The position numbers were made by a program, and so were the translations under genes. A stretch of DNA of 64,000 nucleotides from Desulfobacterales bacterium. GTDB taxonomy: Bacteria > Desulfobacterota > Desulfobacteria > Desulfobacterales > UBA2245. The DNA is taken from NCBI GenBank assembly GCA_040771865.1, contig JAXGZF010000003.1, forward strand, positions 496,001 to 560,000, written 5' to 3'. Shown piece after piece: positions 1 to 64,000 of this stretch. Under the pieces are notes generated by a model. That model ran no database searches. It had not been told where the DNA came from and worked only from the letters and a program-made list of their open reading frames with translations. The number at the start of each line of letters is the position of its first letter. Within the stretch, counting starts at the first letter, position 1.

Positions 1-454
1 TGTTGATCACCCCGCCAAGGGCTGATCCCCAGGCGGATGAGGCCGCGCCCTTGTAGATTTCGATGCGCTCGATATTTTGAACGGAGATGAGCGACAGATC
101 GGCGATGGGATTGGCCAGAAGATTCATCGGAACCCCGTCCCTGTAAACGGCCACATGCCGGGGCTCGGATCCCTGAATGCGGGCGGTGAGGTTCCATCCG
201 ACGCCGAACTGGGAATCCACGTACATTCCCGGAACATACTGAAGCGCTTCGGCGACCGTTGCGACAGGCAGGGCCGCGATCTCCTCGGCGGTGATCACCG
301 AGATGTTGGCGGCCACATCGGATTCCAGGGCTTTTTCCCGGGTCGCGGTGACCACCAGGGGTTCAAGAGTCGCCGGTTCCCCTCCCACCGCCTGGGACGG
401 ACAGCATAAGAAGGCGTAGAGCAAAACGAACAGGGCGTTACAGCTCCTCCTCAT
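1..454 (-). CDS. TonB-dependent receptor, N-terminal part (signal peptide + plug domain); runs off the window edge
   Basis: Not in the ORF track; hand translation from ATG 454: MRRSCNALFVLL...EPLVVTATRE...NISVITAEEI...EALQYVPG...IERIEIYKGAASSAWGSALGGVIN, classic TonB box and plug motifs. Start overlaps the end of the upstream regulator. Confidence 0.9.
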   Translation of the reverse strand, partial: MRRSCNALFVLLYAFLCCPSQAVGGEPATLEPLVVTATREKALESDVAANISVITAEEIAALPVATVAEALQYVPGMYVDSQFGVGWNLTARIQGSEPRHVAVYRDGVPMNLLANPIADLSLISVQNIERIEIYKGAASSAWGSALGGVIN

Positions 455-1781
455 ATCGTTTCACCTTTTCGATAAGGGTTTTCCGGCTGATGCCCAGAAT
501 TTCCGCGGCCTTAGTTTTGTTGTTGCCGCTTCGCTTCAGGGCCAGTTCAATGTAAAAGCGTTCCATATCCTTAAGGTTCAGATCCGATAAGGTTTGCTGG
601 CTCGGGCTTTCCACATGAAGCTGCCGGGTGGTGATCAGAGACCCCGTGCAGGTGATCACCGCTCTTTCGATCACGTTGACCAGTTCCCGGACGTTTCCCG
701 GCCAGTCATAAGCCATCAGGGTCAGCATCGCGTTTTCGGAGAAAGTTTCCGCTGGCCGGTGAAAGGAACGGGCAAAGCGTTTCAGATAGTGTTCGGCGAT
801 CAGGGGGATGTCCTGCTTTCTTTCTCTCAGGGGAGGGATGTGGATGGCAAATACATTGAGCCGGTAAAACAGATCTTTTCGAAACCGGCCCGAAGCGGCC
901 TCTTCCTTGAGGTCTTTATTGGTGGCGGCAATGATGCGGAAATCCGATCCCAGCGTGCGGCTTCCTCCCACGCGCTTGAAAGTTCCGGATTCAAGCGTCC
1001 GCAACAGCTTGGGCTGGAGATAGACTGGCGATTCGCTGATTTCATCCAGAAACAGGGTGCCCTGATCGGCCAGCTCGAAAAGGCCTTTCTTCAAGGCAAC
1101 CGCGTCGGTAAAGGCCCCCCTTTCATGGCCGAAGAGTTCGCTTTCCAGAACGCCTGAAGAAAATTCCGAGCAGTTGACCGCGAAAAAGGGCTTGTCGTTT
1201 CTTGGACTCAATTCGTGAATGGCTCTGGCCACAAGCTCCTTGCCTGTGCCGGTTTCTCCTTCGATTAAAACGGTGATCGAAACTCCGGCCACCTGGCTCA
1301 CGGCTTTCTTGACCGCCTCGATGGCCGGGGACCGGCCGATGAAAGAGGAAAACGCCTGATTCCGCGCATGGTGCTCTTCCCTCAGCGTGTTCAGCTCCTT
1401 GAGTGCATGCCGTTTGGCCAATGCCTCCCGGACGGTGGCCCAGAAAAGCTCCAGCCGGTTTGTCAGGGGTTTTTCAAAATAATGAAAGGCCCCCTTCTTG
1501 ACCGCCTCGATGGCGTTTTCCGTGGAACCGAAAGCCGTGATCAGGATAAAGGGAATTTCCGGGAATTCGTCCTGAACCTTATGGAACAGATCCGTTCCGG
1601 ACATGCCCGGAAGCCGGACGTCGCATATGATCAGATCGACCGCTTTCGAGCGCAGGACGTTCCATGCTTCCTCGGCAGAAGCGGAAAACAGCAGATTGAA
1701 TTGGTCGGCCCCCGGAAGCGTTCGGAAGAGCTCCAGGAAAGAGGCGTTGTCGTCTATGATGAGGATTTTTGAAGATAACAT
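438..1781 (-). CDS. Sigma-54-dependent response regulator (REC-AAA+-Fis HTH, NtrC/AtoC family)
   Basis: REC (IIDDN, CDVRLPG), Walker A GETGTGKE, ESELFGHERGAFTDA, LFLDEI, WPGNVREL, C-terminal NKTKAAEILGISRKTL. Confidence 0.95.
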   Translation of the reverse strand: MLSSKILIIDDNASFLELFRTLPGADQFNLLFSASAEEAWNVLRSKAVDLIICDVRLPGMSGTDLFHKVQDEFPEIPFILITAFGSTENAIEAVKKGAFHYFEKPLTNRLELFWATVREALAKRHALKELNTLREEHHARNQAFSSFIGRSPAIEAVKKAVSQVAGVSITVLIEGETGTGKELVARAIHELSPRNDKPFFAVNCSEFSSGVLESELFGHERGAFTDAVALKKGLFELADQGTLFLDEISESPVYLQPKLLRTLESGTFKRVGGSRTLGSDFRIIAATNKDLKEEAASGRFRKDLFYRLNVFAIHIPPLRERKQDIPLIAEHYLKRFARSFHRPAETFSENAMLTLMAYDWPGNVRELVNVIERAVITCTGSLITTRQLHVESPSQQTLSDLNLKDMERFYIELALKRSGNNKTKAAEILGISRKTLIEKVKRYEEEL

Positions 1782-1832
1782 TTTGCCTTATTAGCAAAAA
1801 AACGGCCTGCTGTCATTATAAAAGCAGCAAAG

Positions 1833-1894
1833 TGTATCAAAATGTAACACTCTGATTCGCGTCAAAAAGGGCCAAATTGTAACCAAACGAAACG
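1833..1894. promoter_or_regulatory. Two candidate enhancer-binding-protein sites (UAS)
   Basis: TGTATC-AAAAT-GTAACA (1833-1849) and TGTAAC-CAAAC-GAAACG (1878-1894): similar imperfect palindromes upstream of a sigma-54 motif. Confidence 0.5.
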
Positions 1895-1932
1895 GTTTTG
1901 AAAAACCAGGCCGTAAAATGGGGCTGTAGAAA

Positions 1933-1948
1933 TGGAACGGTAATTGCT
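1933..1948 (+). promoter_or_regulatory. Sigma-54 (-24/-12) promoter
   Basis: TGGAAC-GGTAA-TTGCT with exact GG-N10-GC spacing, next to an NtrC-family gene. Confidence 0.7.
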
Positions 1949-1999
1949 TATAAGAAAATTCAAGTCATCATGTGCGGTGTGCGCGTATTTGCCGTCTAA

Positions 2000-2144
2000 C
2001 AGGGTGTTGAAAAACAAGAATCAGGCAGCCAGGCAAGGCGCGCGGCGATATGACAAGCGCAGCATATTCAAGCATATGTGTGAGCATTGGCGGAAGCCGC
2101 GCAACACTGAATGGCGGCCTCAGACGCGGTTTTTCAACAGCCTG
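2000..2144 (+). mobile_element. MITE-like palindromic repeat, copy 1 (145 bp)
   Basis: Ends CAGGGTGTTGAAAAAC / GTTTTTCAACAGCCTG; flanked by direct repeat CTAA (1996-1999, 2145-2148); three more copies in the window. Confidence 0.9.
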
Positions 2145-2168
2145 CTAAACCCAAGAAGGATTGCCAGC

Positions 2169-2603
2169 ATGGAGCCGGATGCCGGTTGGAAAATGCATCG
2201 AACCATCTTACTCGCGGATGATGAGGAGATGGTTCTTCAGGTTTTCACGGCGATGCTCGAACATCTGGGCTACAGCGTGCTATGCGGTCGAAACGGCGCC
2301 GAAGCTTTTAGAATTTTTCAAAAGAACCCTCAAGCCATCGATCTGGTGCTCACCGACTATTATATGCCTGAAATGAGCGGAGCGGACCTGGCCAGAAGTA
2401 TCCGCAGGCTGGGATCCGATGTGCCCATTGTCCTGATTACCGGGCTGGGTTTCGACCTGCCTAGCGGATTGATTTCATCCATCAATATCGCCCGAATGGC
2501 GATGAAGCCGATCGATATGAATTCCATGGCCGAAATCATTCGAACGGCCCTGGATTCTCGAACCGGAAATCGTTTGAAAACCAATGCCCGGACCGACGGG
2601 TGA
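2169..2603 (+). CDS. Single-domain response regulator (REC)
   Basis: ILLADDEE, LVLTDYYMPEMSG, LITG, MKP; AAGGA RBS before ATG 2169 (alternative start 2193). The longer track ORF from 1944 merely reads through the MITE. Confidence 0.88.
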   Translation: MEPDAGWKMHRTILLADDEEMVLQVFTAMLEHLGYSVLCGRNGAEAFRIFQKNPQAIDLVLTDYYMPEMSGADLARSIRRLGSDVPIVLITGLGFDLPSGLISSINIARMAMKPIDMNSMAEIIRTALDSRTGNRLKTNARTDG

Positions 2604-3792
2604 CAAGGAGCGATTGCAGAAATTGAACCACCGTTTGAAAGATTCTGAAAACATGCTGATTTTCGGCGTAAACTGGATGCCGGTTCCGGCTTTTGCGGTT
2701 GATGCCGCAGGGCGCGTCATCGCCTGGAACCGCTGGATGAGAGAACTGACGGGAGTCGAAGCGCCGGAGGTCATCGGCCGGGGCGATTTTGAATATGCTC
2801 TGCCGTTTTACGGCGAACGCAGGCCGATTCTGATCGATTTTGCGTTGTCGTCCGACCGGAAGGATCATGAGGCGGGCTATGTGTTTCTGCGGAAAGAACC
2901 ATTTCAGTTTATTGCGCAAACCTATGCGCCTTTCGTCAAAAAGGGTCCCGGGCGGCGCGTTCTGTGCCGCGCCAACCCCGTATACGACGATCATCGGAAA
3001 ATCATCGGCGCCGTGGAAACCGTCGAGGATGTAAGCGCCTGTTTCACGTCGGCTGTTCCCCAGGGCGCCTCGATGCCGGAAGGCGTCTGGTCCGCGCAGG
3101 CCGATTCCCCTCAGCCCTGTTCCGGCGGTCCGGTTTTTCAAGACAGGGAGGATGCTTTCCGTTGCAAGGTGCAAAAGGTTCAGGAGGACGAAAGAAAACG
3201 CATCGCCCGGGATCTGCACGATACGGTTCTGCAGCAGCTGGGAGCGGCCAGACTCAAACTGGGGTGCGCATTTGAAAACGATCTTCACAACGAGCATGTT
3301 GCGTGCGTGGCGGCCATGGTTCAGGAAAGCATCGATGAACTGAGAAAGATCATTGAAAATTTACGGCCCGCGGAACTGGATCATCTGGGAATATCCGAGG
3401 TCGTCAAGCGTTGCTGCAAGGAATTTCAAAACAATTATGCGGGCGTTTTCGTGGCGTCCTCAATCGATGTGGACGAATGGAAGATTTCCAATGACATGAA
3501 GATCGCCATATACCGGATTGTGCAGGAGGCGCTGAACAATATCGCAAAACACAGCCGGGCCGATTTTGTTCGAATCGGCCTTTGCCGCAGGGACGAGGGG
3601 TTTGAGCTGGTTGTCGACGACAACGGCGTGGGATTTGATCCGGACAGCATACTGCCCCCGGCTTCGGGAAGAAGAAATCTCGGTCTGATCGGCATGAAGG
3701 AGCGCGCCGAACTGCTGGGCGGAGATTTTAACGTTTGCGCCTCGCCGGGAAAAGGCGCCCGGATCTGCGCCCGCTGGCCGCAGAAAAAATAA
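2584..3792 (+). CDS. Cytoplasmic PAS sensor histidine kinase (HisKA_3, NarX/UhpB-like)
   Basis: PAS (GRVIAWNRWMRELTG), H-box EDERKRIARDLHD, QEALNNIAKHS, DDNGVGFD, LGLIGMKERAELLGG; no TM helix seen. Confidence 0.92.
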   Translation: MPGPTGDKERLQKLNHRLKDSENMLIFGVNWMPVPAFAVDAAGRVIAWNRWMRELTGVEAPEVIGRGDFEYALPFYGERRPILIDFALSSDRKDHEAGYVFLRKEPFQFIAQTYAPFVKKGPGRRVLCRANPVYDDHRKIIGAVETVEDVSACFTSAVPQGASMPEGVWSAQADSPQPCSGGPVFQDREDAFRCKVQKVQEDERKRIARDLHDTVLQQLGAARLKLGCAFENDLHNEHVACVAAMVQESIDELRKIIENLRPAELDHLGISEVVKRCCKEFQNNYAGVFVASSIDVDEWKISNDMKIAIYRIVQEALNNIAKHSRADFVRIGLCRRDEGFELVVDDNGVGFDPDSILPPASGRRNLGLIGMKERAELLGGDFNVCASPGKGARICARWPQKK

Positions 3793-4039
3793 TCCGGCGT
3801 TCATTTGAAACATGAAAATGCTGTCCGTATTCGCAACGCGGCGCCGTGTCACTCGATTTGGAAAACAAAATGGTCAACCGCCATGGCCGGAGCCAGTCGG
3901 GCTTGCATGCAGGGTTAGACCCATGGCGCAAGGCCCGCTTTTTTTTGGACGTGCGGCCGCAGCCGCCACACTGAAATCAATGGATCGGGTTCCACCCAAT
4001 TTTTTGTTTTTATACAATATCTTCTTGAAAGGATTTGCG

Positions 4040-5104
4040 ATGAGAAAACTGTTTCCTTTGATGGTCATGGTTGTTCTGTTCGGGTTTATATCCATCGTTC
4101 ACGCACAGGTCGAGGTTCAATGCCTGCCAATGACCGAATTTGTGCGGGGTGCGGGTGACCCTGTCTTGAGCGCACCAATTTCATTTCCCGGCATCGCCGG
4201 ACCGGCAACTTTAAAGGTCTACAACGGAGCCGTTGACGGAACCGATACGACCGAAAGAGTGAGCAGCTCGAAAGTCCTGATCAACGGAACCGACGTCCTC
4301 GGGCCTGAAAATTTCAACTCGGCAGTTTCAAACCTTCAAACCGAAATTGTTTTGAATGAAGGCCAGAACACGATTTCGGTTGAGTTGCGAAGCAAGCCTG
4401 GCGGGAAGATAAGGGTTGAGATTGTTCAGATGGTGGAAGCTGAAGCCGCGGGTTTCATTTCACCAAGTGGTGGAATAGTTGAGGTTTCAGATCCGAGCAG
4501 TTTGTTATATAAAACAAAGGTCTATATCCCTGAAGACGCCGTAGAAAACTATCCTATATTGTCAATTGAAAAAGATACGAGCAATATTTCCCCGCCAAAT
4601 GATAATCCTGTGATCAGTGAGCCTATTGAAATTAACTGCACCGAAGAAATTTTAAAAAGCTTGCTTATTGTTTTACCTGTAAATATTGATCTATCCGCAG
4701 AGGATGAGATTTTTATAACATATTATGATGAAAATAGAAATTTATGGGGTAGGCAGCCCATATTCAGTATGGATATTAAGGCGAACACTGTATCGTTTAT
4801 AGCCCTGCATTTGACAACACACTGGGTTCAAAAATTTCATTCAGACGAAAGTTATCCTTCTAAATCATCAACCGGATTTAATTATTACAGAGACAGATTT
4901 AATGAGGACGTTTCGAATTCGACAGGATATCTATCCCGACCAGATAGGATAACGCTCCTTGAGAGTTGGTTTTGGTCGCAATATCAAAAAACAATAGTCC
5001 AAGTTTTCTTCACCGGCACATTATCCGTCTGCTTTTTAAATATCCTCGTATTATGTACACGCTTCTCCAAATTCTTTAAAAAGTCAGCGCTTGTATCTTC
5101 ATGA
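4040..5104 (+). CDS. Secreted protein, intact N-terminal part (signal peptide, beta-rich domain, ZU5-like domain); probably the 5' part of a disrupted larger gene
   Basis: AAGGA RBS then MRKLFPLMVMVVLFGFISIVHA; GFISPSGGIVEV...KVYIPEDAV resembles ZU5-like modules; sequence turns AT-rich after about 4500 and the tail after about 4930 looks out of frame. Confidence 0.6.
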   Translation: MRKLFPLMVMVVLFGFISIVHAQVEVQCLPMTEFVRGAGDPVLSAPISFPGIAGPATLKVYNGAVDGTDTTERVSSSKVLINGTDVLGPENFNSAVSNLQTEIVLNEGQNTISVELRSKPGGKIRVEIVQMVEAEAAGFISPSGGIVEVSDPSSLLYKTKVYIPEDAVENYPILSIEKDTSNISPPNDNPVISEPIEINCTEEILKSLLIVLPVNIDLSAEDEIFITYYDENRNLWGRQPIFSMDIKANTVSFIALHLTTHWVQKFHSDESYPSKSSTGFNYYRDRFNEDVSNSTGYLSRPDRITLLESWFWSQYQKTIVQVFFTGTLSVCFLNILVLCTRFSKFFKKSALVSS

Positions 5105-5434
5105 CTGCTGGTCAAAGTTGATATCTATTTCCTATTAGGTGAAGGTTTCTACTTATTTAACGGATTCACCAGAAAATCTTTGATTGATAGATTAAATAAG
5201 CGTGAGCCAACTGTTTTGGGTCCAGGGCGATCCACGCAATATAGTTGTCCACGTATGATGGTGACGAACCACCATTTAGACAGTAAACTATCCGGAAATT
5301 GGTTCTCCAGTAACAATAAATCCGAAAAGCTTTTGCCATGGTTGAATATGACATTAATGTCAGGCGGGACCATCTACAGAATTTGGCATTTTTCTATCTT
5401 CAAGGCGCCTGATAATGGTGCCCAGATGTTTCAG

Positions 5435-6176
5435 GCACCGGCCTCATCCCGTGCCGGCCAGACCATCACCAGCACTCGGCGAGGATCGATACAAAACCCG
5501 CTCTCTACCAAGCTGCATGCCAACGGAACGACCTGCCGGTCGGCCCACACATGGTTGGCATAACCTTTTGATATGGAGGTCCAACAGCGATGGCATCCAT
5601 TCAGCAACCCCATGACGCCGATAATACCTATACCTGGTACGACAGCAACCCCGGACCAACGGCTTACAGACGCCTCACGACCCGATTACGCAGCTCAATG
5701 CTGCCAATTTCGTGGTTCGACTGGCGCCTGCCCACTATCAAGGAGCTTTCCATGCTGGTGCGTGCGGATCTTATCCAGAGCCGACGATCAAAACGTATTC
5801 GAACACAAAGTCGTGCAATTGGTCGTCTACTACCAATGCCTAATACGATTTTGTCGATATTTCGCCGGCGCTCCGGCTCGGCTTTAGTCCTATAAAGCGA
5901 CCGAGCGCGCCGGATAATCGACTTCTTCCAATCTAATTGACAACGGCGACGGACGGTGTCCGATACTGTCACCGGGCTGTGCAGCAGGAAGCCGGCGCCA
6001 TGACATGGGAGGCGGCCCTGGCATTGAAAATCTGCAACTTGGCCACGATGATTGGCGCTGCTCAACGCAACGAGCTGCTCGCTCGTCGATTATTCGCAAT
6101 ATGATACCATCGATTCGCGGCGTTTCCGGCGCTCTATCCCCTATTGCGCTCTGTATGTCATATTACGGACAACGCA
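5435..6176 (+). pseudogene. Fragmented tandem DUF1566 (Lcl C-terminal) domains
   Basis: Motif pieces in shifting frames: HDADNTYTWYDSNP, DWRLPTIKELSMLV, WSSTTNA, DNGDG/TVSDTVTGL, MTWEAALA, HDDWR. Confidence 0.8.
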
Positions 6177-6339
6177 ACGATCGTCTGATCGCCCTTCAGT
6201 GCTTCCAACGCCACTTTGGCCTTGAATGCCGGTGCATGATTTCTTCTCGGCCTCCTGCTCATAATCGCTCCTTTTTCTCGTTCATTATAGAGCAGTTTTC
6301 ACACTTATGCACCTGTCCAGTTTTCCCAGACCAGCTCTA
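6158..6339 (-). mobile_element. IS3-family remnant: left end plus truncated orfA
   Basis: End sequence AGAGCTGGTCTGGGAAAACTGGACAG, TATAAT box, AAGGAG RBS, then ATG 6262 MSRRPRRNHAPAFKAKVALEALKGDQTI, a typical IS3 OrfA start, cut after about 30 codons. Confidence 0.85.
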
Positions 6340-6550
6340 TGAAATGGCGGCCGTTTGCGTTGCCGGCCGGGAACATTTTCATGATATACGGTGTTTTCAA
6401 CAAATGCTGAAAGCGTTGAATTGAATGAAAAGGTTAAGATGCCGTGTGGTTTGAGACGCTCGGGCATCATCTTGAGTCTGCCGCGACAAGGAACTTGACA
6501 AATAGAGTTGCAAATAACATACATTATATGTAAATATCATTAAAACCGCA

Positions 6551-7732
6551 TTGATTAAGGCGATTTTTGTGAAAGAATATCCGCACATATCGTTTCAAAA
6601 AAACTGGATTCTGTCCGAGGAGACGATTTACAGGCTGGGGCAAAGCGAATGCCTTGTCCAGTCCATCGCTTCCATGCCGCTCATGCCTGAAAACAGGAGG
6701 CGTCTGTTGAATGTATCGCTGAGAAAAGGGGCTCGCGCCACCACGGCGATAGAGGGCAACACGCTGTCTGAAGCGGATATTGAAAAGATGGCGGCCGGAG
6801 AGAAGCTTCCGCCAAGCAAGGAATATCTGCGAATCGAGGTGCAGAATATTCTCGACGCTCTGAATGGAATACGCGACGAGGTTATTCAGGGCGGAAAAAG
6901 CGCTGTTTTATCCCCGGAACTGATTCAGAATTTTCACCGAATGGTCGGCCGGAATCTCGGCGGTCATTTTCAGGCAATCCCCGGCAGGTTCCGCGAATCG
7001 GGGCATAATGTGGTTGTGGGGGCCTATCGCCCGCCTTCGGGGGAAGACGCGCCGGCGCTGGTCCGGCAGTTTTGCGGCTGGATACGAAGCGAATTCAAAT
7101 ATGAAGCGGGCGAACAATCGTTCAGGGATCAGATCATTCAGGCCATCGTTGCGCACGCATACCTTGCCATGATTCATCCCTTCGGGGACGGAAACGGAAG
7201 AACCGCAAGACTCGTTGAATTCTACATTCTGCTGCGCGCGGGCCTGCCGGACATCGCCTCGCATATTTTATCAAACCACTACAACGACACCCGAACCGAA
7301 TATTACAGGCAGCTCGATCTTTGCGTGAGAAACCGAGACCTGACCGGGTTTATCGAGTATGCCGTCCTCGGGTTCCGCGACGGCCTGAACGAGGTTCTGG
7401 ACGTTGTTCAGAAGAATGCATTGGCGATGTCCTGGCAGAATTATATTTACGAAAAGCTGGACGCCCGGTCCGCCGCCGGCAAGACCCGAGCGGTCGTAAA
7501 AAGACGGCAGATCTTCGCCCTGGCCTTCCCTGTCGACAGATGGGCATCGATTGACGATCTGATCAGCGAAAAGGGGACCCTGGCCATGTTGTATGCCGGA
7601 AAGTCAAGGGCCACTCGAATGCGCGACATCGAAGAACTTGAAAGCCTCGGCCTCGTCGTCCGCCAGGGAAGGAAATTCAAAGGCAATATGGAACTGCTCA
7701 AGGGGTATATGCCGATGCGCAGGAAGAAATGA
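6551..7732 (+). CDS. Fic-domain protein with C-terminal winged-HTH-like region (start may be GTG 6569)
   Basis: Canonical HPFGDGNGRTAR motif; N-terminal inhibitory motif TTAIEGN. Confidence 0.93.
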   Translation: MIKAIFVKEYPHISFQKNWILSEETIYRLGQSECLVQSIASMPLMPENRRRLLNVSLRKGARATTAIEGNTLSEADIEKMAAGEKLPPSKEYLRIEVQNILDALNGIRDEVIQGGKSAVLSPELIQNFHRMVGRNLGGHFQAIPGRFRESGHNVVVGAYRPPSGEDAPALVRQFCGWIRSEFKYEAGEQSFRDQIIQAIVAHAYLAMIHPFGDGNGRTARLVEFYILLRAGLPDIASHILSNHYNDTRTEYYRQLDLCVRNRDLTGFIEYAVLGFRDGLNEVLDVVQKNALAMSWQNYIYEKLDARSAAGKTRAVVKRRQIFALAFPVDRWASIDDLISEKGTLAMLYAGKSRATRMRDIEELESLGLVVRQGRKFKGNMELLKGYMPMRRKK

Positions 7733-7817
7733 TCGGCCGGCCCCGACTTGCGGAAGGGCGCATTCGGACATTTCCGAAAGCCGAAACAATCCAGCGGTCG
7801 CAGATCGGTTGCAAAAG

Positions 7818-7852
7818 AAAAAAAGGGGCTACAGCATCGACTGTAACCCCTT
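7818..7852 (-). terminator. Intrinsic terminator after tRNA-Val
   Basis: Minus strand AAGGGGTTACAG-TCGATG-CTGTAGCCCC followed by a T-run. Confidence 0.8.
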
Positions 7853-7860
7853 GATATTAT

Positions 7861-7935
7861 TGGTAGGCGGTACTGGATTTGAACCAGCGACTTCTACCGT
7901 GTGAAGGTAGCACTCTCCCGCTGAGTTAACCGCCC
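7861..7935 (-). tRNA. tRNA-Val(CAC)
   Basis: GGGCGGTTAACTCAGCGGGAGAGTG-CTACC-TTCACAC-GGTAG-AAGTCGCTGGTTCAAATCCAGTACCGCCTACCA; cloverleaf with T-loop GTTCAAAT and encoded CCA. Confidence 0.97.
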
Positions 7936-8216
7936 TTTTTGTTGCTGTCGACGATTTCCTTGAGTTCCTTGCCCACCTTGAAAAAAGGAAGTTTTTTGGA
8001 TGGAACCTGGATCTGCTCTCCGCTCTTGGGGTTTCGACCGACATAGGGTTTGTAATCCTTGACGGTAAAGCTTCCGAAACTTCGAATTTCAACGCGATCG
8101 GAATTGATCAGGGCGGATTTGATTTCATCGAAGAAGACGTCAAAAACCCTTTCGGCGTCCTTACGGCTCAAGGATGCTTTGTTTTTCAGCGCATTGATCA
8201 GATCCGATCGATTCAT
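7926..8216 (-). CDS. ihfB: Integration host factor subunit beta / HU family
   Basis: MNRSDLI...RVEIRSFGSF...GRNPKSGE...PFFKVGKELKE; AAAGGAG RBS. Confidence 0.85.
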   Translation of the reverse strand: MNRSDLINALKNKASLSRKDAERVFDVFFDEIKSALINSDRVEIRSFGSFTVKDYKPYVGRNPKSGEQIQVPSKKLPFFKVGKELKEIVDSNKKGG

Positions 8217-8312
8217 TGAAACTCCTTTAAGCATAAGTTGTCTTCGGTTTCTTATTCAGCGGCGTTAAAGCCGATGAACGAATTAGTTCATACTGAATTT
8301 CAGCAACTTAAG

Positions 8313-8924
8313 TCAAGTGTTTTTTTGCGGGTCGTCATCCGGCCGGTTCATGTCCGTTTCCGGGACTCCGGCGGGTGCGGCCGGCGGCGGATCGCCGAAA
8401 GCCTGAATCTCATCGGGCGTGGGCAGGTCCTTGAGGCTGTTGAGCTCGAAGAGCTCCAGAAAATACCGGGTTGTGCCGTAAATCATGGGGCGGCCGGGAA
8501 TGGATTTCCGGCCCATGATGCGAATGAGCTTTTTTTCCAGCAGAATGCGCAGCACCCCGCCGCAGTCAACCCCCCGAATATATTCGATGTCCGAACGCAT
8601 GACAGGCTGCCGGTAGGCGATGATCGCCAGGGTTTCCAGCGCCGCCTTGCTGAGGCGTCTGGGCGAAGGCTGCCTGAGCCGGCGAATCCACTCGGCGTAT
8701 TCGGGCCGGGTGCGAAGCTGAAAACCGTCGGCAATCCGGCGCAGTTCAAAGCCGCCTTTCCGGGTTTCGTATTCCCGGTCCAGATCGTTGAGCGCTTCTT
8801 GGACCGGCCCCGGATCATTGAGGCTGAGCGTTTCGCAGATCCGCTGGATGGTCAGAGGACCGTCGGAGACGAAAAGCAGGCTTTCGACGATGTGCTTGAT
8901 CTCTTCTTCCATTCCCGGGCTCAT
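8313..8924 (-). CDS. scpB: SMC-Scp complex subunit ScpB
   Basis: IVESLLFVS, LSKAALETLAIIAYRQP, IEYIRGVD, PGRPMIYGTT. Confidence 0.96.
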   Translation of the reverse strand: MSPGMEEEIKHIVESLLFVSDGPLTIQRICETLSLNDPGPVQEALNDLDREYETRKGGFELRRIADGFQLRTRPEYAEWIRRLRQPSPRRLSKAALETLAIIAYRQPVMRSDIEYIRGVDCGGVLRILLEKKLIRIMGRKSIPGRPMIYGTTRYFLELFELNSLKDLPTPDEIQAFGDPPPAAPAGVPETDMNRPDDDPQKNT

Positions 8925-9637
8925 TACAGGTACAGAATGCGGATAATGCCGCTTTCCGCATGCTGCACCATTCGAATCAGCGAAAGTCTGGCCATTTCCA
9001 GAATGGCGAGAAATGTGACGATGATTTCATTTCTGTGCGTGGCCGGCGGAAACAGCTCTTCAAAGGTCATGGACCCTTTGGCTTCCAGAAGATCCACCAG
9101 TTGGGAAATCCGGTCGGTGACCGAGATGCGATCCTCGTTCAGATCAATGCGGTGCGCTGCGGACATGGAGTTGAGCAGCGTCTGGAATGCATCGATGAGC
9201 TCAAACAATCCGATCCGGATCAGGGGTTCGTTGGGTTCCGAATCGGTTTCCGGCCGCAAGTCGGGCCGCGTGAACACGTCTTCGTCCAGAAGGCTGCGGG
9301 TGTTGAGCTTTTCGGCCGCCTGCTTGAGCTGAATATACTCCAGCAAAGGACGGGCGATGTCCAAGCGGGGGTCTTCCCCTTCTTCCTCTCCCTCGCGGGG
9401 AGGCAGCAGCATGCGGGATTTGATGTGCGTCAGGGTGGACGCCATGGCCAGAAAATCTCCGGCATAGTCGATGTTCATGGCGTCCAGCCACTGAAGATAC
9501 TCCAGAAACTGTTCGGTGATCACGGCGATCGGTATATCGTATATGTCCACCTCGTTTTTTCGAATGAGGTGAAGCAGCAGGTCCATGGGACCCTCAAAAA
9601 TCTGTTCGATCCTGATTTCGTAGGTTTCCTGGGTCAT
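8924..9637 (-). CDS. scpA: Segregation and condensation protein A
   Basis: FEGPMDLLLHLI, IKSRMLLP, IVTFLAILEM. Confidence 0.96.
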   Translation of the reverse strand: MTQETYEIRIEQIFEGPMDLLLHLIRKNEVDIYDIPIAVITEQFLEYLQWLDAMNIDYAGDFLAMASTLTHIKSRMLLPPREGEEEGEDPRLDIARPLLEYIQLKQAAEKLNTRSLLDEDVFTRPDLRPETDSEPNEPLIRIGLFELIDAFQTLLNSMSAAHRIDLNEDRISVTDRISQLVDLLEAKGSMTFEELFPPATHRNEIIVTFLAILEMARLSLIRMVQHAESGIIRILYL

Positions 9638-9700
9638 GGATAATGGACCGGCTTTTTGTTTGCGGCGCCGCTGAAGATACGATTCAACGGGCGGCGTTCA

Positions 9701-9843
9701 CAGGCTCTTGAAAAACCGCGTTCGAGGCCGCCATTCCGCATTGCGCGGCTCTCGCCAATGCTCACATATGCTTGAATATGCCGCGCTTGTCGTATAGCCG
9801 CCCGCCTTGCCTGACGGCCTGATGCTTGTTTTTCAACACCCTG
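9701..9843 (-). mobile_element. MITE-like repeat, copy 2 (143 bp)
   Basis: Reverse-complement copy; flanks TTCA / TTAA; begins immediately after the trpS stop codon. Confidence 0.88.
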
Positions 9844-10830
9844 TTAAAGTTTGACGGCGGCCCGCACCTCCTCCATCGTTTGGCGGGCAACGGCGCGGGC
9901 TCTTTCGTTGCCTGCCATCATGATCTCGTCGACGAGCCGGGGCCGGTCCCGATAAAAGGCCTGCTTTTCACGAATGGGTTCGAGGGCTCGAATCAGATTT
10001 TCGGCCATGATTTTCTTGCACCCCACGCAACCGATTTCTGCGGCCCGGCATTGCCGGCTGATTCCGGCCACCGTATCCTTATCCGTATAGATCTTGTGAA
10101 ATTCAAACACATTGCATACATCCGGATCTCCGGGATCGGTTTTCCGCATCCGCTGAGGATCGGTGATCATCTGGGCGGCCTTGGCGGCGATCTCTTTCGG
10201 AGAATCGGACAGATAAATGGCGTTGTTGTAGCTTTTGCTCATTTTGCGGCGGTCCAGACCCAGTATTTTGGGCGTTTCGGTCAAAAGGGCCCGGGGTTCG
10301 GGAAATACCTCGCCATAGAGGAAGTTGAAACGCCGGGCGATTTCCCGGGTGATCTCGATATGGGGAACCTGGTCCATGCCGACCGGAACTCCGTAAGCTT
10401 TGTACATGATGATGTCGGCCGCCTGCAGCACCGGATATCCGAGAAATCCGAAGGTGGACAGATCCTTGTTGCTCAGCTGCACAATCTGGTCCTTGTAGGT
10501 GGGATTGCGTTCCAGCCAGGGAACCGGCGTGATCATGGAAAGCAGGAGGAAGAGTTCCGCATGCTCCTTGACCTGGGATTGAACGAAGAGCACGCTTTTT
10601 TCCGGGGAAAGCCCGCTGCTGAGCCAGTCGATCATCATGCCGCGAATGTGTCCGGAAATCGGTGCCGTATTTTCATAATCGCTGGTGATGGCATGCCAGT
10701 CGGCGATAAAAAAGAAGCATTCGTACTCATCCTGGAGCTGGACCCAGTTGGCCAGGGCGCCCAGGTAATTGCCCAGATGCAGAGGCCCGGTCGGCCGCAT
10801 TCCGCTTAAAATCCGTTTTCTGGTCGTCAT
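9844..10830 (-). CDS. trpS: Tryptophan--tRNA ligase
   Basis: SGMRPTGPLHLGN, YPVLQAADI, VPVGMDQ, KMSKS. Confidence 0.98.
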   Translation of the reverse strand: MTTRKRILSGMRPTGPLHLGNYLGALANWVQLQDEYECFFFIADWHAITSDYENTAPISGHIRGMMIDWLSSGLSPEKSVLFVQSQVKEHAELFLLLSMITPVPWLERNPTYKDQIVQLSNKDLSTFGFLGYPVLQAADIIMYKAYGVPVGMDQVPHIEITREIARRFNFLYGEVFPEPRALLTETPKILGLDRRKMSKSYNNAIYLSDSPKEIAAKAAQMITDPQRMRKTDPGDPDVCNVFEFHKIYTDKDTVAGISRQCRAAEIGCVGCKKIMAENLIRALEPIREKQAFYRDRPRLVDEIMMAGNERARAVARQTMEEVRAAVKL

Positions 10831-11015
10831 GAAAATTCTCCTCGTTTCGGCGCCGCAACGCGCGCATGTTTCGATTCAGGGCATCACTCTATAGCGTGAA
10901 ATGCGGCATATGCAAGTGAAATGTTCAATTTGTTCCACTTGAAAATCAGATGCCGGGAATTGAAAGAGGCGGGTGAAAAGCCCGATGGCGCCTGCGGGGC
11001 GGCGGTTTGAAAAGA

Positions 11016-13697
11016 TCAGGTTGTGAGATGCGAGATGTACTCACGCACAAAGTCAAGCTCGTCGTTGCGTGTTTTAAGCCGGCCGTTGAGCCTGGCGTTC
11101 AAAACAGCGTCCAGAATGGTTTTGAAGACAGGTCCGGGCTTGAGGCCGAGCTTGAGCAGATCCCGTCCCATGAGAGAAATTTTGACCCGGCGAAGATTGG
11201 TAAAGAAATGAGAAATGGATTTTTGTACGCTTTCGCTCGAGGTTGCCGCCATCATATACAGAATCAGTTCCGTCTTAAACCCCGTTAGTTTGTGATAAAG
11301 CCTGTCGTTGGTTTCCGGAAGGTTCCGTTCAAGCTGGTTCAGACGCCGGTCGGCCTCAAATCTTTCCTGGCACAGGATGCTGTGATAGCGGGGTGCCAGT
11401 TCGAGGCGGCGGCAGATTTCCTTCGAGACCTCAAAGCTGCAATTCTGAGTCAGAGCCATAAAATACACCAGCCATTTCATGCAGGGTTCGCTCAGAAACA
11501 GAAGATCGTACCAGGCGATAACCTTTTTGGCCGAATTGAGCGTGGCGATCAGGCCCGATGTCAGTTCGACGGTCGGATGGATCACCCTGAGCAGGTCGTA
11601 GTCGTTCAGCCGAATGATGGCCGGAACCGGATTGTCTTCTTCCAAAAGCTGGCGAAGCTCGGTGAAAACGCGTTTTCCGCTCAGGCGTTTGAAAAATTCC
11701 ATTTTGACCGAGTTTTTGATCAGACCGGCGGTGAGTTTCCCGATGTTGAATCCGAACCGCTGCTCGAAACGGATCGCCCGGAACACGCGGGTGGGATCTT
11801 CCACGAAGCTCAGGTTGTGCAGGACCCGTATGGACTTTTCCTTGATGTCTTTTTGCGCTGAAAAAAAATCGATCAATGTGCCGAATTGGCCGGGGCTGAG
11901 CCGGATGGCCAGGGTGTTGATGGTGAAATCCCTTCGAAACAGGTCCAGCTTGATGGAGCTCATTTCCACCGTGGGCAGGGCGGCCGGGAACTGATAGTAT
12001 TCCAGCCGGGCCGAGGCCACGTCGATCTTAAATCCGTCCGGAAGGACGAGAACGGCCGTGCCGAATTTTTCATAGGTGTGAATCCTGGCTCCATGCATGC
12101 GGGCGTAGTTTTTGGCAAATTCGATGCCGTCTCCCTCGATCACGATGTCCATATCCTCGTTGGGCCGAAACAGGAACAGATCCCGGACAAATCCCCCCAC
12201 CACGTAAGCCTCGTATCCGATCTCGCTGGAAACGGTTCCAATGCCTCTCAGAATGTCCAGCATGCGGCCGGAAAGGCGTTCTTCCATGAACTTCGTGATG
12301 TTTCGAGTGCGGGCATGAAGCGACTCCTTGAGCGGGTCGGGAGAATCCAGGGATGAGTGATGGTTTTTTCGGACCAGCAGGTTGAGAAGATCTGTCCGGG
12401 TTATCACGCCGACAATGCGGTTCCGGTCGACCACCGGCAGAATCCGCTGCTTGTTTTCGATGATCTTGTCCTGAATTTCGTTCAGGACCGATTCCGGCCG
12501 AACCGAGGCAACTTCCGTGTTCATGTATTCCTCGACCGGCACGTTGTCGAGCTTGTGAAACAGGGCTTTTTCAATCACCTGCCGGGAGATGTACCCGCAC
12601 AGTTTTTCTTCCGATCCGGTTTTCCGGGTAACCAGAAGCGCGTTGATGTTGTAGCGGACAAGGAGATCCTGTGCCGCCCTGCATGAAACCTGTGCATCCA
12701 CCGTGATGGGAGGCGAAGACATGATGTCCTGGGCCTGTCTGCGGGAATGCACCATTTTATAAAGAATGTCGATCAGTTCATGCTCGACCTGAGTCAGGGT
12801 CCGGTCTTTCACCGTGGCCGCGGCCGCGTAGGGATGCCCCCCGCCGCCCAGCGCCGATAATACCGCCCCCACGTCGACCTCGGGGATTCGGCTTCGGGCC
12901 GTCACATAGATTTTATTGCCCATCTGCGCGATGGCAAAAATAGCGTCCAGGTTTTCAATTTTAACCATCTTGTGGACCAGAAGGGCGAAGTCCGGCACAT
13001 AGGCTTCCGTAACCACGCTGGTGATCAGCACCTCCAGCCCGTTGACGCGATAGCGGGTGCTGGCCTGCAGCATGTCGTTGAGAAGGGAGACCTGCTCGGA
13101 ATTCAATTCTCTGGCGATCAGGTTGGAAACGATGTTCAGATTGGCGCCCCGGGACAGCAGAAAAGCGGCGGCGGTAAAATCCTCGGGGGTTGTGGACGCA
13201 TAATTAAAGGAGCCCGTGTCCTCATAAATGCCCAGGCACATGACGGTCGCTTCTTCCGCGGTGATGGAGATCTTTTTTTCCCGAATCAGATCGGTCAGAA
13301 TGGTGACGGTTGCGCCGGTGAGCCGGTGCACCTGAGCATGGCCGGTAATGTCGTCGCTCATGTCGGGATGGTGGTCATAAATGTGAATTTCCACATCCGG
13401 ACGATCCAGCAGGGATGCAAACACGCCGATACGGCTCGGCTGCCGGGTGTCGACCAGAACCAGCCTTTTGATTTTTGAAAAATCGATTTCCTTGATGTCG
13501 GCCATGTTGAACATGTAGGCCATGGACTGAATGAAAAAATCCCGAATGTTTTTTTCCTGCGATCCCGGAAAAACGACAAGCGAACCCGGATAAAGCTTTT
13601 GCGCGGCAAGCATGGATGCGACGGCGTCAAAATCGGCGTTGATATGCGAGGTGATGATCGTAAGCTCTTTTTGCGGATCATTCGTGTTTGTTGCCAT
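11016..13697 (-). CDS. DHH-DHHA1-CBS-nucleotidyltransferase (likely A-adding tRNA nucleotidyltransferase)
   Basis: SHINADFD, YDHH, GGGHPYAA, CBS pair, VGGFVRD, DMDIV, DLFRRDFTIN, EDPTRVFRAIRF. Confidence 0.9.
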   Translation of the reverse strand: MATNTNDPQKELTIITSHINADFDAVASMLAAQKLYPGSLVVFPGSQEKNIRDFFIQSMAYMFNMADIKEIDFSKIKRLVLVDTRQPSRIGVFASLLDRPDVEIHIYDHHPDMSDDITGHAQVHRLTGATVTILTDLIREKKISITAEEATVMCLGIYEDTGSFNYASTTPEDFTAAAFLLSRGANLNIVSNLIARELNSEQVSLLNDMLQASTRYRVNGLEVLITSVVTEAYVPDFALLVHKMVKIENLDAIFAIAQMGNKIYVTARSRIPEVDVGAVLSALGGGGHPYAAAATVKDRTLTQVEHELIDILYKMVHSRRQAQDIMSSPPITVDAQVSCRAAQDLLVRYNINALLVTRKTGSEEKLCGYISRQVIEKALFHKLDNVPVEEYMNTEVASVRPESVLNEIQDKIIENKQRILPVVDRNRIVGVITRTDLLNLLVRKNHHSSLDSPDPLKESLHARTRNITKFMEERLSGRMLDILRGIGTVSSEIGYEAYVVGGFVRDLFLFRPNEDMDIVIEGDGIEFAKNYARMHGARIHTYEKFGTAVLVLPDGFKIDVASARLEYYQFPAALPTVEMSSIKLDLFRRDFTINTLAIRLSPGQFGTLIDFFSAQKDIKEKSIRVLHNLSFVEDPTRVFRAIRFEQRFGFNIGKLTAGLIKNSVKMEFFKRLSGKRVFTELRQLLEEDNPVPAIIRLNDYDLLRVIHPTVELTSGLIATLNSAKKVIAWYDLLFLSEPCMKWLVYFMALTQNCSFEVSKEICRRLELAPRYHSILCQERFEADRRLNQLERNLPETNDRLYHKLTGFKTELILYMMAATSSESVQKSISHFFTNLRRVKISLMGRDLLKLGLKPGPVFKTILDAVLNARLNGRLKTRNDELDFVREYISHLTT

Positions 13698-14165
13698 ATT
13701 TGTCCGGACGCTTTCGGTGATTTTTAACAGGACCCGGCCGCGCCGCGCGTCATTTTAATTCTTGAATGGCCTGGAATTCTTTTGCCGGGTTCGGTTTTGC
13801 GCATCCGTTTTATGAATCATGAATGCGCCCGCATGAAAAATTTTCAAAACATTCGCACAGCTGAAGGCTTTAATCAAGCCGAAGTTTCAAGAACTTTCCG
13901 GGCCGGTTTATTTGCTTTTACTTCAATATTTTTTCGCATTTTTCAGCGTCGCGGGTCTTAAGTATTGTAAAAACGCAAAGTTTATTGAAGTATGCCTTAA
14001 TCTGTGTTACATAAAGGACTAATTTTTTTATCTGAAAATCCGTTATTGCGCGGCGTGCCGCAAATGTAGCGCGCTGAATAAAAATCCGTTGAGTACCACA
14101 TGCTATCAATATCAGTTTCATGGTTGCACTTTCGTTTTTTTTCGAAACAACAAAGGGAGTAACGC

Positions 14166-15374
14166 ATGCCGATATATTTGTGGGAAGGAAAAAATCAAAA
14201 AAACAAAACCCAGCGTGGAGAAATCGATGCGCCTACCGAGGAGGCGGTTCTGTTTCAGCTGAACCGCCTTCGAATAACGCCGACCAAAGTCAAGCCAAAG
14301 CCCAAGGACCTGTTTGAGAATGTCGCCTTTTTGCAGCCAAAGGTCACCGAGCGGGATGTCATTCTTTTTTGCAGGCAGTTTTCCACCATGATTGATGCGG
14401 GTCTTCCCATCATTCAGTGTCTGGAAATCCTGTATTCTCAGCAGGAAAACAAAACCTTCAAAAAAATGCTCAAGTCTATCAAAGAGGCGGTCGAGGGCGG
14501 CGAGACCCTTGCCGGCGCTCTAAAAAAATATCCCAATACGTTTGATGCGCTGTTTGTCAACATGATTGCCGCCGGAGAGGCGGGCGGCATACTGGATACC
14601 ATTCTCAAAAGGCTTTCCAGCTATATGGAAAAGGCCGCCAAGCTCAAAAGCCAGGTCAAGGGCGCCATGGTGTATCCGACCGTGGTCCTCTGTATCGCCA
14701 TTCTGGTACTGGCTGTCATCCTGCTGTTTGTTATTCCGGTATTTCAAAAGATGTTCGCCGAAATGGGACAGGGGCTGCCGGTCGTCACCGAGATGGTGAT
14801 CAAATTGAGCGATTTTTTCAAAAGCAAGATCTTGTATATCATCGGCGCTCTGGTGATTTTCATATTTGCCTTCAAGAAATTTTACAGCACCGAGAAGGGG
14901 AGAGAGGCTGTCGACGATATGGTCTTGAAACTACCGGTATTCGGTATTCTGATCCGCAAGGTCGCAGTGGCCAAGTTTACCCGGACCATGGGAACCATGC
15001 TGTCCAGCGGCGTGGCGATTCTTGAAGCGCTTGACATTGTGGCGAGGACCGCCGGAAACAAGACCGTTGAAAAAGCGGTCTACTATACCCGTTCAGGCAT
15101 CGCCGAGGGCCGGGGTATGGCGGAAACGCTTCAGGAAAGCGGCGTTTTTCCCTCCATGGTGTGCCAGATGATCGGCGTGGGAGAGTCGACGGGCGCCCTG
15201 GACGCCATGCTGGATAAAATCGCTGATTTTTATGATGACGAGGTGGACCAGGCGGTTGAGAACCTGACCGCATTGATCGAACCGTTTATGCTGGTTTTTC
15301 TGGGCGTGGTTATCGGCGGGCTGGTCATTGCCATGTATCTGCCGATTTTCAGCATCGCCGGAGCGGTCGGTTAA
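14166..15374 (+). CDS. pilC: Type IV pilus inner-membrane platform protein (T2SS F family)
   Basis: RQFSTMIDAGLP, AGEAGGILD, GAMVYP, VGESTGALD, AMYLPIF. Confidence 0.95.
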   Translation: MPIYLWEGKNQKNKTQRGEIDAPTEEAVLFQLNRLRITPTKVKPKPKDLFENVAFLQPKVTERDVILFCRQFSTMIDAGLPIIQCLEILYSQQENKTFKKMLKSIKEAVEGGETLAGALKKYPNTFDALFVNMIAAGEAGGILDTILKRLSSYMEKAAKLKSQVKGAMVYPTVVLCIAILVLAVILLFVIPVFQKMFAEMGQGLPVVTEMVIKLSDFFKSKILYIIGALVIFIFAFKKFYSTEKGREAVDDMVLKLPVFGILIRKVAVAKFTRTMGTMLSSGVAILEALDIVARTAGNKTVEKAVYYTRSGIAEGRGMAETLQESGVFPSMVCQMIGVGESTGALDAMLDKIADFYDDEVDQAVENLTALIEPFMLVFLGVVIGGLVIAMYLPIFSIAGAVG

Positions 15375-15415
15375 ACACCGATTTGACTTTAAAAATCGAT
15401 TTTGATTGACTTCAT

Positions 15416-16708
15416 ATGAATGGAGCCGCCATTAACGCCGAAAGCCATTTGAGCAACAAGCTCAAATGGCTGACGCTTTTTAGAATCCTGTTTGTCATCA
15501 TTCTGCTGGTTTCCATTGTGGTCGCGCAGGTCGGACAGAGCCCTTCGACCCCCGCAGGCCTGCTTTTGCTTGTTTACGGCATCACCGCAGCCATCTTTGT
15601 CATTTCCGTCGCCTATGCCTTTATTCTCGGGCGGTTGAAGCAGACGGACATTTTTGCCTGCATCCAGCTGGCCGTCGACACCCTGATCGCCTCATTCATG
15701 GTCTTTATGACGGGCGGTTTTCCCAGCCCCCTGACCTTTCTGTATCTGCTGGTCATCGTCTATTCCAGCATGATCCTTTTTCGCAAAGGAAGCCTGATCG
15801 TTGCCGCGCTTTGCAGCATCGAGTATGCGGTTATCGCCGGCGGGCAGTATTACGGCTGGCTTCATCCATTCGGCTTTTCGGACACGCTGTCGACTCCGGG
15901 CGCTCATGTGCTGTACAATGTGGTGATGATTACGGCCGCATGCTTTTCGGTGGCATTTTTAAGCAGCATGCTGGCCGAGCAGGAAAAACGGGCTCGAAAC
16001 GAACTGGTCTCACTGGAAGACCACCTCAAGCGGGTTGAGAAACTGGCCGCCGTCGGAGAGATGGCTTCGGGCTTGGCCCATGAGATCAAAAATCCTCTGG
16101 CTTCTCTGACCGGCTCCATCCAGTTGATGTACGAAGAGCTTCCATGCCATCCGGATCACGAGAAGCTGATGCAGATAGTTTTAAGAGAAGCCGATCGGCT
16201 CAGCGCTCTGGTGACCAATTTTCTCCTGTTCGCCAGGCCTCCGGCGGGCAAGCCCAAGGAGGTTCATTTAAGCGCGGCGTTGGATGAAATTCTGGATTTG
16301 TTTGAAAAGGATGCCGCGGGTTTACGAGAGATTACCATCAGGCGGGATCTGGATACGGGGTTATGGACCAGGATGGATCCGATGCATTTGCATCAGGTTG
16401 TCTGGAATCTGGCGCTCAATGCCGCAGAGGCCGTTGACGGACCGGGCGAAGTTACGGTTCGTTTGTATTCGGTTAAACCGGATAAGGCCTGCATTGAGAT
16501 TCAGGATGCCGGCGCTGGCATTCCGCCTGAAATTCTGCCTTCGATTTTCGATCCTTTTTTTACGACCAAGCCGCGCGGAACCGGGCTGGGGCTGTCCATC
16601 GTGCACAGTATTCTGGAATCATACGACAGCTGGCTTTCCGTTCAGAGTCGTCCCGAATCAGGAACCACGGTTCGATTTCTGCTTCCTCGCATTTCGCCTC
16701 CAACTTAG
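15416..16708 (+). CDS. Membrane sensor histidine kinase, PilS-like
   Basis: About six TM helices, LAHEIKNPLASL, WNLALNA, DAGAGI, FDPFFTTKPRGTGLGL; follows pilC. Confidence 0.85.
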   Translation: MNGAAINAESHLSNKLKWLTLFRILFVIILLVSIVVAQVGQSPSTPAGLLLLVYGITAAIFVISVAYAFILGRLKQTDIFACIQLAVDTLIASFMVFMTGGFPSPLTFLYLLVIVYSSMILFRKGSLIVAALCSIEYAVIAGGQYYGWLHPFGFSDTLSTPGAHVLYNVVMITAACFSVAFLSSMLAEQEKRARNELVSLEDHLKRVEKLAAVGEMASGLAHEIKNPLASLTGSIQLMYEELPCHPDHEKLMQIVLREADRLSALVTNFLLFARPPAGKPKEVHLSAALDEILDLFEKDAAGLREITIRRDLDTGLWTRMDPMHLHQVVWNLALNAAEAVDGPGEVTVRLYSVKPDKACIEIQDAGAGIPPEILPSIFDPFFTTKPRGTGLGLSIVHSILESYDSWLSVQSRPESGTTVRFLLPRISPPT

Positions 16709-16894
16709 TCTTGACACCTTTGGGCAAAATAGGTTAGCAAATCGAAACGATTTGTAAGGGAATAGTACAACTTATTGAAACAACAAGGGATCAATCCCGG
16801 GTTGGTTTGCTTTTCGGCATCGGAGCCGTATTTTGTTGCCGGAAGCCGGGTCAACCGTTGATACGCAGATAAAGTTAGAACAGGCAGGTATTGG

Positions 16895-18382
16895 ATGAGC
16901 ATGGAAAGTCCCGGCGAACTTCTGGAGCGCCGACAACAAAAAATGGTGGATTTGAAAAACAGCGGCATCAATCTGTATCCGAATGATTTCTGTGTGTCCC
17001 ACACGATCGCGGAAATTCGAACGCTGATCGAAACCGGGGGAAATGCCGCGGAAAAAAACGAGGCGCAACTGTGTGCGGCAGGACGCATGATGGCCGTGAA
17101 CCGGTTCGGAAAGGCCGCTTTTGTGCGGTTTCGGGATCGTACCGGTCAGCTGCAGGCCTATATTCGAAAAGACCAGATCGGCGAGGAAGCCTATGCGGTT
17201 TTCAGACAGCTGGATGTAGGCGATTTTGCGGGATTTACCGGAAACATGTTTCAGACCCACACCGGAGAATGGACGCTTCTGGTCAAGGAATTCAGGCTGC
17301 TGAGCAAAACGGTTCGAACGCTGCCCGAAAAATTCCATGGCCTGAAGGACCCTGAAAAACGGTATCGGCAGCGTTATCTGGATTTAATCATGAACGCGGA
17401 GGTCCGGGAGATTTTTCTCCGGCGTGCGCGAATCATTCAGGCGATTCGAAGCTTTCTGCTGGATCGGGATTTCATGGAGGTGGAAACCCCGATGATGCAG
17501 CCCATTCCCGGCGGGGCGGAGGCCACGCCGTTTAAGACGCATCACAAGGCTCTGGATATGGAGCTTTATCTGAGAATCGCTCCGGAACTTTATCTGAAGC
17601 GATTGGTGGTGGGCGGATTTGAGCGGGTGTTTGAAATCAACCGCAATTTCCGGAATGAGGGAATTTCCACACAGCATAATCCGGAATTCACCATGCTGGA
17701 ATTCTATCAGGCCTATGCCACTTATCGGGAATTGATGACGCTGACCGAAGAGATGTTCCGCTGCGTAGCGCTTCAGACGACCGGTTCCGAAACGATCACG
17801 TATCAGGGTCATGTCATCGATTTCGGAACATCCTGGCGCCGAATCCCGTTGCTGACCGCCTTGCAGGAAATCGGCGGCATCGACAGTTCCCTCCTGGGAG
17901 ACCGTGAGGCCCTGCTGAGGTTCGCCGCGGAAAAAGGAATCAAAATCAACAAGACCGGGCGCCTGGGCAAGGTGATTACCAAGCTGTTCGATGTTCTGGT
18001 CGAGCCGAAGCTGATTCAACCGACTTTTGTCACCGGATATCCGGTCGAGGTATCTCCGCTTTCCCGGCGAAGCGATACAGAACCCGAACTGACCGAGCGT
18101 TTTGAGCTGTTTATCGCGGGCCGTGAGATCGCCAACGGATTCTCAGAACTCAATGATCCGGAAGACCAGCTTGCGCGTTTTACCCAGCAGGTGGCGGATC
18201 GGGATGCCGGAGACGATGAGGCGCATTTTATGGACAGGGATTATATTGAGGCCCTGGAGTACGGCATGCCGCCGACGGCCGGCGAGGGAATCGGCATCGA
18301 CCGGCTGGTCATGCTTCTGACGGATGCGGCTTCCATACGAGAGGTGATTCTTTTTCCGCACATGAAGCCCGCGGCGGGATGA
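16895..18382 (+). CDS. lysS: Lysine--tRNA ligase (class II)
   Basis: YRQRYLDL, LRIAPELYLKRL, FRNEG, YGMPPTAGEGIGIDRL. Confidence 0.98.
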   Translation: MSMESPGELLERRQQKMVDLKNSGINLYPNDFCVSHTIAEIRTLIETGGNAAEKNEAQLCAAGRMMAVNRFGKAAFVRFRDRTGQLQAYIRKDQIGEEAYAVFRQLDVGDFAGFTGNMFQTHTGEWTLLVKEFRLLSKTVRTLPEKFHGLKDPEKRYRQRYLDLIMNAEVREIFLRRARIIQAIRSFLLDRDFMEVETPMMQPIPGGAEATPFKTHHKALDMELYLRIAPELYLKRLVVGGFERVFEINRNFRNEGISTQHNPEFTMLEFYQAYATYRELMTLTEEMFRCVALQTTGSETITYQGHVIDFGTSWRRIPLLTALQEIGGIDSSLLGDREALLRFAAEKGIKINKTGRLGKVITKLFDVLVEPKLIQPTFVTGYPVEVSPLSRRSDTEPELTERFELFIAGREIANGFSELNDPEDQLARFTQQVADRDAGDDEAHFMDRDYIEALEYGMPPTAGEGIGIDRLVMLLTDAASIREVILFPHMKPAAG

Positions 18383-18430
18383 GCCATTGAATCCTTTGCC
18401 TTTTCAGACCGGGAATGCTATAGGCCATAA

Positions 18431-19642
18431 ATGTATTTTGAATGGTTCATAGGCGTCCGATATCTCAGGGCCAGGCAGAAACACGCATTTATATCGCTGA
18501 TCAATGTGCTTTCCATTGCGGGAGTGGCCGTGGGCGTGATGGCGCTGATTGTGGTGATTGCCGTCATGGCCGGATTTGAGGAAGACTTGAAATCCCGTAT
18601 TCTGGCCGTGGAGTCCCACGTGATTCTGACCCCGAGCCAGGGCGCACTGCACGAATACCTTTCGGCGCTGCGGCGGGTTGAGGCGGTGGCAGGTGTGGAG
18701 GCGGCCACTCCCTACGTCAAGACACAGGTCATGATCCGGTCGGCGTCGGGCGCTTCGGGAGGCATTGTACGGGGCGTGGATCCTGAATCGGCCCAGCGGG
18801 TGATTCTGAAACTGGATGCAGCCGCGCTTGCCGTCGGCGTCAGCGCCAATGGGCCGCCGATTGTTCTGGGCAGGGAGCTTGCAAAGCATCTCGGCGTCCA
18901 GCAGGGGGATCCGGTATATGTGATTTCCCCGAGGGGCATGATATCGCCCGTCGGTTATGTGCCTTCCATGAAAAGATTTGAGGTGACCGGTATTTTTGAG
19001 TCCGGAATGTATGAATACGACGGGAGCCTGGCGTTTGTCCGGATAGAGGATGCCCAGGCGATGCTGCGCATGTCCGATGCCGTGACCGGAATCGAGATCC
19101 GCGTGAACAATATCTATCACGCCAAAGCCGTTGCTCAGTCTCTGGAGGAAAAACTGGGTTCCGGTTATCGTTTGCTGGACTGGATGCAGATGAACCGGAA
19201 TCTTTTTTCAGCTCTCAAGCTGGAAAAAACAGCCATGTTTGTCATCCTGACGCTGATTGTTCTAGTGGCGGCGTTTAATATCGCCAGCGCCCTGATTATG
19301 ATGGTGATGGAAAAAACAAAGGATATCGCCATATTAAAAGCCATGGGCGCGACGAATCGGAGCATCAGGAAAATTTTTGTGCTCAAAGGATTGGCCGTTG
19401 GCGTTCTGGGAACGGGACTGGGGGTTTGCCTTGGAATGATCCTGTGTTTCATTCTGAAGACCTATCCGATCATTCAGCTTCCTGAACAGGTTTTTTACGT
19501 AACGACCGTGCCGGTGCAGCTTGAGGCGCTGGACGTTTTCTGGATCGCGGCCGCCGCGGTGGGAATTTGTTTTCTTTCCACCCTTCACCCTGCAGGCCAG
19601 GCCGCCAAACTGGACCCGGTCCAGGCAATACGGTATGGATAA
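18431..19642 (+). CDS. lolC: Lipoprotein-releasing ABC transporter permease (LolC/E family)
   Basis: [39 protein letters not shown]; followed by lolD. Confidence 0.9.
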
Positions 19643-20366
19643 TTCTTTGAATTCACACAATCCAGCCTTGCCCGAAACAGCTCAGATTGCCCCCCTGATC
19701 GAGGTCAAAGATCTCTATAAGAGTTTTGAAGCTGGCGGCTCAAGAATCGATATCCTCAAGGGGGTGGACATGAATCTGGCATCCGGTCAGACCCTTGCCG
19801 TGGTCGGAGCGTCGGGAATCGGGAAATCCACCCTGCTTCATATTCTCGGCGCCTTGGATCGACCGGATCACGGGGCGGTTCTGATTCAGGGGCAGGATAT
19901 GTTCCAGTTCAGCAACGGCCGCCTGGCAAAATTCCGAAACGAGACCGTAGGGTTTGTTTTTCAATTTCACCATCTGCTTCCCGAATTCAATTCCCTTGAG
20001 AATGTGATGATGCCGGTATTGATTCAGGGAAAAAGCAGGGAATCCGCCCGCCGGTGCGCCGAGGAGATTCTGGTTCGCGTTGGGCTCAAGGATCGTCTGC
20101 TGCATCCGGTGAACAGGCTTTCCGGCGGCGAACAGCAGCGTGTGGCCCTGGCCCGCGCCCTGGCGCTTCGCCCCTTGATTCTGCTGGCGGATGAACCTAC
20201 GGGAAATCTGGATAAACGCAACAGCGAGCAGGTTCATGAACTGCTTCTGGAACTGAATCGCGAGCTGGGCATGACGATGGTGGTGGTGACTCACAACATG
20301 GAGCTGGCCGCATTCATGTCCCGGTGTGTAACTCTAGTGGATGGTAAACTTGTTCAGACAAATTGA
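19635..20366 (+). CDS. lolD: Lipoprotein-releasing ABC transporter ATPase
   Basis: [37 protein letters not shown]. Confidence 0.93.
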
Positions 20367-20369
20367 GGC

Positions 20370-23006
20370 ATGGTTATGATACGACGATTCTGGCTGTTGA
20401 TGGCTGCGGCGGGATGTTTGCTTGCCAACGGCGTTTTTGCCCTGGAGACCGTTCAGGTGGCGGTTTTCCCCTTTCAGGTTTACTCTCTGGAAGATTTTTC
20501 ATATCTGAAGACCGAAATTCCAAGGCAGATTCAAAAATACCTCGAGGATGAAGGCGCTGAAATTCTGGAGCCCAAAGAACATGAGATCGTGTCTGGAGAG
20601 GATGAGGCTGCGGGAATGAGCCGGATTCGAAGCAGCGCCCTTGAGATTGGAGCGGATTACGCCGTCTGGGGCAGCCTGACCTGGATCGGCCGTCGATTCA
20701 GTCTGGACGTCAAGCTGTTGTCCCCGTTCGGCGAAGATGCCGTCCAGACGGTTTATGAAGAGGGGGAGGGCGTTGAAAACCTGCCGGCGGGCGTTCGAAA
20801 TGTTGCCCGGGAATTGAGTCTGAAAATTTTTAAACGGGTCAGGGTGGCCGGCGTCGTAGTCAGCGGAAACAAGCGGATTGAAAAGGACGCGATCGAGCGG
20901 CGGATCAAAACAGCCCCCGGCGATGTGTATCTGGGCAAGACCATTGCCGAGGACCTGAAGTCCGTTTATGCAATGGGATATTTTGAAGATGTCCGCATCG
21001 AGGCCGAAGACGGCCCTGATGGGAAGACGATTACCTTCCTGGTGACCGAAAAACCCACCATCCGGTCCATTCATTTTATCGGCAACCGGATCTTTGATGA
21101 TGAAAAACTGAAGGAAAACCTGGATATCCGGGTGGGGTCAATTCTCAACATCTTTTCCATTCAGAAAAACATTCAAAGAATTCAGGAAGTATACAAGGAA
21201 AAGAACTACCATAATGTAACGGTGACATACAAGATTCAGGAACTTGACAACAACCAGTCTGTTCTGGAATTTATCATCGATGAGGGTAAAAAGGTGATGA
21301 TCCGGAAGATATCTTTTGAGGGAAACGCCTCTTACGATGAAAAGAAGCTCAAAAAGCTGATGAAGACCTCGGAAAAGGGCTACTTTTCGTGGATTACCTC
21401 TTCGGGCGAGCTGAACCGCGAAAAACTGGATCAGGACATCGTCAACCTGGCGGCCTTCTATCATAATACGGGTTATATTCAGGCCAAGATCGGCGACCCG
21501 GAGATTCGTTTCGAGGAGGACCGTATTGATATCGGCATCAAGATCGACGAGGGGCCCCAGTTCAGGGTGGGGAAGGTCGATGTCGACGGCGATCTGGTCC
21601 TGGATAAGGAAATCCTGCTGGGCAAGCTGAAGATTGCCAAGGAAACCTATTACAATCTCGAAAAGGTGAGAAACGACGTGCTGGCGCTGACCGATCTTTA
21701 CTCGGACGAGGGATATGCCTATGCGCAGGTCAATCCGCAGATCGAAAAAGATTCCGAGAAAATGGAGGTCAACCTGACTTACCGGATCGACAAGGGACAG
21801 CAGGTGTATTTTGAGAAAATCTTCATCGGCGGCAATGTTAATACCCGCGATAAGGTGATCCGGAGGGAACTGAATGTATATGAGCAGGAGCTTTACCGGG
21901 GAAAGGAGCTCAAACGCGGTGTTCGAAACCTGTACCGGCTGGATTATTTCGAGGATGTCAAGGTCGACACTGTTAAGGGCAGCGCCGAAGACCAGATGGT
22001 TCTGAAGATCGACGTTCGGGAAAAGCCCACCGGCGCATTTTCCTTCGGCGGCGGATACAGCAGCGTGGAGGACATTTTTTTCATGGCGTCGGTCTCCCAG
22101 CGGAACCTCTTTGGACTTGGACAGATCCTGCAGCTCAAGGCCGAAATCGGAGGCGTCACGCAACGCTACACACTGAGCTTTACCGAGCCCTGGCTGTTCG
22201 ACATTCCTCTTTCCGCCGGATTTGATATTTATAACTGGGACCGGGATTACGACACCTATGAAAGGGAGAGCGAGGGTGTTACCGTTCGATTCGGATACCC
22301 TGTGTGGGACTACACCCGATTCTACCTGGCCTACGGTTTTGAAATCAGCGATATCTCGGAAGTGACCGAAGACGCTTCCGATCTGGTGAAGGACATGGAT
22401 GGAACCTACACGACGAGCAGCGTAACGGCGACATTGCGATACGATTCCCGGGACCGGATGTTCAATCCCACCGAAGGCTCGGATCACCGGCTGTCGGTCC
22501 AGTATGCAGGGCTGGGGGGGGATATCGGTTTCATCAAATACATCGCCGAGACGGGTTGGTATTTCCCGCTGTTCTGGGATATGGTGGGTTTTCTGCATGC
22601 TAAGGGCGGATATGTGGAGCAGAATTCCGGAATGAAGCTTCCCGATTTCGAGCGGTTTTACCTGGGCGGGATGAATTCACTTCGCGGCTTTGACTGGCGG
22701 GATGTCTGCGCTTATGATGAAGAAGGATCCAAGATCGGCGGGGATCGATTTGTTCAGTTCAACGCGGAATGGATTGTTCCGCTGATCAAGAAAGCTGGTT
22801 TGGTCGGCGTTGTTTTTTATGACACCGGCAATGTGTATAATGATGAGAGCATGAATCTGGGCGACCTCAGACAGAGCGCGGGATACGGCATCCGCTGGTA
22901 TTCTCCGATGGGGCCGATTCGCATTGAAAACGGCTATATTCTCGATCCCAAGGAAGGCGAGGACAGCGGAGGAAGGTGGGAGTTTTCCATGGGATCCGCA
23001 TTTTGA
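20370..23006 (+). CDS. bamA: Outer membrane protein assembly factor BamA with an extra N-terminal domain
   Basis: POTRA repeats, TRDKVIRRE, FYLGGMNSLRGF, RWYSPMGPIR, terminal Phe. Confidence 0.96.
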   Translation: MVMIRRFWLLMAAAGCLLANGVFALETVQVAVFPFQVYSLEDFSYLKTEIPRQIQKYLEDEGAEILEPKEHEIVSGEDEAAGMSRIRSSALEIGADYAVWGSLTWIGRRFSLDVKLLSPFGEDAVQTVYEEGEGVENLPAGVRNVARELSLKIFKRVRVAGVVVSGNKRIEKDAIERRIKTAPGDVYLGKTIAEDLKSVYAMGYFEDVRIEAEDGPDGKTITFLVTEKPTIRSIHFIGNRIFDDEKLKENLDIRVGSILNIFSIQKNIQRIQEVYKEKNYHNVTVTYKIQELDNNQSVLEFIIDEGKKVMIRKISFEGNASYDEKKLKKLMKTSEKGYFSWITSSGELNREKLDQDIVNLAAFYHNTGYIQAKIGDPEIRFEEDRIDIGIKIDEGPQFRVGKVDVDGDLVLDKEILLGKLKIAKETYYNLEKVRNDVLALTDLYSDEGYAYAQVNPQIEKDSEKMEVNLTYRIDKGQQVYFEKIFIGGNVNTRDKVIRRELNVYEQELYRGKELKRGVRNLYRLDYFEDVKVDTVKGSAEDQMVLKIDVREKPTGAFSFGGGYSSVEDIFFMASVSQRNLFGLGQILQLKAEIGGVTQRYTLSFTEPWLFDIPLSAGFDIYNWDRDYDTYERESEGVTVRFGYPVWDYTRFYLAYGFEISDISEVTEDASDLVKDMDGTYTTSSVTATLRYDSRDRMFNPTEGSDHRLSVQYAGLGGDIGFIKYIAETGWYFPLFWDMVGFLHAKGGYVEQNSGMKLPDFERFYLGGMNSLRGFDWRDVCAYDEEGSKIGGDRFVQFNAEWIVPLIKKAGLVGVVFYDTGNVYNDESMNLGDLRQSAGYGIRWYSPMGPIRIENGYILDPKEGEDSGGRWEFSMGSAF

Positions 23007-23050
23007 AACAAAACTGTAATGATTAACGGGTAGTAATAGAAGGGGGTTAC

Positions 23051-23587
23051 ATGCGCAGCGCCAAAACGATTTGCATATTGATGATCAGTCTTTTTTTCCT
23101 TGCGTCCTCGAGCAGCGGGGCCGATGCCGTCAAGATCGGAATTGTGGATTTTCAAAAAATTCTGGAGTCTTCTAGCGCCGGTAAATCAGCCCAGGCCGAA
23201 ATCAAGCAACGCGGAAAAAAGATGGAGGAGGAACTTAAAACCAAGGGAACCGCGATTGAAGAAAAAAGAAAGCAGTTTGAACGCGAGGCGATGGTGCTCA
23301 GCGAGGATGCTCGCGAGAAAAAGGAGCGGGAACTGCGCATCGAGATCGGCGACTTCAAGGCGCTTCAAAAAAAATATGCCGAAGAATTCAAGGAGACTGA
23401 AGGAAAGCTGATCGTGGATATTCAGAAGGGTTTGATTGAACTGGTCAATGAATTCGGTAAAAAAGGGGGGTATCTCCTGATTCTGGAAAAACGCGAAGCC
23501 GGCGTTCTCTACTTCCCTCAGACCATCGACATCACCGACGTGATTATCGAACAGTACAACAAGAAGTTCGCCAAAACCTCCCAATGA
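23051..23587 (+). CDS. skp: Periplasmic chaperone Skp/OmpH
   Basis: Signal peptide, KIGIVDFQKIL, coiled coil, DITDVII; bamA-lpxD context. Confidence 0.92.
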   Translation: MRSAKTICILMISLFFLASSSSGADAVKIGIVDFQKILESSSAGKSAQAEIKQRGKKMEEELKTKGTAIEEKRKQFEREAMVLSEDAREKKERELRIEIGDFKALQKKYAEEFKETEGKLIVDIQKGLIELVNEFGKKGGYLLILEKREAGVLYFPQTIDITDVIIEQYNKKFAKTSQ

Positions 23588-23632
23588 AGTCCGCCGGCAT
23601 ATCCTCGGGAGTGCCGGACCTTGGAGAACGGT

Positions 23633-24688
23633 ATGAAACTGTCGATTGCACAGATCGCCGATATGGTTAAAGGCAGCGTCGTTGGGGATGACCGGCGCAT
23701 GATCGCAGGCGTGGCGCCGTTTGAGGCAGCCGATGCCGACCGCATCACATTTGCCGGCCAGCCGAAGTTTTTAAAAAAGATAAAAGAAACCGGCGCCGGG
23801 GCGGTCATTGTTCCGCGTGGATTCGCAGGACCATCGCAAAAGCCTCTGATCTGTGCGGACCATCCTCAGCTTGCCTTTCTTCAGGTGGTCCGGTGGTTTC
23901 ATCCTCCCCGGCGTCCTGCGCCCGGAATCAGTCCTCATGCAGGCATCGGAGTTGACTTTGCATGCGGCAAGGATGTTTCAATCGGCCATTTCGTGGTGAT
24001 CGGCGATCATGTGCGGATTGGAGACCGGACGGTTCTTCACCCCGGAGTGTTTATCGGAGACGGGGTGTCGATCGGCGACGATGTGGAAATTTATCCGCAC
24101 GTGACCGTTCGAGAGAACTGCGTGATCGGCAACCGTGTGATCATTCATGCTTCAACGGTGATCGGGAGTGACGGATTCGGGTTTGTTCCCACAGCCGAAG
24201 GTTATCACAAGATTCCGCACATCGGCATTGTGCAGATCGATGATGATGTGGAGATCGGCGCCGCGAACGCGATTGACCGGGCAACATTCGGAAAAACCTG
24301 GATTCAGCGGGGCGTGAAAACCGACAATCTGGTGCAGGTAGCCCACAATGTAACCGTGGGTGAGCATACGGTTCTTGTGGCCCAGGTGGGAATATCCGGA
24401 AGCACGACGATCGGAAGTCATTCCGTTCTGGCGGGTCAGGCCGGTATATCCGGCCATCTCACGATCGGCGATCATGTGACCGTCGGACCCCAGGCCGGTG
24501 TGGCCAGATCGGTCGAAAGCGGACAGATTGTTTCCGGATCTCCGGAGATGCCTCACAGCCGGTGGCTTCGCGTGCAGCGCATCGTGCCCCGGTTGCCGGA
24601 GCTGAGTAAAAAAATCGCTGAACTCGAAAAACGTCTTTACGATCTTGAGCTCCGTTCAAGCCGCGACGTTCAGAAAGATTCGAATTAG
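23633..24688 (+). CDS. lpxD: UDP-3-O-acyl-glucosamine N-acyltransferase
   Basis: Hexapeptide repeats, IGSDGFG, IDRATFG, KTDNLVQVAHN. Confidence 0.96.
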   Translation: MKLSIAQIADMVKGSVVGDDRRMIAGVAPFEAADADRITFAGQPKFLKKIKETGAGAVIVPRGFAGPSQKPLICADHPQLAFLQVVRWFHPPRRPAPGISPHAGIGVDFACGKDVSIGHFVVIGDHVRIGDRTVLHPGVFIGDGVSIGDDVEIYPHVTVRENCVIGNRVIIHASTVIGSDGFGFVPTAEGYHKIPHIGIVQIDDDVEIGAANAIDRATFGKTWIQRGVKTDNLVQVAHNVTVGEHTVLVAQVGISGSTTIGSHSVLAGQAGISGHLTIGDHVTVGPQAGVARSVESGQIVSGSPEMPHSRWLRVQRIVPRLPELSKKIAELEKRLYDLELRSSRDVQKDSN

Positions 24689-24729
24689 ACGCAGTATTGA
24701 GTCGTTGTACCCTGAAAAGAGATATCGTC

Positions 24730-25173
24730 ATGAAACAATATTCCATTGCGGATATTATGAATTTTCTGCCGCATCGGTACCCCTTTCTGCTGATTGACCG
24801 GGTGGTTGAACTGGTGCCCGGAGAAAGCATCAGGGCGCTGAAAAATGTTACCATCAACGAACCGTTCTTCCAGGGACATTATCCCGGAACGCCGATCATG
24901 CCGGGTGTTCTGATTCTGGAGGCCATGGCCCAGGCAGGCGGAATCCTGGCCTTGGACAGCATGCCGGATGCCTTGCGCGGCGCTGTCATTTATTTTATGG
25001 GCATGGACAAGGTCCGGTTTCGAAAACCCGTGGTTCCCGGAGATCAGCTGATCTTTGAGATCAGGGCCTTGAAGCGGCGGGCAAAGGCCGTTAAAATGGC
25101 CGGTCTTGCCAAGGTTGAAGACAATATCGTGGCCGAAGCCGAGATGATGGCTTCCTTTGGAGAAAAGAAATGA
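24730..25173 (+). CDS. fabZ: 3-hydroxyacyl-ACP dehydratase
   Basis: LPHRYPFLLIDRV, FFQGHYP, PGVLILEAMAQ. Confidence 0.97.
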   Translation: MKQYSIADIMNFLPHRYPFLLIDRVVELVPGESIRALKNVTINEPFFQGHYPGTPIMPGVLILEAMAQAGGILALDSMPDALRGAVIYFMGMDKVRFRKPVVPGDQLIFEIRALKRRAKAVKMAGLAKVEDNIVAEAEMMASFGEKK

Positions 25174-25940
25174 TTCATCAGACCGCTATTGTCGATCCCG
25201 GTGCTCAGATCGACGAAAATGTGACCATCGGTCCTTTTGTTATAGTCGGAAAGAATACACAAATCGGAAGCGGGACCGTTATCGGCGCGCATGCCGTAAT
25301 CGATCCGTATGTCATTATCGGGCCGGATTGCCAGATATTTCAGTATGCATCGATCGGAGCGCCGCCTCAGTCTCTGAAATTTCAGGGAGAAGAGACATGG
25401 GTGAAAATCGGCAGAGGCAGCATTATTCGTGAATTTGTCACCATACACAGAGGAACTTCTTTCGGCGGCGGGTTGACCGAACTGGGAGAGGGCAGTTTTC
25501 TGATGGCCTATACTCACGTAGCCCATGACTGCAAAATCGGCCGAAACGTGGTGATGGCCAACAACGCGACCCTGGCCGGGCATATCACGATCGGCGATCA
25601 TGCCACGATCGGAGGGCTGGTGGCCATCCATCAATTCGTTCGAATCGGCGATTATGCTTTTGTCGGCGGCAAGTCCGCGGTGGTCAAGGATGTACCGCCG
25701 TATGTGATCGCTTCGGGAGACCGGGCTACCCTGCACGGTCTGAACACCGTAGGCCTTAAACGACACGGGTTTTCACAGGAAACGCTTTTGCAGCTGAAAA
25801 AAACGTACCGGATTATATTTCGAATCGGAATCACTCTCAATGAAGCCATTGAGCGTGTGAAAGCCGAGGTGGAACAGATTCCGGAGGTCGTCAGCTTTAT
25901 TGAATTTCTACAGGCATCGAGCCGGGGCGTAACCCGGTGA
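25170..25940 (+). CDS. lpxA: Acyl-ACP--UDP-GlcNAc acyltransferase
   Basis: IREFVTIHRGT, HVAHDC, LAGH, IHQF, GLNTVGLKR. Confidence 0.96.
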   Translation: MIHQTAIVDPGAQIDENVTIGPFVIVGKNTQIGSGTVIGAHAVIDPYVIIGPDCQIFQYASIGAPPQSLKFQGEETWVKIGRGSIIREFVTIHRGTSFGGGLTELGEGSFLMAYTHVAHDCKIGRNVVMANNATLAGHITIGDHATIGGLVAIHQFVRIGDYAFVGGKSAVVKDVPPYVIASGDRATLHGLNTVGLKRHGFSQETLLQLKKTYRIIFRIGITLNEAIERVKAEVEQIPEVVSFIEFLQASSRGVTR

Positions 25941-25971
25941 CCGTCGTTTTTCGAAGCGCCTTGGATCAAAG

Positions 25972-26796
25972 ATGGACCATCGAATCGGGCTCATAGCGGG
26001 GAGCGGTCAGTTCCCCTTAATTTTTTCCAGCAAGGCCCGTCGCAGCGGGTTCGAGGTTTATGCCGCGGCTTTTTTGAAGGAAACTGATCCGGCACTGGAG
26101 GCCGATGTTTCAGCCATCGAATGGATGCACCTGGGGCAGGTTCGGCGGCTGATCGATTTTTTCAAGCGAAATTCAGTATCTCAGGCCGTTATGCTCGGCG
26201 CGATCCGCAAGACCCGTATTTTCAGCGATGTGCGCCCGGACGCCAAGGCCATTGCCATTATCGCCGGCATGCGCCATACGCATGATGACGCCCTGCTTCG
26301 GGCCTTTGCCGGCGCTCTGGAAAAAGAAGGGATTCTGATTCAGGCTTCAACCTTTCTGCTGCCCGAACTGCTGGTGTCCAAGGGGTGCTGGACTCGGAAG
26401 AAACCCCGCCGGTCCGAAAAGAGTGATATCGCTCTGGGCTGGCGTATCGCCAAGGAGCTGGGTCGGCTGGATATCGGGCAGTGCGTTGTGGTTGGCCGTG
26501 GGTCTGTTCTGGCCCTTGAGGCCATTGACGGCACGGATGCCACCATCGAAAGGGGAGGAAGGCTCAGCAGGGGCAAGGCGGTTGCGGTCAAGGTCTGCAA
26601 GCCCGATCAGGATCTGCGGTTCGATGTCCCGGCCATCGGCGTGCAAACCATCGAAACCATGCACCGGTTCGGTGTTCAGACCCTGGTCGTTGAGGCGGGA
26701 AAGGCCGTTGTCTTTGACCGGCAGGAAATGATCGCTCTGGCCGACAGATGCGGAGTCTGCATTCTGGCGCTGGAAGACTGCCGGGAGGGATGGTAG
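25972..26796 (+). CDS. lpxI: UDP-2,3-diacylglucosamine diphosphatase LpxI
   Basis: IGLIAGSGQFP, LDIGQCVVV, EAIDGTD, KPDQDLRFDVPAIG. Confidence 0.92.
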   Translation: MDHRIGLIAGSGQFPLIFSSKARRSGFEVYAAAFLKETDPALEADVSAIEWMHLGQVRRLIDFFKRNSVSQAVMLGAIRKTRIFSDVRPDAKAIAIIAGMRHTHDDALLRAFAGALEKEGILIQASTFLLPELLVSKGCWTRKKPRRSEKSDIALGWRIAKELGRLDIGQCVVVGRGSVLALEAIDGTDATIERGGRLSRGKAVAVKVCKPDQDLRFDVPAIGVQTIETMHRFGVQTLVVEAGKAVVFDRQEMIALADRCGVCILALEDCREGW

Positions 26797-26807
26797 GTAA
26801 TAAGATC

Positions 26808-27776
26808 ATGAAAGAAAAAAAGCTTCGCATCGCGGTGGTCGGCGTGGGTTATCTGGGAAGGTTTCATGCGGAGAAATATGCCCGCATGGACGATGTGGAA
26901 CTGGTCGGCGTGGCCGATCTGAACAAATCCCGGGCCGAGGCGGTGGCGCAAAGCCTGAACACCCGAGCCTATACGAATTACCGGGATCTGCTGGGAAAGG
27001 TGGAAGCTGTCAGTATCGTGACGCCTACTCCTTTGCACCATGAGGTGAGCCGGGATTTTTTGCTGGGCGATGCGGATGTATTGATCGAAAAGCCCGTGAC
27101 CACTACTCTGGATGAGGCCCAGGAACTCATCGATCTTGCGGAATCCAGAGGCTTGCTGATTCAGGTAGGGCACCTGGAGCGGTTCAATCCGGCGGTGGCG
27201 GCCCTCAAAGAGATGATGATTCAACCGCCTCTCTTCATTGAGTCCCACCGGCTCGGCGTGTTTAAGAACCGGTGTACCGATGTCAGCGTGGTTCTGGACC
27301 TGATGATCCATGACATTGATATCATTCTGAATCTGGTGCCATGCAAGATCAAGCGGATCCATGCGTCGGGCGCGCCGGTGATCTGCCCCAGCGTGGATAT
27401 CGCCAATGCCCGCCTTGAGTTTGCCAACGGATGTGTGGCCAATATCACGGCCAGCCGCATATCGATGAAAAACGAACGAAAGATCCGTTTTTTTCAGAAG
27501 GACGCCTATATTTCCGTGGATTTTGCCAACCGTGAGATCACGCGCATCGCAAAGGACGAGAGCGCTGTAGACGCGGTGATACCAGGCATGGGCATCAACC
27601 GGCTGTGCTTTACCAATGCCGATCCGCTTGACGACGAATTGAGATCTTTTGTCCGCTGCGTTCAACGCCGGGAGGTTCCCGAGGTGACCGGGCAGATGGG
27701 GCGCGATGCCCTGAAAATCGCTCTGAGCATCATGGACCAGATCGAAGAATCGATCCGCCGGTTCCGGAGAACCTGA
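26808..27776 (+). CDS. Gfo/Idh/MocA oxidoreductase, GnnA-like (UDP-GlcNAc 3-dehydrogenase)
   Basis: GVGYLGRFHA, IEKP, VGHLERFNP, DLMIHDID; lies between lpxA/lpxI and lpxB. Confidence 0.8.
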   Translation: MKEKKLRIAVVGVGYLGRFHAEKYARMDDVELVGVADLNKSRAEAVAQSLNTRAYTNYRDLLGKVEAVSIVTPTPLHHEVSRDFLLGDADVLIEKPVTTTLDEAQELIDLAESRGLLIQVGHLERFNPAVAALKEMMIQPPLFIESHRLGVFKNRCTDVSVVLDLMIHDIDIILNLVPCKIKRIHASGAPVICPSVDIANARLEFANGCVANITASRISMKNERKIRFFQKDAYISVDFANREITRIAKDESAVDAVIPGMGINRLCFTNADPLDDELRSFVRCVQRREVPEVTGQMGRDALKIALSIMDQIEESIRRFRRT

Positions 27777-27779
27777 GCC

Positions 27780-28937
27780 ATGCCGCCTGCCCGATACGGC
27801 CGATGTGCGATGATCGTTGCCGGAGAGGCGTCCGGCGATCTTCACGGCGCCAGGCTGGTGCGGGCCATGCGGCAGCGCGACGAGCACCTGTTTTTCTGCG
27901 GCATCGGCGGAAAGTCGATGGCTGCCGAGGGAGTGCGGATTCTCTTCGATGCGCACCGATTGTCGGTGGTGGGAGTTACCGAGGTCCTCACCAGGCTTCC
28001 CGATATCGTTCGAGGAATATCCATCGCCAGATACGCCTTGAAAACGCTGCGACCGGACCTGCTGATTCTGATCGATTTTCCAGATTTCAACCTGCATCTG
28101 GCGGCCCACGCCAGGAAACTCGGTATTCCGGTGCTTTATTACATCGGCCCTCAGGTATGGGCCTGGCGCCCTGGACGGGTCAGAATCTTGAAAAAACGCG
28201 TGGACCACATGGCCGTCATTCTGCCTTTTGAAGCCAAATTCTATCATAATCAGGGGATTCAGGCCACCTTTGTGGGCCACCCCCTGCTCGACTCCGGGCT
28301 TTCGAGCCAGGCCCCGCCGGCTTTACGTGCGCGGCAGCGCGCGGTCGGGCTTCTGCCTGGATCCCGGCATACGGAGATCATCCGGCACCTTCCCTTGATG
28401 CTCGATGCGGCCCGAAGGCTGCATCGACGGATTTCCGGAATCCGGTTTATGGTTTCCCGTGCCCCGACGGCCGAAAGCGGTCATATCGAAGAACTGGTCA
28501 GACCGTATGCATCTGAAATCGATGTGCGCATTGTTGCCGGCGGTGTTGAGAACGTGCTTCAAAACGTCCGGCTGGCTGTGGCCGTTTCAGGAACCGTGAC
28601 GCTGGAAGCCGCGCTCTGCCGGACGCCCACGATTATCATATACAGGGTTTCTCCCTTGAGCTACCGTCTGGGAAAGGCCCTGATACGGGTTCCCTATATC
28701 GGTCTGGCCAATTTGATTGCCGGGAAATCCGTGGCTCCTGAATTAATACAGGACGCGGCTACCGCTGAAAACATTGCAGACCTGGCGGCTGAAAAACTGG
28801 CCGATTTAACAATTCTGGAAGCCGAAAGCGCGGCGCTTGGCCGCATTCAAGAGCGGCTCGGCGGCCCCGGCGCCTCCGACCGGACCGCACAGATCGCTCT
28901 GGATATGCTGGCATCGGGCAAAAAGAGGGTTCAATGA
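27780..28937 (+). CDS. lpxB: Lipid-A-disaccharide synthase
   Basis: AGEASGDLHG, IDFPDFN, PQVWAWR, FVGHPL, LLPGSR, SGTVTLE. Confidence 0.96.
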   Translation: MPPARYGRCAMIVAGEASGDLHGARLVRAMRQRDEHLFFCGIGGKSMAAEGVRILFDAHRLSVVGVTEVLTRLPDIVRGISIARYALKTLRPDLLILIDFPDFNLHLAAHARKLGIPVLYYIGPQVWAWRPGRVRILKKRVDHMAVILPFEAKFYHNQGIQATFVGHPLLDSGLSSQAPPALRARQRAVGLLPGSRHTEIIRHLPLMLDAARRLHRRISGIRFMVSRAPTAESGHIEELVRPYASEIDVRIVAGGVENVLQNVRLAVAVSGTVTLEAALCRTPTIIIYRVSPLSYRLGKALIRVPYIGLANLIAGKSVAPELIQDAATAENIADLAAEKLADLTILEAESAALGRIQERLGGPGASDRTAQIALDMLASGKKRVQ

Positions 28938-29602
28938 GTTTCGGAAAATCCGAATTCAAATGGAACCTGATCGGACTGCTGGGTAAATCGATCGTTGATC
29001 TGATCTTTTGCACCGCTTCCATTGAGGTGGCGGGTTACGGGGCGGTGAAGGAGATTCTCAAGTCCCGCCGGTTTATCCTTGCCATATGGCACTCGCGGAT
29101 TCTTCTGGTCAGCTACATTTTCAAGGGGTGGGGCGGGGTTGCCCTGGTCAGCCGATCGGAAGACGGAGAGATCATCGCCCGGGTGCTTCAACGCCAGGGC
29201 CAGGAAACCGTTCGCGGGTCCACTACACGGGGCGGACTGGCCGCCCTGATCACCATCTTGAGAAAGATATCCGTGAGCAACCGGCCTGCGGTGATCATTC
29301 CGGACGGTCCTCAGGGTCCCCGTTTCAGGGTTCAGCCCGGCATTATTTCTCTGGCCAAAAAATCCGGGTACCCGATTGTGCCGGTTACCTACAGCGCCCG
29401 GCGCATGAAGGCATTCGCCAGCTGGGACCGGTTTGTGCTTCCGGCTCCCTTTACCCGCTGTCGCTTGGTTTACGGCCGTCCTCTGTGGGTTTCAAAAGAT
29501 GCGGACCGCCAGACAGAGGAGGAAAACCGGCTGGAACTTGAACAGGAACTTTGCCGGATCACTTCTGCGGCGGATCACTGTTTCGGACACGAGATATCCT
29601 GA
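28934..29602 (+). CDS. DUF374 lysophospholipid acyltransferase family protein (LpxJ-like)
   Basis: AIWHSR, SRSEDGE, RGSTTRGG, PDGPQGP, SWDRFVLP. Confidence 0.85.
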   Translation: MSFGKSEFKWNLIGLLGKSIVDLIFCTASIEVAGYGAVKEILKSRRFILAIWHSRILLVSYIFKGWGGVALVSRSEDGEIIARVLQRQGQETVRGSTTRGGLAALITILRKISVSNRPAVIIPDGPQGPRFRVQPGIISLAKKSGYPIVPVTYSARRMKAFASWDRFVLPAPFTRCRLVYGRPLWVSKDADRQTEEENRLELEQELCRITSAADHCFGHEIS

Positions 29603-29607
29603 ACATC

Positions 29608-31410
29608 ATGAAGACAGGTCTTAAATTTCAAATTACAGCCCGGCATCGGCAGGTTTTTGATCTGATCAGGCGCTACAAAATGGGGCTTTTCCTGGGAATG
29701 GCCTGCATGCTCCTGGTCGCGGCTTCCAGCGCGGTATCGGCGCTTTTGATCAAGCCGGTCATGGACGATATTTTTGTTAAGCAGGATATCGAGATGCTTC
29801 GGCTGATGCCCATCGTTGTGGTGATTGTTTTTTTCCTGCGGGGATTGGGGGATTACGGCCAGGAATACTACATGAATTATGTAGGCCAGCGGATCATCAA
29901 GGATCTTCGGGACAGGCTCTACGATCGGATTCTGGATCTGCCCCTGTCTTTTTTCCAGCAGGAGAGAACCGGGGTGTTGATGTCGCGGATCACCAATGAT
30001 GTCAATGTGATCCGGTCCATGGTGTCCACTGCGGTGACGAGCATCGTTCGTCACTTCTTTACCATTCTGGGACTGATTGTCGTGGTCCTTTACCGGGACT
30101 GGAAACTGGCCCTGTGCGCCCTGATCATCCTTCCCGTCGCCTTTTTCCCTGTCGTGGAGTTCGGCCGCCGGGTGAGGCGGGTCAGCCGAAGATGCCAGGA
30201 ATCCATGGCCGAGCTGAACAGCTTTCTGCACGAAACCTTTGCCGGCAGCAAGATCGTCAAAGCCTTCGGCATGGAGGATTTTGAAAAAAAGCGGTTTGTC
30301 GAAAAAACCGATGACCTGTTCGAGCTGGAGATCAAAACGGTCATCGCCAAGTCCCTATCCTCCCCGGTCATGGAGTTGCTGGGCGGTCTGGGAATTGCCT
30401 TTGTCGTCTGGTATGGCGGATACAGCGTGATCACCGGGGCTTCTACCCCCGGCACCTTTTTTTCCTTCATGGCGGCGGTTCTGATGCTCTATGACCCGGT
30501 TAAAAAGCTCAGCCGGCTGAACAACGCCGTTCAGGAGGGCCTGGCCGCAACGGACCGCGTGTTCGACATTCTGGAGAAGCAGTCGGATATTCAGGAAATA
30601 CAGAACCCGATCGAGCTGGTCGTTAAACCGCACCGGGTGCAGTTTGAAAAGGTGTTTTTTCAATACGACCGAAATCCGGTTTTGAAGGACATCGATCTGG
30701 ATGTTCAGCCTGGAGAGATTCTGGCGCTGGTCGGCATGAGCGGGGGCGGGAAGACCTCGCTGGTGAACCTGATTCCCCGGTTTTACGATGTGGCTGGAGG
30801 ACTGATTCGAATCGACGGCGTGGATATTCGGAATGCCTCCCTGTCATCCCTTCGCCGGCAGATCGCCGTGGTGACTCAGGAGCCGATTCTGTTTAACGAT
30901 ACGGTGGCCAGCAATATTGCCTACGGCAATCCCCACGCAGGAGAACAGGAGATCATTGAGGCGGCCAAGGCCGCTTATGCATTTGATTTTGTTGAAAAAT
31001 TTCCGAATGGATTCCATACGAACATCGGCGAGTTGGGCGGCAGGCTTTCCGGCGGCGAGAAGCAGCGCATCTGCATCGCACGGGCGCTTTTGAAAAACGC
31101 GCCGATCCTCATTCTGGACGAGGCCACATCCGCTCTGGACGCGGAATCCGAAATGTGGGTCCAGAAGGCTCTGGAAAATTTGATGAAGGGGCGAACTACC
31201 TTTGTGATAGCCCACAGGCTGTCGACGATTTCCTATGCGGACCGCATCGTGGTGCTGGTCAACGGACTAATCGTTGAACAGGGCCGCCACGAGGACCTCA
31301 TGGCCCTTGAAGGGGAATATTTTAAACTGTACCAGATGCAGTTCAGCAAGAACGCGGGAGTTGATCTCCCGGGCTGCATGCGGGTTCGTGTCGACTTGAA
31401 TGAAATATGA
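29608..31410 (+). CDS. msbA: Lipid A export ABC transporter
   Basis: TMD plus GMSGGGKT, LSGGEKQR, DEATSALD, IAHRLST; end of the lpx cluster. Confidence 0.88.
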   Translation: MKTGLKFQITARHRQVFDLIRRYKMGLFLGMACMLLVAASSAVSALLIKPVMDDIFVKQDIEMLRLMPIVVVIVFFLRGLGDYGQEYYMNYVGQRIIKDLRDRLYDRILDLPLSFFQQERTGVLMSRITNDVNVIRSMVSTAVTSIVRHFFTILGLIVVVLYRDWKLALCALIILPVAFFPVVEFGRRVRRVSRRCQESMAELNSFLHETFAGSKIVKAFGMEDFEKKRFVEKTDDLFELEIKTVIAKSLSSPVMELLGGLGIAFVVWYGGYSVITGASTPGTFFSFMAAVLMLYDPVKKLSRLNNAVQEGLAATDRVFDILEKQSDIQEIQNPIELVVKPHRVQFEKVFFQYDRNPVLKDIDLDVQPGEILALVGMSGGGKTSLVNLIPRFYDVAGGLIRIDGVDIRNASLSSLRRQIAVVTQEPILFNDTVASNIAYGNPHAGEQEIIEAAKAAYAFDFVEKFPNGFHTNIGELGGRLSGGEKQRICIARALLKNAPILILDEATSALDAESEMWVQKALENLMKGRTTFVIAHRLSTISYADRIVVLVNGLIVEQGRHEDLMALEGEYFKLYQMQFSKNAGVDLPGCMRVRVDLNEI

Positions 31411-32045
31411 TGCTTTTCATCATTCCAGCCGATGATTGAAAAAACCGCTGCCAGCAATCGGTTTTATACGCTGTGCAGAGCCGGCTATGGCTTGGGAACA
31501 GACCGCCTGGTCTGGCTGGAATTGATGAATGCCTTCGGCAGCTTGAATGGACGAGAGCCATCCGTAACATGCTGCGCGGTCCTGTCCGCCCTGGAAAAAA
31601 TCTTCGCCGGGTGAAAGGCGCCCTTCTGAAGAATGCAGGCCATTTGCATAACTGCTCCGTCTTGTTTTGAAAGCCGGCCATTCAGCAGCATTTTTGGAAC
31701 GATTCTGATGCTTCACTTGATAACCAACCGCTCGATAACCATGAGTGCTTTCTGATTTGTTCAAGGCGGCAGCCAGGGCAGCCGCAGCCGCGAAGCTGTG
31801 CACAAATGTTTCTCATGTTGAAAAAACTGCGCCATTGACGCGGGGAACAAATTTTTTACTTTTGTGTGCAGGAAATCCGAGCAACGCCGGCATACCGTTC
31901 AGCAGGATTGCCGATAGGCACCAAGCATATTCTGATCTTTTTCAGTTCCCTTGAAAGGCGATTCCGGTTTAATATCATATAAAGCATTTCACGAAACCGG
32001 GTTCATCGGCGATGAAACAGAAACCTTTTAATATAAGACTTTGAT

Positions 32046-33176
32046 ATGTTTGGAAAACGCATCGATCTGTTCAGAATTCTCGGTTTTGAAATACGGATTG
32101 ATTTGAGCTGGGTCATCATTGCGATTTTAATTGCCTGGTCTCTTTCAACCGGAGTCTTTCCCTTCCGGTATGAGGGCCTGTCCGTTCAAACCTACTGGAT
32201 CATGGGGATTGTGGGCGCTATCGGACTGTTTCTTTCCATCATCATTCACGAAATGTCGCATTCTCTGGTTGCCAGGAAATTTGGAATCAAGATCAAGGGG
32301 ATTACCCTTTTCATTTTCGGCGGTGTGGCGGAAATGAAGCAGGAACCGTCGAGTCCGAAAGCGGAGTTGATGATGGCGGCTGCCGGTCCTGCGTCAAGCA
32401 TCCTCCTGACGCTGATGTTTTATGCGATTTCGCAGCTTGCTGGAAATGCCGGATGGCCGGAGGCGGTCGATGGAGTTTTGAAATACCTGGCCTGGATCAA
32501 CGGAATGCTGGCCGTTTTCAATCTCGTTCCGGCATTTCCGCTGGACGGGGGGCGGATTCTCCGTTCGCTTCTCTGGGGCTGGAAAAACAATCTGAGATGG
32601 GCCACGCGGATTTCCGCCGGAATCGGGTCCGGATTCGGCCTTTTTCTCATATTCATCGGCGTTCTTCAGTTTTTCAGCGGAAACTTTATAGGCGGCATGT
32701 GGTGGTTTTTTATCGGCATGTTCCTTCGTGGCGCCGCGGGCATGTCGTACCGTCAGCTTCTGGTGAGAAGGGCGCTGGAAGGAGAGCCGGTCAGACGTTT
32801 CATGAAGACAAATCCCGTGACGGCATCCCCTTCGACCACTCTGGAAGAGCTTGTTGAGGATTTCATCTACCGGCACCAGTTCAAGATGTTTCCTGTTATA
32901 GACAAGGAAAATCAACTTCTTGGATGCGTAACGCTGAAAATGGTTAAAGCGATTCCGAGGCATGAATGGGGCCGGAAGACGGTGGGTGAGATCGTTCTGG
33001 GCTGTTCGCCTGAAAATACTATCGATTCGCAGGCGGATGCAATGGAAGCCCTGTCGCTCATGAACCGCACCGGCTCGAGTCGCATCATGGTCGTCGAGAA
33101 TAGTCGGCTGGTGGGCATTCTCAGCCTCAAAGACATGTTGAGCTTTCTGGATCTCAAAGTCGAGCTGGAACCGTGA
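32046..33176 (+). CDS. Site-2 protease (M50) with tandem CBS domains
   Basis: HEMSH zinc motif, FNLVPAFPLDGGR, C-terminal CBS pair. Confidence 0.93.
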   Translation: MFGKRIDLFRILGFEIRIDLSWVIIAILIAWSLSTGVFPFRYEGLSVQTYWIMGIVGAIGLFLSIIIHEMSHSLVARKFGIKIKGITLFIFGGVAEMKQEPSSPKAELMMAAAGPASSILLTLMFYAISQLAGNAGWPEAVDGVLKYLAWINGMLAVFNLVPAFPLDGGRILRSLLWGWKNNLRWATRISAGIGSGFGLFLIFIGVLQFFSGNFIGGMWWFFIGMFLRGAAGMSYRQLLVRRALEGEPVRRFMKTNPVTASPSTTLEELVEDFIYRHQFKMFPVIDKENQLLGCVTLKMVKAIPRHEWGRKTVGEIVLGCSPENTIDSQADAMEALSLMNRTGSSRIMVVENSRLVGILSLKDMLSFLDLKVELEP

Positions 33177-33561
33177 TGATCAAGATGGGTTGACAAGGCT
33201 TGGTGCAATCCATTCTCGGCAAGACCCTTTCAATTTTAAAAAACGGCCGGAAGCGCGCGTGGGCGCCTGTGGCGCATGTCAAAGGATTTGATCTGTGAAA
33301 AACGGGTAAAATTGACGGAAGCGGCCTGGGAGATTATCGCGCGATCGTTCCGGTTGCCTTGAATTTCGATTTCATTCCGCGGCGTTGAGGCGCGAGTTTT
33401 CATGGAGGCATTCGAAGCCGCCAGAATGAAGGCCGCTTCAACGGCTTTGCGGGCCTGAGCAGACAGGTTGAAGGACGAATCGAGGGTTTTGCCGGCCCAT
33501 CAGGGATTCGGTACAGAAAAAATGTTTTTGCCTTCCTTTTGATTTGGTTGCGGAGTCGATA

Positions 33562-34785
33562 ATGGCATCAGCTTCAGAGATGAAAAGAGAGGCCCCGCCT
33601 GTCTGGCAGTATGTTCCGATTGCCGATTACAGGCTTCCAGCCGCTCCGGTTATTCAAACCGCCCGAAACAGCCTCTCTGTTTTGCAGCGCCTGTTTAAAC
33701 GCGATGAAGCAGAACCGGACATTCTGCTCAGACAGGCGGATGAGCTGCGGATGCTGCCCCGGCGGCAGCTTGAGCGCATTGTCCCCGCTCTCGATTGGCA
33801 AAATGCGGCAGGAGAGCTAGATGCGCAACTGGCGGAGTGGCTGAAACAGGAAAGCCCTGAGCAGTCGATCATTTTTCTGGTTGGCCCGCCCCACAGCGGC
33901 TGTGTTGAAATTTTAACAACCTGGGCCGGGCAGCAGGCATGGCAGGTGCTGAAATCCCCTACCCCAGAACAGGTCATGGCCGGCGACGGCGCCTGGTTGT
34001 CTGACCTGAGAGACCAACGCAAGTGGGTATTGCCCGGTTTGGAAAAAGTCTATTTGCGCCATGCCGCTGGGCTGAACCTCATCCGCCACTTTCTGGACCT
34101 TGCCTGTTCCGGCAATTTGGGGCGCGGCATCATTGGCTGCGACAGCTGGGCCTGGGCCTTTCTCCGGCATGTCTGGCATGGCCGGCAGCCTGTAACGCTG
34201 GCGCCTCAGGCTTTCCAACAGACCCAACTGGTCGAAATTTTTCAGAGCATGGCCGATTCCGCTGACAACGGTCCGCTTCTTTTTCGTCAATCCGACAACG
34301 GGCGCTACGTGCTGCCGCCGCCCGAAACCAATGAGGGGCCTGCAAGGATGAGCAACTTTTTGCAGCTTCTGGCTGCACACAGCCGGGGAAATGTGGGGAT
34401 TTCCCGTGCCTTGTGGCGCGCCAGCCTGCGAACCGAACCGGATGTTGCGGACAATGAGGAAGTTGTAAAAGAAGACCGGAAGCAACTTAGCCGAACCATT
34501 TGGGTGGCGCCCTGGGGTCAGCTTAAATGTCCTTCGCTTCCTTCCGGTTCGGGGCGGGATGAGGCGTTTGTATTGCATACGCTGCTGCTGCATAATGGAA
34601 TGCCCGGTGAGCTCCTGCCGCGGTTTCTGCCCCTGTCGCCCAGCCGGACTATGGAAATGCTTTTCCGCCTGGAAGGCGCCGGATTGACGGCCAGACATTG
34701 CGACGATTGGAGGGTCACGCCGCTTGGCTATCCTGCTGTTCGGCAGTTTCTGCAGGCAAACGGATATCTGGTTGATCAATTCTAG
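33562..34785 (+). CDS. Hypothetical protein; degenerate P-loop NTPase-like with possible C-terminal wHTH
   Basis: Long ORF with GGAG RBS; IIFLVGPPHSG resembles Walker A without Lys; LAAHSRGNVG resembles a STAND/AAA GxP-type motif. Confidence 0.6.
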   Translation: MASASEMKREAPPVWQYVPIADYRLPAAPVIQTARNSLSVLQRLFKRDEAEPDILLRQADELRMLPRRQLERIVPALDWQNAAGELDAQLAEWLKQESPEQSIIFLVGPPHSGCVEILTTWAGQQAWQVLKSPTPEQVMAGDGAWLSDLRDQRKWVLPGLEKVYLRHAAGLNLIRHFLDLACSGNLGRGIIGCDSWAWAFLRHVWHGRQPVTLAPQAFQQTQLVEIFQSMADSADNGPLLFRQSDNGRYVLPPPETNEGPARMSNFLQLLAAHSRGNVGISRALWRASLRTEPDVADNEEVVKEDRKQLSRTIWVAPWGQLKCPSLPSGSGRDEAFVLHTLLLHNGMPGELLPRFLPLSPSRTMEMLFRLEGAGLTARHCDDWRVTPLGYPAVRQFLQANGYLVDQF

Positions 34786-34794
34786 GAGGAGAGC

Positions 34795-35607
34795 ATGAAC
34801 GGTTCGAGCGATGCTCTGGAATTTTTACGCGGTTTGATCTGGACCAATCTCACTCAGGTCGGGTTGATTGTGGTCGGCGCCTGGCTGTTGATTGCTTTAA
34901 GCAATCGATTTCTGCCATGGTTGGCCAACCGGATTTCCAGCCGGCATCGGCTCTTCTTGCTGGCATTGTTGCCGGCGTTGCGTTTGTTTATCATTGCCGT
35001 CTCTTTTATATTGATCGTTCCGCGTGTGATCGAGCCGACGTTTGAAAATCTGGTAGCCTTGTTCGGCGCCCTGGGACTGGCCGCGGGCTTTGCCTTGAAG
35101 GATTATGCCAGCAGTCTGGTCGCCGGCATTGTGACTCTTTATGAAGCGCCTTATCGTCCCGGCGACTGGATAAAAATCAATGGCGCTTACGGCGAGGTCA
35201 AATGCATCAACATGCGGTCCGTAGAAATCGTCACCCCGGATGATACCGTCGTCGTCGTCCCTCATCTGAAGTTATGGAACCAGCTTATTTTTAACGCCAA
35301 TGACGGCGGACGGAATTTGCAGTGCGTTGCCGATTTTTATCTTCATCCCCGCCACGATGCGGCGCAGGCCAGACATATGCTCTGTGATGTGGCACTGACC
35401 AGCGCTTTTGTGAACATGGAACAGGCGATTAATGTGGTAGTTCAGGAAAAGCCCTGGGGAACGCACTATCGCATCAGAGCCTATCCGGTTGACCCACGCC
35501 ATCAGTTTGATTTTATTTCCGATCTGACCGTGCGCGGCAAGGCGGCCCTGACCTGCCTGGACGTGGAGTTTGTCGCCATGCCTGCTATGGCGGAGATGGG
35601 CTCATGA
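34795..35607 (+). CDS. Small-conductance mechanosensitive channel family protein
   Basis: Three TM helices, GLAAGFALKD..SSLVAG, PYRPGDWIKI, GEVKCINMRS. Confidence 0.9.
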   Translation: MNGSSDALEFLRGLIWTNLTQVGLIVVGAWLLIALSNRFLPWLANRISSRHRLFLLALLPALRLFIIAVSFILIVPRVIEPTFENLVALFGALGLAAGFALKDYASSLVAGIVTLYEAPYRPGDWIKINGAYGEVKCINMRSVEIVTPDDTVVVVPHLKLWNQLIFNANDGGRNLQCVADFYLHPRHDAAQARHMLCDVALTSAFVNMEQAINVVVQEKPWGTHYRIRAYPVDPRHQFDFISDLTVRGKAALTCLDVEFVAMPAMAEMGS

Positions 35608-35811
35608 CCTTTCAGGTAAATTGTCGGCAATATAAAAAAGCTGATTGATATCGGAAACAATTTTGAAATCAAGGAAGTTACCGAGGGCGGTTGAGAGTCG
35701 GAGAGAAAACCGGGGACGGGCAAAGCGCTTGATCTCATTATTGAGCTTAGCCTGGCGCCTGTGAAATTTTATATTCTGTCGTGTATTATTGCCGCAAGAA
35801 GGGATTGATCC

Positions 35812-37227
35812 ATGAAACAGGTCAAGGATGTCATTATCATCGGTGCCGGCACCGCCGGGCTGACGGCTTTGCGCGAGGTCCGCAAGCGGACCGACAACTT
35901 CCTGCTGATCAATGACGGGCCTTACGGCACCACCTGTGCCAGGGTTGGCTGCATGCCTTCCAAGGCGCTTATCGAGGCGGCCAACGCCTTTCACCGCCGC
36001 CATGCATTCGAAGCGTTCGGCATTCGAGGCGGGGAGCGGTTGACCGTAGACCTGCCCTTTGTGTTGCGCCGGGTGCGCAAACTGCGCGATGATTTTGTAG
36101 CGCGCGTTCTCAAGGCCACCGAATCGCTGGGAGAACGCAACCTGGCGGGAAGGGCGCGACTGCTCGGTCCGGACGAGGTCGAAGTCGATGGACGCCGGTT
36201 TCAGGCAAGAAGCATCATCATCGCCACGGGCAGCCGCCCGGTGGTTCCAGATTCCTGGCGTTCATTCGGCAACCGCATTCTGACGACAGACACCCTTTTT
36301 GAACAGGAGACGCTGCCTTCGCGGATTGCGGTGATCGGGCTGGGGCCCATCGGAGTTGAACTCGCCCAGGCGCTTTCACGGCTGGGTATTCATATCGTTG
36401 GTTTCGATATGGCGCGAACGCTTGCCGGAATGAGCGACGAGTGGGTCCACGCGGCTTTCGCCGAGCTGCTTGGGCAGGAGCTGTCCTTTCACATGGAAGC
36501 TGCGGCATCCTTGTCGGAAACACCGGATGGAATCGAAATTCGAAGCGGTCAGATACGGGTAGTTGTCGACCAGGTGATTGCCGCCATGGGACGCCGTCCC
36601 AATATAGACGGCATCGGAATGGAAACCCTTGGCGTTGAACTGGATTCTCGAGGAATGCCGCCGATGGATTCAGCCACGATGCAGATCGATGATCTGCCGG
36701 TTTTTCTCGCCGGAGATGCGAACGGCCATGCCGCCCTGCTGCACGAGGCTGCCGACGAGGGGCATATCGCCGGTTTTAACGCGACGGCCGAACGCATTCA
36801 ATGCTTCAAACGGCGCACGCCGCTGGGGATTATTTTTTCGGATCCCGGTATAGCCAGGGTCGGGCAGCGGTTTGCGGAACTGGACCTGTCTGATACATTG
36901 ATCGAAGGGGTCAGATTCGCCGGTCACGGCCGAGCCCGCACCGCGGAGCGCAACAAAGGGATGATGCGAATTTATGCCAGCAGGGAAAACGGCCGGCTGC
37001 TGGGCGCTGAAATGTGCGTGCCCGCTGCTGAACATATGGCGCAGCTGCTGGCGCTGGCCATCGAATGTAAACTGACGGTTAACGAGCTGTTGCGGATGCC
37101 GTTCTATCATCCGGTTTTCGAGGAAGGGGTGCGTGCGGCGCTGAAGAAGATTGCCTCCAAGCTTCCCTCTGACAGGATGCCGGATCTGGCTGTCTGCGAT
37201 TCCATTCAATCCGAAGCATTGGATTGA
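35812..37227 (+). CDS. Dihydrolipoyl dehydrogenase-like pyridine nucleotide-disulfide oxidoreductase
   Basis: GAGTAG, TCARVGCMPSK, IATGSRP, GLGPIGVE, YHPVFEE. Confidence 0.9.
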   Translation: MKQVKDVIIIGAGTAGLTALREVRKRTDNFLLINDGPYGTTCARVGCMPSKALIEAANAFHRRHAFEAFGIRGGERLTVDLPFVLRRVRKLRDDFVARVLKATESLGERNLAGRARLLGPDEVEVDGRRFQARSIIIATGSRPVVPDSWRSFGNRILTTDTLFEQETLPSRIAVIGLGPIGVELAQALSRLGIHIVGFDMARTLAGMSDEWVHAAFAELLGQELSFHMEAAASLSETPDGIEIRSGQIRVVVDQVIAAMGRRPNIDGIGMETLGVELDSRGMPPMDSATMQIDDLPVFLAGDANGHAALLHEAADEGHIAGFNATAERIQCFKRRTPLGIIFSDPGIARVGQRFAELDLSDTLIEGVRFAGHGRARTAERNKGMMRIYASRENGRLLGAEMCVPAAEHMAQLLALAIECKLTVNELLRMPFYHPVFEEGVRAALKKIASKLPSDRMPDLAVCDSIQSEALD

Positions 37228-37351
37228 ATGACTTTCTTCTTGCCGCCAATTGATAAAGTCCGAAGGCCAAGGCAGTCCAGGATTGTTTACGCGAACCGCT
37301 GGACCCTGCGGTGAGGATTTCCTCGATCTGGCGCATGATGAAGGGAATTGC

Positions 37352-38056
37352 ATGAAAGAAAACAAACATGCCCGCAGGTTGTGCGAAGAAAAACGGCACT
37401 CCCTGGAAGAGGAGGCGGTCTTTAAGGAGCTTCAAAGCCGTCCGGACGGCCTGGATGACGGCGAAACAGCCGAGCGTCTCCGGTTCTACGGGCCGAATTC
37501 CCTGCCGGTCAAGGCGCCTTCGACTGCCTGGGCCGTCCTGCTGAATCAGGCGCTCAACCCTTTGATCTTCATTCTGCCGGCCGCCGCTGTGGCGTCCTTG
37601 GCCATCGGCGAGGGTGCTGATGCTGTATTCATTTTGGTCGTTATTTCTTTGAACAGCGGTCTGGGCGCCTATCCGGAATATCAGGCCGAAAAGAGCGTTC
37701 CCAGCCTTCGGCGACTGCTGAAAATCAAGGCAAGTATGCGTCGCATCGGCCAGGAACGCCAAATTCCTTCGGAAAATGTGCATGTATTCAACTGCCGGTC
37801 CGAGAAGGTCTCCGCATTCAGGATTCCCATACGGCGCAATTTGATTGTTGTTTTCGGCGTTCTGGCGGCTCAGGGCATTCATGTTCTGAGCATGCACGCA
37901 CCCCTTTATGCAGAGCGTTCTTGGCGCCATCCGGTTCGGTTTAGCCAGTGGCTTTTTGCCCTGGCGCGTGTGCTGGTCGTTCTGATGGTTATGGAGGTGT
38001 TCAAACGGATCGCGAGGGGGACGGAAAGCAGCGGCCTAACCGAAGTTTTTGCTTAG
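37352..38056 (+). pseudogene. Cation-transporting P-type ATPase with large internal in-frame deletion
   Basis: N-terminal GLDDGETAERLRFYGPNSLP plus TM1-2 joined directly to C-terminal NVHVFNCRSE...; no TGES, DKTGT or GDGxND. Confidence 0.85.
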
Positions 38057-38126
38057 AAACGCAGTGGAAACGATCACGTCCGAAAACATTTTAAAGGGTG
38101 AAGACATATAAAGGAGGAGCGTTGTT

Positions 38127-40790
38127 ATGAGCCAGTACAATCTGAACCGAATCTTCAAGCCTCGTCAGGTGGCGGTAGTGGGCGCCAGCGAAAAGCCGGG
38201 AAGCATGGGCAATGCCCTGATGAAAAACCTGATGGATGGCAATTTCCCGGGAAAGCTGCTCCCGGTGAACCCGAAATACGAAACCGTGCATGGAATTCCG
38301 GCCGTTGGATCCGTCTCCGATCTGGAAGCGGGGGTGGATCTGGTGATTGTCAGCACGCCGATTCAAACAGCTCCAGGGATCGTGCAGGAATGTGTCGAAA
38401 AGAAGATCGGCGGAGCTATCGTCATCTCGGCCGGAGGAAAGGAGATCGGCGAAAAGGGAAGGGAAATCGAGGAACAGATTCGCGCGACGGCATACGCCGG
38501 CGGACTTCGCATCGTGGGCCCGAACTGCCTGGGCATTGTCCAGCCTCACAAAAAACTCAATGCCAGTTTTGCAACCGAAATGCCCGATGCCGGCGACCTG
38601 GCATTTGTCTCTCAGAGCGGCGCGATCTGCACGGCGATTCTGGATCTGGCGTTCAAGGAGCATATCGGCTTCAGCCATTTTGTCAGCATTGGATCGATGC
38701 TGGACGTGGATTTCGGAGACCTGATCGATTATCTTGGAAATGATTCATCGACCAAAAGCATTCTGCTTTATATCGAAAGCCTGACGAATTTTCGAAAATT
38801 CATGAGCGCCGCACGTTCAGTGTCACGTGTCAAGCCCATCATTGTTCTGAAAGCGGGCAGAAGCGCGGCCGGCGCAAAAGCCGCCGCCTCCCATACCGGC
38901 GCCATGGCCGGGGAAGACGCGGTGTACGACGCCGCTTTCAAACGGGCCGGCATTGTGCGCGTGGACACGATTCAGGATCTCTTCGATTGCGCCGAACTGA
39001 TGTCCAAACAGCCGCGGCAGAGCGGGTCGCGTCTGGCAATTGTCACCAACGGCGGAGGCCCCGGCGTGATGGCCGCGGACATGCTTGCACAATATGGTCT
39101 GGAACCGGCGCCCCTTAACCCCGAAACGGTTCAGAAACTCAATGCGTTTTTGCCGGCATACTGGAGCCGCAACAACCCAATTGATATTCTCGGTGACGCG
39201 CCTCCGGAACGCTTTCGCCGAACCCTGGAAATCTGTTTCGACGAAAAAGACATGGATGCCGTCTGCGTCATTCTGGTGCCCACGGCCCTAACCGACTCCG
39301 TGGCGATCGCTGAAACACTGGTATCCATGATGAAAGGGCGCCGGTTTCCGGTCTTTGCCTGCTGGATGGGCGGGAAAAGCGCCGAACGGGCCGACGAGAT
39401 TCTGAATCAGGCGGGAATTCCCACTTATAAAACACCGGAACGGGCGGTCAGGGCTTTTCTGTATATGGCTGAATATGGCAGGAACATGGAATCCCTTCTG
39501 GAAATCGTGCCCACCCTGACCCGGCACATTGCCTTTGATTCCGAAAAGGCCCGGCGGCTGTTTGCCGGGGCGCCGACCGAAGGCTTTATGCTGGAGTCGG
39601 ATTCCAAGGAGATTCTTCTGGCTTACGGTCTGCCCGTAATCCGGACGGAAATGGCCCGGTCCGAGGAGGAAGCCTCCCGATTGGCGCGGGACATGGGTTA
39701 TCCACTGGTCATGAAGCTTCATTCTCCGGACATCACCCACAAAACCGATGCCGGCGGGGTTCGGCTGGACCTGCGTTCGAAGGAGGATGTTGCTGCGGCT
39801 TTTACAGGGATTGTGGAATCGGCCCGGCGGTACAAACCCGAAGCCCGGATTGAGGGTGTCACCATGCAGCCGTTTTTTTCAAACCCGGATTTTGAAATAC
39901 TTCTGGGTGCGAAAAGGGATGCCAACTTCGGCCCGGTGATTCTATTCGGAATGGGAGGCATCTATACGGAAGTCCTCAAGGACCGGGCACTGGGGCTTCC
40001 TCCCATGAACCGCCTGCTGGCCCGGCGCATGATGCAGGAGACCCGAGCCTGGACTCTGTTGCAGGGATACCGGCACCGGCCGCCGGCGGACATGGAGCGC
40101 CTTGAAGAAATCATTATCCGGCTCTCCCAGCTCTTGATCGATTTTCCCCAGATTGCCGAACTGGACATGAATCCGGTTCTGATCAAGGATGGAAAGCTTG
40201 TTGCGGTGGATGCCCGCATTCTTGTATCGCCTTCGGACAAGCCATCCCCGCAGCATCTGGTGATCAGTCCGTATCCGGAAGAGGATGAGACTCGTCTGGT
40301 CACCGAAAAAGGCGTCAAGCTTTTCATTCGCCCTGTCAGGCCGGAGGATTCGATGATTTTCCGGGATCTGTTTCAGGTGCTGTCGCCCGCAAGCATTTAT
40401 AATCGCTTCTTCCGGTATGTTAAGGAATTTACGCCCGAAATGCTGGCCCGGTTTACCCAGATCGATTACGATCGGGAGATCGCCATGGTGGCCCTCGAGG
40501 ATGAGCCTGAATCAGATCGGAAGCTCGGTGTGGCAAGAATCATCGGAGACCCGGATGGAAAGGAGGGGGAGTTCGCCATTGTGATCGGCGATCCATGGCA
40601 AGGAAAAGGGATTGGTTTAAGTCTTCTGGGCAAATGCCTGTCTGTCGCGAAAAAACGGGGATTCAAAACCGTTCGAGGAATTGTGCTGCGAGGAAACCAG
40701 GGCATGCTCGAAATGGGGAAAAAACTCGGTTTTCAGGTGCAACAGCACTCCGATTCCGGAGAAATCGAGCTTGTCATACACTTTGATTGA
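38127..40790 (+). CDS. Acetate-CoA ligase-like / GNAT protein lysine acetyltransferase (Pat/PatZ type)
   Basis: VAVVGAS, VGPNCLG, SQSGA, ASHTGAMAG, THKTDAGGV, ELDMNP, C-terminal GNAT (FTQIDYDREIA, WQGKGIG). Confidence 0.93.
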   Translation: MSQYNLNRIFKPRQVAVVGASEKPGSMGNALMKNLMDGNFPGKLLPVNPKYETVHGIPAVGSVSDLEAGVDLVIVSTPIQTAPGIVQECVEKKIGGAIVISAGGKEIGEKGREIEEQIRATAYAGGLRIVGPNCLGIVQPHKKLNASFATEMPDAGDLAFVSQSGAICTAILDLAFKEHIGFSHFVSIGSMLDVDFGDLIDYLGNDSSTKSILLYIESLTNFRKFMSAARSVSRVKPIIVLKAGRSAAGAKAAASHTGAMAGEDAVYDAAFKRAGIVRVDTIQDLFDCAELMSKQPRQSGSRLAIVTNGGGPGVMAADMLAQYGLEPAPLNPETVQKLNAFLPAYWSRNNPIDILGDAPPERFRRTLEICFDEKDMDAVCVILVPTALTDSVAIAETLVSMMKGRRFPVFACWMGGKSAERADEILNQAGIPTYKTPERAVRAFLYMAEYGRNMESLLEIVPTLTRHIAFDSEKARRLFAGAPTEGFMLESDSKEILLAYGLPVIRTEMARSEEEASRLARDMGYPLVMKLHSPDITHKTDAGGVRLDLRSKEDVAAAFTGIVESARRYKPEARIEGVTMQPFFSNPDFEILLGAKRDANFGPVILFGMGGIYTEVLKDRALGLPPMNRLLARRMMQETRAWTLLQGYRHRPPADMERLEEIIIRLSQLLIDFPQIAELDMNPVLIKDGKLVAVDARILVSPSDKPSPQHLVISPYPEEDETRLVTEKGVKLFIRPVRPEDSMIFRDLFQVLSPASIYNRFFRYVKEFTPEMLARFTQIDYDREIAMVALEDEPESDRKLGVARIIGDPDGKEGEFAIVIGDPWQGKGIGLSLLGKCLSVAKKRGFKTVRGIVLRGNQGMLEMGKKLGFQVQQHSDSGEIELVIHFD

Positions 40791-40927
40791 CGGACCGAAC
40801 GCGATCTTCTGAAACGCATGTTGAACATTGGGCCCCTGGAAACAGGGCATCGCTGATCGTCCTTGTAAGAAGTCGATTTTCTTTCGTCGGATCAACTCAA
40901 AGACCGCCAATTAGAAAGAGGATTTAT

Positions 40928-42079
40928 ATGGATACGATGACAATGGAAATCCTGAAGAAGATTATTCTGTCGAGCCATACGGACTGGTGCGTTTCGCTCT
41001 TCATGCCAACCCACCGGGCAGGTCGGGAAATGGAACAGGACCCGATTCGCTTCAAGAATTTGCTTCGAGAGGTGGAGGATCGTTTGACAGCTAAGGGTTT
41101 GCGTTCGCCGGAGGTGCGGAAGATGCTCGAAGCTCCTCGTCGTCTCTTGCAGGATACCGCTTTCTGGCAGCGCCAGAGCGACGGTCTGGCCGTATTCTTT
41201 ACGACGAAACAAATCGAATTTTTCCGTCTTCCATATCCATTTGAAGAGCTGGCAGTGATTTCCAACCGTTTTCATGTCAAACCGCTGCTTTCCTTATTTA
41301 CCAGCGACGGCTGCTTTTACATTCTCGCTTTGAGCCAGAACGGCGTAAGGCTGCTTGAGGGGACTCGGGACTCTGTAGACGAGGTCGACCTGAATACGGC
41401 GCCTAAAAGCCTGTCCGAAGCATTTCTTGCCGGGCCTTTGGAGAAACAACTGCAGTTTCAAACCGGAACGCCCTCTGGCACGGGAATGCGCCGGGCCATG
41501 TTTTTCGGACATGACGCCACCAACGAAGAGAAGAAAAGGATTGTCCGATGGTTCGGCATGATTGACAAGGAGCTGTCCAAACTTTTGGAAGGCGGCAGAT
41601 CCCCTCTGGTGGCGGCCGGTGTCGAACACCTTCTTTCCCTTTACAAAGAGGCGAATACCTATCCGTATCTTGTTGAGAAGGGGATTTTGGGAAATCCGGA
41701 GGAACTGAAGCCGGAAGAACTGCACGGCCAGGCGTGGACTCTCGTTCAACCCGTCTTTATTCAGGCCCGCCAAAAAGCTGCTGCTGATTATCTTCAATTG
41801 GCGGGGACGGGCCAAACCGCCGCCCGGGTTGAAGAAGCGGTCCCGGCAGCCACTCAGGGCCGGATTGATGTGTTGTTCGTTGCGCTTGGCGTTCAGGTCT
41901 GGGGGCGTTTTGATTCGAAAGCTTATAAAGTCCACTTGCATGATGTCCCTGAACCCGGAGACGAAGATCTCCTGGATCTGGCGGCTGTTCATACCTGGCT
42001 CAATCGAGGCGTGGTCTTCGCTGTTGCACCGGAAGATGTACCTGGCGGCAGCCATCTTGCAGCCATTTACCGCTATTGA
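40928..42079 (+). CDS. Bacterial aeRF1-like protein (baeRF3/7 type; Balon-like candidate)
   Basis: CVSLFMPTHRAG..QDPIRFKNLL, DGLAVF, FHVKPLL, ILALSQNGVRL, GRIDVLFV, EDLLDLAAV, AAIYRY; no GGQ. Confidence 0.8.
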   Translation: MDTMTMEILKKIILSSHTDWCVSLFMPTHRAGREMEQDPIRFKNLLREVEDRLTAKGLRSPEVRKMLEAPRRLLQDTAFWQRQSDGLAVFFTTKQIEFFRLPYPFEELAVISNRFHVKPLLSLFTSDGCFYILALSQNGVRLLEGTRDSVDEVDLNTAPKSLSEAFLAGPLEKQLQFQTGTPSGTGMRRAMFFGHDATNEEKKRIVRWFGMIDKELSKLLEGGRSPLVAAGVEHLLSLYKEANTYPYLVEKGILGNPEELKPEELHGQAWTLVQPVFIQARQKAAADYLQLAGTGQTAARVEEAVPAATQGRIDVLFVALGVQVWGRFDSKAYKVHLHDVPEPGDEDLLDLAAVHTWLNRGVVFAVAPEDVPGGSHLAAIYRY

Positions 42080-42244
42080 GAAAGATGACGAAGGGAATTG
42101 CCGCTGACTTGATTGTGCCGCTGTAATTGAACGGGACGGAGCATCCTGGCACGGGGTTCTGGAAAAATATTCACCATGGTTTGCATTTGGCGGACAAATC
42201 CGATATAAGGGCCAAAACCCCAATAAAAATAAAGGAGATATTTA

Positions 42245-42673
42245 ATGAGACAGGCCCAGAACGGCGACAAGGTGCGCGTTCATTACACGGGAACCCTTGA
42301 GGACGGAACGGTTTTCGATTCCTCCAGGCAGCGCGATCCGCTTGAATTCACCCTGGGGCAGGGCATGCTGATACCCGGCTTTGAAACCGGCGTGCTCGGC
42401 ATGTCCCGGGGAGACAAGAAGACCGTTACGATCGCCCCGGAAGACGGATACGGCGAGCATCATGAAGCCATGGTCGCCAGAATCGACCGGAACGACATTC
42501 CGGAGGATCTCAAACCGGAAATCGGTCAACAGCTTCAGGTCTCCCGGCCTGACGGAAAAACCTTCAACGTCATTCTCACCGCAATGGATGAAATCAGCAT
42601 CACCGTTGACGGCAATCATCCACTGGCCGGAAAAACCCTCAAATTTGAACTCGAACTCGTTGAATTTGCCTGA
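42245..42673 (+). CDS. FKBP-type peptidyl-prolyl isomerase (SlyD/FkpB-like, no His-rich tail)
   Basis: VRVHYTGTLEDGTVFDSS, LIPGFE, DGNHPLAGKTLKF. Confidence 0.95.
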   Translation: MRQAQNGDKVRVHYTGTLEDGTVFDSSRQRDPLEFTLGQGMLIPGFETGVLGMSRGDKKTVTIAPEDGYGEHHEAMVARIDRNDIPEDLKPEIGQQLQVSRPDGKTFNVILTAMDEISITVDGNHPLAGKTLKFELELVEFA

Positions 42674-42747
42674 TCAATTCCAGTCAATTTTTCAAAAGAA
42701 TGTCCTCTCCCGATTCAAACGGGAGGGGACATCCGCCTTGCCTGCGT

Positions 42748-44691
42748 TTAGCCCTGCACCTGATTCAGCCGCCAGTAGAATCCCTGCCGGGCCATGAGTT
42801 CGGCATGGGTTCCGCTTTCCACAATACGCCCGTCCTTCAGCAAAAGTATCTGATCGGCGTTTCTGGCTGTGGCCAGGCGATGGGCCACCAGAATGCTGGT
42901 GCGCCCTTTCATCAGGTTGGCCATGGCCTGCTGAATGTCCTGCTCGGTTCGGGAATCGATATACGAGGTCGCCTCATCGAGAATGATCAGCTCGGGATCA
43001 CGGGCTATGGCCCTGGCCATGGCTATCAGCTGTCGTTCTCCGCTGGACAGGGACGACCCGCCTTCGGATAAAACCGTATCCAGCCCCTTGGGCAGCCGGC
43101 GGATCAGGTTGCGGCAGCAGGCCGCATCGATGATGCGTTCCATCTGATCATTGCCGATTTCACCGTTTCCACCGACGATGTTTTCACGAACGGTGGCGGA
43201 AAAAATAAACGGATCCTGTGCGACCAGCGCCATTCGAGCCCGAAGATTTTCAGGATTCCAGCGGGAAACATCCTTTCCCGAAACCAGAATGCGGCCCTGA
43301 TCCGGCGCGTAAAACCGCACGATCAGATGGATCACCGAGGACTTTCCGGAACCCGTGGGCCCTACCAGCGCCAGGGTTTTTCCGGCTTGAACGCGAAAGG
43401 AAACATCCTTGAGAACGGGTTCGGCCGGCAAATAACTGAAGCAGACGTTTTCAAAGACGATGTCGGAAACATGATCGGGGTCAGGGAAACCGTCCGGTGC
43501 AGAGGGGACACGATCCTCGGAGTCCAGAATGAGAAAGATGCGTTCCGCCGAAGCCATGGCGTTCTGCATGATGTTGTATTTTTCGGCGATGTCGCGGATC
43601 GGGGTAAAGAACATCTTCATGTACGATAAAAACGCCACCAGTTCGCCCAGGCTGATATGTCCGGAAACGACTCGGCCGCCGCCGTGGTAGATCACCAGCG
43701 CCATGGCCACCGTACCGAGCAGTTCGACCACCGGCATGAAAAGCGCAAACACATGAATCTGCCGCATGCCGGCCAGGTAATGCTCGTGGTTCAGTGTCTT
43801 GAAATCCCTGAGATTATCCGGCCCGCGGCGGAAGAGCTGAATGATGGAAATGCCGCCGATGGTTTCGGCGAACCAGGTGTTGATCTCGGCGATCTTGATG
43901 CGGAGCGACCGGAAGGCTTCCCGGGCCTGGGAGGCAAAAAACACCGAAGCCAGTGCGACAAAAGGAATGACGGTGAAGGTGACCAGCGCCAGCTGCCAGT
44001 GAAGCGCCAGCAATACGATAGAGATGCCGACCAGCAGAAACACATCCTGAAAGACAAAGGTGATTACCGAAGTAAACAGTTCGTGCATGTTCTGAACGTC
44101 GCTGGTCACCCGGGTGACCAGCCTGCCGACGGGGTTGCGGGTGAAAAAGGCGGATGAAAGATCCTGAATATGAGCATAGAGCCGAACGCGAAGATCGTGC
44201 ATGATCTTCTGCCCGGCGTACTCCATGATCCAGACCTGAAGAAAGTTCAGAACAAAGCTCAGTGTTACGCAGAACAGGAAAATTCCTGCCATGCGGGTGA
44301 CGCCGATCAGATCGTTTTTTCGAAGCGCAAGTCGATCTTTGAAAGAAATTTTTTCGAGGTCTGTCAGTTCGATTCTGGCTTCATCAGCCTGAATCTCGAA
44401 AAGTTCGGAATATCTTTCCACAACAGATCGGATTTTTTCGTCTCGGAGATCCGAAACAAGATGCCGAACGGCGCTTTTCTTCGAATCGCCGGGCACAATA
44501 TATTGATCGATGGCGATCTTGGTCAGATACGGCAGCGCCAGGTCCAGAATGGTGATCAGAACGACCAGAAACACCGAGAGGCCCAGAAGCCGCCGGTACG
44601 GAGCTACAAACGGAAACATCCGTCGCATCAGACGGATGTCGTAAGGCCTTCCCAGCTGCTGTTCCTCGAAATATCCGTAGTCAGCGTGCAT
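42748..44691 (-). CDS. ABC exporter half-transporter (MdlB-like)
   Basis: Start MHADYGYFEE overlapping the upstream gene; PVGRLVTRVTSD, GPTGSGKS, LSSGERQL, DEATS. Confidence 0.9.
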   Translation of the reverse strand: MHADYGYFEEQQLGRPYDIRLMRRMFPFVAPYRRLLGLSVFLVVLITILDLALPYLTKIAIDQYIVPGDSKKSAVRHLVSDLRDEKIRSVVERYSELFEIQADEARIELTDLEKISFKDRLALRKNDLIGVTRMAGIFLFCVTLSFVLNFLQVWIMEYAGQKIMHDLRVRLYAHIQDLSSAFFTRNPVGRLVTRVTSDVQNMHELFTSVITFVFQDVFLLVGISIVLLALHWQLALVTFTVIPFVALASVFFASQAREAFRSLRIKIAEINTWFAETIGGISIIQLFRRGPDNLRDFKTLNHEHYLAGMRQIHVFALFMPVVELLGTVAMALVIYHGGGRVVSGHISLGELVAFLSYMKMFFTPIRDIAEKYNIMQNAMASAERIFLILDSEDRVPSAPDGFPDPDHVSDIVFENVCFSYLPAEPVLKDVSFRVQAGKTLALVGPTGSGKSSVIHLIVRFYAPDQGRILVSGKDVSRWNPENLRARMALVAQDPFIFSATVRENIVGGNGEIGNDQMERIIDAACCRNLIRRLPKGLDTVLSEGGSSLSSGERQLIAMARAIARDPELIILDEATSYIDSRTEQDIQQAMANLMKGRTSILVAHRLATARNADQILLLKDGRIVESGTHAELMARQGFYWRLNQVQG

Positions 44692-46426
44692 GCACCGCCT
44701 CTTCGATCTGCTGCAGCCGGAAGGTTTTGGCGTAGTAGCCGCCAAGCGCCAGCAGGCTTTCATGATTTCCGGATTCGGTGATCCGCCCCTGATCCAGAAC
44801 GATGATCTGATCAGCGAAACGCACCGCCGAAAGCCGGTGGGAAACGATGATCGTCGTGCGTTTTCCCGCCATTTCCCTGAGCGTTTCGATGATGCCGGCA
44901 GCGGTCTGGGTGTCCACCTGGCTGATCGGATCATCGAGAATCAAAACCGGTGCAGGATTGATCAAGGCCCGGGCCAGGGCGATGCGCTGCTTCTGGCCTC
45001 CGGAAAGAACCACGCCTTTTTCTCCCACCAGCGTTTCAAAGCCTTTTTCAAAGGCCATCACCGTCTCGTACAGACCCGCGGCCCAGCTTGCGCGAATCAT
45101 CTCATCGGGGGTAGCGTCGGATTTTCCGAAAAGAATATTTTCGGCAATGGTCCGGGCGAACAAAAAGGGTTCCTGAGGCATAAAAGAGATCTGAGTCCGC
45201 AGATCCTCGATCTTGATTCTGCGAATGTCTATGTCGTCAAGCAGAATTTTCCCGTTCGAAACGTCAAAAATTCGGGGAATCAGGCCCACCAGGGCTGTCT
45301 TGCCGCTTCCGGGCGGCCCCACGATTCCCAGAACCTTTCCGGGCCTGACAAGGAAATCAATTTCGCTGAGCGCCTTCGGGCCCGAGGGAGGGTAGGAAAA
45401 ACAGACCCTCTCAAACCGGATGCGACCATTGGCTTTTTGAATCGATCGGGCATCGGGCGCATCGGCGATCTTCGGCAGGGTCTGGGATATGACCTGAAGA
45501 CGGTCCAAGGAGGCTCGGCCGCGCTGTATCAGATTTGTCACCCAGCCGATGGCCATCATCGGCCAGGTCAGCAGGCCGATGTAGCTGATAAAGGCGACGA
45601 AATCGCCGGGGCTGATCTCCAGCGCGATGGTCTGGCGGCCGCCGAGAAAAAAGACCAGCGCCAAGCTGAGGTTGGAAAAAAACATCATCAGCGGGAAAAA
45701 GGAGCCGGTGAGTTTCACCAGGTTCATGTTACTTTTCACGTAGGAACGGGAAATGTCCGAAACGCGTCGGATTTCATCGGCCTTCCGGTTGTACGCCTTG
45801 ATGATGCGGATGCCGGCAAACCGCTCCCGGACCGCTTCGGTCATATTCGAAAATTCCTGCTGCACGCCAAGGTAGCGCCGATGCATTTTGCGGCTGAAAA
45901 TCCGCGTGCCGAAGATGATCAGCGGGGCGGGAATCAGCGCGAAGAGCGTCAGCCGAAAGTTGATGAAGGCCATGAATCCCACGGCGGCCGTGCCGAGAAC
46001 CACCGCATCCGTCAGAGCCACCAGCCCCATTCCCATGGCCATGCGTACGTTTTGAATATCGTTGGTGGCGTGCGCCATCAGGTCTCCGGTTTTCACCTTC
46101 TGAAAATACTCGGCAGAAAGATGCTGAACATGGGAAAACAACTGGTTTCTCAAGCCTTCTTCCACCCGGCGGGAAAAACCGATCAAACACCGGCGCCAGC
46201 CGTAACGAAACACGCTCATCAACAGCGCGATCACTGCCAGGTACAGGGCGTAGCGCATCAGAACGCCAGCACCGGCGGAAAAAAACGTCAGATCGTCAAC
46301 GGCCCGCTTGATGATCCGGGGAATGAACAGTTGAAGGAAGTCCACCGCAATCAGGCAGAAAATGCCGCAGAGGATCTGCAACCGCTGCTCAATAAAATAT
46401 GGCAAGATCAAGGATAAGGATTTCAC
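44681..46426 (-). CDS. ABC exporter half-transporter (MdlA-like)
   Basis: TGDLMAHATND, GPPGSGKT, LSGGQKQR, degenerate Walker B ILDD typical of heterodimeric exporters. Confidence 0.9.
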   Translation of the reverse strand: MKSLSLILPYFIEQRLQILCGIFCLIAVDFLQLFIPRIIKRAVDDLTFFSAGAGVLMRYALYLAVIALLMSVFRYGWRRCLIGFSRRVEEGLRNQLFSHVQHLSAEYFQKVKTGDLMAHATNDIQNVRMAMGMGLVALTDAVVLGTAAVGFMAFINFRLTLFALIPAPLIIFGTRIFSRKMHRRYLGVQQEFSNMTEAVRERFAGIRIIKAYNRKADEIRRVSDISRSYVKSNMNLVKLTGSFFPLMMFFSNLSLALVFFLGGRQTIALEISPGDFVAFISYIGLLTWPMMAIGWVTNLIQRGRASLDRLQVISQTLPKIADAPDARSIQKANGRIRFERVCFSYPPSGPKALSEIDFLVRPGKVLGIVGPPGSGKTALVGLIPRIFDVSNGKILLDDIDIRRIKIEDLRTQISFMPQEPFLFARTIAENILFGKSDATPDEMIRASWAAGLYETVMAFEKGFETLVGEKGVVLSGGQKQRIALARALINPAPVLILDDPISQVDTQTAAGIIETLREMAGKRTTIIVSHRLSAVRFADQIIVLDQGRITESGNHESLLALGGYYAKTFRLQQIEEAVHAR

Positions 46427-46707
46427 GACCGGCCTTTTGGGAAACGATGATCACAGCAGCGCTGTTTTATCCCGCCTTTTCCTCGGTCCTAAAAACCGGC
46501 GAAACGGGATAAAGTAAGTCTCGAGCTTCCTTGCAAGCGCATCTTGTTTAATGCCGGCCGGGAGCCGATGACCCAGGATTTCGTATAGCTTCAGAGCTTA
46601 CTTTTACACCACAACCGCATTAACGGTCAACGTTCGTATTCGAAAAACAAAATTCCTTTCATCGCTTACATTGACTTTCCCACGACCCGTTGCTATGAAT
46701 AACGACT

Positions 46708-48687
46708 ATGGAATTCGGCCAGCTTGTAGAATATATCGACCGGCAGAAAATACTTTGCGCCGTGGTTACTGAAGTGAACCCGCCGCGTCTTCGCCTTCTG
46801 AACGAGAACGATCGCGAGGTGAACCTTTCTGAAAGCCGTCTGGTTCACAGGGGAGTCTCCATGCTTGACCTGAGCCTGGGCCGCACTCGTACCGTGGAAC
46901 AGCTCAGGGAATCGTCCCGGCGCCGGGATGCCCTGATTGCGCAGATCGATATTCAGGAGCTCTGGGAGGTGCTGAACACCGAACAGGAATGGATCGACCT
47001 GGCCACCATGACAGCCTTCTGTTTTCCGAATAACCGCAACGACGATCATGAATCCGCGGTCATCCGAGCCTTCTTCAGGAACCGTAAATATTTCAAATTC
47101 AATGCGGACAGCTTCTTCCCCCATACTCCCGAACAGGTGCAAGCCATTATTCTCCGCGAGCAGGAACAGGCACGGCGAGACCAGATGATACAGAAAGCCG
47201 GTGAATGGCTTCAGGCTGTATTGGAAGGGAAAATCGTATCTGCGCCGCCGGATGCGCAAAAATACATCGACATCCTGCGTTCCTGTTTTTTGTTTGAAAA
47301 AGAAAGTCCGCACTGGGAACTGGGAAAAGCTGTCATGAACCGTGCGGGTATTGCCGACAGCGATGCTGTTTTCGATTTTTTGACAAAAGTCGGGGTGTGG
47401 TCCGAAACGGAAAACACCGATCTGTATCGGTTTAAAATTTCCGTTGAATTTTCCGAACCGGTTTTAGAAGCAGCGCAGAATCTTCTTGTAAGATCAAAAC
47501 CGCCGGCCGATAACCGGCGGGATCTGACCGGCATGAGCCTGATCACGATTGACGGCCAGGCAACACTGGATTTTGATGATGCCCTGAGTATTGAAAAAAC
47601 CGGTGACAACTATCTTCTGGGCGTGCATATTGCCGACGTCGGCCATTTCATTCAAAAAGATGATCCGATCGATCAGGAAGCCCGTATCCGGGGCAGTTCC
47701 ATTTATATGCCGGACTGCAGGATTCCCATGGTTCCCCCTGTTCTGGCCGAAGACCAGATGAGCCTGAAAGCCGGAAAAGTCCGTCCTGCCATCAGCCTGA
47801 TGGTCCGGCTGACGCCTCAGGCCGAAGTCATGGATTACGAAATATTTCCAAGCTTGATTCGAATACAACGGCAGCTGACCTATTATGAGGTCAACCTCAC
47901 CTCAGATATTGATCCCAAGATCATGGCGCTTCACAGACTCGCTGAATTTTTTCGAAAAAGCCGAATACAAAAAGATGCCGTTCATATCAGCCTTCCCGAA
48001 ATCAACATCTGGATCGATGAGGACGGAGACCTGGTGCTGAGCCGGATCAACCGGGAAAGCCCTGGCCGTATGCTGGTCTCCGAGATGATGATTCTGGCCA
48101 ACTGGTTGATGGCTCGTTTTCTTTCCGATCGACAGATGCCGGCCATTTTCCGCAGTCAGCCTGCTCCGCGGGATCGTTTGTTCAAAGGAATCAGCGACGA
48201 CCTGTTTCAAAACTGGATGCAGCGCAAGCTGTTGAACCGGTTTCTGTTGAGCCGGAATGCGGAGCCCCATTCAGGCCTGGGGCTGGACGCCTATACAACC
48301 GCCACATCGCCGATTCGAAAATATTCCGATCTGATTACCCAGCGTCAAATCCGCGCTGCTCTGGGGCTTGAATCCCCCTATACCGACGAAGAGATTGACC
48401 GGATCATTCAGATGCTCGAAGAACCCGTCAACGCCGTGGGCCGAATCCAGTACAGCCGCCATCGTTTCTGGCTGCTCAAGCGACTGGAATCCCGAAAAGG
48501 GGAAAAGGAACCCGCCCTGGTTCTGGCCAAGCGCCGCAACGGATATTCGGTCCTGCTGACCGACTATATGATCGAATGCGATCTTGCCGTGCCGGCCAAC
48601 ATCTCCTTGCGGCCGGAAGATCTGATTCGCGTGATGGTTCAGCATGTGGACGCCCGTAAGGATAAGATTTCAGTGTATTTGAGCTGA
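46708..48687 (+). CDS. RNase II/R family exoribonuclease (RNB domain)
   Basis: TIDGQATLDFDDALS, VHIADV, EMMILAN, HSGLGLDAY, TSPIRKYSDL. Confidence 0.93.
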   Translation: MEFGQLVEYIDRQKILCAVVTEVNPPRLRLLNENDREVNLSESRLVHRGVSMLDLSLGRTRTVEQLRESSRRRDALIAQIDIQELWEVLNTEQEWIDLATMTAFCFPNNRNDDHESAVIRAFFRNRKYFKFNADSFFPHTPEQVQAIILREQEQARRDQMIQKAGEWLQAVLEGKIVSAPPDAQKYIDILRSCFLFEKESPHWELGKAVMNRAGIADSDAVFDFLTKVGVWSETENTDLYRFKISVEFSEPVLEAAQNLLVRSKPPADNRRDLTGMSLITIDGQATLDFDDALSIEKTGDNYLLGVHIADVGHFIQKDDPIDQEARIRGSSIYMPDCRIPMVPPVLAEDQMSLKAGKVRPAISLMVRLTPQAEVMDYEIFPSLIRIQRQLTYYEVNLTSDIDPKIMALHRLAEFFRKSRIQKDAVHISLPEINIWIDEDGDLVLSRINRESPGRMLVSEMMILANWLMARFLSDRQMPAIFRSQPAPRDRLFKGISDDLFQNWMQRKLLNRFLLSRNAEPHSGLGLDAYTTATSPIRKYSDLITQRQIRAALGLESPYTDEEIDRIIQMLEEPVNAVGRIQYSRHRFWLLKRLESRKGEKEPALVLAKRRNGYSVLLTDYMIECDLAVPANISLRPEDLIRVMVQHVDARKDKISVYLS

Positions 48688-49031
48688 TGTCCGTGGTGGT
48701 CCGCATCGCGGAACGGCCTGCATGTCATTGTTGATCGATTTTTCCGGCTGAAGCCCTTATTATCAGTTGCGGCAAGCGATGCCATTCGGCAAAATCATTT
48801 TTTGAGTTTAACTTATTGACTTAATTGTTTATATCTGAAATATTTATTTTATCTGATTCCCAAACCGAGGTCGGAATTTTAAGAAATCAGACGGGGTTTC
48901 ATTGGGTTTTCATTTTTTCAAATATATGATATGGAACCAAAATTTGAAAAAGATTGCATGATTGTCAGCAAACAATCAATTTAATTCAGCTTAACAGATT
49001 CAATAAGATAATATTCAGGATTTGAGGCATC

Positions 49032-49670
49032 ATGGGAATACAAGAACGCAAAGAAAGAGAACGCGAACGCAGACGACAGCAGATCATTGTGGCCGCCAAA
49101 AGGGTGTTTTCCGACAAGGGATTCAACAAGGCCACCATGGAAGACATCGCCCAGGAGGCTGAGCTGAGTCCGGGGACCCTCTATCTTTATTTCAAGAACA
49201 AAGAGGAACTTTATGCTTCCCTTTCCCTGAGAATTCTCCAGTACCTGCTGATCAGCCTGGACCATGTCGCCACCCAGGAAGACCAGTCACCCGAAGCCAA
49301 ACTGGATGCCATGATCCGTGCCATGTATGATGTGTATGAGTTTGATCCGCTGATCATTATCAACATGTTTCACCTTCAGTCCAGCGAGACGCTTAAAAAC
49401 CTGTCCTCTGAATTTTTGTCTGAAATCGAAATCCTGTCCAAAAAAGCCATCAGCGCCATGGCAGCGATTTTTCAGGAGGGTACCGAGAAGGGGGTTTTTA
49501 TCGACAAGCATCCGGTGGCTCTCGCCGACGTATTCTGGTCCATTTTTTCCGGAATTGTGCTTTGGGAAGCCAGTAAAAAAACGTTTAATCCTGAAAAAGA
49601 TTTTCTGAAAATCACCCTTGAAGCCGCCTTCGATATCTTTAAACGGGGATTGATAATAAATCGCAACTAA
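49032..49670 (+). CDS. TetR/AcrR family transcriptional regulator
   Basis: KGFNKATMEDIAQEAELSPGTLYLYFKNKEEL. Confidence 0.95.
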   Translation: MGIQERKERERERRRQQIIVAAKRVFSDKGFNKATMEDIAQEAELSPGTLYLYFKNKEELYASLSLRILQYLLISLDHVATQEDQSPEAKLDAMIRAMYDVYEFDPLIIINMFHLQSSETLKNLSSEFLSEIEILSKKAISAMAAIFQEGTEKGVFIDKHPVALADVFWSIFSGIVLWEASKKTFNPEKDFLKITLEAAFDIFKRGLIINRN

Positions 49671-49815
49671 CAGGGTGTTGAAAAACAAGAATCAGGCCGT
49701 CAGGCAAGGCGCGCGGCGATGCGACAAGCGCAGCATATTCAAGCATATGTGTGAGCATTGGCGAGGGCCGCGCAACACTGAATGGCGGCCTGAGGCGCAG
49801 TTTTGGAACAGCCTG
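49671..49815 (+). mobile_element. MITE-like repeat, copy 3 (145 bp)
   Basis: CAGGGTGTTGAAAAAC...GGAACAGCCTG; flanks CTAA / CTGA; left flank contains the tetR stop codon. Confidence 0.9.
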
Positions 49816-49944
49816 CTGAAGCGGCCGGTTTTTTTCTGACAGCGCAGCGTACGTTCTGTTTGCGGAGATCCGAAAGAGAAGGCCGCTGTTTTGAGATCGT
49901 TGCCGGTCACGTATCACTTGTAGCCGCATTTTCTGAATCGGAAT

Positions 49945-50865
49945 CTATCCTGACCGGGGGTCATAAACGGCGACACGGTTTCTGCCCTGACTTTTGGCTT
50001 GATAAAGCGCTTTGTCCGCTAGTTCGATCATGGTTTTTGAATCGGAGATCTCCGCACATGGCAAACTGGAGATGCCCAGGCTGATGGTGACCGACAGGAT
50101 TATTCCTTCTGACTCAAAACAGTACTGCTCGACGGTTTCACGCAAGCGCTCGGCAACAATCCGGGCGTCCGCGATCACGGTGTGATACAGCAGTATGGTA
50201 AACTCTTCGCCGCCGTAGCGGGAGGCCAGATCGCTTTCCCGTTTGAAGCTTTGAATGATTCTGCCAAGGGTTCTAAGCACCATATCTCCGGTCTGATGCC
50301 CGTAAGTATCGTTGAATTTCTTGAAATGATCGATATCAAGCATTATCAGCGAGAGCGATTCGTTGTATCGAAGCGCCCTCTGCACATCATTGGATATGCT
50401 TTCCTGGAAATACAGATGGTTATATAAGCCGGTCAGTCCGTCCCGATTGGCCATTTCCAGAAGCTGACGGTTCTTTTCCTGAAGGCGTTCGCAAAGTTCC
50501 TTGATCCGCAAATGAATGTTGACCCGGGCAACCAGTTCACCCTCATCAAACGGTTTGGTTACATAGTCCGAAGCACCCATTTCCAATCCTTTGACCTTGT
50601 CGGTGGATTCGGATTTTGAAGTTACCATAATCACGGCGATATCCTTGGTGTCCGGGTTCTGCTTGAGTTGCCGGCAAACCTCGTATCCATCAACGCCCGG
50701 AAGAATCAGATCCAGCAGTATCAGATCCGGATATTCCCGGAGTGCTGTTTCCAGTCCTTTTTCACCGGTATCCGCAGACAATACGAAATGACCGATTTTT
50801 TCCAGAATTGAACGGGCTACATGAATGATCAGCTTGCTGTCATCAATCACCAGAATTTTTGCCAT
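49945..50865 (-). CDS. REC-GGDEF diguanylate cyclase (WspR-like architecture)
   Basis: REC (VIDDS, LLDLILP), DGLTGLYN, DIDHFKKFNDTYGH, I-site RESD, active site GGEEF. Confidence 0.95.
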   Translation of the reverse strand: MAKILVIDDSKLIIHVARSILEKIGHFVLSADTGEKGLETALREYPDLILLDLILPGVDGYEVCRQLKQNPDTKDIAVIMVTSKSESTDKVKGLEMGASDYVTKPFDEGELVARVNIHLRIKELCERLQEKNRQLLEMANRDGLTGLYNHLYFQESISNDVQRALRYNESLSLIMLDIDHFKKFNDTYGHQTGDMVLRTLGRIIQSFKRESDLASRYGGEEFTILLYHTVIADARIVAERLRETVEQYCFESEGIILSVTISLGISSLPCAEISDSKTMIELADKALYQAKSQGRNRVAVYDPRSG

Positions 50866-50879
50866 TGTCAGACCTACCG

Positions 50880-51935
50880 TCAGTGTTGCTCACGCTGTTG
50901 CTTAAAGTGTTCAATAATCAGGCCCGGAATATGCTCGGGAGATTCCACAATATCGACCGCTCCGCGTTTAATGGCTTCCTGCGGCATTCCAAAAACAATT
51001 GAAGAATTCGGGTCCTGTGCCGCGGTCAAAGCGCCTGCTGAATGCATGGCCATCAGGCCGTCGGCGCCGTCATCACCCATTCCGGTCAGCAGTATTCCCA
51101 CAGCATTCCGACCGACATTTTTGGCCATTGAATGAAACAGGACATCCGCCGACGGCCGCTGAAAGTGAACCGGTTCGCTGGTATCAAGCCGAAGGGAAAA
51201 ACTCGATCCCTGTTCACGGATCACGCGAACGTGTTTTCCGCCCGGTGCAATATAGACCGTATCCGGCTTGATGGGTTCCATGTCCCGCGCTTCCTGAACC
51301 TTGAACATGGGGAACATCCTGTCGAGACGTTCCGCGAAGGATTCGGTATATCCGGCGGCCATGTGCTGAACGACCACGATTCCCTGGGTCCGGAAATCCA
51401 TGGCGCCGAGCAATTTTTCAATCGCCTGAACCCCTCCGGTGGAAGCGCCTACAGCCAGAATTTTTCGCAGATAATGCTGGTTCGCGGATATTTTTGCCAA
51501 ACTTGGCCTGGGGGGTTGAAAAAAAGGACGAATGCGGGCGATGGCAGCCGCATGGACCTTGAAAACAATTTCATGCCGTATGGCCTCGAATTGGGTCTCA
51601 AGATTTTCCATCGGTTTGGCCACGAAGTCCACAGCGCCCTCTTCTAGAGCCTCCATGGTTTTGCGGCTGCTGGACCGGGTATAGGAACTGATCATGATCA
51701 CCGGTATCGGACGGTAACTCATCAGATATTTTAGAAAGGCAATGCCGTCCATTCGGGGCATTTCCACATCCAGTGTGATGACATCCGGAACCTCTTTTAA
51801 AATGAATTTCTTGGCCTCAAACGGGTCGGAAGCAGTTCCCACCACCTCGATATCGGATTCAGCGGAAAGAATCCGATGCAGGACAGACTGAACCAGAGGG
51901 GAATCATCAACAATGAGTACGCGAATCTTTGCCAT
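50880..51935 (-). CDS. cheB: Chemotaxis methylesterase (REC-CheB)
   Basis: TLDVEMP, GASTGG, VQHM, RPSADVLF, LTGMGDDG. Confidence 0.96.
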   Translation of the reverse strand: MAKIRVLIVDDSPLVQSVLHRILSAESDIEVVGTASDPFEAKKFILKEVPDVITLDVEMPRMDGIAFLKYLMSYRPIPVIMISSYTRSSSRKTMEALEEGAVDFVAKPMENLETQFEAIRHEIVFKVHAAAIARIRPFFQPPRPSLAKISANQHYLRKILAVGASTGGVQAIEKLLGAMDFRTQGIVVVQHMAAGYTESFAERLDRMFPMFKVQEARDMEPIKPDTVYIAPGGKHVRVIREQGSSFSLRLDTSEPVHFQRPSADVLFHSMAKNVGRNAVGILLTGMGDDGADGLMAMHSAGALTAAQDPNSSIVFGMPQEAIKRGAVDIVESPEHIPGLIIEHFKQQREQH

Positions 51936-51938
51936 ATT

Positions 51939-52523
51939 CTAAAAAAATATTGCCGAGGGCGCGGTCAGACGGTTCCGAAATATCATGGATTTATATTTGT
52001 TTTCCTCGTCAATAATTTCTTTTTCTTGTTCAATATCGAAACGCTTCACAAGCGCCTTGGCCGTAGCGGTAAAGAAAAGCAGTTTCCGGCCGCAGTTTCC
52101 ACCCAGATCCTTGCTGAGCACGGGGATGCCCTCGAGTTCGAGATATTTCTGGGCAAACCGGATGTTTGACCCCGTCACATCACCGTCCTGAGTGCGAAAC
52201 TGCAAAACATTTCCGCCTCCGAAAATTTTGGCGGCCAGGTTTTCCCTGCGAGCTCCGGCCTTGATCAGCTCTCCGATCAGAAGCTCCATGGCGAACATGC
52301 CGTATCGCCCGATATCTGTGGTCAGAATCTCATCGGGCAACAACGTTCCGGGAAGCATAAAATGGTTCATGCCGCCGATGCGTTTTTCAGTATCATAAAT
52401 ACAGGTTGCGATACATGAGCCCAGAATGGTGTACAGGATCTCCCCATGCCTGGAAACCACGTATTCTCCGGCCCGAAGCATAATCACATCATGCTGAAAC
52501 TTTTTACTGTAGAATTTGTTCAT
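51939..52523 (-). CDS. cheD: Chemoreceptor glutamine deamidase
   Basis: TILGSCIA, GGMNHFMLP, RYGMFAMELLI, KIFGGG, DLGG. Confidence 0.95.
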   Translation of the reverse strand: MNKFYSKKFQHDVIMLRAGEYVVSRHGEILYTILGSCIATCIYDTEKRIGGMNHFMLPGTLLPDEILTTDIGRYGMFAMELLIGELIKAGARRENLAAKIFGGGNVLQFRTQDGDVTGSNIRFAQKYLELEGIPVLSKDLGGNCGRKLLFFTATAKALVKRFDIEQEKEIIDEENKYKSMIFRNRLTAPSAIFF

Positions 52524-52642
52524 GCCGATACTCGTTCAATTTTTTACCGAGCCTGAATCGCTTTCGAAAGAGAGCTTTCAGAGTCGATCCTTTCTGATTT
52601 CCGGCCGAAATTTCCCCTGATTCAGGGGCGTTTTGAATCCGG

Positions 52643-53095
52643 CTATGCCACCGCATCGGCAATGCCCAGTTCTTCAATGCTCAGCAGACGATCAATATCC
52701 AGCAACATGATCAGCTCATCGCCTTTTTTCCCGACTCCTTTCAAATATTCGTGATGTATGCCCGGGGGAAGGTTGCTGGTATTCCGAAACTCCTCGGGCG
52801 TGATTTCCACCACATCGGAAATCTCGTCCACGATCACGCCCATGATTCTGCCGGCGATTTCCATGACGATAATCACATGAAAACGCGTGTATTCACGATT
52901 CGGCAGATCAAATTTATCGCCAAGGTCAAAGACGGGAAGAATCGTTCCCCGCAGATTGATCACCCCCTTGACGAACCGGGTGAAATGGGGCAGCGGAGTG
53001 ATATTGTGGTAACTCAGAACCTCCCGGATTTTGGAAATTTCTATTCCATACCGCTGTTCATGAAGTAAAAAGACAATGTACTGCAGACCCGTCAT
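52643..53095 (-). CDS. cheW: Chemotaxis coupling protein
   Basis: GVINLRGTILPVFDL, GVIVDEISDV. Confidence 0.95.
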   Translation of the reverse strand: MTGLQYIVFLLHEQRYGIEISKIREVLSYHNITPLPHFTRFVKGVINLRGTILPVFDLGDKFDLPNREYTRFHVIIVMEIAGRIMGVIVDEISDVVEITPEEFRNTSNLPPGIHHEYLKGVGKKGDELIMLLDIDRLLSIEELGIADAVA

Positions 53096-55416
53096 CAGTA
53101 TTCCTCAAACCCTTCATCCATGTCTTTGGCCAAAAGATCGCTCTGTATTTCTCTGATCGGCGGCTTGCGGATCAGGTCCTTAGCAAGCGGGCGGTTAACC
53201 GGCGCCGAAACCCGCCGCTCTTTCTGATTCATAAAGGTAGTTTTCGGTCCCTCGTGTTTTAACGGGCTTATAACGGTCCGATCCTTGTCGCCCAGGACAA
53301 AAATATCCGTGATGTTTTTGAGCTGTTGGGCCTTTTCCCGAAGATGCTGGGTTTCTTCGGCAATTTCGTCCACAAAGTTGGCATTCTTTTCATTAACCTC
53401 GCACAGTTCCCTGGCTGTTCCCTGGCTGATCTGTTCAATTCCCATCGCGCTTTCCTCGGTTCCCATGGTAACTTCGCCTAAAGCGTTCGAAACACCTTCC
53501 GAGGTTCTAACGATTTTTTCAAAATTCGCCTGCAACTGTTCCACCCACCGAGTACTTTTGGTGACCTTGTCGAGTATTTCCCGAACCAGAACCTGTATGT
53601 CTTTGGCCGCTGCGGAACTTCGCTTGGAAAGGTTGCGCACCTCATTGGCCACAACGGCAAATCCCTTTCCCTGCTCTCCGGCGCGTGCCGCCTCAACGGC
53701 GGCGTTTATGGACAACAGGTTCGTCTGAAAAGTGATTTCGTTGATCAATTCCATCATCTCGACGATCTTATGGCTCGCCTCGGACATCTCCGCCATGGCG
53801 CGGACGGTTTTTTCAACCTCTTTGCCTCCATCCTGAGCCGCCTGAACCGCCTCCTTGGCCATGGAATCGGCATGACGGGTGTTGCTGAGATTCTGAGATG
53901 TGTTGGACACCAGTTGCTCAAGAGTGGAGCTGATCTCCTCCATGGCAGCGGCCTGCTGCTGGGTGCGCTGCGCCAGACTCTGATTTCCCTGGGATATCTG
54001 GACAATCCCTCGGATGACCGGCAGAATGTGCTCCTTGGTCTGAGTGATCAGGTCCACGATGCCGTCCAAGGTCTGATTCAACCGCTGAGTGAGAAGATCC
54101 ATGGCATCGTTTTTCCCGTCGAGCGTGCCTCTTGGCGTGAAATCACCCTGGGCAATTTTTCCGAAAAGTTCGGAAAGCTCGTTGACCTTCGATTCCAGAG
54201 CTTTTTTGGCGCTTTCTTCATTATAATATGATTCTTGAAGTTTTTTCTCGGCCGTTACCTCGGCGGTTAAATCCCTTAAAAATGAAAAGCCTCCCAGAAT
54301 ATTTCCACGGGAGTCTCTTAGCAGCGATGAACTGCACAGAAGGGGGATTTCTGTTCCCTGACGGTTGATCAGGGCGCAGCGTTTGCCCGCAACGGCATCG
54401 TCGGGTCCGATGGCCTGTTTAAGCGCTTCGATCAGTTGCGCGCAGGTCTCGTGAGAAAATACCTCGTAACATTTTCGTCCCATGGCCTCGCGTTGCGACA
54501 TGCCTGCCAGGCGGATTGCCGCCGCATCATTGATGTACGTGATGTTCAGATCCGGATCCACCATGTAAAACGGTTCGGAAATCCCGAGCCTCAAGCTGTT
54601 GGCATACTCCATGCGATCCCGAATGTTGATTACCATCTGATGGAAATTTCTGCTTAACCGTCCGATGGAGTCGACATAATCATCATGGATTTCAACATCG
54701 ATATTTCCGGCAGCCACCTGAGAGGCCTTTTGCTCGAGCAGGCGAAGCCTCTCGGTCACGAGTTTTGAAAAAATCCAGTTGATCAGCAGCACCAGGCAGA
54801 GCAGGGATACAGAGAAATAGAAGATATATTTATTCCGTGTCTGGGCAACGGCTGCAAGAACCTCCTGTGCCGGGTGATTGATGACCATGGCTCCCAGAAT
54901 TCTGCGCGAGGATCCATGACAGTGATGGCAGGCCCGATTGTTGAAAATTGGTTTCATGGTGGATATGAAAGGCTGGCCGTCAATCTGACCCGCAAAGGAC
55001 CTGTCGGGCGCAACTCCGGTTGCCAGCAACCTGTCAAGGGCCTTTCGCATGTCCTCGCCCGACACCAGAGCATCCATGCTGGTCCGGATCTTTTCGGATT
55101 CCGTGGCATAGGCGATCTCCTTGCTGAAATCTGTAATGTAAACCCTTACGCCGCCAATGTTCTCTTTGATATCGTTAAGCTGATCCTTTATGATGCCGCT
55201 TTGTCCGACCACCATGGAAGATCTTACGGTGCTGTAAGCGTTATCCAGAAGATGGTTGGAAAACAAGGCCAACTGACCGATGGCGGACTGCTGCTGAAGG
55301 CGCAGGCTTTGATGAAGAAAAATCACCATAAATAAGACCAGCACAATGATGGTGGCCATCAAAATCTTGGTCCGCATTCGGGTCCGTTTTATAAGCCTGC
55401 TTGTTAAAAATTGCAT
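53095..55416 (-). CDS. Methyl-accepting chemotaxis protein: periplasmic CxxCH sensor, HAMP, PAS, HAMP, signalling domain
   Basis: Two TM helices flanking a domain with CHHCH; PAS (ITYINDAA); FQTNLLSINAAVEAARAGEQGKGFAVVANEVRNL; C-terminal GFEEY; GGAGG RBS before ATG 55416. Confidence 0.93.
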   Translation of the reverse strand: MQFLTSRLIKRTRMRTKILMATIIVLVLFMVIFLHQSLRLQQQSAIGQLALFSNHLLDNAYSTVRSSMVVGQSGIIKDQLNDIKENIGGVRVYITDFSKEIAYATESEKIRTSMDALVSGEDMRKALDRLLATGVAPDRSFAGQIDGQPFISTMKPIFNNRACHHCHGSSRRILGAMVINHPAQEVLAAVAQTRNKYIFYFSVSLLCLVLLINWIFSKLVTERLRLLEQKASQVAAGNIDVEIHDDYVDSIGRLSRNFHQMVINIRDRMEYANSLRLGISEPFYMVDPDLNITYINDAAAIRLAGMSQREAMGRKCYEVFSHETCAQLIEALKQAIGPDDAVAGKRCALINRQGTEIPLLCSSSLLRDSRGNILGGFSFLRDLTAEVTAEKKLQESYYNEESAKKALESKVNELSELFGKIAQGDFTPRGTLDGKNDAMDLLTQRLNQTLDGIVDLITQTKEHILPVIRGIVQISQGNQSLAQRTQQQAAAMEEISSTLEQLVSNTSQNLSNTRHADSMAKEAVQAAQDGGKEVEKTVRAMAEMSEASHKIVEMMELINEITFQTNLLSINAAVEAARAGEQGKGFAVVANEVRNLSKRSSAAAKDIQVLVREILDKVTKSTRWVEQLQANFEKIVRTSEGVSNALGEVTMGTEESAMGIEQISQGTARELCEVNEKNANFVDEIAEETQHLREKAQQLKNITDIFVLGDKDRTVISPLKHEGPKTTFMNQKERRVSAPVNRPLAKDLIRKPPIREIQSDLLAKDMDEGFEEY

Positions 55417-55432
55417 GAATTCCCCCTCCGGC

Positions 55433-55918
55433 TCAATGGCACCCTGCATGAATTATGGGCTTGTATCGGAATGACTGAACCCTTTCCTCGATATGGCATC
55501 GCTGGCATATATCGATCGTTACTTTGCGAACGATAAACCGAGGGTCCTGTGACTCTGCATGATTCTTGCCCGGACCGTGGCAGACCTCGCATCCGGCGTC
55601 TTTCAATTCGGGTGTTTTTTCCAGACTGACAAATCCTCCGGGTTCCCCGTAGCCGGTCGTATGACAGATGTAACACTCCTGAACTTCGGCAGATGTCAGT
55701 CCCTTGATACGCTTGAGAATGCTGTCATAGGAATGGCTTTTACGGGCATATGCCGTAAATGTCGCATATTGTTCTTCGTGACAGGACTGACATACGGCGG
55801 ATCCCACATATTTGCCGGCGGTTTGATCTTGAGCCCAGACCCTCCAGGAACCCGCCAGTAAATATACTGCAAGCAGCGCCATGACGGCAGGATATTTCCC
55901 CCATTTTTGAACATTCAT
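55433..55918 (-). CDS. Periplasmic tetraheme cytochrome c (c554-like family)
   Basis: Signal peptide; YVGSAV-CQSCH, CYICHTTGYG, CEVCHGPG, CQRCH. Confidence 0.92.
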   Translation of the reverse strand: MNVQKWGKYPAVMALLAVYLLAGSWRVWAQDQTAGKYVGSAVCQSCHEEQYATFTAYARKSHSYDSILKRIKGLTSAEVQECYICHTTGYGEPGGFVSLEKTPELKDAGCEVCHGPGKNHAESQDPRFIVRKVTIDICQRCHIEERVQSFRYKPIIHAGCH

Positions 55919-58062
55919 TGGTTTCTCCGCATCGAAGCATTTTTGAAAAATATTTCCTCAATTCCCAGAAGATCCAAGACAAGCGCTACAGATCCGTCTC
56001 CCATGATGGTGGCTCCGGCGATGCCCTGAATGCTTTGAAAGTTTTTTTCTATGCTTTTTACCACCACATGGCAGGGCGCCAGAACCTGATCCACGAGAAG
56101 TCCGAATTTTTGCCGCCCGGTATTGATCAAGACCATGACAGGCGGCTGGGAACGATCAGGTTCAGCACCATAGAACAACATCCCAAGGTCTGCCGATGGA
56201 AGATAATCTTCTCTGAATCGATACAGTTTTTCAGTGGCGCCGAAGATTCTCATTTTTTCCGCATCAAAATTTTCTGTTGCAACCACTCCCCAGAGCGGCA
56301 CCAGATACGATTCGGTGCGATTGCTCACGTGCAACGCATGCATCAGCGCATAAGAAAGCGGAAATGAAAGGGTAAATGCCGTTCCCTGTCCTTCAGTACT
56401 TTCAACCGATATACTTCCGCCCACCCGCTCCACCTGGGTTCTGACAACATCCATGCCCACGCCGCGGCCGGATAGATCGGTAATATTTTTTGCAGTTGAA
56501 AATCCCGGCTGACAGATGCATCGAATCAGGGCCTCATTGTTCAGAGGCTCGCCCTCTTTTAAGAGTCCCATGGACAATGCCTGCCGGGAAATTTTTTCTC
56601 GATTCAGACCGCGGCCGTCGTCGCTGATCTGAATATAGATCCTGCTCCCTTTCTGATAAGCTGAAAAGCTGATAAGCCCTTCCGAAGGCTTGCCGCAAGC
56701 CTTCCTCTCTTCGGGGGGTTCAATGCCGTGGTCCACGCAGTTTCTGACGAGATGTTTTAATGGATCTGCTATAAATTCGATAATTTCTTTATCCAGCTCA
56801 GTGTCAACACCGGCCAGTGCCACCTTGACCTGCTTGTTCTGAGCCAAGGCGGTATCTCTGATCAGGCGCTGGTACCTATGGAAGGTTCCTTCAAGGGAAA
56901 ACATACGTGCATTGGTAACGCGCTCCTGAAATTCATGATTGATCTTAAGCAGCGTGTCCATCTCGTGTTCAATCTCGCTGGCGAAGTAATCGCGGCGTTT
57001 GGAAAGAATGTTCTGCATTTTGGACAGGCCTACGGCGATTTCCTCGGCCAGATCCACCAGACGGTCGATCTTCTGGACATCCACACGAACGCTGGTTTTT
57101 CGATACATTTCCCGGCTCCGCTGCTGCCGGGAGACCACCTGATCCAGGATTGCCTTGTCGAGCTTGCCCTCGTCTACCAGAATCTCGCCTAATTTTTTTT
57201 GTTTTTCCAGAGCATGCTGAACATCTTTTCGGCTTACCCCCGCCTTTTCCACCAGTACCTCGCCCAGGGGAGATTCAGCTCCTTGGACATCGATTCCATT
57301 CCGGTATCGGTTTGAAATGTCCGTGATGACAATGTCGTTGTCTTCACGGACAAACATGAATACATCCTCTATATATTCCAATGGAGCGGAGGTTTTTAAA
57401 ACAAGGCGCCATCCGATATAGAGCTGATCTGGAACCAGATCTTCGTACCGGGGCATTCTTGATAAATCCGGCGTGATTTCAAGGGCTTCGCCCAGATCGG
57501 CAAGATTGCGCAAAATGATTAGCGGGTCATTTCCGACCTCAAACATATTTTTTTGAAATTTTAAAATAATTTCGTAATAACGTTCAGTTTTCCCGAGTCC
57601 GACCTGTTCGGCCGTCGCCGTTCCTGCTTCACAACCCAATCCTGACGGGGGGGAAATTCGGAGTCTTGACTTCGGCGGAACTTCTTCGGCCGCAAAACGG
57701 CATATCTTGGCTTTAAACGCCTTTACCTCCTCTGGATCCGCCTCAGCTTGTCCGGACATACGGCGATCCAGCATGGCACGAATAAAATCAATATTTTCAA
57801 GGAGAGAAGATATAAGGGGTTTTGTGACTGGAAGTGTTCCGTTTCGCACATTTTCAAGCAGATTTTCCAGCAGATGCGCGCACTGGCTCATGACCGAAAA
57901 CCCAACCATGGCCGAGCCGCTTTTCAATGTATGAAGCGCTCTGAAAAGCTCCTCCGCGTCCGGACCTGGTTCAGGATTATGCTCTAAGCGAAGCAAACTT
58001 TCTTCGGCAGACTTGAGAAGATCGTCGGTTTCAGCAAAAAATATTTCCAGCGTTTCATCCAT
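55915..58062 (-). CDS. cheA: Chemotaxis histidine kinase
   Basis: Hpt LFRALHTLKSGS, DPLKHLVRNCVDHGIE, DDGRGL, SGRGVGMDVV, C-terminal CheW domain. Confidence 0.96.
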   Translation of the reverse strand: MDETLEIFFAETDDLLKSAEESLLRLEHNPEPGPDAEELFRALHTLKSGSAMVGFSVMSQCAHLLENLLENVRNGTLPVTKPLISSLLENIDFIRAMLDRRMSGQAEADPEEVKAFKAKICRFAAEEVPPKSRLRISPPSGLGCEAGTATAEQVGLGKTERYYEIILKFQKNMFEVGNDPLIILRNLADLGEALEITPDLSRMPRYEDLVPDQLYIGWRLVLKTSAPLEYIEDVFMFVREDNDIVITDISNRYRNGIDVQGAESPLGEVLVEKAGVSRKDVQHALEKQKKLGEILVDEGKLDKAILDQVVSRQQRSREMYRKTSVRVDVQKIDRLVDLAEEIAVGLSKMQNILSKRRDYFASEIEHEMDTLLKINHEFQERVTNARMFSLEGTFHRYQRLIRDTALAQNKQVKVALAGVDTELDKEIIEFIADPLKHLVRNCVDHGIEPPEERKACGKPSEGLISFSAYQKGSRIYIQISDDGRGLNREKISRQALSMGLLKEGEPLNNEALIRCICQPGFSTAKNITDLSGRGVGMDVVRTQVERVGGSISVESTEGQGTAFTLSFPLSYALMHALHVSNRTESYLVPLWGVVATENFDAEKMRIFGATEKLYRFREDYLPSADLGMLFYGAEPDRSQPPVMVLINTGRQKFGLLVDQVLAPCHVVVKSIEKNFQSIQGIAGATIMGDGSVALVLDLLGIEEIFFKNASMRRNQ

Positions 58063-58075
58063 GCAGGGTGCCGAT

Positions 58076-58453
58076 TTAACGTTCCCATACCAGTTTTTTG
58101 ATCGCCCACAACAGTTCTTCCGGCTGGAAAGGTTTTAAGAGCCATCCGGAAGCCCCCAGTGCGCGCCCTTTTTCAATCAGCGACTTCTCAGATTCGGTGG
58201 TTAATACCATGATTGGAATATATCGAAATTCGCCTTTCTTTATGTTTTCAATAAAGGTCATTCCATCCATTCGGGGCATATTGACATCCGTGATGATCAG
58301 GGAAGGCGCGATGTCCTGATTTTTCATTTCTTCTAAACGCATCAAGCCGTCTTGACCGTCGACTGCCTCGACGACTTTATATCCTGCATTTTGAATACAG
58401 AAGGAGACTGAAGAGCGGATCGTTGGAGAATCGTCCACCATCAGAATAAGCAT
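58076..58453 (-). CDS. cheY: CheY-like response regulator
   Basis: VDDS, ITDVNMPRMDG, LTTES, GASGWLLKPF. Confidence 0.88.
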   Translation of the reverse strand: MLILMVDDSPTIRSSVSFCIQNAGYKVVEAVDGQDGLMRLEEMKNQDIAPSLIITDVNMPRMDGMTFIENIKKGEFRYIPIMVLTTESEKSLIEKGRALGASGWLLKPFQPEELLWAIKKLVWER

Positions 58454-58547
58454 ATGAAAAATTTCCTCATTTCAATAAGTTTCGTTTGTATTGCTCCGTA
58501 CAGAACCCATCGAAAACAATCGGCATGTCTCATGCTTCTGTACACCA

Positions 58548-58844
58548 TCAGGTTAAAAAAGATTTCAATCCGCTGACTGTCAAAATCGTATCCATTTCAG
58601 AAGACAAATCTTTGACGACCCATTTGATCCCTGAGGTTAATGATCTACGGAAAGCCAGAAGCAATTGCAAAGCCGCCGTATCCGCAAAAGTCAGTTCTTC
58701 CATGCTGATGGTGATTTTCCGACATCGAGCCAGGACACTGTCTAAGAAATGCTTCAGGCATTGAATGTCATGAATGGTCAACTCGCCCTTGAATCGGTAA
58801 ACTCCTTCCGCATCCTGGTTGATCGCAAAACGCCTGCTGTTCAC
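58548..58844 (-). CDS. STAS domain protein
   Basis: GELTIH, FADTAALQLLLA; GTG start with GGAGG; typical first gene of STAS-cheY-cheA clusters. Confidence 0.82.
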   Translation of the reverse strand: MNSRRFAINQDAEGVYRFKGELTIHDIQCLKHFLDSVLARCRKITISMEELTFADTAALQLLLAFRRSLTSGIKWVVKDLSSEMDTILTVSGLKSFLT

Positions 58845-58880
58845 CCCCCACCTCCCTGGAATGCAATTTCGTTCCTTTAG

Positions 58881-59023
58881 CAGGCTGTTGCAAGACTGCG
58901 CCTGAGGCCGCCATTCAGTGTTGCGCGGCTTCCGCCAATGCCCACATATGCTTGAATATGCTGCGCTTGTCGTGTCGCCGCGCGTTTTGCCTGACGGCCT
59001 GATTCTTGTTTTCCAACGCCCTG
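58881..59023 (-). mobile_element. MITE-like repeat, copy 4 (143 bp)
   Basis: Reverse-complement copy with perfect TTAG / TTAG direct repeats (58877-58880, 59024-59027). Confidence 0.9.
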
Positions 59024-59043
59024 TTAGCGGAAAGCGCTATGAA

Positions 59044-60690
59044 TCAGGCATCCGGAAAAAGTTCGTGCGACCGTTCCCGCAGTTTATATTTCTGAACCTT
59101 CCCGCTGGCCGTCATCGGAAAAGATTTGATAAAGGAGACATATTTCGGAACCTTGTAACGGCTGATTTTGCCTCTGCAAAAATCCCGAATATCTTCTTCC
59201 GTAAAATCATATCCCGCTTTTTTAATGACAAAGGCACCCACCTCCTCGCCGAATTTTTTGCTGGGAACTCCCACTACCTGCACATCGGCGACGCCATCCA
59301 TCTGATAGATGAATTCTTCGATCTCCCTGGGAGAAATGTTTTCCCCTCCACGGATGATCATATCCTTGGAACGGCCGGTGATGGCGATGTAACTGTTTTC
59401 ATCCATCACTCCCAGGTCGCCGGAATGCAGCCAGCCATCCTCGTCAATGGCCTTTGCCGTGGCTTCGGGCATATTGTAATAGCCTTTCATCACGTTGTAA
59501 CCCCGGCAGCAGATTTCGCCCTGTTTTCCTGGCCCTACCTGATCTCCGGTTTCCGGATCCACAAGTTTGACCTCGATGCAGGGCATGGGCCGTCCCACGG
59601 TTCTGACACGAAGTTCCAGAGAATCGGTAGTTTTGCTCTGAGTAATTCCCGGAGAAGCCTCGGTCAAGCCGTAGACGATGGTTATCTCTTTTGCATGCAT
59701 TTTTTCTGCCACCGCCTTCATGATTTCAATGGGGCAGGGAGATCCGGCCATAATACCGGTGCGAAGGGATCTGAAATCAAACTTGCTGAAAAGCTTATGT
59801 TCCAACACCGCAATAAACATGGTCGGCACCCCGTACAGGGCCGTACATCTTTCCTGTTCGACGGCGGCCATCACCTGAACCGGATCAAAGCGCTCCAGAA
59901 TCACCATGCAGCTGCCGTGGCTCACTGCGGCGGTGGTTCCCAGCACGCACCCGAAACAGTGAAAGAGGGGAACCGGAATGCAGACCCGATCCTTTTCTGT
60001 AAATTTCTGATTTTCGCCGATCCAGAACCCGTTGTTTCCGACATTGTAATGGGAGAGCATAACGCCCTTAGGGAAACCCGTGGTGCCCGAAGTATACTGC
60101 ATATTGACCACGTCGTGACAATCCAGCTCAGCCTGACGGGCCTTGTATTGCTCGTCGGTGGTCATGGCGGCCAGGGCCAGGATTTCCGGTATGGAATACA
60201 TGCCGCGGTGCTTTTCCTGCCCCAGGAACATGACCCGTTTCAGATGGGGGAATTTTTCGGTTTTCAGGAATCCTCTTGGCTGAGTTTTTAATTCCGGAAC
60301 CAGTTCGTAGAGCGTCTGAACATAATCGGTATCCTGGTAGCCGTCGATGATAAAGATGTTTTCGGTCTCCGATTGCCGCATCAAGTATTCCAGCTCGACG
60401 CTTTTATAGTTGATGTTTACGGTCAGGAGAATCGCTCCCATTTTTGCGGTTGCAAACTGAAGCGCCACCCAGTAAGGGATATTGGTCGCCCAGATCGCAA
60501 CCTTTTCTCCTTTTTGTATTCCCATGGCCATCATGCCCTTGGCCAGCTGGTCTACAACGTTTCCAAACTCCCGGTATGTCAGGCGAAAGTCCCGGTCCAC
60601 ATAAACCACCGCATCGCTGTCCGGATATTTTGAAATGGTCTCATCAAGCATCTGTCCCATCGTTATGGAACGCAATTCATCTGTCTGCAT
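59044..60690 (-). CDS. AMP-forming acyl-CoA synthetase
   Basis: [57 protein letters not shown] before ATG 60690. Confidence 0.94.
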
Positions 60691-60703
60691 AGTGCTTCTC
60701 CTT

Positions 60704-61267
60704 CTATTCCGGGAAATACAGGACTGCATAAATGGATGCCGGTTCATCCCCAAAACATCCGACATGGTGTGGAACTACCGAGTTGTAATAAATACTATCG
60801 CCCGGATCGAGCACATGCGTTTCCTGCCCGTAAATCACCTCGACCTTGCCGGAAACAACCACGATGAACTCTTCGCCTTCATGAAAAGACAGCTTCTTTT
60901 CCTTCGCGGATTCAGGAAAAATCTCGATAAAGAAGGGCTCCATGTGACGATCGCTTTTGCCTCTTCCCAGAGAGTAAAACTTTAGGGCCACCGGCTCATT
61001 CTTGGCCCGCAGCATGCTCAGCTCTTCTTTCCGCTGGTCCTTGGAAATAATCAGCGGATCCTGGCTGATCTGGTCGTCCAGGAAGGTTCCCAGACGGACA
61101 CCCAGCGCACGTGCGATTTTCAAAAGCGGCCCCAGGGAAGGATAGACATCGTCTTCCTGAACAGAACGAAGAAAACCGACTTCAAGACCGGTTCTTTCGG
61201 CAAGCTCTTCAAGGGTGGCGCCCCTTTGTTCCATGTATTTCTTAATTCTTTGACCCACTTTTTCCAT
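60704..61267 (-). CDS. XRE-family HTH regulator with cupin domain
   Basis: [54 protein letters not shown]. Confidence 0.93.
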
Positions 61268-61557
61268 GTTTATGTTTCTCCTTCCTTGTTTAAAAACTGA
61301 ATTGATATTCAATAACTAAATAATGTTTTATTATTAAAATTAATTTTTATCTGTATATACTAGTTGGCTGCCATTTCAAAGAAAAAATTAGCTATCGTCA
61401 ACCCATGGGCGACGCAACCGCCCACTCCGCATCGAAATACCGACCGGATTCAATCATCTGAATCATACCTTCAAAATTCTCGAAAATTCATCGAGCGCCG
61501 CGCCTTTATCATAAGAGCGTGGTGGGTATCGCGAATCCTTTTAAGGCTGGCTCCTTA

Positions 61558-62547
61558 TCACAGAACGCTGTGCATTCTCTGCAGATCGTCATGTTTTCCA
61601 AGCACAACAATGATATCGCCGGAATCGATTATTTCAGTCGGCATAGGGTTGAATATCATCTCTCCGGATCGTTTTTTAATGGCGACAATGATCACTCCGA
61701 AATTCTGACGCAGGCCGCTGTCCATTAGTTTTTTGCCGATTAAACCGGATTGCCCGCCGACCTTGGCTTCCTCCATTCTGAGTCCAAGATGACTGTCCAT
61801 CATGGCAATATCGATAAAATCAACAACCGTAGGGCGAATCAGCACCTGAGCCATCCGTTTTCCACCGATCAGATAGGGAGATACAACCCGGGTCGCTCCG
61901 GCCCGCATCATTTTCCCCTCATTCTTCTGGTCCGATGCCCTGGCCAGTACAAAGATGTCCGGACGCAACCCCTTGGCAGACAGGGTTATAAACACATTGT
62001 CCGCATCGGATTGCACTACCGTGACCAGCCCCTTCGCCCGCATAATCCCCGCCTTTGCCAGTGCGTCATCCGAGGTAGAGTCCATCTGAATATACAAATA
62101 ACCCTTGGATTCTATCATGCTGACGGCGAGCGGATCTTTTTCAATCACCACAAAAGGAATGCTGTGAGCGTTTAACTCGGTACATATGAGTTGGCCGATC
62201 CTTCCATATCCGCAGACAATGTAATGGTCCTTTAACTGTGAAATGAGTCTTTCCACCTTCTTCCTCCCCATGATCGCTCTTAACTCGCCCCCGATAAACA
62301 TTCTCAACAGCATGCCGAAAGTATAACCGCCGGTGGTGATTCCAACGGTAATCACAATAATGGTAATAAATCTTCCTGCCTCCGACAGAGGTTCTATCTC
62401 CGCAAATCCTACCGTACTGATGGTGATGATGGTCATATAAAAGGCGTTAAATAGAGACATTCCCTCGACCAGGGTGTAACCGGTCGTGCCAAATGCCAGT
62501 ATTGAAAAAAGCAGTATGAAGGACAGACGAAATTTTTTTAATTCCAT
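61558..62547 (-). CDS. Two-TM potassium channel with RCK (TrkA-N/TrkA-C) domains
   Basis: Pore TISTVGFAE, HYIVCGYGRIG, AGATRVVSPY, TrkA-C tail; exact start uncertain. Confidence 0.9.
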   Translation of the reverse strand: MELKKFRLSFILLFSILAFGTTGYTLVEGMSLFNAFYMTIITISTVGFAEIEPLSEAGRFITIIVITVGITTGGYTFGMLLRMFIGGELRAIMGRKKVERLISQLKDHYIVCGYGRIGQLICTELNAHSIPFVVIEKDPLAVSMIESKGYLYIQMDSTSDDALAKAGIMRAKGLVTVVQSDADNVFITLSAKGLRPDIFVLARASDQKNEGKMMRAGATRVVSPYLIGGKRMAQVLIRPTVVDFIDIAMMDSHLGLRMEEAKVGGQSGLIGKKLMDSGLRQNFGVIIVAIKKRSGEMIFNPMPTEIIDSGDIIVVLGKHDDLQRMHSVL

Positions 62548-62672
62548 ACACCACGCTTTAAATTGTGTCATAATCAAAACTTCGGCAATACCGCCGATAT
62601 TTTGGAAGAGCCACAATAAAATGATTTAGCAATTTTGGCCAATACTGGTCAATCGCATATCTGCTGGTGTTC

Positions 62673-62708
62673 AAAAAAAAAGAGGCGAGGTCGGATTGAC
62701 CTCGCCTC
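62673..62708 (-). terminator. Intrinsic terminator after the lipoprotein gene
   Basis: Perfect 11-bp stem GAGGCGAGGTC/GACCTCGCCTC followed by T9 on the minus strand. Confidence 0.88.
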
Positions 62709-62737
62709 GTGCGTTTTACTGTAATCGGAATGAATTC

Positions 62738-63073
62738 TTATTTGTGCATCTGCTTCATGAAAATATTCTCGGCTTTCTGAGCCATATCTTCAGCGCGTGC
62801 CGCTGCCTGTTCGGCCTTGTTGGCTGCGGCCTCAGCTCTTTGAGCGGAATTTTTGGCGTCGGCAGCCGCATTTGTGCAAGCCGTCTGGCATTGAGCACAG
62901 GCATCTTTGGCGCTCTGGGCATCGCTCATCGCTTTTGAAGACTGACTCAGCGCTTCCTGAACCTGCGCTTCCAGCTGCTGAATTTTGGAACTCGCACAAC
63001 CGGTCATGGCCAAGCCAAAACATACCAATACGCTGATGATCAAAGCCAGTTTTCCATATTTTTTTGCACGCAT
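62738..63073 (-). CDS. Lpp/OprI-like alanine-zipper lipoprotein
   Basis: GAGGAGG RBS, lipobox AMTG-C, Ala-rich heptads (AQRAEAAANKAEQAAARAE), C-terminal Lys. Confidence 0.82.
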   Translation of the reverse strand: MRAKKYGKLALIISVLVCFGLAMTGCASSKIQQLEAQVQEALSQSSKAMSDAQSAKDACAQCQTACTNAAADAKNSAQRAEAAANKAEQAAARAEDMAQKAENIFMKQMHK

Positions 63074-63141
63074 TACTCTACCTCCTCTAAGAAATAGTTT
63101 TACGAACTGAAACAATGATAGGTCATCTTCTCTCTTCCAGG

Positions 63142-64000
63142 TTATTTGATACTTATCAAAGCCGACGCCGTATCACCTCCCTTCGCCAATATTCCGATAC
63201 TGACCGGAACGCCATCGGCGACGTCCACAGCCCGTTCAACCAGTTCCATGGAAACGCTGGAAAGAAGTCCGCTTGCTTCCAAACGTTTTATCGTATAATT
63301 TAACATATTAGGTATGTTGCCGTAAATATCGGGATGGACTTCCAGAAATATTTTCTGATTTCTGAAGCCGATTTTGACAGGCTCATAAATAATTTCCACC
63401 ACCGTACCCGTCTCAACCTCATTAAATAGAACGGCGATATCTTCAGGATATAAACGGATGCAGCCATTGCTGACCAGACGTCCGACCCCCCAGGGAAAGT
63501 TGGTGCCGTGAATTCCGTATCCCCTGGCAGACAATCCGAGCCAGTATTTACCCAAGGGGTTGCTCGTGCCGGGCGGGATCTTGGAAACCCCGTACTTTGG
63601 CCGAAGAAAAGCAGGGATTTCCCATACAGGATCAACCTGGCGGTCCACGACTTTAAAGGTGCCGACAGGCGTTTGCCTGCCTACATTTCCGATGCCCAGC
63701 GCATAGGTTTTGACCAGACCGATCTTCGGAAAAAAATGATATAAACGCATTTCGGGAAGATTGATCACGATCGCTTCAAATCGGGTCGGGGGAATGACCC
63801 AGCAGAGCGGAATCTTTAGATCACGTCCGGCGGGTACAATCCATGGATCGATATCCGGATGGGGCATCTTTAGCTCATTAAAGCCCAAACCATAAGCTCT
63901 GGCAATGTCCAGAAGCGTTTCACCGTTTCCCGTCTGATGTGTTTTGATGTCTCCAATAACGCCACCGACATGCTGTCCGTTGACGGCGGAGAGCTCGTAT
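63142..64000 (-). CDS. L,D-transpeptidase (LysM + YkuD, ErfK/YcfS-like); 5' end outside the window
   Basis: Frame open to the window edge: GETLLDIARAYGLGFNEL, INLPEMRLY, NPLGKYW, YGIHGTN, SNGCIRL. Confidence 0.93.
   Translation of the reverse strand, partial: YELSAVNGQHVGGVIGDIKTHQTGNGETLLDIARAYGLGFNELKMPHPDIDPWIVPAGRDLKIPLCWVIPPTRFEAIVINLPEMRLYHFFPKIGLVKTYALGIGNVGRQTPVGTFKVVDRQVDPVWEIPAFLRPKYGVSKIPPGTSNPLGKYWLGLSARGYGIHGTNFPWGVGRLVSNGCIRLYPEDIAVLFNEVETGTVVEIIYEPVKIGFRNQKIFLEVHPDIYGNIPNMLNYTIKRLEASGLLSSVSMELVERAVDVADGVPVSIGILAKGGDTASALISIK

Follow-up and report, generated by a model that had tools for sequence, protein, structure and literature searches.

A conserved operon in a Desulfobacterales bacterium encodes a tetraheme cytochrome c, a heme-motif chemoreceptor and a diguanylate cyclase

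Sequence comparison supports the conclusion that a tetraheme cytochrome c, a chemoreceptor (MCP) with a heme motif and a diguanylate cyclase are conserved components of one chemosensory operon in a Desulfobacterales bacterium. Judged from gene neighbourhoods, this cytochrome subfamily sits almost always directly upstream of heme-c sensors, and does so alike for sensors with MCP and with hybrid histidine kinase output. This pairing, which is much more general than the single operon singled out in a preliminary description of this DNA, is the new point of our analysis.

The window, the whole stretch of DNA that was analysed, comprises 64,000 nucleotides of contig JAXGZF010000003.1 (GenBank assembly GCA_040771865.1), and all coordinates refer to it. 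The host is an uncultured bacterium of the sulfate-reducer type. Nine open reading frames (ORFs) run on the minus strand from 58844 to 49945 in the order STAS, cheY, cheA, cytochrome c, MCP, cheW, cheD, cheB and REC-GGDEF. Their coordinates and Pfam domains (STAS; Response_reg; Hpt, H-kinase_dim, HATPase_c and CheW; Cytochrome_C554; HAMP, PAS and MCPsignal; CheW; CheD; REC and CheB_methylest; REC and GGDEF) bear out the co-oriented cluster of the preliminary description. The tight junctions that it listed also hold. Direct reading of the sequence confirmed the ATGA overlap between cheA and the cytochrome gene (55915-55918), the ORF coordinates give a gap of 14 bp between cheB and the cyclase gene, and the MCP start 16 bp past the cytochrome stop is backed by a Shine-Dalgarno sequence, GGAGGGGGA, 5 nt 5' of the ATG at 55416. 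The longest ORF offers an alternative MCP start at 55449, within the cytochrome gene. Contigs from RNA libraries, of 99-100% identity, bridge the cheY/cheA, cytochrome/MCP and cheW/cheD junctions at low depth and without strand information; RNA libraries can hold DNA, so that these contigs are weak evidence for one transcript.

The operon is flanked by unrelated genes, encoding an acyl-CoA synthetase and a divergent TetR. A dispersed repeat of about 150 bp was found on both sides (no strand assigned), with one copy just 3' of the operon (49668..49825; blastn and sequence reading) and an inverted copy just 5' of it (58875..59027; blastn, C3:555027-554875), which is 89.7% identical over 155 bases in the opposite orientation. 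The repeat gave 87 blastn matches in the 3-Mb genome. Metagenome depth was 1335.8 (run X2) in the bin overlapping the downstream copy, compared with about 9 over the operon.

The whole gene order was found again in six genomes that reach the end of the operon, and the cyclase gene is terminal in all six. The earlier proposal had named as its own refutation test whether the cytochrome and cyclase genes are conserved beside the che genes; we found the order kept in G001 (86-97% identity), G023 (44-72%), G006 (43-66%), L029 (31-70%) and G079 (31-58%). The operon of G079 lacks cheB and still has the cyclase gene last, and in L027 and G047 the contig ends within the operon, leaving partial copies. 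Because other genera and families share this order, the arrangement is not due to chance.

The cytochrome gene (55433..55918, minus strand) encodes a predicted small periplasmic tetraheme cytochrome c of 161 aa, which belongs to the c554 family (Pfam Cytochrome_C554 67.5 bits, cut-off 20.8) and matched cytochrome c554 (PDB 1BVB) with E 4.6e-9 as a single sequence and 1.5e-13 as a family profile. The four CxxCH motifs described earlier are present (residues 43, 82, 110 and 138); the signal peptide described with them is visible only by eye (K5/K8, hydrophobic residues, then VWA|QD) and was left unflagged by a hydropathy scan with a 19-residue window. An alignment of 41 family sequences revealed only two conserved histidines outside the motifs, H120 (41/41) and H161 (38/41), and no conserved methionine, so one or two of the four hemes may lack a sixth ligand. 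The genome contains a single copy of this cytochrome, and cytochrome c maturation genes were found in it.

The MCP gene (53095..55416, minus strand) encodes 773 aa, with a layout of TM segment, putative periplasmic heme-c sensor, TM segment, HAMP, PAS, second HAMP, Tsr-length signalling domain and a flexible tail ending in GFEEY. As stated previously, the periplasmic domain has its own CxxCH; we found one, CHHCH (54916-54930, minus strand), between hydrophobic segments 16-34 and 198-216 (counted from the ATG at 55416). The signalling domain and preceding HAMP align with residues 222-522 of E. coli Tsr (E 8.5e-50) with two single-residue gaps, and the top NCBIfam match of the protein is Vibrio Aer2 (225.7 bits, far under the equivalog cut-off). 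The C-terminal pentapeptide GFEEY (53098..53112, minus strand) is a candidate CheR/CheB tether, which we assume from its likeness to NWETF/GWEEF-type pentapeptides; xFEE[FY] forms the final five residues in 7/7 orthologues of the operon MCP.

By profile and predicted structure, the periplasmic sensor (54826..55314, minus strand) belongs to the Geobacter GSU0582/GSU0935 family of heme-c sensors, with a Cache/PAS-like fold. A family profile built from 41 sequences matched PDB 3B42 (E 1.2e-12) and 3B47 (E 2.4e-10), and the AlphaFold2 model (pLDDT 95.1) had 3B42 as its best Foldseek match, followed by the Cache domains of WalK and CitA. The sensor itself scored under the Pfam cut-offs for PF21563 and PF11845 (19.8 vs 27; 19.7 vs 24.1). 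The CxxCH is invariant in the family (41/41), and the MCP is predicted to bind heme. The operon sensor has a candidate distal Met; only 29 of the 41 family members have one.

To define close loci, we required a cytochrome at least 41% identical, which gave 45 loci. In 39 of them, the downstream gene on the same strand encodes a homologous sensor with one CxxCH; of the other six, three end less than 500 bp past the cytochrome gene, one has a sensor MCP upstream and two have no sensor. The sensor partners were 32 MCPs, nine hybrid kinases and one sensor-HAMP protein. Among 151 genomes sampled separately and evenly across the phylum, all cytochrome matches of at least 128 bits (30/30) were located directly upstream of a sensor match. 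Nine of the 41 strong sensor matches in this sample had no adjacent cytochrome, and two more were indeterminate, indicating that this type of sensor can work without the cytochrome. The pairs span several phyla, going by the titles of their records, and Desulfovibrionaceae loci L058, L059 and L061 hold pairs of cytochrome and CxxCH-MCP. The distances between pairs of cytochromes were correlated with those between their neighbouring sensors (Mantel r 0.60, with 0/2000 permutations as high), and the cytochromes grouped by the output type of their partner in a quick tree (6 changes vs 16.7 in shuffles); both observations would also follow from common descent by itself. We found no description of the pairing in the literature searched, and the accessible portions of PMC8396549, PMC2577667 and PMC12889525 mention no partner cytochrome for the sensors. 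These searches agree with the earlier remark that no characterised system was known to combine a cytochrome, an MCP and a diguanylate cyclase.

The remaining genes encode a chemosensory core and its output. The first encodes a STAS protein of 98 aa that resembles anti-sigma-factor antagonists (58548..58844, minus strand; Pfam STAS_2 44.9 bits, STAS 42.5 bits; NCBIfam anti-sigma factor antagonist 38.1 bits, under the cut-off of 53.45), with a motif, F[AI]DTA[AS]LQ, found in 8/8 orthologues. The second encodes a CheY-like single-domain response regulator of 125 aa (58076..58453, minus strand; Pfam Response_reg 90.3 bits), which shares 34% identity with the CheY of E. coli, compared with 62% for the CheY of the other che cluster on contig C7. 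CheA (715 aa; 55915..58062, minus strand) has Hpt, dimerisation, HATPase and CheW-like domains, and Pfam found no receiver domain in it; its score against NCBIfam CheA (387 bits) is under the equivalog cut-off.

CheA perhaps carries a c-di-GMP-binding motif, with a score at the cut-off: residues 265-313 (57124..57270, minus strand) match the tandem MshEN-like motif NF053729 with 38.2 bits (cut-off 38). Seven CheA orthologues scored 33.3-50.8 bits, with 5/7 above the cut-off, the second (flagellar) CheA of the genome scored 44.0 bits, and E. coli CheA gave no match. Each half of the motif fits the relaxed MshEN motif (Wang et al. 2016) with one mismatch, at position 11. MshEN is described as a c-di-GMP receptor domain with a tandem 24-residue motif, and CheA is listed among the MshEN-associated proteins (PMC5013675). 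CheA resembles it in the tandem 24-residue motif, and differs in having the 53-position motif only, between the P2 region and the dimerisation domain, with halves separated by a 1-residue spacer.

Downstream of the MCP gene, CheW (150 aa; 52643..53095, minus strand; Pfam CheW 125.7 bits) is followed by a gap of 119 bp (52524..52642, minus strand) at the CheR position of relatives, and an RNA-library contig (52442-52762) covers this cheW-cheD gap. At this position, G023 and G006 have an ORF of 277-286 aa (that of G023 matched NCBIfam CheR with E 2.7e-48, under the cut-off), L029, L100 and L106 have CheR tblastn matches, and cheR is absent in G000 and G001. The sole cheR of the genome lies with the E. 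coli-like CheY in the separate, flagellum-linked che cluster (C7). Since the operon lacks cheR in its own genome, adaptation may be impaired or borrowed. CheD (194 aa; 51939..52523, minus strand; Pfam CheD 96.7 bits) is followed by CheB, a methylesterase with a receiver (351 aa; 50880..51935, minus strand; Pfam CheB_methylest 193.8 bits, Response_reg 85 bits; NCBIfam CheB 376.5 bits, above the cut-off of 293). The final gene encodes a REC-GGDEF diguanylate cyclase of 306 aa (49945..50865, minus strand; Pfam GGDEF 164.6 bits, Response_reg 100.2 bits), with GGEEF and, 5 residues ahead of it, an RxxD I-site (RESD). GGEEF is kept in 6/6 cyclase orthologues and the I-site in 5/6; reading of the sequence showed the acidic pair, D52, T82 and K104 in the receiver.

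We propose, with roughly even confidence, that the operon encodes a dedicated non-flagellar chemosensory pathway leading from the periplasmic heme state to c-di-GMP. The cytochrome would dock at or close to the sensor domain, swapping electrons with the sensor heme, and would thereby tie the redox, spin and ligation state of this heme to the periplasmic electron-carrier pool; alternatively, it may hold the sensor heme ferrous and ligand-competent. A change at the heme would pass through TM2, HAMP, PAS and the second HAMP to the Tsr-length (36H-like) signalling domain and control CheA. CheA would then phosphorylate the cyclase receiver to switch on c-di-GMP synthesis, as well as CheB for adaptation and CheY, which may be a sink or act on an unknown target, possibly with the STAS protein. 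Feedback by c-di-GMP would run via the I-site of the cyclase and perhaps via the MshEN-like motif in CheA; the same motif in the flagellar CheA would give a route from the sensor to motility. We infer the electron relay from the cytochrome to the receptor heme, and the phosphotransfer from CheA to the cyclase, the latter from gene order only, in an operon that also encodes CheY.

The same pathway could possibly serve to sense nitric oxide (NO) or another diatomic ligand, with the receptor heme binding NO and the cytochrome assisting, either by maintaining the ferrous state of the sensor heme or by binding or turning over NO at an open-coordination heme of its own; we consider this tentative. 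The one or two cytochrome hemes that may lack a sixth ligand would fit such a role, as would the segment after the second CxxCH, which resembles a segment of cytochrome c554; the equivalent heme in c554 is a five-coordinate, NO-binding one. A 2026 preprint, in its accessible portions, places GSU0582/GSU0935 in the sCache_heme family, and reports that a TM-HAMP-linked member releases NO slowly, to a degree comparable with NosP and H-NOX, and that it gives no stable complex with O2 (PMC12889525). This signalling-linked member of the wider sensor family bound NO tightly and was read as a sensor of NO, not of redox or oxygen (PMC12889525), so that redox sensing is only one of two live readings. 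GSU0582 and GSU0935 are also reviewed as binding NO and CO (PMC8396549). However, the single signalling-linked member tested comes from Pseudomonas and is distant from the subfamily of the operon, and the Geobacter sensors show redox-linked Met ligation and distinct midpoint potentials (PMC8396549), with a candidate for this Met present in the operon sensor. Moreover, a dedicated four-heme partner exceeds the need for mere NO binding, and the flanking genes inspected include no nitrogen-oxide metabolism genes.

Redox or energy taxis, with the flagellar motor as the main output via the operon CheY and the cyclase as a minor side branch, is improbable. It would draw on the flagellar genes present in the genome, on the operon's own CheY, CheW, CheD and CheB, and on the description of DcrA, a heme-c MCP of Desulfovibrio, as sensing redox potential and oxygen (PMC8396549). 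However, the CheY closer to that of E. coli belongs to the flagellum-linked C7 cluster, the gene order matches that of ancestral F7 systems, which reportedly do not act on the motor in the species examined (PMC7184735), and the cyclase is kept in 6/6 complete operons, even where cheB is lost. That the cytochrome is an ordinary respiratory carrier sharing the transcript without a signalling role is very unlikely: c554-family and multiheme cytochromes are abundant (the profile matches 84/151 genomes, many within larger proteins), but this subfamily adjoins heme sensors as counted above, with MCP and kinase partners in several phyla, has one copy only in the genome, and this gene shares bases with cheA and borders directly on the MCP gene.

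For the pathway from heme state to c-di-GMP, the conserved operon suggests how the redox or nitric-oxide state of the periplasm could be translated into a choice of lifestyle via the biofilm messenger c-di-GMP.

Compared with Geobacter sulfurreducens GSU0582/GSU0935 (PDB 3B47, 3B42), the operon sensor has the same TM-flanked periplasmic domain of Cache/PAS-like fold, with the same single CxxCH in a short helix and fusion to HAMP and an MCP signalling domain, at about 17% identity in the structural alignment. The operon MCP adds a cytoplasmic PAS and a second HAMP, its signalling domain is of Tsr length whereas the Pfam name of the Geobacter sensor family refers to class 40H, and the sensor is encoded with a dedicated tetraheme cytochrome. 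This cytochrome shares Pfam family PF13435 with Nitrosomonas europaea cytochrome c554 (PDB 1BVB, 1FT5), and the alignment covers heme motifs one to three together with the CH[TV]xG[YF]GxxGG[FY] segment. The mature protein has about 130 residues compared with 211 in c554, its family has two conserved distal His whereas c554 has three, and its gene goes with sensors, not with hydroxylamine oxidation genes.

The Pseudomonas Wsp operon is likewise chemosensory, with a receiver-GGDEF cyclase output that has an I-site (WspR). The CheA of Wsp is a hybrid that includes a receiver; Wsp is not known to contain CheY, CheD or STAS, and its receptor, for surface or envelope stress, is not known to bind heme. 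The operon CheA lacks a receiver, and the input of the operon is a heme sensor with a cytochrome. The heme motif of Desulfovibrio vulgaris DcrA has the CHHCH form. Compared by description, DcrA and the operon MCP are both methyl-accepting proteins of sulfate reducers with a periplasmic c-type heme, predicted in our case, and the accessible portions of the source mention no partner cytochrome or cyclase for DcrA (PMC8396549). The Esn system of Geobacter sulfurreducens (EsnA MCP, EsnB CheW, EsnC CheA, EsnD cyclase), required for electrode colonisation (PMC5585712), also joins MCP, CheW and CheA to a diguanylate cyclase of the response-regulator type; the lineage is likewise 'deltaproteobacterial', anaerobic and rich in cytochromes, and the phenotype is redox-related. 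In contrast, EsnA has a cytoplasmic GAF, no periplasmic domain and class 40H, the esn genes are scattered, and the accessible text describes no heme sensor or cytochrome partner (PMC5585712).

Judged by its gene order, Tsr-length signalling domain and Aer2-like best match, the operon resembles ancestral F7-type systems and not Wsp-type ones. Such ancestral F7 systems, of stages 1 and 2, occur in gammaproteobacteria, with cluster III of Vibrio cholerae and Che2 of Pseudomonas aeruginosa with the heme-b receptor Aer2 as examples (PMC7184735). As far as the accessible portions of this source describe them, the likeness lies in the order (anti-sigma antagonist, cheY, cheA, cheW, one dedicated heme receptor, cheR, cheD, cheB), the 36H-type signalling domain, the cytoplasmic HAMP-PAS-HAMP layout and the separate flagellar che system alongside. 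The operon differs in that it lacks an McpA-like receptor, a second STAS and a serine phosphatase, and its receptor is transmembrane with a putative periplasmic heme c, whereas the F7 receptor is soluble with a heme-b PAS. It has one cheW, after the receptor gene, the cytochrome gene lies between cheA and the receptor gene, and a REC-GGDEF gene closes the operon.

We found nine open reading frames, all on the minus strand, from 58844 to 49945 of the window, in a genome of 2.98 Mb assembled in 13 contigs. Pfam assigned them, in order, to a STAS protein, a single-domain receiver (CheY), CheA, a cytochrome of the Cytochrome_C554 family, a methyl-accepting chemotaxis protein (MCP), CheW, CheD, CheB and a REC-GGDEF protein, which confirms the nine-gene cluster noticed in the preliminary description. 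CheA carries Hpt, dimerisation, HATPase and CheW-like domains and no receiver, the MCP carries HAMP, PAS and MCPsignal domains, and the cyclase has a GGEEF motif and an RxxD I-site. The close gene junctions noted earlier were also borne out. ATGA is common to the end of cheA and the start of the cytochrome gene (55433-55918), and the 14-bp gap between cheB and the cyclase start matches the ORF coordinates. The MCP starts 16 bp past the cytochrome stop, at ATG 55416, and this start is favoured over a longer ORF from 55449 because the strong Shine-Dalgarno sequence GGAGGGGGA precedes it. The four CxxCH motifs of the cytochrome are present, and so is the single one (CHHCH) of the MCP, between two hydrophobic segments.

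Unrelated genes flank the operon: upstream, one for an AMP-binding acyl-CoA synthetase, and downstream, a divergent gene for a TetR protein. No Rfam family matched within 49300-59300 (E <= 0.1). Consensus promoter and terminator scans came near the shuffled expectation (18 vs 12.8 and 21 vs 15.2) and were not used, and a sigma-54-like GG-N-GC element upstream of the STAS gene was dropped with its spacing off by one base. Two metatranscriptome libraries, of a study from which this DNA may itself originate, hold short contigs of 99-100% identity that span the cheY/cheA and cytochrome/MCP junctions as well as the gap between cheW and cheD, and others that fall in cheB and the cyclase; their depth is 2-5, and these contigs are unstranded, with possible DNA carry-over. 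Operon parts lacking such contigs are uninformative about expression.

Two mutually inverted copies of a dispersed repeat of about 150 bp (49668-49825 and 58875-59027) bracket the che operon. This repeat gives 87 blastn matches in the 3-Mb genome, with further copies at about 1996-2149 and 9686-9846 of the window, and metagenome contigs cover it about 100 times as deeply as the operon. A 96-aa ORF (49639-49929) without a Pfam match sits on the repeat. Separately, the STAS protein (58548-58844) and its orthologues keep the sequence F[AI]DTA[AS]LQ, with Thr at the position of the Ser that is phosphorylated in SpoIIAA-type antagonists. The operon holds no partner kinase or phosphatase gene for this protein.

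To assess conservation, window proteins were compared by tblastn with fetched regions of other genomes. The cytochrome is present in 8/41 related genomes searched. The complete order recurs in a genome of the same genus (G001; identity 86-97%), in two genomes from other families of the order (G023, 44-72%; G006, 43-66%) and in a MAG titled Pseudomonadota bacterium (31-70%). A genome from another family of the phylum (G079) has the operon at 31-58% identity with cheB absent, and in L027 and G047 contig ends truncate the operon to a partial copy. Six operons extend to the position of the REC-GGDEF gene, and in each of them it comes last, including the one without cheB. Thus, the gene-neighbourhood comparison proposed in the preliminary description places both the cytochrome and a terminal cyclase repeatedly beside the che genes. 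A cheR gene lies between cheW and cheD in all relatives outside the genus; the operon studied here has none, and it and that of G001 have only a 119-bp gap at this place (52524-52642 in the window). The sole cheR of the genome is in its flagellar che cluster on contig C7, which adjoins flagellar genes and whose CheY is 62% identical to E. coli CheY, compared with 34% for the operon CheY. The genome has only three MCP genes.

Some individual features of these operons were also recorded. In the genus, cheR was lost from the operon, yet the receptor retains Tsr-like methylation-site sequences and a C-terminal pentapeptide. The G023 operon MCP (L011:9979-12302, contig C13) is broken by a frameshift near residue 259, leaving an open frame of 294 aa, possibly through an error of assembly; contig C3 of the same genome has another sensor-MCP, which is intact and lacks a cytochrome. 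In the orthologous operon of G079 (L106; G079:C1:412500-432400), which has cheR and lacks cheB, cheD is followed directly by REC-GGDEF.

We then examined the receptor. CHHCH occupies MCP residues 163-167, and its C, C and H are invariant in 41/41 aligned sensors. As a single sequence, the periplasmic domain gave marginal PDB matches to 3B47 (E 0.028) and 3B42 (E 0.1), and the MCP scored below the Pfam cut-offs (19.8 bits vs 27 for PF21563; 19.7 vs 24.1 for PF11845), although 20/42 cytochrome-linked homologues pass PF21563. A profile of 41 sensor domains matched 3B42 across the whole domain (E 1.2e-12) and 3B47 (E 2.4e-10), followed by WalK Cache domains. The AlphaFold2 model of the sensor (pLDDT 95.1) has a Cache/PAS-like fold, with a helix at 124-130 bearing the motif between strands, and Foldseek returned 3B42 as the top match, then WalK and CitA Cache domains. 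According to the available portion of PMC8396549, the structures 3B47 and 3B42 represent the heme-c sensor domains of two Geobacter MCPs, GSU0582 and GSU0935, and a 2026 preprint reclassifies the family under the name "sCache_heme" (PMC12889525, available portion). Taken together, profile and model place the operon sensor in the Geobacter heme-c sensor family. Covalent heme attachment is predicted from the motif, the extracytoplasmic position and the cytochrome c assembly genes in the genome.

The cytoplasmic part of the MCP consists of a HAMP domain, a PAS domain, a second HAMP domain and the signalling domain. The last aligns to residues 222-522 of E. coli Tsr at E 8.5e-50, interrupted by two gaps of one residue each. 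The best NCBIfam match of the MCP is Vibrio Aer2, far under the equivalog cut-off. Since a PDB sequence search with the PAS domain gave no match at E <= 0.01, we claim neither a cofactor nor likeness to the Aer2 PAS for it. The MCP ends in GFEEY, and xFEE[FY] is terminal in 7/7 operon orthologues. The pentapeptides NWETF and GWEEF are C-terminal tethers, and by analogy GFEEY may tether CheR or CheB.

The cytochrome matches PF13435 at 67.5 bits (cut-off 20.8) and PDB entry 1BVB, cytochrome c554, with E 4.6e-9. The alignment is limited to c554 residues 4-112 of 211, and the NCBIfam model Cyt554_Nsmonas gives 34.4 bits against a cut-off of 400. It is thus a half-size relative of Nitrosomonas cytochrome c554; the full c554 architecture and the electron-transfer role in ammonia oxidisers do not apply, and the gene context is signalling. 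Across 41 cytochromes, the only conserved non-motif His residues are H120 and H161, and no Met is conserved. Therefore at most two of the four hemes could be bis-His through conserved residues, and the sixth position of the remaining hemes may be open or unusual.

The genome collection was scanned with the cytochrome alignment, and the best 80 of 392 relatives were taken. Among these 80, 45 close loci (L017-L061) have a cytochrome at least 41% identical, and 35 are more distant. We found that the immediately downstream same-strand gene encodes a homologous sensor in 39 of the 45 close loci. Each of these sensors has one CxxCH, some 155-185 residues after its start. Three of the other six end <500 bp after the cytochrome, one has a sensor MCP upstream and two have no sensor. 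For the distant loci, a sensor follows in only 3/35. The 42 partners within the best 80 comprise 32 MCPs, 9 hybrid histidine kinases and one sensor-HAMP protein.

As an independent check, both profiles were run on 151 genomes sampled evenly from the phylum, and the coordinates of matches were compared manually. Sensor matches occur in 77 of these genomes and cytochrome matches in 84. Every one of the 30 cytochrome matches with at least 128 bits is immediately followed, on the same strand, by a sensor match. Conversely, the 41 sensor matches of at least 90 bits have an adjacent cytochrome in 30 cases, none in 9, and are indeterminate in 2. The pairwise distances among the cytochromes correlate with those among the sensors next to them (Mantel r 0.60; 0/2000 permutations as high), and in a quick tree the cytochromes cluster by the output type of the partner; both observations attest a common history rather than contact. 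Record titles place the module in Thermodesulfobacteriota, Nitrospirota and one Acidobacteriota MAG, and it is also found within other che clusters (L031, L033, L051, L107, L109, L111). No description of the cytochrome-sensor pairing or of such an operon was found in the literature searched; the supplementary tables of PMC12889525 and PMC5013675 could include such gene arrangements or CheA proteins with MshEN. This module is the main result beyond the preliminary description and the element most worth following.

Two other arrangements were seen at the loci retrieved. In the hybrid-kinase version (L018, L019, L021, L022, L023, L028, L030, L097), at least two genes with receiver domains come after the kinase, and in L019, L022 and L097 a weak CheA-like match comes after it too. 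In L063, L064, L067, L069, L071, L076, L077 and L079, c554-like cytochromes of 32-36% identity precede, by 11-65 bp, a 207-238-aa ORF without CxxCH, which appears to make a different conserved pair.

The operon CheA contains, at residues 265-313 (57124-57270), an MshE-related motif for which c-di-GMP binding is predicted; its NCBIfam score is marginal (38.2 bits vs cut-off 38), and it comprises two tandem copies of the 24-residue motif with one mismatch each. The operon CheA orthologues score 33.3-50.8 bits, 5/7 above the cut-off. The flagellar CheA of the same genome (contig C7; L118:8160-10373) has the motif at residues 293-346 with 44.0 bits, and E. coli CheA lacks it. In both CheA proteins of the genome, the motif sits between the P2 region and the dimerisation domain. 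Pairwise BLAST identities, which are uninformative on class, are 39% between the operon CheA and E. coli CheA, 33% between the two CheA proteins of the genome, and 41% between the flagellar one and E. coli CheA. The 2016 paper PMC5013675 lists MshEN-CheA architectures but, in the available portion, does not study them.

The preliminary description proposed that the cytochrome relays periplasmic redox state to the receptor heme and that CheA phosphorylates the cyclase. This interpretation is partly supported: the parts, their order, their families and a tight and wide cytochrome-sensor linkage stand, and the steps themselves are kept here as a proposed mechanism. The cytochrome would set or read the state of the sensor heme, the receptor would control CheA, CheA would phosphorylate the cyclase, CheB and CheY, and c-di-GMP would feed back.

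Periplasmic heme-c sensors (DcrA, GSU0582/GSU0935, sCache_heme) have been known since the 1990s, but their in vivo signal (redox potential, oxygen or nitric oxide) and the route of heme reduction or oxidation are still argued. For the physiological signal here, we favour redox potential, with about even confidence. Nitric oxide is a less favoured but serious alternative: the sole signalling-linked family member tested so far behaves as a nitric oxide sensor (PMC12889525, available portion), but the Geobacter sensor domains show redox-linked ligation (PMC8396549, likewise).

We tentatively suggest, with low confidence, that the cytochrome and the heme-c Cache domain could form a two-protein "wired" periplasmic sensor for a chemoreceptor, or elsewhere for a hybrid histidine kinase. 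The input of such a sensor would be electrons passed between the two proteins, or a ligand captured at an open cytochrome heme, and not a diffusible ligand on the receptor. Here it would drive an ancestral F7-type array whose long-sought output would be c-di-GMP synthesis, and c-di-GMP would act back on the operon CheA and the flagellar CheA via the MshEN-like motif. A dedicated cytochrome linked tightly and widely to one sensor subfamily is a concrete, purifiable partner, and the question of the heme-c sensor signal is therefore directly testable. Furthermore, for ancestral F7 systems, an F7-like operon with a cyclase at its end points to a specific output that can be tested. If the CheA motif binds c-di-GMP, the system would in addition illustrate, in compact form, how a second messenger feeds back on a chemosensory kinase. 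The organism was found in anaerobic-digester and wastewater metagenomes, settings in which it is of practical importance how relatives of sulfate reducers attach and behave towards redox conditions. Sequencing runs holding small shares of the window (X4-X20, other than X9 and X15) were kept out of this habitat statement.

Like the Wsp system, the operon encodes a REC-GGDEF response regulator. Wsp has a hybrid CheA with a C-terminal receiver and is not known to include CheY or CheD, whereas the operon CheA lacks Response_reg and CheY, CheD and STAS are present. To our knowledge, Wsp, one of the two known chemosensory routes to c-di-GMP, includes neither a heme sensor nor a cytochrome. The other known route, the Geobacter Esn network, also has neither in the available portion of PMC5585712. 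The gene order of the oldest F7 systems, as given in the available portion of PMC7184735, is STAS, cheY, cheA, cheW, one heme receptor, cheR, cheD and cheB, with receptors of the 36H class, including the F7 Tar-like and Aer2-like ones, and a function stated as unclear. Our operon reads STAS-cheY-cheA-[cytochrome]-MCP-cheW-(cheR in relatives)-cheD-cheB, and its receptor is predicted to be 36H as well, from the Tsr alignment and the Aer2 best match. In contrast to ancestral F7, its cheW is single and follows the receptor, and cheR is missing in the genome's own operon. The McpA-like receptor, second STAS and serine phosphatase are absent at the operon end, where REC-GGDEF closes the operon, and a periplasmic heme-c input and a cytochrome are added.
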